Positions 1-20,064 of a DNA stretch of 20,064 bases are shown one piece after another (the stretch's first letter is position 1; each line of letters starts with the position of its first letter). Below the pieces are notes generated by a model. It searched no databases and was not told the DNA's origin. It saw nothing but the letters and a program-made list of their open reading frames with translations. Where the stretch lies: assembly GCF_000150275.1 (NCBI RefSeq), contig NW_002060989.1, positions 1-20,064 of the forward strand, in the 5' to 3' direction. Position numbers and translations under genes: made by a program. The DNA is from Trichoplax adhaerens (lineage: Eukaryota; Animalia; Placozoa).

Positions 1-17
1 TGATGTATGAAATTTTT

Positions 18-1238
18 CCAAAGTTATAAATAAATACCCGAATACAAGGCAAACTTAAATAAATAAATTCATTTCCTCGGTTATAAACCGCTTATTCACT
101 AGAAATTAGTTTGTTTAGGATCAGCAAAGTGCAAAGCAATAAAAAGGCTAGAAATAGAATACTATTTGTTCATTTAGCAGCGCCATTATCGATAAAGGTA
201 AATTTAAGAAAGAAAAAATGATTTTGAATTCTTTTGCATCACACTTCTGCTTTTAGTACCGGTATCTATTTCGACCGCTTTTAATAGCTTTGAGTGGTTC
301 AGTTAAAGGTTACAGGAAAAGTTTATCAATTTTATTACTGCTGAGATATTTTCCTATTCCAAAGTTTATCGATTTCACCACTGCTAAAATTTATGGAGTT
401 TAGCAATTCTGGAATACTTTCCCGTTCCAAAAGTTAGAGATTTTATTAATGTTAAAATGCTTTCCTAATCCATTAATTACGTTCGTGAGCATATCAATAG
501 ATTAGCTAGCTGTGAGGTTGATAGATCAAGAATCTTCAAAACTTTCGAATATTAAGATTTATTGAACAAAACCTCGCTAACGAAGATATAACATAATCGA
601 TTAGCCGAGGATCTCTAACGAGAAAGAACTATCTTGCTATAATAAGCTCCTCGCTTATATACTTTTCCGCGTTCGCAGTCTTTTAGCACCTTACTTACTA
701 CACACTTCAGTATTAGCATCTCAAATACAGGACAGTTTACACCTTTCATGTAAAGCTCTAGTGTGAGCACTGTAGCGCTCTTCTTCAAAAGGATTACAGT
801 TACTAAACTAGCTATATTTAATACTTAAGCCTCCAACAAGAATATCTATCACATATTGAACACAGTAACTACGGTAGACATTACTAAATATATTATCAAC
901 TTAGAATACAATATTACACTGTCTTGCTCTAGCTAAGGAATGATTTGAAAAATTGATTTCCAATTTCGTTGCATTACTTCGGCTTTTAGTATTTATTTCG
1001 ACCGTACTTAATAGCTTGAAGTAGTTTATAATATAGATTTTATCTATACTAAAATACTTTCCTATTTCATTAATAGTGTTCACGAATATATCAATAGGAT
1101 ATTGAGCTAAATGCAGTAACCATCTAATGCATTTCTAAGTCTCGTTGATTAATCGCATAATAAAGATTTATTTATTGACATGATTTCATCGTAGATTTTC
1201 CCAGCGACTACTAAAGTAATACTACCTTGGATGTCGAT
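18..1238 (+). promoter_or_regulatory. Copy A upstream region homologous to 13890-14525; putative 5'-UTR intron 198-1194
   Basis: Shared blocks CCAA(A/G)GTT(A/G)TAAATAAATA, ATTATC(G/A)ATAAAG|GTAAATT (198 and 14234), ATTGAACACAGT, and an AG acceptor 44 or 50 nt before the ATG (1194 and 14475). Confidence 0.5.
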
Positions 1239-2577
1239 ATGGGTAACCATATGAATAAACTTGATAAACTCTCTGTAGATGAAAAAACTGTTCTATGTCA
1301 ACTCGCCGAAGTAAAACGTAAAACTAACGATCTTCAAACGGCGAGATTCTATTATGAATTAGTCGCTAAACAAATGCTGGCTAAAAATGCTAAACACGGC
1401 GGACAAGAAGAAAATTTATGTTACATCTACTATTTGCTATCGAAAGTTTGCTTACTAGGCAAGGAACTCTTGCTATCTGAGAAATACAATCGAAAAGCAG
1501 AAACAATTGCTCAAAAAATGAATGACCAACCTCGAATTGCTGAACTCTTGGATATACGAGGTGATATTAGACGGCTTGAAGGTAAATATGAACAAGCTAT
1601 TGAGGACTTGGAGAAATCGCTCCAGATAAAGTTTCAAATAGTCGGAGCCAGCGATAGATCAACAGGTTACACTTATTATAAATTGGGAAAAGTTTATTTT
1701 GAACAATCGAAATACGACCAGGCTATGTCGCTTTACCATAAAGCTATGGATACTAGAAAAAATTCATTTGATGAAGATGATGCTGAATTACACCACGATG
1801 TGGGACTCGCTTATTCGAGATTGCTTCTATACGACAAAGCTGAAAAGATGTTTAACAAAGCATTAAATATAAAATCAAATTTGCCTGAAACCAACGAAAA
1901 GAGTATTGGTAATTCGTGTCACTGCTTAGGCGTTATTTATTACCGTCAATCAAAATATGAAATGGCACTAAGGATGCATCAACGTGTTTTAGCAATCATG
2001 ATAAAAAGTCCTGGTAAAAATCATTCCGGTTTTGCTAGATCATACTTTCAGCTTGGAGTTACATATTTTAAATTAGCCAAGTATGATGAAGCCTTGGATA
2101 TGCATAAAAGAGCTTTACATCTTTGGCCACAAATGGGGAAGGGATATCAAGTAAATGTTGCCGCATCGTTTGAAAAATTAGGGATTACCTACCATCACTT
2201 ATGTCGATATGTAGATGCTATCTCAGCTTTTGAAAAGGCCTTGAAAATTTGGTGTGAATTGTATGGAAGTCAGCACATGAAAGTTGCAACTAGTTATAAT
2301 AATATTGGAATAGCTTATGGTCGTCTATCACAACACGACAAAGCAATAGATATGTATGAAAAGACCATGAAAATTTTAATCCATTTAGGTAGGGAAGGTC
2401 TCGCTCAGATGGCTATCGTAAGCAGTAATTTGAATAAGATTTTGAATGAACAGAATAAAGAGGATAATCACTTTCGCCATAATACTGCAACCAGAGTCCG
2501 GATTTGTGATCACAGTTGCAGCACTACAGTTCAACGACCTAAATCCTATCCAACTGAAACTGAAAATAAAAATTGCG
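1239..2577 (+). CDS. Copy A exon 1: TPR repeat array (about 8-9 repeats of ~42 aa, kinesin-light-chain-like)
   Basis: ATG at 1239 (MGNHMNK) aligns with the copy B start. Repeats follow the pattern A-x-S-Y-x-x-L-G-x-x-Y-x-x-x-x-x-Y-x-x-A-x-x-x-x-x-K-A-L. Donor G|GTAATG at 2578. Exon length is 1339 nt, identical to copy B. The ORF tail 2578-2651 is intron read-through. Confidence 0.92.
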
Positions 2578-2674
2578 GTAATGTTCAAATTGTATCGTTT
2601 CGATATTTTTTAGTCTTTTTATTAGCTCCATTCGTGGCTAATGCTAAATAAAGATGCTGATATTTTAAAACTAG

Positions 2675-2731
2675 AAAGTAGAACCAAGTTCTGCCACATG
2701 GAATCAAGCATTGACGATGATGAAGAATCGT
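2675..2731 (+). CDS. Copy A exon 2: 57-nt acidic linker exon (ESRTKFCHMESSIDDDEES)
   Basis: CTAG| acceptor and |GTATGT donor, phase 1-1. Same length and position as copy B 15977-16033. Confidence 0.8.
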
Positions 2732-2878
2732 GTATGTTAGCGTTATAGCTAAATGTACTATGCTTTTATCTTAAAATATTTCAGCCATCATCTTCGCTTG
2801 CTTATTCTTATGGATAGTCAATGTACCGGTGTTTCTTAGCTTCAGATTAAGCAATAGTTTGCAATATATTTATTTTAG

Positions 2879-2953
2879 CAATTGATCACTACGAAAAAAT
2901 GGGAGACATTTCTAGCTTGGGATGTCTAGATAACAACCATGAAGAGAATCGAG
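2879..2953 (+). CDS. Copy A linker exon 3a, 75 nt (SIDHYEKMGDISSLGCLDNNHEENR)
   Basis: TTTATTTTAG| acceptor and G|GTAATA donor, phase 1-1, open frame. Homologous to 16188-16262. Confidence 0.8.
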
Positions 2954-3030
2954 GTAATAAAGATATTTCATTATTTATAAATTAGCTATTTATTAAGATT
3001 AAGGAATAATTTCCAATATATTTATTTTAG

Positions 3031-3105
3031 CATTTGACCTCTACGCATCGATGCGAAGCATTACTAGCACTGAAAGTCTAAATGATAACCATGGGGAGAA
3101 TAGAG
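3031..3105 (+). CDS. Copy A linker exon 3b, 75-nt tandem duplicate (AFDLYASMRSITSTESLNDNHGENR)
   Basis: TTTATTTTAG| acceptor and G|GTAATA donor, phase 1-1, open frame, similar to exon 3a. Confidence 0.78.
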
Positions 3106-3401
3106 GTAATATAGAAGTTTCATTATAAAAAACAAGTGGAAGACCGCGAGCATTGTTCGTGGTTGACGTATAAAATGCCGTAAAAGAAGTCCATTAACGA
3201 TAAATATGTACGCGTTTAACATAATAATTAAGTTACTATTTTTCGTACTCTAATTTAATTGCAATTACTATATTAGCATTACATTTGCGCGTTTAGCGTA
3301 TAATTGTGTCACAGAATGATTATATTTTCATATATACATATGGATAGCTAAGGTATTTCTTAGCGTCAGATTAAGCAATCACTCTAACGTATTTATTTTA
3401 G

Positions 3402-3471
3402 CATCTTACATTAGCGAAATGATGGAAAACATTGATAGCAATGAACGTCTAGATAATAATCATGTATGGAG
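3402..3471 (+). pseudogene. Copy A linker exon 3c: degenerate third duplicate (70 nt, frame-breaking)
   Basis: Same acceptor context and upstream intron motif (TTTCTTAGC-TCAGATTAAGCAAT) as exon 3a, but 5 nt short before the homologous donor GAG|GTAGTA. Confidence 0.65.
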
Positions 3472-3723
3472 GTAGTATAAAAACATCATTATACTCGTAT
3501 AAGATTTGTTACATTTACTCGGTTGACTTACAGTACAACTTTATAATCTATTTAAAAGCGAAAATATAAATCGAATTCATCGAAAAGATGCAATTTATGC
3601 TTATAAATGGACTGTTTAACCATCTTTTTTGATTTTGTTTTGTTTGATAGCTGTAAAATGCAAATTCTATTTCAATATATCGTTTTCTTAACCTTTTATT
3701 TCATTTTCTTTTGCTAATACTAG

Positions 3724-5984
3724 TTCATAATTATGAAAATGACCATTTTCAAGCTTTCGTCAAAACATTGAAGGAAGGTGAATGTCGTAGTAATTTTACA
3801 CGAATTATGATTTTTGGCCCTGACAATGTTGGAAAATCTTCCATAATGAAACTGTTTACTGAAGAGGGACTTCCTTGCGGTATGGCTCAGACAAACATTA
3901 CGGGGAACACGAATAAAATGCTTAATGAGATATTTTACAATATTTGTAACAAAACAGTATGTGATTATCGAAATAGCGTGAATAACAAAATTTTTGATGC
4001 AGTGGAGAGGATCAGACAAAAAAACTTTATGTCAAATAATGATGGTGGCTCCGAGAGTAATCAAGCATTCAATAATGTACCATCTTCCTCTCCGAATAAA
4101 GAAATGGACTCGTCGATCGCAAGGAATAAAATGTAACACCATTTAGGCTCAAGTTCCTTTTTAATAGCCGACAGCAAACCACTTTTAAAAGAGTCCATTA
4201 ATTTAGATAGTCAAAGTAACCCTTTAGACCAAAGTATAGACCGCAATGGAGAGTCTGTATTTCTTTGGCAGCATGCAGATACACCTCTTATGGCAAGTCT
4301 TCAAATTAATTTCTTAGACATTTACAAAGAATTATGTCAGCGCCAATTGCAAATGTCTAATTTGGCGGATACTGAAGACTGCCAATATGGGAAATTGTGG
4401 GATTTTGGTGGCCATTCTATTTACAATGTTACTCATCAACCCTTCATATCAGCTAATGATATCTATATTCTTGTCTTCAATATTGCTCACAATATCAACG
4501 ATAAAATAGTAAAAAGAGATGGCTTCATAAGCGATATGACCTATTTACAAGTTGTGCAGGAATGGTTAACTTCTATTATTGGCACAAATAGCTGTCGGGA
4601 AAAGATCCAAGCAAAACGCGATCAGCATACAGAAGAATACTGCCTGCCGGTGGTTATTTTGGTTGCCTCTCACGCTGATAAGATTGAAAGAGAATTGGAA
4701 CAAATTAGAAGATTTAAACGATTTGAACAGGCTCTTATTTCAAATCTACCAGCGTATCGATGCAATATCTATTCCTCCCAAATTATATTTAACTGCAATC
4801 CAAAAGATAATTGCCAGTCTGTAGTCGAACAACGACGAGAATGCTGTCGCCGTTTACATCATATCATTAATAAGCTTGCAACATCAATATCGTTCATACG
4901 CAATGCAGTTCCAATTCGATGGTATGTTACAGCAGAAATTATGTATGTCATAGCCAATAAACGATTAGAGCAAGAGCCTAGCTGTGCTAGTAGCAATGGT
5001 CTAGAAAAGGGTAGAAAGATCGTAAGGGAGGAAGAAGTACGCCAGTTAGCACGAGATTATGGACTGTATGAGAATGATGAAGATTTACGCTCTATGCTGC
5101 AGTACCTACATGATCTTGGCGAAATTGTATACTGTCCTACAGGGACAGTCGATGGGATTGTTGTGCTAGAAGTAGATTGGTTATTAAATATCTTTCGTGA
5201 AACTATTTATTTAGATACATGTTTATCCAAAACTGCAACCGTAATTGACGATTATCGACAAGCGGTAATTACTGGTAAGATATCGAAGAAATACTTTGAT
5301 TATATGCTACAAGGATTTGATTTAGATGAGCATGATAGGGAATTGGTATTAAAATTAATGGTAAAGTATGATATCATTTGTCCTATTCAGTCTGATGATA
5401 AACAAAATCACTAGATCAACTCTATTTTGTACCCTACTTACTTCAGCCTGATATATTTTGATTTAGCAAGATATACTCTATCCGATTGGCTGTATATTGG
5501 ATACGCGCGCAGCGATATTCCTTATATCTCAGATAGCATTTATTACAGCCTGCTTTCATCGTGCTCGAAAGAATGGAATAATTCTTTAGTGAAATTATAT
5601 CATCATGGCGCTAAATATTACTTGAAAGATAGTTATTCCTATATCATTATTGAGAAAGGTCAATCTCATATTGGGATTCAAGATTATTATCAGAATGAGC
5701 ATGAAGATAAAGATCTCCGTGTAATTATGAAAACTGTAAAAGAATTCATTCACATCAAGCGTCCTCAAGATTTAATAAGAAAGAAGCTAACGGCAATAGT
5801 CAAGCAAAGACTACCTAAATTCAAGAGCGTAGACAGCGGATTTTATGTTTCATGTATCATATGTCAACAATTTACTCGCATAGAGCCTGATAAAAAATTG
5901 AGTAATTTCAATTTAGTTCATTGCATTCACTGTAATTTGAAATTTAACAGCTTATCAATTAGTGATTGGATGCTTTACAAGTAG
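3724..5984 (+). pseudogene. Copy A Roc GTPase + COR + Cys-motif exon, interrupted by stops
   Basis: Acceptor CTAG| at 3723. G1 GPDNVGKSS (3816-3842), G3 LWDFGG (near 4398), G4-like VASHAD (near 4668), COR signature LQYLHDLGEIV, CIIC...CIHC (5853-5933). ORFs at 3711, 4290 and 5427 are all in the same frame, separated by stops. Confidence 0.88.
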
Positions 5985-6071
5985 TTAGCTCATTGCTTTT
6001 CAAAATTTATTTCTAGGCAATTTTATATAATTACAATGGTTATTTTATAAAATGACTGGATAGCTTTAATA

Positions 6072-6682
6072 ATGAGTTATGATGAATTAGGCTCTATGCT
6101 GTAGTACCTACATGATCTTGGCGACATTGTGCAATATCCTAAAGGAACAGTCAACGGGATTATTGTGCTAGAGGTAGCCTGGTTATTAAGTATCTTTCGT
6201 GAAACTATTTATTTAGATACATGTTTATCCAAAAGTGCAACCGTAAGTTACTATTATCAGCAATCGGTTACCATTGGTAAGATATCCAAGAGATACTTTG
6301 ATTATATGCTACAAGGATTTAATTCATACGCGTATGATAAGAGATTGGTATTAAAATTGATGGTAAAGTATGATATCATTTGTCCAATTCAATCTGATGA
6401 TAGACAAAATTCACTAGATCTACTCTATTTTATACCTTCTTTACTTCAGCCTGATGCAGAATATTTTGATTTAGCAAAGTATACTCGATCCAAATGACTG
6501 TGTATTGGATACGAGCATAACGATATTCCATATATCTCAGATAGCATTTACTACTGCCTGCTTTCATCGTGTTCGAAAGAATGGAATCATTCTCAACTAG
6601 AATTATATCACCAATTTAATAAATATTACTTGAAAGATAGTTATTCCTATGTCATTATTAAGAAAGATCAATCTCATATTCG
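6072..6682 (+). pseudogene. Partial COR-domain paralog fragment (third copy remnant)
   Basis: Aligns to about 5070-5670 and about 18190-18800. In-frame TAG at 6102 (CAG in the paralogs) and TGA at 6495 (TGG in the paralogs). No flanking Roc sequence. Confidence 0.88.
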
Positions 6683-6683
6683 G

Positions 6684-7155
6684 TACGTAAAAGAGATTTA
6701 AAATCTTAATAGTTACTACCGTATTAAAAATCTGCAATATCTGTTACACTTTTTATGACTACTCGTTCAACTATTGAGCTAGCCAGCGAATATACTCTCC
6801 GACCTATCGGTTATACCAGTTAATTACTACTATACTATACTAAAATATACGAGTGTACGTAAAATCACAACAATATCATATCTAAATCAACTATTGTAAT
6901 TTCAATAAATATGGGTGACTAAATTATTTTATGTTCGTAAAAGAGATTTAAAATCTATATATTACCCGTAGCAAATATTCTGTAAAATGATATTTCATTA
7001 ACTGTCTTAATTTAGGTAAATATAAAGTGACTAAGTTATTCTGAGTTCGTAGCAGAGATTTAAAATCTGAATAGTTATAGTAGGAATCTGTAATAGAATA
7101 TCTTACAGCGGTCATAATTTAGATCAATACAAGGTGATATGATTGTTCTAATTTC
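6684..7155. repeat. Degenerate direct repeats (~110-bp period between the last two) with core CGTA(A/G)(A/C)AGAGATTTAAAATCT
   Basis: Core at about 6686, 6936 and 7048. GTGACTAA(A/G)TTATT precedes the second and third copies. Confidence 0.65.
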
Positions 7156-8679
7156 ACTATTTTTCTAAAATAAACTTCATTTAGGGGAAATTAGCATATA
7201 GATACCTATACGATCGTATTTCTATGTCTTGTTTTTAATAGCTATCTACGTATGTTGGTCTTTAAATCCCATCCGGAAATTATTGGTGAAATCACGATCA
7301 TGAATTTTAGAATGAAACTGAAATTCGATTCATTAAGTACCTTAGGAGCAATGATTCAATGACATCATAAAGTCTTTGTAATTATTGCTTTAGTAAATTT
7401 AACCTAGCAAGTAAATGTAAAGATTTGTAATTTAAAATTCTTTCTTTAGTCTACTTTAGTCGTAAAGATTACTTTCTTTTACTGTTAAAAGAAATCGTAA
7501 ATCGGTAGGAATTGTAAGAAAATCAAGGGTATCGATGAAGGTTATGATTTAGTCATTGTAGCTTAACAACGAATAAATTATTAGAAAAGCGAACACCTTT
7601 CATATATTGTATCACTATAGAAAATGCATTTATTCTAGCCGTGAGGTACAGCACTAAATGCTAAGGATTGTCACTCAATTTCAAATTTAGGTAGCATTCT
7701 TTGATCTATGTAATACTTGACTTTTATCCAGAAGTCTTTTTACGTATAGTGCTAGAGCTACTTGGCCGTTGAGACTAATTGCATGCAGAATATTGTAGTC
7801 AATATAGATATTCCAGTATTGTCGTACTAAAAATATCTATGCGTGCAAAGGTTTTTCAACATAACTCAGAGTATTTCATATGATATTGCCGTCCATAAGT
7901 ATCAGTAGACTAATTACATCAATGAAGTACTCTGGCAATACTCTCGTATAATATAGCAAATGTGTATATTAAGATTTAAATAAAAGATACCAATCAACCG
8001 CTAATATTAAAAATAAAATTCAAATTGAAAATGTGTTTATCACTGAATATCGTGGCTTAAAAAATTGAGGAGCGAGGTTTTCACGACTGTTTTCGACTAA
8101 CTTGAGACCAGATCTTTATTCGATTTAACCCCATTCTTTCTAGCATACTGAGGATCAGTGTGATAATAATTATTTGCTATTCTAAATATGGCTTTTGATG
8201 TATGTTACTGGTTTTATTGTAGTTAATTCTTGAGATTCATCTATCTTATAGTGGTTGGAGGTAAATATTGTCGCTAGAAAATTTCATCTTGCTACTATAC
8301 GTATTTCATAGTTTTGATAAAATTAATCATCAATTCAACTGAGTCAACTAAAGATAAGTTTGGTTAGCAATCATCTGCTGGGGTCTTATACGATGAAGTC
8401 CTAAAGTAGGGGTATAGTAATAAAATAGGTTCGAATAGACAGATTATATTATTTTTGTTTATTCTCTATCACTTTCTACTGACTCTGCTTCTAGATTTCT
8501 ATTTATTGCTACAAATGCGGGATTTGCTACAGAGTTCAAAGCTTTACAGATTCTTTCTAGTAACTTGCTAGGTGCATAACTCAAATATGGACAATCTTCT
8601 ACCGTCAGTAAATCGTGTTTAAGGTATATTTCTAATCCAATTAGACTAATAGTTAATTCATAAATTGCATTTTCGCAAT

Positions 8680-10900
8680 TTCTTGCAGATAATTTGTTTT
8701 ATAAAAACAGTTATTGGCGAGTATGGTCATTAGAAAGTTTTATCTGGCTTTATTGGTGGCTTGTTTTTGACTTTTTTAAGCTAACTTGAAGCAAACTCTT
8801 TTGCTCAATTGAGCTGAATTATACCTAGTATGCTTAAAAATTTTTCAATGGGAGGTTCTCGAATGAGATTAATGCTAACTACTCGTATAGTTATTTTATT
8901 ACTTCAAGTATAATCATTGATATATATTGCCAGGTATTGTTACAAATCTCATCGGAGTATAGGGTTCCAAGTCTTTAACTAATTACTGTAGTGTATTTTG
9001 TAGTGCAACCAATTCATATTAAATCATAACAAGTATATTTTACGCACTTTTTACAGATCATTTGTTTCATAACAACAGTTGCTGGCAATAATCGTCATTA
9101 GAATATTCTATCTAACTCTATTAGTCATTTACTTCATGATTACTTTAAACCAACTGGTGACAAACTCTTTTTCTCCTTTAAATCAAATTTTATCTAGTAC
9201 GCTGAGAATAGTTTCAACGGCGGATTCTTTAATGAGAGTATTGCTAGCTATAATTATTTTACTACTCCAAGTATGATTATTGAAGTATGCTGCCTCATAT
9301 ATTTTACACATTTTTAAAGATAGTTTGTTTTATAGTAATAATTATTGGCAAATATTGCCATTCGAATGCTCCATCTAACTCTATCGATTATTTATTTAAT
9401 GGCTCTTATGAATAAATTTGAGTCAAGCTCTTTTCCTAGATTGAACTGAATCTCACCTAGTATGTTAAGAATATTTTTCAATAGCGGGTTCTTGAATGAG
9501 AGTAAGGCTAACTATAATGATGTTGTTACTGCAAGTATGATTAATTAATTATTGACGTATGTTACCCTGACATATTTTACATATTTCTTACAAACAATTT
9601 GTTACACATTTTACCTCGTATGCTTTTATAGTAATACTTGCTGGCAAATAAAAATATTTCCAATAACGGGTTCTCCAATGAGAGTAAGGCTAATTATAAT
9701 TATTAAAGTATGTTGGCTGGTATATTTGACGCATTTCTTACAGTAAATTTGTTTTACAACAACAGTTGGGTACAAGTGTCGTTATTAGAAAGTTTTGTCT
9801 GACTCTAACGCTTATTTATTTTATGACTATTTTAAACAAACTTGAGATAAGCTCTTTTGCTCAGTTGAACTAAATTTTACCTAGTACGCTGAGAGTTTAG
9901 CTACCCATTCAGAGTCTTAGATCCTTAGAGTTAGATTAAGTCATGACAGTTATTCAATAAAGGAATAGTCAATTTCTAATTGTCTAGTGTGTCCTAATTG
10001 CTAGTTCCACAAGGATATAACAAGAGTATTTTATAACAACGAAATCTCGAGTGAAAGTAAAGCTAACGATGATGATGTCGTTACTCCAATCATGATTATA
10101 GACATATATTACCATGGTATATTCTACGTATTTCTTACTGTCACAATTTCACTTCTGCGACAAGGTAACGTACAGTAAAAGTCTATAAGTAGTTGCTGAC
10201 TTAAACGCCCTTTTACTTAACGTTAAATACATTCAGTAAAAGACTGTAAAGATGAAACTTTTATTAGCAAAGATACATCTACAACTTTTTACCACCCCAC
10301 TCAACTCAAATGTTCCCGTTTATATAGGAACCGCCTAATTTGTAAACAACAACAGTATTATTATTATACCTTACTAGGAGAAACATCTCGAACTGAGATG
10401 TTCCTTACATAGCTTTTCTATCAGTAAATATTTTGAAACTCTTACTCATACTTAATCTTAATCTAAGCTCGTAGGTTGTCTAATTCAACTATCATCAACT
10501 AGAACTTGAATCATCTTACTGCTATCTGTCACATAATTACAATCAATATCAAATATGTAATGAACTATTACAAACAACATCCACGTTAAGTCATTACTTA
10601 TCTTACCTAGCACTACAAATATGGATATTCTCCATACTAGCTACTACTGCACTTATTTAACTATCCTAATAACAAGGCAACATTGTAACACTTACAGATA
10701 GTTTGTTTTATAATAAGCGTTGTTGGAAAGTATCGTGATTGGAATATTTCATTTATATCTCGGTTATTTGTATGATGACTATATTAAAATAACTTGAGAC
10801 TAGCTCTTTTGCTTGATTGAATCAAATTTCATCTAGTACCCGGTATGCTGAGAATATTTTCAATATAATTTGTTTTATAATAACAGTTGTTGGCAAATAC
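8680..10900. repeat. Degenerate ~260-bp repeat family, partly tandem (about 7 full or partial units)
   Basis: Recurring blocks TTACAG-ATA(A/G)TTTGTTTTATAA, GTTGGCAA, AACTTGAG..AGCTCTTTT, CTAGTA(C/T)GCT, ATGAGAGTAAGGCTAA, TTACT(G/C/T)CAAGTATGATT. Units start near 8689, 9057, 9320, 9590, 9743, 10045 (partial) and 10699. Confidence 0.8.
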
Positions 10901-11074
10901 TTGCAATGAAGGTTAATATTTAGTATTCTCCTTCATAGAGTATTTCTTTTTATTTGGTAGATTTAATGATGAACTGCAACGTAATTTAAGATTTTAATGT
11001 AATAGCTCGTAAATAATATCTGAATTAGTTTAGATGGTTGTGGATGGATTGTGTCAACCAGTATGATGTGAACC

Positions 11075-11414
11075 NNNNNNNNNNNNNNNNNNNNNNNNNN
11101 NNNNNNNNNNNNNNNNNNNNNNNNNNNNNNNNNNNNNNNNNNNNNNNNNNNNNNNNNNNNNNNNNNNNNNNNNNNNNNNNNNNNNNNNNNNNNNNNNNNN
11201 NNNNNNNNNNNNNNNNNNNNNNNNNNNNNNNNNNNNNNNNNNNNNNNNNNNNNNNNNNNNNNNNNNNNNNNNNNNNNNNNNNNNNNNNNNNNNNNNNNNN
11301 NNNNNNNNNNNNNNNNNNNNNNNNNNNNNNNNNNNNNNNNNNNNNNNNNNNNNNNNNNNNNNNNNNNNNNNNNNNNNNNNNNNNNNNNNNNNNNNNNNNN
11401 NNNNNNNNNNNNNN
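11075..11414. other. Assembly gap (N run)
   Basis: 340 consecutive N. Confidence 1.
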
Positions 11415-12311
11415 TATCGATGTGATGTGATATATATGTATGTACTATATGGAAGGGAATCGTAGAGTATAATCTGTACTAAGATATGTACGATTGATCG
11501 CTAGTATCCTAGTTGGTAACTATTTTTAGCTTACTTTAGAATTTATGATTCATAGTAGAGAGACCATCAACTGTTCTGTGAAGCACATAAAATGGTGGTG
11601 TAGTCGAGAATACTTTAGTTTTGTTTTGCTGCAGTTCATGGGTCTATTGAAATCGTGGATTAACTACTTAGAAGTTGATTGTTGAGATAAAGTAATTATT
11701 GAATCAGAAGTCGTAAGTTTCTCAGTAAGCTGTAATAATATCTTCTTTTAAGTAGCGTAAAGTATTTTAAGATAGACGATGATAGAAGGTATAAAGGATT
11801 TTATTGAGATACAAGTTACAGGCTAACAATGATATGGTTGTTATAGATAAGGTATTTGAGATAGCAGGAACGTAGGAACTGACTAACGAGTTAGCGTACA
11901 AGGGTATTTATAGGTTTTAGATGGGATTGAGATAATGTCTTTATATGTATAGCATGTCGTCTATATGTGGTCATGATGTCGTACATTATGAATGTAATAC
12001 AATACAGTACTTAAACGGCTTATGATAAGTATTCGTATATTAGGATATTACTATACTAGGCGTCTTCTATATAAGATCATAATGTTACAAGCGTTATAGA
12101 TATTGTCGGTTATAAGCTTTAAAATATGTTTAGAATTTAGCCACATTGTTATACCTATTTTTTGCAAAACTCACTGATTACTGTGAGTGGCTTGATAGAT
12201 AAAATATAGTAAATAAATCAGTTTTATCCCCTAATCTCCGCCTTATTTCAAAGTCCAATCATAAAGCAATTTAGTAACACTAAATTTTTATATATTTTCA
12301 TCGAACTCTTT

Positions 12312-12750
12312 CGTTTATTTGTTTTATGACTATATTAAACTAACTTGAGAGAAGCTCCTACGCTCAATTGAATCAAATTTTACCGGGTATACTAAAAATA
12401 GATTCAATAGCGGGTTTTGTATAAGGCTAACTATATTTATTTTACTACTGCAAGTATGATTCTTGATATTTGTAACCTGGTATGCTCTAGATATTTCTTA
12501 CAGGTAATCCCATCCACCCCGCCCTTGAAACGAACAGCGCGGGGGTATTTATACTACTGTTAGATGACTTTGATTATACATGGTATAAAGTTACTGAACC
12601 TCTGGCAGGTCTATGACAAATGATAATACAGTACTATCTGCTAAATGAGCGTATTATCGTAAACCGTCAGCAAAGCGATGGGAGTTTGTACTAGTTTATT
12701 TTAAAATAAGAGTGTCGTTGGCAAGTATCGTTATGAGAATATTTTATCCA
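12312..12750. repeat. Further unit(s) of the ~260-bp repeat family, split by the Helitron-like insertion
   Basis: 12312-12507 matches the family up to TTTCTTACAGGTAA. 12695-12750 resumes it (TTTATTTTAAAAT..GTTGGCAAGTATCGTTATGAGAATATT). Confidence 0.8.
12508..12694 (+). mobile_element. Non-autonomous Helitron-like element, 187 bp
   Basis: Starts with TC, ends with CTAG, sits between host A (12507) and T (12695), no target-site duplication. Subterminal hairpin CCGTCA-gcaaag-CGATGG (perfect TGACGG in the second copy) lies 9 nt before CTAG. Removing the element restores the host repeat. Confidence 0.8.
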
Positions 12751-13200
12751 GCTACAAGTATGAAAGCCAACCTGATTACTGTGGACTATGAAGGTGCCCA
12801 AAGATGGCTACTATAGGATGGCAAAGAGTTCAATGCCAACTTGTGGTTATTTATCTAACATGAGGTGTACATATTTGAAAGAATGAGACTATGAGTATAA
12901 ATTAAACTCATTAGCGTAGTATCGTGTAAGCTTTGAAAACGATAAATAAACCACCAAGACTTGATTTAAGCTAAAATGATGTAATCATTTATGCTTGCAT
13001 GCACTACTAACAAGTCATGAAATACGAGTACTTTCGAGGTTTTCTACGATTAGCAAAATAAAATGGCGTACTACTGTTTGGCAAACTAATGATGTTTAGA
13101 TGTATCATAGATAAGCACAACTTGTCATGTAGACCATCCAATTGGAAATTCAATTCTATTGGCAAGAATTTTAAAATAGTCTGATGATCCTTTGACGTCA

Positions 13201-13315
13201 CTAGTACAAACTCCCGTCACTTTGCTGACGGTTTACGATAATGTGCTCATTTAACAGATAGTACTGTATTACCATTTGATAGACCTGTCAGAGGTTCAGT
13301 AACTTTATACCGTGT
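13201..13315 (-). mobile_element. Second copy of the Helitron-like 3' end, opposite orientation (5' end uncertain, possibly 13501)
   Basis: Reverse complement matches 12578-12694 with about 8 substitutions and a 2-nt indel by eye. Ends with CCGTCA-gcaaag-TGACGG-gagtttgta-CTAG followed by T. Confidence 0.75.
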
Positions 13316-13492
13316 TCTGTATGCTGTAGAAATGTACCTAAACTTGACGAGCTGAAATGAATCAAATTAGTGCATATTATCTCTCAATTTAAATTTGTTT
13401 AAATAATATTGTCGCTATCGTCATATCTTAACCTGTTATGCCATTGTCATGAGATATATTGCTATAGAGTAATCCGTATGAAGAAAAGCGGC

Positions 13493-13622
13493 AGGGGTAG
13501 ATATTATTAATGCTAGAGGTTTAGTTTATCCTGTATCATAATACTTACGTTATCAAATTAATTTTACCTTGCTGTAAATATAGAAATTGTTGTTAAAGTG
13601 ATTAAAGCTAATATCTACCCCT
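13493..13622. mobile_element. Possible MITE: 130 bp bounded by perfect 14-bp inverted repeats
   Basis: AGGGGTAGATATTA (13493-13506) and TAATATCTACCCCT (13609-13622). No clean target-site duplication. Confidence 0.4.
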
Positions 13623-14525
13623 AATCGAAGCTACTATTAGTGAGAAATTGAATCATTTATTTCTATGTAAATGGCAAAGTATTAAGATACTATGAATCGT
13701 ATACAATTCGAATTGACTGAGATAGTGGAATAAAATATGTAAAAATTGGCCAAACATTAGCATCAACGTTCCCTTAATTGATTGGTGCCTCGTATATTGA
13801 CAGAATGAACGTAATCTCTACCCTAAGGGTGCTTTTAAAAGATGTTTACGTACTTGAGAGAATTTGATTCCTATTACGTAACGATGACTTCCAAGGTTGT
13901 AAATAAATAGGTAGATTCTAAGCTTGAAATAAACAAATAAATTCGTCCCCAGATCGATTTCTAGGAATCGTTTCATTGACGATCCGTAAGATCCATCCTA
14001 ATGCAAGCATGAGATATTCTATCGCGAAGAAAATTGATAAACTGTGAAATAACAAGGTCGATTGACGGAATTTCCGATAGTTTCATTGATTACGTTAGTA
14101 GAAGGCGAAGAATAGCTTACGAAATTTGGCAATTACCCAATTTACTTCTCTGTGAGAAAAGAATCCGTCAATATATACGATAGTGTATAAGAAATACAAA
14201 TTTCGCCATTGCATTGCGTTATTATCAATAAAGGTAAATTCGATTTTCAGTATTACTAGTAGGAGAATTTTTAATAACTTGAAGTAGTATAACAGTTACT
14301 CAAAAATGTATCGATTTTCCTCGTATAGTTGCTAAAATACTTAGCTGTTGTGCTAATATTTTTCACGGAATTATCGGTAGATTAGATACGTAACTCACAA
14401 TTGAACACAGTTATGATTCTCATTATGTAAACTTAGGTTAGAGATTTAATTTTGATACATAAAATTCTAACCTAGGTTTACTCAGCAAGCTACCGAAGTA
14501 CGGTAAGAATATCTTAGGAATCGAT

Positions 14526-15864
14526 ATGGGTAACGACATAAATAAGTTTGACAAAATTGGTTCAGAAAATTTAGATCCTCTATACCAATTTGCTGATCAC
14601 AAATATAAGGGTGGAGACTTACGAATGGCGAAATACTATTATAAATTGATCGTTGAGCAAATACGGGCTAAAAATAGTATAAAAAACGGATCAGAAGAAC
14701 TTTTAACTAAGACTTATTATTCGTTATCCAAAATTTATTTACAAGAAAAGAAACTCTCTGTAGCGGAAAAATATAATCGAAAAGCGGAAGCATACGCTCT
14801 AAAATTGGAAGATCAAGCTCGAGTGGCCGAAATTTTAGATATGCGAAGTGACATTAGAAGGCTTGAAGGCAAATATATTCAAGCCATTGATGATTTGAAG
14901 AAATCACTCTCCTTGAAATTTCAACTAGTAGGAACCAATGATAGATCGACCAGTTACAGCTATCATAAATTGGGAAAAGTTTATTATTCGCAATCGAAAT
15001 ATGAAGTCGCTTTGTCGTTCTACCGTAAAGCTTTGGATACTAGGAAAAATTCATTAGAAGAGAATAATGTAGAATTATATCAAGACATGGGATTTGCTTA
15101 TTCACGTTTATCGAGATTCAATGATGCTGAAGAAGTGTATAAGGAGGCATTAAATATTAAATTAACCTTGCCTGCATATAACGACACGAGTATTGCTAAT
15201 TCATATTGGTGCTTGGCCGTCATTTACTATCGCCAATCAAAATATGAAATAGCTCTAACAATGAATCGAACTGTTTTAGAATTGAGGATAAAAAGTCTTG
15301 GTGAAAGTCATCCTAGTGTTGCTAAATCGTACTATCATCTTGGGCTTACTTATTCTAAACTAAGCAAGTATAACGAAGCCTTGGATATGCATAAGAATGC
15401 TTTACACCTTCGGTTACATATTGGGAAAGAAAATCAAGTGGATGTTGCCTTGTCCTATGAGAAATTAGGCGTTAACTATGATCACCTCTGTCGATATTCA
15501 GATGCAATCTCAGCTTTTGAAAAGGGCTTGAACATTTTGCAAAAACTATATGGAAATCAGCACATAAAAGTAGCCACCAGCTATAATAGTCTTGGAATAG
15601 TCTATTGCCGTCTAGGACAATATGGCAAGGCACAAGATATGTATCATAAGGCCATGCATATTTTAATTAATCTAGGTGGAGGAAACTACGCTCAGATAGC
15701 TACCATATGCAATAATATGGGTAAAATTTTCAATGGCCAGCATAAACAGGATTGCTATTTTCATTTTAATGACACAAATAGTATTCTGCTTGAAAGTCAT
15801 AAGAGCAATGTTGTAGATCAACGGCCGAAATCCTATCCAATTGAAATAAAATCTAAAAGTTACG
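14526..15864 (+). CDS. Copy B exon 1: TPR repeat array
   Basis: MGNDINK start. ~42-aa TPR repeats such as HPSVAKSYYHLGLTYSKLSKYNEALDMHKNAL. Donor G|GTAAGT at 15865. Confidence 0.93.
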
Positions 15865-18800
15865 GTAAGTCTAAATTAAATCGTTTGGATGTTTCTTAGT
15901 CCTATTGTTTGTTGATTCAATGTTATATTTATATTATAATCAATACTAAAGATTAGTGCTGATATTTTAACACTAGAAAGTACAGTCGAATATTGTACGA
16001 TGGAATCAGAATTTCACGAAGATGAAGAATCATGTATGTGAGGGCTTTAAAGCTAAGCCAGCTATGCTTATATTTTGAGATATTCTAATTATCATTTACG
16101 TTTGCACATTTTTATGGATAGTTAAGGTATTTCTTAGCACCAGATTAAGCAATAATATAGAAATTATTTGCAATATTATTATTTTAGCATTTGATACCTA
16201 CAAAAAGATGCAAGGAGTTAGTAGCGTGGGAAGTCTAGATCCCGATACTGGAGAGCATAGAGGTAATATAGAAATTTCATAATATAAAGTTTGTTACGTT
16301 TACTTTAGTGTAAGAAATAATTATCGTAGCAAATGAAATTTAAAATTTAATTCGTTTCAAATGATACTGTAAGAGTTTTAAAATAGATTGCTGAACAATG
16401 TATTTAACCTTGTTTATTTGCTAGCCAGCAGAATGTAAAGTTCATTAACTAAATACATGGCTTGCTGTTAACAGTAGTTAATGTTTGAGTAAAGGGCTAT
16501 CGAACTAACTCACTATCATAATAGATCAGGGCTAATATGCGCGTATATATATAATCTACAAGTATATATCATGGCTAACTTACTATCATAATATTTTCAA
16601 GTAGAAGAGATATTACTGAAGTACTATTAAGCTGTTACGTAGATTATTAGTGTAAGAAATAATCACCTTAGTAAGTGAAAATTGAAAGTCCAATTGGTCC
16701 TAAAAGATGCAATACGTGCATATCAATGGATCGCTTAATGATATACTGATCTTGTTTATTTGCTGTCTTGATAGCTGCAGAATGTAAATTTTATTAAGAC
16801 ACAGTACATCATTTTCTTAATACTTCACTTCATCTTTTTCTATTCATAGGAATTCATATTCAAGAAAAGGACTATTTTCAAGCTTACGTCAAGGCGTTAA
16901 GGGAAGGCGAATGTCGAAGTAGTTTTATACGAATTATGATTTTTGGCCCTCCCAATGTTGGTAAATCGTCTATTATGAAAGTATTTACAGAACAGGGACT
17001 TATTCACCATGCAAGCAGGACCAAAATTGCAGAAAATACCAATAAAATGGTCAATCAAATATTTTATAATATCTGTGATAAAACCGTATGTAATTATCGT
17101 AATATACTGGATAAAAAAATTCTCGACACTGTGGAAAAGATCGATCAGCAAAATCTCATGACAAATCATGATGGCTATTTCAAGGATAGTCAAGTATTCG
17201 ATCACTTACCATCATGGTCCTCATCGAATGAGGAAATGGAATCACCGATCGCAATAAATAAAATGCAACATCATTTAGGTTTAAAATCATCTGTAACCGA
17301 CAGTAAACAACCTTTAGAAGAGATGCTTCATTTAAATAGTCAATGTAACCCATTAGATAAAAGTATAGATAGCTTAGAAGAATCTGGTTTCCATTCACAA
17401 TCGACAGATAGTTCTCCTATGGCAAATAATTTCTTACAGATTTACAAAGAATTCTATCAGCGCCGTTTGCAGATAGCTGATTTGGCGGATACTGAAGACT
17501 GCCAATATGGGAAATTGTGGGATTTTGGTGGCCATTCTATCTATCACGTTACTTATCAACCTTTCATGTCAGCTAACAGTATCTATATTCTTGTTTTTAA
17601 CATTACTCAAGATATCAACGATAAAATAGTGAAAAGAGATGGCTTGATTAGCGATATGACCTATTTACAAGCTGTACAGGAATGGTTAACTTCTATTATT
17701 GGCATAAATAGCAGCCGAGAAAAGATCCAAGTAAAAATCGATCAGCAAACAGAAGAATATTCCCTGCCAGTCGTTATTTTAGTTGCCTCTCATGCAGATG
17801 AGATTGAAAGAGAAGGGCAACGAATCAGAACATTTAAACGATTTGAACAGGCTCTTATTCAAATTTACCAGAGTATCGATGCAATATTTATTCTTCTCAA
17901 ATTATATTTAACTGCAATCCAAAAGATAATTGCCAGTCTATAGTCAAACAACGACAAGAATGCTGTCGCCGTTTACATCATATCATTAATAAGCTTGTAA
18001 CATCAATATCGTTCATGTGCAATGCAGTCCCAATTCGATGGTATGTTATGGCAAAAATTCTGCATTTAATAGCCAATAAACAATTAGAGCAAGAGGCTAG
18101 TAGTGCTAGTAGCAATGGTCTACAAAAGGGTCGAAAGATTGTAAAGGAGGAAGAAGTGCGCCAGTTGGCACGAGATTACGGGCTGTATAAAAATCATGAA
18201 GATTTACACTCTATGCTGCAGTACCTACATGATCTCGGCGAAATTGTCCACTGTCCTATAGGAATAGATGATGGGATTGTTGTGCTAGAAGTAGATTGGT
18301 TATTAAATATCTTTCGTGAAACTATTCATCTAGGTACATGTTTATCTAGAAATGCAGGTGTAACTTATGATTATCAGCAAGCGCCTATCACTGGTAAGAT
18401 ATCTAAGAGATATATTGATTATAAACTACAAGGTTTCAATTTAGATGAGCATGATAAGAAATTGGTATTGAAATTAATGGAAAAGTATGATATCATTTGT
18501 CCAATTCAATTTGATGATAGACAAAATTCATTACATCAATATTATTTTGTACCCTATTTGCTTCAGCCTGAAGTAGAATATTTTGATTTAGCAAGATATA
18601 CTCTATCCGATTGGTTGTATATTGGATACGAGCACAACGATGTTCCATATATCCCAGATAGCATTTACTACTGCCTGCTTTCATCGTGCTTGAAAGAATG
18701 GAATAATTCTCAACTGGAATTACATCATCAGTGTGCTAAGTATTACTTGGAAGGTAGTTACTACTATATCATTATTAAGAAAGAAAATTCGCATATTGGC

Positions 18801-20044
18801 CTTCAATATTGTTATCAGAAGGAACATAACCATAAAGATCTTGGTGTCATTATGGAGACTGTAAAACAATCAATTTGCTATGAACGTCCTCAAGACTTAA
18901 TAAGAAGGAAGCTAAAAGCGATAGTTAAGCAAAGATTACCTAGATTTAAGAGAGCAGACTGCCGATTTTATGTCAAATGTACCGAATGTCAACAAATTAC
19001 TGGTCTAGAGCAAAGTAAAAGATTAAGTAATCCTAGTTTAGTCCATTGTATTCCATGTAAGTTGCAATTTCACACTTCATCGATTGATGATTGGATGATT
19101 TATCGGCAAGAGAACTTATTAGGTAGGTCTAATCATACTGTATATAGAAATTATAAGCAGAGGAATACCAATCTTAGGCAATTCTACTGCTTGAAAAAAT
19201 AACGTTGTTATAAAGCGTCATTTTTACTCTACCACCTACAATTTGCAATGGAAATTCCCTTCAACAATTAAGACAAATTTAGTAATATCTTACTCTAGTC
19301 TTGTGCATCTAATCGTTACACAAATTATCTTAATTCCAGGTAGAGAGAAAAGCAACGAGGATCGTTATATTCATCATCGTCATGGTTAGTATTGCCATGC
19401 ACCAATGATGTCAAAGTCCAGCACAAAATTGATACTTCCATTTTTTCTTTATCTTATAGATGGACTTCCTCTAAATAATCCAAAATTACTCCCTGATGAT
19501 TCTGGTAAATATTTTATTGACATAGATCCTTCTTTTGGTAAATTTTTGGCTAAATTAATTTGCAAATTGGTTTTCATTGTAATAAATTTCTAATGGACAG
19601 TTAAGTCGCCTTCATTGGCATGACATAATGAATACAGACTATGCAAACATTGTCATTGAAATTCTTTACTAAGCCCGCCAAGTTGTAACGATCATTTTAT
19701 CATATTGACGATAAAATTCTATTTTGTGCATTAGCTTGATTATTAAATTGATTGCTTCAATAGTATATTGATATGTATTTACGATATCGTCTCTTTTGGC
19801 ATAGATCCTAGGAGATATTTTCCAGTGATTGCTAGAAGTATTGGAACAGACTGGCCTAAGCTGGCAGCTGAATTAGACCCCTATGTCGATATCGATCGTA
19901 TTAAAAGCGAGAATGTATTAGTATGGGATCAAGCCTTTAAATATTTACAATCATGGTACAAAAATTGCTACCAAAATGCCTCCATCAAATTGCTGAAAAA
20001 GGCTTTAAGAAATATTAAGAGAAATGATATCGTGAACTCTGTCG
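14526..20044 (+). CDS. Copy B: TPR-Roc-COR-Death domain Roco protein, at least 1358 aa, continuing past the window. Exons: 14526-15864, 15977-16033, 16188-16262, 16850-19122, 19340-19384, 19460-19504, 19805-20044
   Basis: All junctions are GT-AG and phase 1. All internal exons are multiples of 3 once one missing base near 17858 is restored, and the spliced frame is otherwise open. Confidence 0.82.
15977..16033 (+). CDS. Copy B exon 2: 57-nt acidic linker (ESTVEYCTMESEFHEDEES)
   Basis: CTAG| acceptor and |GTATGT donor; homologous to 2675-2731. Confidence 0.8.
16188..16262 (+). CDS. Copy B exon 3: 75-nt linker (SFDTYKKMQGVSSVGSLDPDTGEHR)
   Basis: TTATTTTAG| acceptor and G|GTAATA donor; single copy here. 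Confidence 0.8.
16850..19122 (+). CDS. Copy B exon 4: Roc GTPase, COR and CxxC-x19-CxxC motif, with one frameshift near 17858
   Basis: Acceptor TTCATAG| at 16849. GPPNVGKSS (16945), LWDFGG (near 17518), VASHAD (near 17788), LQYLHDLGEIV, YFVPYLL, CTEC...CIPC (18978-19058). Donor G|GTAGGT at 19123. Confidence 0.88.
19340..19384 (+). CDS. Copy B 45-nt linker exon (GREKSNEDRYIHHRH)
   Basis: TTCCAG| acceptor and G|GTTAGT donor, phase 1-1, open frame. Confidence 0.65.
19460..19504 (+). CDS. Copy B 45-nt linker exon (DGLPLNNPKLLPDDS); alternative in-frame donor at 19538
   Basis: Strong polypyrimidine tract with TATAG| acceptor and G|GTAAAT donor, phase 1-1. Confidence 0.7.
19805..20044 (+). CDS. 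Copy B Death domain exon (240 nt)
   Basis: Translates as DPRRYFPVIARSIGTDWPKLAAELDPYVDIDRIKSENVLVWDQAFKYLQSWYKNCYQNASIKLLKKALRNIKRNDIVNSV. This fits the Death-domain pattern IAxxIGxDWxxLAxxL...IDxI...QAxxxLxxW...A(S/T)xxxLxxALxxIxRxDIV. Flanked by CATAG| and G|GTAAGT. Confidence 0.9.
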
Positions 20045-20064
20045 GTAAGTGCTTCTCGATGTGG

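Follow-up and report, generated by a model that had tools for sequence, protein, structure and literature searches.

Trichoplax adhaerens orthologue of RDD37541.1: a TPR-Roc-COR-Death gene of a catalogued Roco family, probably encoding a GTPase switch, with a frameshift in the assembled copy

The locus studied here raises the question of whether apparently separate open reading frames for a TPR array, a GTPase, and a COR domain belong to a single gene and, if so, whether its product could be an innate immune receptor in which a Roco GTPase serves as the switch. The window, that is, the whole stretch of DNA analyzed (20,064 nt), comes from Trichoplax adhaerens scaffold C1368. Our results indicate that it very probably contains the T. 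adhaerens orthologue of RDD37541.1, a 1395-aa protein of Trichoplax sp. H2, and that the gene would be an eight-exon TPR-Roc-COR-Death member of an already catalogued family, with Roc-COR as its putative GTPase switch.

Mapping RDD37541.1 onto the window placed seven exons between 14526 and 20044 (Table 1), each with 100% identity, all with GT-AG borders and phase-1 junctions, while the eighth and last exon (26 codons) falls inside an assembly N gap that starts at 20065. At the DNA level, the window gene and the H2 gene differ at two positions, a 1-nt deletion and one intronic base. An earlier note on this DNA had proposed that the TPR, GTPase, and COR ORFs splice in frame into one protein. 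This was borne out for the TPR exon, which joins the remainder via phase-compatible micro-exons (the gene includes four, exons 2, 3, 5, and 6), but not for Roc and COR, which together form one exon. The borders proposed for the Death exon (19805-20044) proved exact, and the absence of that exon from the ORF list is explained solely by its open frame entering the N gap at 20065. A direct splice from a TPR donor at 15720/15721 to 16850 was considered and dropped: the H2 protein puts the end of exon 1 at 15864, followed by two micro-exons.

The description of the gene as hidden fits the T. adhaerens locus only, as the H2 orthologue is annotated. Specifically, searches with the COR ORF returned neither a T. 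adhaerens model for the window gene nor near-identical fragments within a length band of 217-691 aa, an exact look-up found neither the frameshifted Roc ORF nor the intact H2-type ORF recorded in public assemblies, and a literature search on the locus identifiers returned no paper. The splicing predicted for T. adhaerens follows the H2 model together with sequence logic; the H2 gene models are evidence-based predictions that used transcriptomes (PMC6057997).

Table 1. Features of the window, in forward-strand positions of the 20,064-nt stretch
Feature	Position	Strand	Content	Basis
Copy 1, tandem paralog (JGI model TRIADDRAFT_62437)	1239..6680	+	TPR, Roc, COR	
Exon 1	14526..15864	+	Start codon (MGNDINK...); N-terminal region, then TPR array (TPR_12/TPR_10 type), residues ~60-410; donor G/GTAAGT, phase 1	RDD37541.1 residues 1-446, 100%
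Exon 2	15977..16033	+	57-nt acidic linker micro-exon (ESTVEYCTMESEFHEDEES), phase 1-1	RDD37541.1 residues 447-465, 100%; AG/GTATGT borders
Exon 3	16188..16262	+	75-nt linker micro-exon, phase 1-1	RDD37541.1 residues 467-491, 100%; AG/GTAATA borders
Exon 4	16850..19122	+	Roc GTPase, COR-A, COR-B, and Cys4 motif together	RDD37541.1 residues 492-827 in one frame, 828-1250 in another, 100%; colinear with the single Roc-COR exon of paralogs
G1/P-loop GPPNVGKS	16945..16968	+		Translation
Roc insert, ~125 residues	17095..17475	+	Between beta2 and beta3	AF2, paralog alignment
G3 motif DFGG	17521..17532	+		D224, G227 invariant (22-sequence alignment)
G4-like motif SHAD	17788..17799	+		H314, D316 invariant (22-sequence alignment)
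1-nt deletion site	17857..17859	+	TTT in copy 1 and H2, TT here	DNA alignments
COR-A	18123..18563	+		Pfam; genome scan match at identical coordinates
COR-B-like region (approximate borders)	18573..18950	+		Fold match
CxxC-x19-CxxC motif	18978..19058	+		C710, C713, C733, C736 invariant in 22 sequences
Exon 5	19340..19384	+	45-nt linker micro-exon, phase 1-1	RDD37541.1 residues 1251-1263, 100%; AG/GTTAGT borders
Exon 6	19460..19537	+	78-nt linker micro-exon, phase 1-1	RDD37541.1 residues 1264-1289, 100%; AG/GTAAAT borders
Exon 7	19805..20044	+	Death domain, 240 nt, phase 1-1; donor G/GTAAGT, towards last exon	RDD37541.1 residues 1290-1370, 100%

The Roc and COR ORFs had been taken for two exons joined by splicing, a reading that the comparisons contradict. 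Roc-COR is one uninterrupted exon of ~730-770 codons, encoding both domains on one polypeptide, in the H2 orthologue and in each of the eight paralogs examined; in this assembly, a 1-nt deletion at 17858 separates the two frames. The deletion lies in a T run at the end of Roc and is seen against two independent comparators, H2 and the upstream paralog (copy 1), and it leaves exon 4 at 2273 nt, against 2274 nt in H2. In tblastn, the alignment switches frame at 17858/17859 with no residues skipped (contiguous query residues 316/317). Fifteen GT..AG pairs could restore the frame as an intron between Roc and COR; since their donors are without exception poor and any one of them would cost 18-70 residues of a stretch conserved among paralogs, these were rejected in favor of the deletion. 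Downstream of it, the Roc frame stops at 17941-17943. The full protein is thus impossible from the assembled copy, which, read literally, encodes an 854-aa TPR-Roc fragment that ends after Roc.

For the window copy, this leaves two options: a null that is very recent or allelic, or an assembly error. That the deletion is real, making the T. adhaerens copy a young pseudogene or null allele from which no TPR-Roc-COR-Death protein is made, falls just short of an even chance in our estimation. In that case, the mRNA would carry a premature stop far 5' of four exon junctions. The deletion stands out against both copy 1 and H2, and copy 1, which adjoins the window gene, itself has three further disabling differences from H2, namely a TAA near 4125 and deletions at 5409 and 5453 that produce a TAG; one of its deletions spans 5 nt and is unlikely to be a base-calling slip. 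A partial COR duplicate that also contains stops follows at 6063-6680. Further, in-frame stops occur in several other family members, consistent with birth-and-death turnover, and indel polymorphism of ~0.1% has been reported for Trichoplax genomes (PMC6057997). Against this, outside the deletion, the 5.5-kb gene and its intact H2 counterpart differ by one intronic base, so any lesion would be very recent, and the homopolymer setting, on a small, gap-rich scaffold, is of the kind where assembly errors are likeliest. Scaffold C1368 (51 kb) is more than half N, and its probable place is within a gap of scaffold C1396.

What the intact gene encodes was examined with single exons or RDD37541.1 as the query, the joined sequence being used solely to place the premature stop. 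All four domain calls of the earlier note hold in Pfam. The ORF at 14526-15899 matches TPR_12 (E 1e-47), the ORF at 16936-17943 matches Roc (34.4 bits, cut-off 27), the ORF at 18015-19202 matches COR-A (36.2 bits, cut-off 35.3), and the segment at 19804-20064 matches Death (E 2.8e-10; 40.6 bits, cut-off 22.6) over positions 3-82 of the 86 in the profile. On full-length RDD37541.1, the COR-A score of 32.8 bits is slightly below the 35.3 cut-off. The full H2 orthologue contains TPR, Roc, COR-A, and Death, and Pfam found no kinase, Ank, NACHT, or NB-ARC match on it (the latter two at E <= 0.01), in agreement with the proposal of a kinase-less protein that combines repeats, a GTPase, and a death fold. 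The Death exon also matches PDB sequences, foremost the ankyrin-1 death domain (1.7e-6), then FADD and PIDD, and its single-sequence AF2 model has six helices at low confidence (pLDDT 49.6). The TPR array scores 100.5-109 bits with TPR_NPHP3 (cut-off 100), indicating a similar type of TPR, and the name "Nephrocystin-3" attached to RDD37541.1 looks like an automatic transfer from TPR similarity only. NPHP3 is not known to have Roc-COR or a Death domain, and the rest of RDD37541.1 appears unrelated to it.

The GTPase itself has intact and conserved G1, G3, and G4 motifs, with G1 residues G32, P33, G37, and K38 nearly invariant across the 22-sequence family alignment. The AF2 model of the Roc-COR exon (pLDDT 77, pTM 0.79) identified Roco proteins as 35 of its 35 top PDB fold matches, led by LRRK1 (4e-15) and followed by LRRK2, CtRoco, and MbRoco2; a family profile matches the latter three by sequence as well. 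COR-B had no Pfam match on the window Roc-COR, and its assignment comes from fold comparison, in which the model aligns with the whole Chlorobium tepidum COR domain (3dpt_A, TMt 0.68, E 1.5e-08) and the match to LRRK1/2 continues through COR-B. Between beta2 and beta3, the predicted Roc insert comprises two long helices (exon residues 82-106 and 189-208) around an ~80-residue disordered stretch, with pLDDT below 50 for residues 106-187; the insert is also found in the aligned paralog, where it is variable. The Cys4 motif is modeled as four short strands (pLDDT ~90) and is probably a zinc ribbon, zinc binding being putative. A COR homodimer prediction (residues 346-757, two copies) scored 0.00, which speaks neither for nor against binding.

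The window gene belongs to an already catalogued Roco family, specific to placozoans and amplified in tandem, and its TPR-Roc-COR-Death architecture is known rather than new. The list of Civiero et al. 2014 (PMC4104024) gives T. adhaerens no fewer than 17 Roco genes, among whose domains are TPR, CARD, and death, and full-length models of identical or paralogous proteins exist in NCBI and UniProt, so the earlier suspicion that the family might not be wholly new was correct. A profile scan of the T. adhaerens genome found at least 47 COR-A loci in what is a tandemly duplicated, diverging family, and 20 of these 47 have a Death exon downstream; the genome holds at least 110 Death exons. Divergence is evident within the window too, where copy 1 (1239-5981) retains 70% protein identity in Roc-COR and 56% in TPR, as had been anticipated of diverging tandem paralogs. 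Downstream of copy 1, there is no Death exon and no counterpart of exons 5-7 of the window gene. Outside placozoans, the closest relatives are Roc-COR proteins of invertebrates that carry fused CARD, Death, DED, caspase, Bcl-2, or Macro domains; those with CARD, DED, Death, or caspase domains are found in echinoderms, annelids, molluscs, and hemichordates.

Comparison with known systems places the protein among Roco proteins while setting it apart from each of the characterized ones. Its TPR, Roc-COR, and Death exon plan is common to RDD37541.1 and other T. adhaerens Roco paralogs (e.g., TRIADDRAFT_61714, 61019, and 61020), the window copy deviating from RDD37541.1 by the 1-nt deletion and by the loss of the last exon in the assembly gap. 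With LRRK1, LRRK2, and the Roco proteins of Chlorobium tepidum and Methanosarcina barkeri, it has in common the fold of Roc, COR-A, and COR-B (E 4e-15 to 3e-07) and a repeat domain N-terminal to Roc-COR, although the sequences are 11-16% identical, its repeats are TPR and not LRR, the output is a Death domain instead of a kinase or nothing, and the ~125-residue interswitch insert is additional to these solved structures. In DAPK1, another animal Roco protein, Roc-COR is likewise followed by a C-terminal Death domain, whereas the window protein lacks the kinase, calmodulin-binding, and ankyrin regions (Pfam on RDD37541.1) and has an N-terminal TPR array, the Cys4 motif, and the long Roc insert. 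Orthology with DAPK1 was rejected, as RDD37541.1 has no Pkinase or Ank match and its N terminus is TPR.

The intact protein would read, from N to C terminus, as a TPR array, an acidic linker, Roc with its long interswitch insert, COR-A, COR-B, and the Cys4 zinc-ribbon-like motif, followed by a linker, the Death domain, and a short tail. Roco proteins of known structure suggest a likely mode of action by analogy: the nucleotide state of Roc would be relayed via COR, altering conformation or oligomeric state and thereby exposing the C-terminal Death domain, which would recruit other death-fold proteins homotypically; the N-terminal TPR array would be the ligand- or partner-binding, autoinhibitory end. 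The intact protein may thus be a GTPase-based signaling switch into death-fold pathways of the cell-death or innate-immune type. The death or immune theme is suggested by comparison, through the invertebrate Roc-COR fusions and the abundance of Death exons in the genome.

Whether such a switch serves immunity is a further matter. One reading is that the intact family consists of innate immune receptors for pathogens or danger, functional analogues of NLRs in which TPR senses, Roc-COR oligomerizes, and Death recruits; we regard this as possible but doubtful. Its layout of sensor, switch, and effector is a plausible analogy that has already been drawn for other Roco proteins. Specifically, Roc-COR ("AP-GTPase") has been published as a stand-in for the STAND NTPase in bacteria, brown algae, and sea anemones, and the equivalent immune roles there are proposed, none proven (PMC8195603, PMC11378527, PMC5094078). 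In brown-algal LRR-ROCO proteins (Zambounis 2012, Teng 2024), Roc-COR has a variable repeat sensor and an output domain of immune or death type at its flanks, and the arrangement is similar in the actiniarian proteins "NG1" (LRR-Roc-COR-TIR) and "NG3" (kinase-Roc-COR-Death-TIR; van der Burg 2016) and in bacterial AP-GTPase conflict systems (Kaur 2021). However, those candidates use LRR, TIR, kinase, or GT4 where the window protein uses TPR and Death, and the lineages are independent. The large lineage-specific tandem expansion with decaying copies, and the CARD, DED, Death, or caspase domains of relatives in other invertebrates, also favor a receptor. Also in its favor, dN between copy 1 and the window gene is higher for the TPR exon (0.29) than for Roc-COR (0.16). 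On the other hand, dN/dS for this one pair is 0.25-0.76, below 1 in every compared segment, and so gives no sign of diversifying selection on TPR; immune sensors would be expected to diversify in a receptor-like manner, which this pair does not show. In the linker region, exon and intron both align at ~70% between the copies, so their relative conservation is uninformative. Further, TPR_12 arrays are general protein-binding scaffolds, and the characterized animal Roco proteins are not pattern receptors: LRRK1, LRRK2, and DAPK1 have roles in trafficking, autophagy, and cell death. A link to chemotaxis or phagocytosis was instead proposed by Civiero 2014 (PMC4104024). An immune role for the window family is, in sum, one that we conjecture from analogy.

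A further form of this idea starts from the NLR/STAND receptors, including the placozoan NB-ARC-TPR/WD40 proteins (Kamm 2019), which resemble the window protein in having a repeat array, an NTPase switch, and a death-fold effector, with TPR repeats of a similar general kind and a lineage-specific expansion. In contrast to these, the window NTPase is a Ras-like GTPase and not a STAND ATPase, and the domain order is reversed, with repeats N-terminal and effector C-terminal. Descent from NLRs was rejected, as RDD37541.1 has no NACHT or NB-ARC and its sole NTPase is Roc. Placozoans are without LRR-bearing NLRs (Kamm 2019), and the TPR-Roc-COR-Death family (at least 20 members) could be a GTPase-driven placozoan counterpart, in which the TPR array would capture a ligand, Roc-COR would switch, and a Death-domain signaling complex would be nucleated, its relatives with CARD, DED, Death, or caspase domains in other animals then being remnants of an ancient animal "Roco-some" pathway with DAPK1 as sole vertebrate survivor. 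We consider this unlikely as it stands.

Far less probable than any of these, to the point of being very improbable, is that TPR and Roc-COR-Death are two adjacent genes wrongly merged by the H2 model: repeat-rich multidomain models do differ between both Trichoplax annotations (PMC6057997), and the intron between exons 3 and 4 is long (587 nt) and contains a duplicated segment, but every junction is phase-compatible with good GT-AG sites, a TPR exon lies directly upstream on the same strand in seven of eight sampled paralog loci, TPR and Roc-COR are joined in over 10 independent H2 and JGI models, and the Roc ORF has a single ATG (16936, 3 codons 5' of GPPNVGKS), 5' of which the conserved N-terminal helix and beta1 of the G domain are encoded without a start codon, so an upstream exon must supply them.

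A single TPR-Roc-COR-Death gene, as preferred here, supplies a model apparently missing from the T. adhaerens v1 annotation, corrects the misleading "Nephrocystin-3" label of the H2 orthologue, and flags the frameshift at 17858 as needing a read-level check. On the immune question, the window alone offers no advance beyond the databases and the 2014 review (PMC4104024). Roc-COR as a switch is a recurrent proposal for Roco proteins, without experimental backing in the papers cited, and the family is a reasonable place to test, in an early-branching animal, whether Roc-COR may act as the switch of a death-fold signaling platform.

By its sequence, copy 2, the gene at 14526-20044, is of a kind already known, and the sister lineage Trichoplax sp. 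H2 has an identical orthologue that is annotated. All four profiles expected of it (TPR_12, Roc, COR and Death) matched, and the Death exon, which the earlier note had claimed without an entry in the ORF track, was borne out both by its profile match and in its borders. The exon is absent from the ORF list only because its frame runs off into an N gap. Among solved structures it matches the death domains of ankyrin-1, FADD and PIDD; a single-sequence model of it was too weak to use.

Features of copy 2 and position of its upstream paralog, copy 1 (window coordinates)
Feature	Position	Support
TPR_12	14526-15899	E 1e-47
Roc	16936-17943	34.4 bits (cut-off 27)
COR-A	18015-19202	36.2 bits (cut-off 35.3)
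Death	19804-20064	E 2.8e-10, 40.6 bits (cut-off 22.6); profile positions 3-82 of 86
E1	14526-15864	block borders, RDD37541.1 match
E2	15977-16033	block borders, RDD37541.1 match
E3	16188-16262	block borders, RDD37541.1 match
E4	16850-19122	block borders, RDD37541.1 match
E5	19340-19384	block borders, RDD37541.1 match
E6	19460-19537	block borders, RDD37541.1 match
E7	19805-20044	block borders, RDD37541.1 match
Copy 1	1239-5981	protein identity to copy 2: 56% (TPR), 70% (Roc-COR)

Homology queries with a paralog Roc-COR exon, and then with the JGI model TRIADDRAFT_62437, which maps onto copy 1, recovered two adjoining H2 genes on the same contig, RDD37542.1 and RDD37541.1. The latter (1395 aa; TPR, Roc, COR-A and Death) aligns to the window in seven blocks, all at 100%, with its final 26 codons falling in the assembly gap; H2 gene models are evidence-based predictions made with transcriptomes (PMC6057997). 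The introns so delimited in copy 2 are all GT-AG and all phase 1, and E2, E3, E5, E6 and E7 have lengths that are multiples of three and are therefore symmetric 1-1 exons. Further, the G domain starts with a conserved helix and a beta1 strand (family consensus K.Y..AY.KAL..G.C....IR), and both are encoded in frame upstream of the ORF-track ATG at 16936, itself three codons 5' of the P-loop start at 16945. No start codon was found for this helix/beta1 stretch, which therefore must be supplied by an upstream exon, and seven of eight sampled paralog loci have a TPR_12 exon immediately upstream in the same orientation. As read from this gene structure, TPR and Roc are parts of a single gene. They are about 1 kb apart in copy 2, whereas the open frames at sampled paralog loci are much closer or overlap, a difference due in part to a direct duplication in intron 3 (E3-E4) of a 41-nt core (16305-16345 and 16647-16687; 83% identity, 342 nt apart). 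Copy 2 (14526-14546) and copy 1 (1239-1259) both start MGN..NK, a weak match to the loose N-myristoylation pattern G-{EDRKHPFYW}-x(2)-[STAGCN]-{P}; another paralog of the family, P0001, starts differently.

The earlier observation was largely right, and wrong on the Roc-COR connection: of its claim that TPR, GTPase and COR ORFs splice into one protein, the phase-1 splicing holds, but Roc and COR form one exon, frameshifted in the assembly. Each of the eight paralog loci inspected carries Roc-COR as a single open exon (732-773 codons). When such an exon is aligned to the window by tblastn, the match is colinear, and the frame moves from 1 to 3 at nucleotide 17859, between query residues 316 and 317, without loss of any residue. 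The DNA alignment sets CTTATTTCAAAT in copy 1 against CTTA-TTCAAAT in copy 2. The H2 locus is 99.88% identical to window positions 11418-20064, and only two differences fall within copy 2, namely a T missing at 17858 and an intronic C/T at 19336. Read literally, assembled copy 2 encodes an 854-aa TPR-Roc fragment ending at a stop at 17941-17943. The missing T may be an assembly slip, as it falls in a homopolymer run of a scaffold full of gaps, or it may be a real lesion, fixed or allelic, in keeping with a reported indel polymorphism of ~0.1% (PMC6057997) and with clearly disabled neighbours; exact look-ups of the frameshifted and the intact H2-type ORF in public assemblies returned no record. 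An intron rescuing the frame was rejected: the 15 formal GT..AG pairs have poor donors, and each deletes 18-70 residues conserved in the paralog alignment. On the alignments, then, the Roc-to-COR junction is a frameshift and no splice.

Copy 1 adjoins copy 2 as the diverging tandem paralog that had been described. In T. adhaerens a TAA near 4125 stands in place of a Q of the H2 protein, and two deletions, 1 nt at 5409 and 5 nt at 5453, lead to a TAG; these are lesions relative to an H2 orthologue that looks intact. A partial COR duplicate with stops follows at 6063-6680, and no Death exon was found in copy 1. TRIADDRAFT_62437 skirts the stops through invented introns. The H2 model of copy 1 passes from inside the Cys4 motif into the duplicated COR fragment, where it terminates with no Death domain. 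Between the two copies, dN/dS is 0.46 for TPR (dN 0.29) and 0.36 for Roc-COR (dN 0.16); no 75-codon segment of the TPR exon, and no segment of Roc-COR, reaches 1.

The window opens C1368, a scaffold of 51,001 bases, more than half of them N, in a genome of 105.6 Mb and 1414 contigs; one N gap lies at 11075-11414 and a long N run begins at 20065, directly after copy 2. H2 sequence 1.2 kb past the window end matches scaffold C1396 at ~832.7 kb, so C1368 probably belongs there, filling a gap in C1396. The last exon of copy 2 and ~1.2 kb of 3' sequence are missing from the T. adhaerens assembly, beyond which H2 matches C1396:832665-833443 at 96%; further Roco paralogs lie on C1396 at ~0.92-1.06 Mb. 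Just 3' of the H2 gene, a ~370-nt segment (16650-17026 of the H2 locus) has copies of 72-80% identity on at least 12 T. adhaerens scaffolds and is probably an interspersed repeat.

Modelled with AF2 from a 22-sequence alignment, the intact Roc-COR exon of H2 (757 aa) reached pLDDT 77 and pTM 0.79. Its best 35 PDB fold matches are all Roco proteins, including LRRK1 (4e-15), LRRK2, C. tepidum Roco, M. barkeri Roco2 and, as an isolated domain, the COR of C. tepidum (TMt 0.68); a family profile also finds these proteins at the sequence level. The family conserves G1 (GPPNVGKS), G3 (DFGG) and a G4-like SHAD, and features a ~125-residue insert between Roc beta2 and beta3 and an invariant CxxC-x19-CxxC after COR-B, modelled as four short strands.

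Genome-wide, we counted 47 or more distinct matches to COR-A and 110 or more to Death, many loci lying in tandem clusters on C1392, C1404, C1398, C1389 and C1375. A Death exon lies downstream on the same strand at 20 COR-A loci, 1.3-2.3 kb away in 18 of them; in a few members it is upstream of Roc-COR (C1414:12750013 and C1413:143994). Civiero et al. 2014 also list CARD, TIR, AAA and extra Ras domains for Roco genes (PMC4104024), and the uniform phase 1 of the introns is consistent with domains having been shuffled about a Roc-COR exon that stayed constant. When 1.84 billion representative proteins were scanned in full with HMMER, 626 matched, and those stronger than ~1e-28, among the ones looked up, were Trichoplax H1/H2 proteins or environmental contigs. 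Next came invertebrate Roc-COR proteins with CARD (the brittle star Amphiura), Bcl-2 and caspase (the annelid Owenia), Macro and Death (the scallop Argopecten) or DED, Macro and Death (the feather star Anneissia). These are the named ones among P0074, P0076, P0078, P0087 and P0089, uncharacterised invertebrate fusions that come closest to the Roc-COR exon outside placozoans. Some may be merged gene models; as a set they hint that death-fold Roco proteins form a wider group in animals.

The caveat that the family may not be new was well placed. At least 17 T. adhaerens ROCO genes, with Roc-COR flanked by CARD or death domains, TPR or LRR repeats and AAA, were described by Civiero et al. 2014 (PMC4104024) and restated by Teng et al. 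2024 (PMC11378527), and TPR, Roc, COR and Death models of T. adhaerens and H2 already stand in UniProt and NCBI; a literature search for the locus identifiers found no paper. The idea that Roc-COR ("AP-GTPase") supplies the switch in NLR-like proteins of conflict or immunity has been published for bacteria (PMC8195603, PMC7159879), brown algae (PMC11378527) and sea anemones (PMC5094078), and the Kamm 2019 survey of placozoan immunity mentions neither Roc nor COR (PMC6321704). Going by solved Roco proteins and death-fold biology, TPR would be the partner-binding end of the protein, Roc-COR the nucleotide switch and the Death domain the output. An immune-receptor reading remains a reasonable analogy, one that others proposed before.
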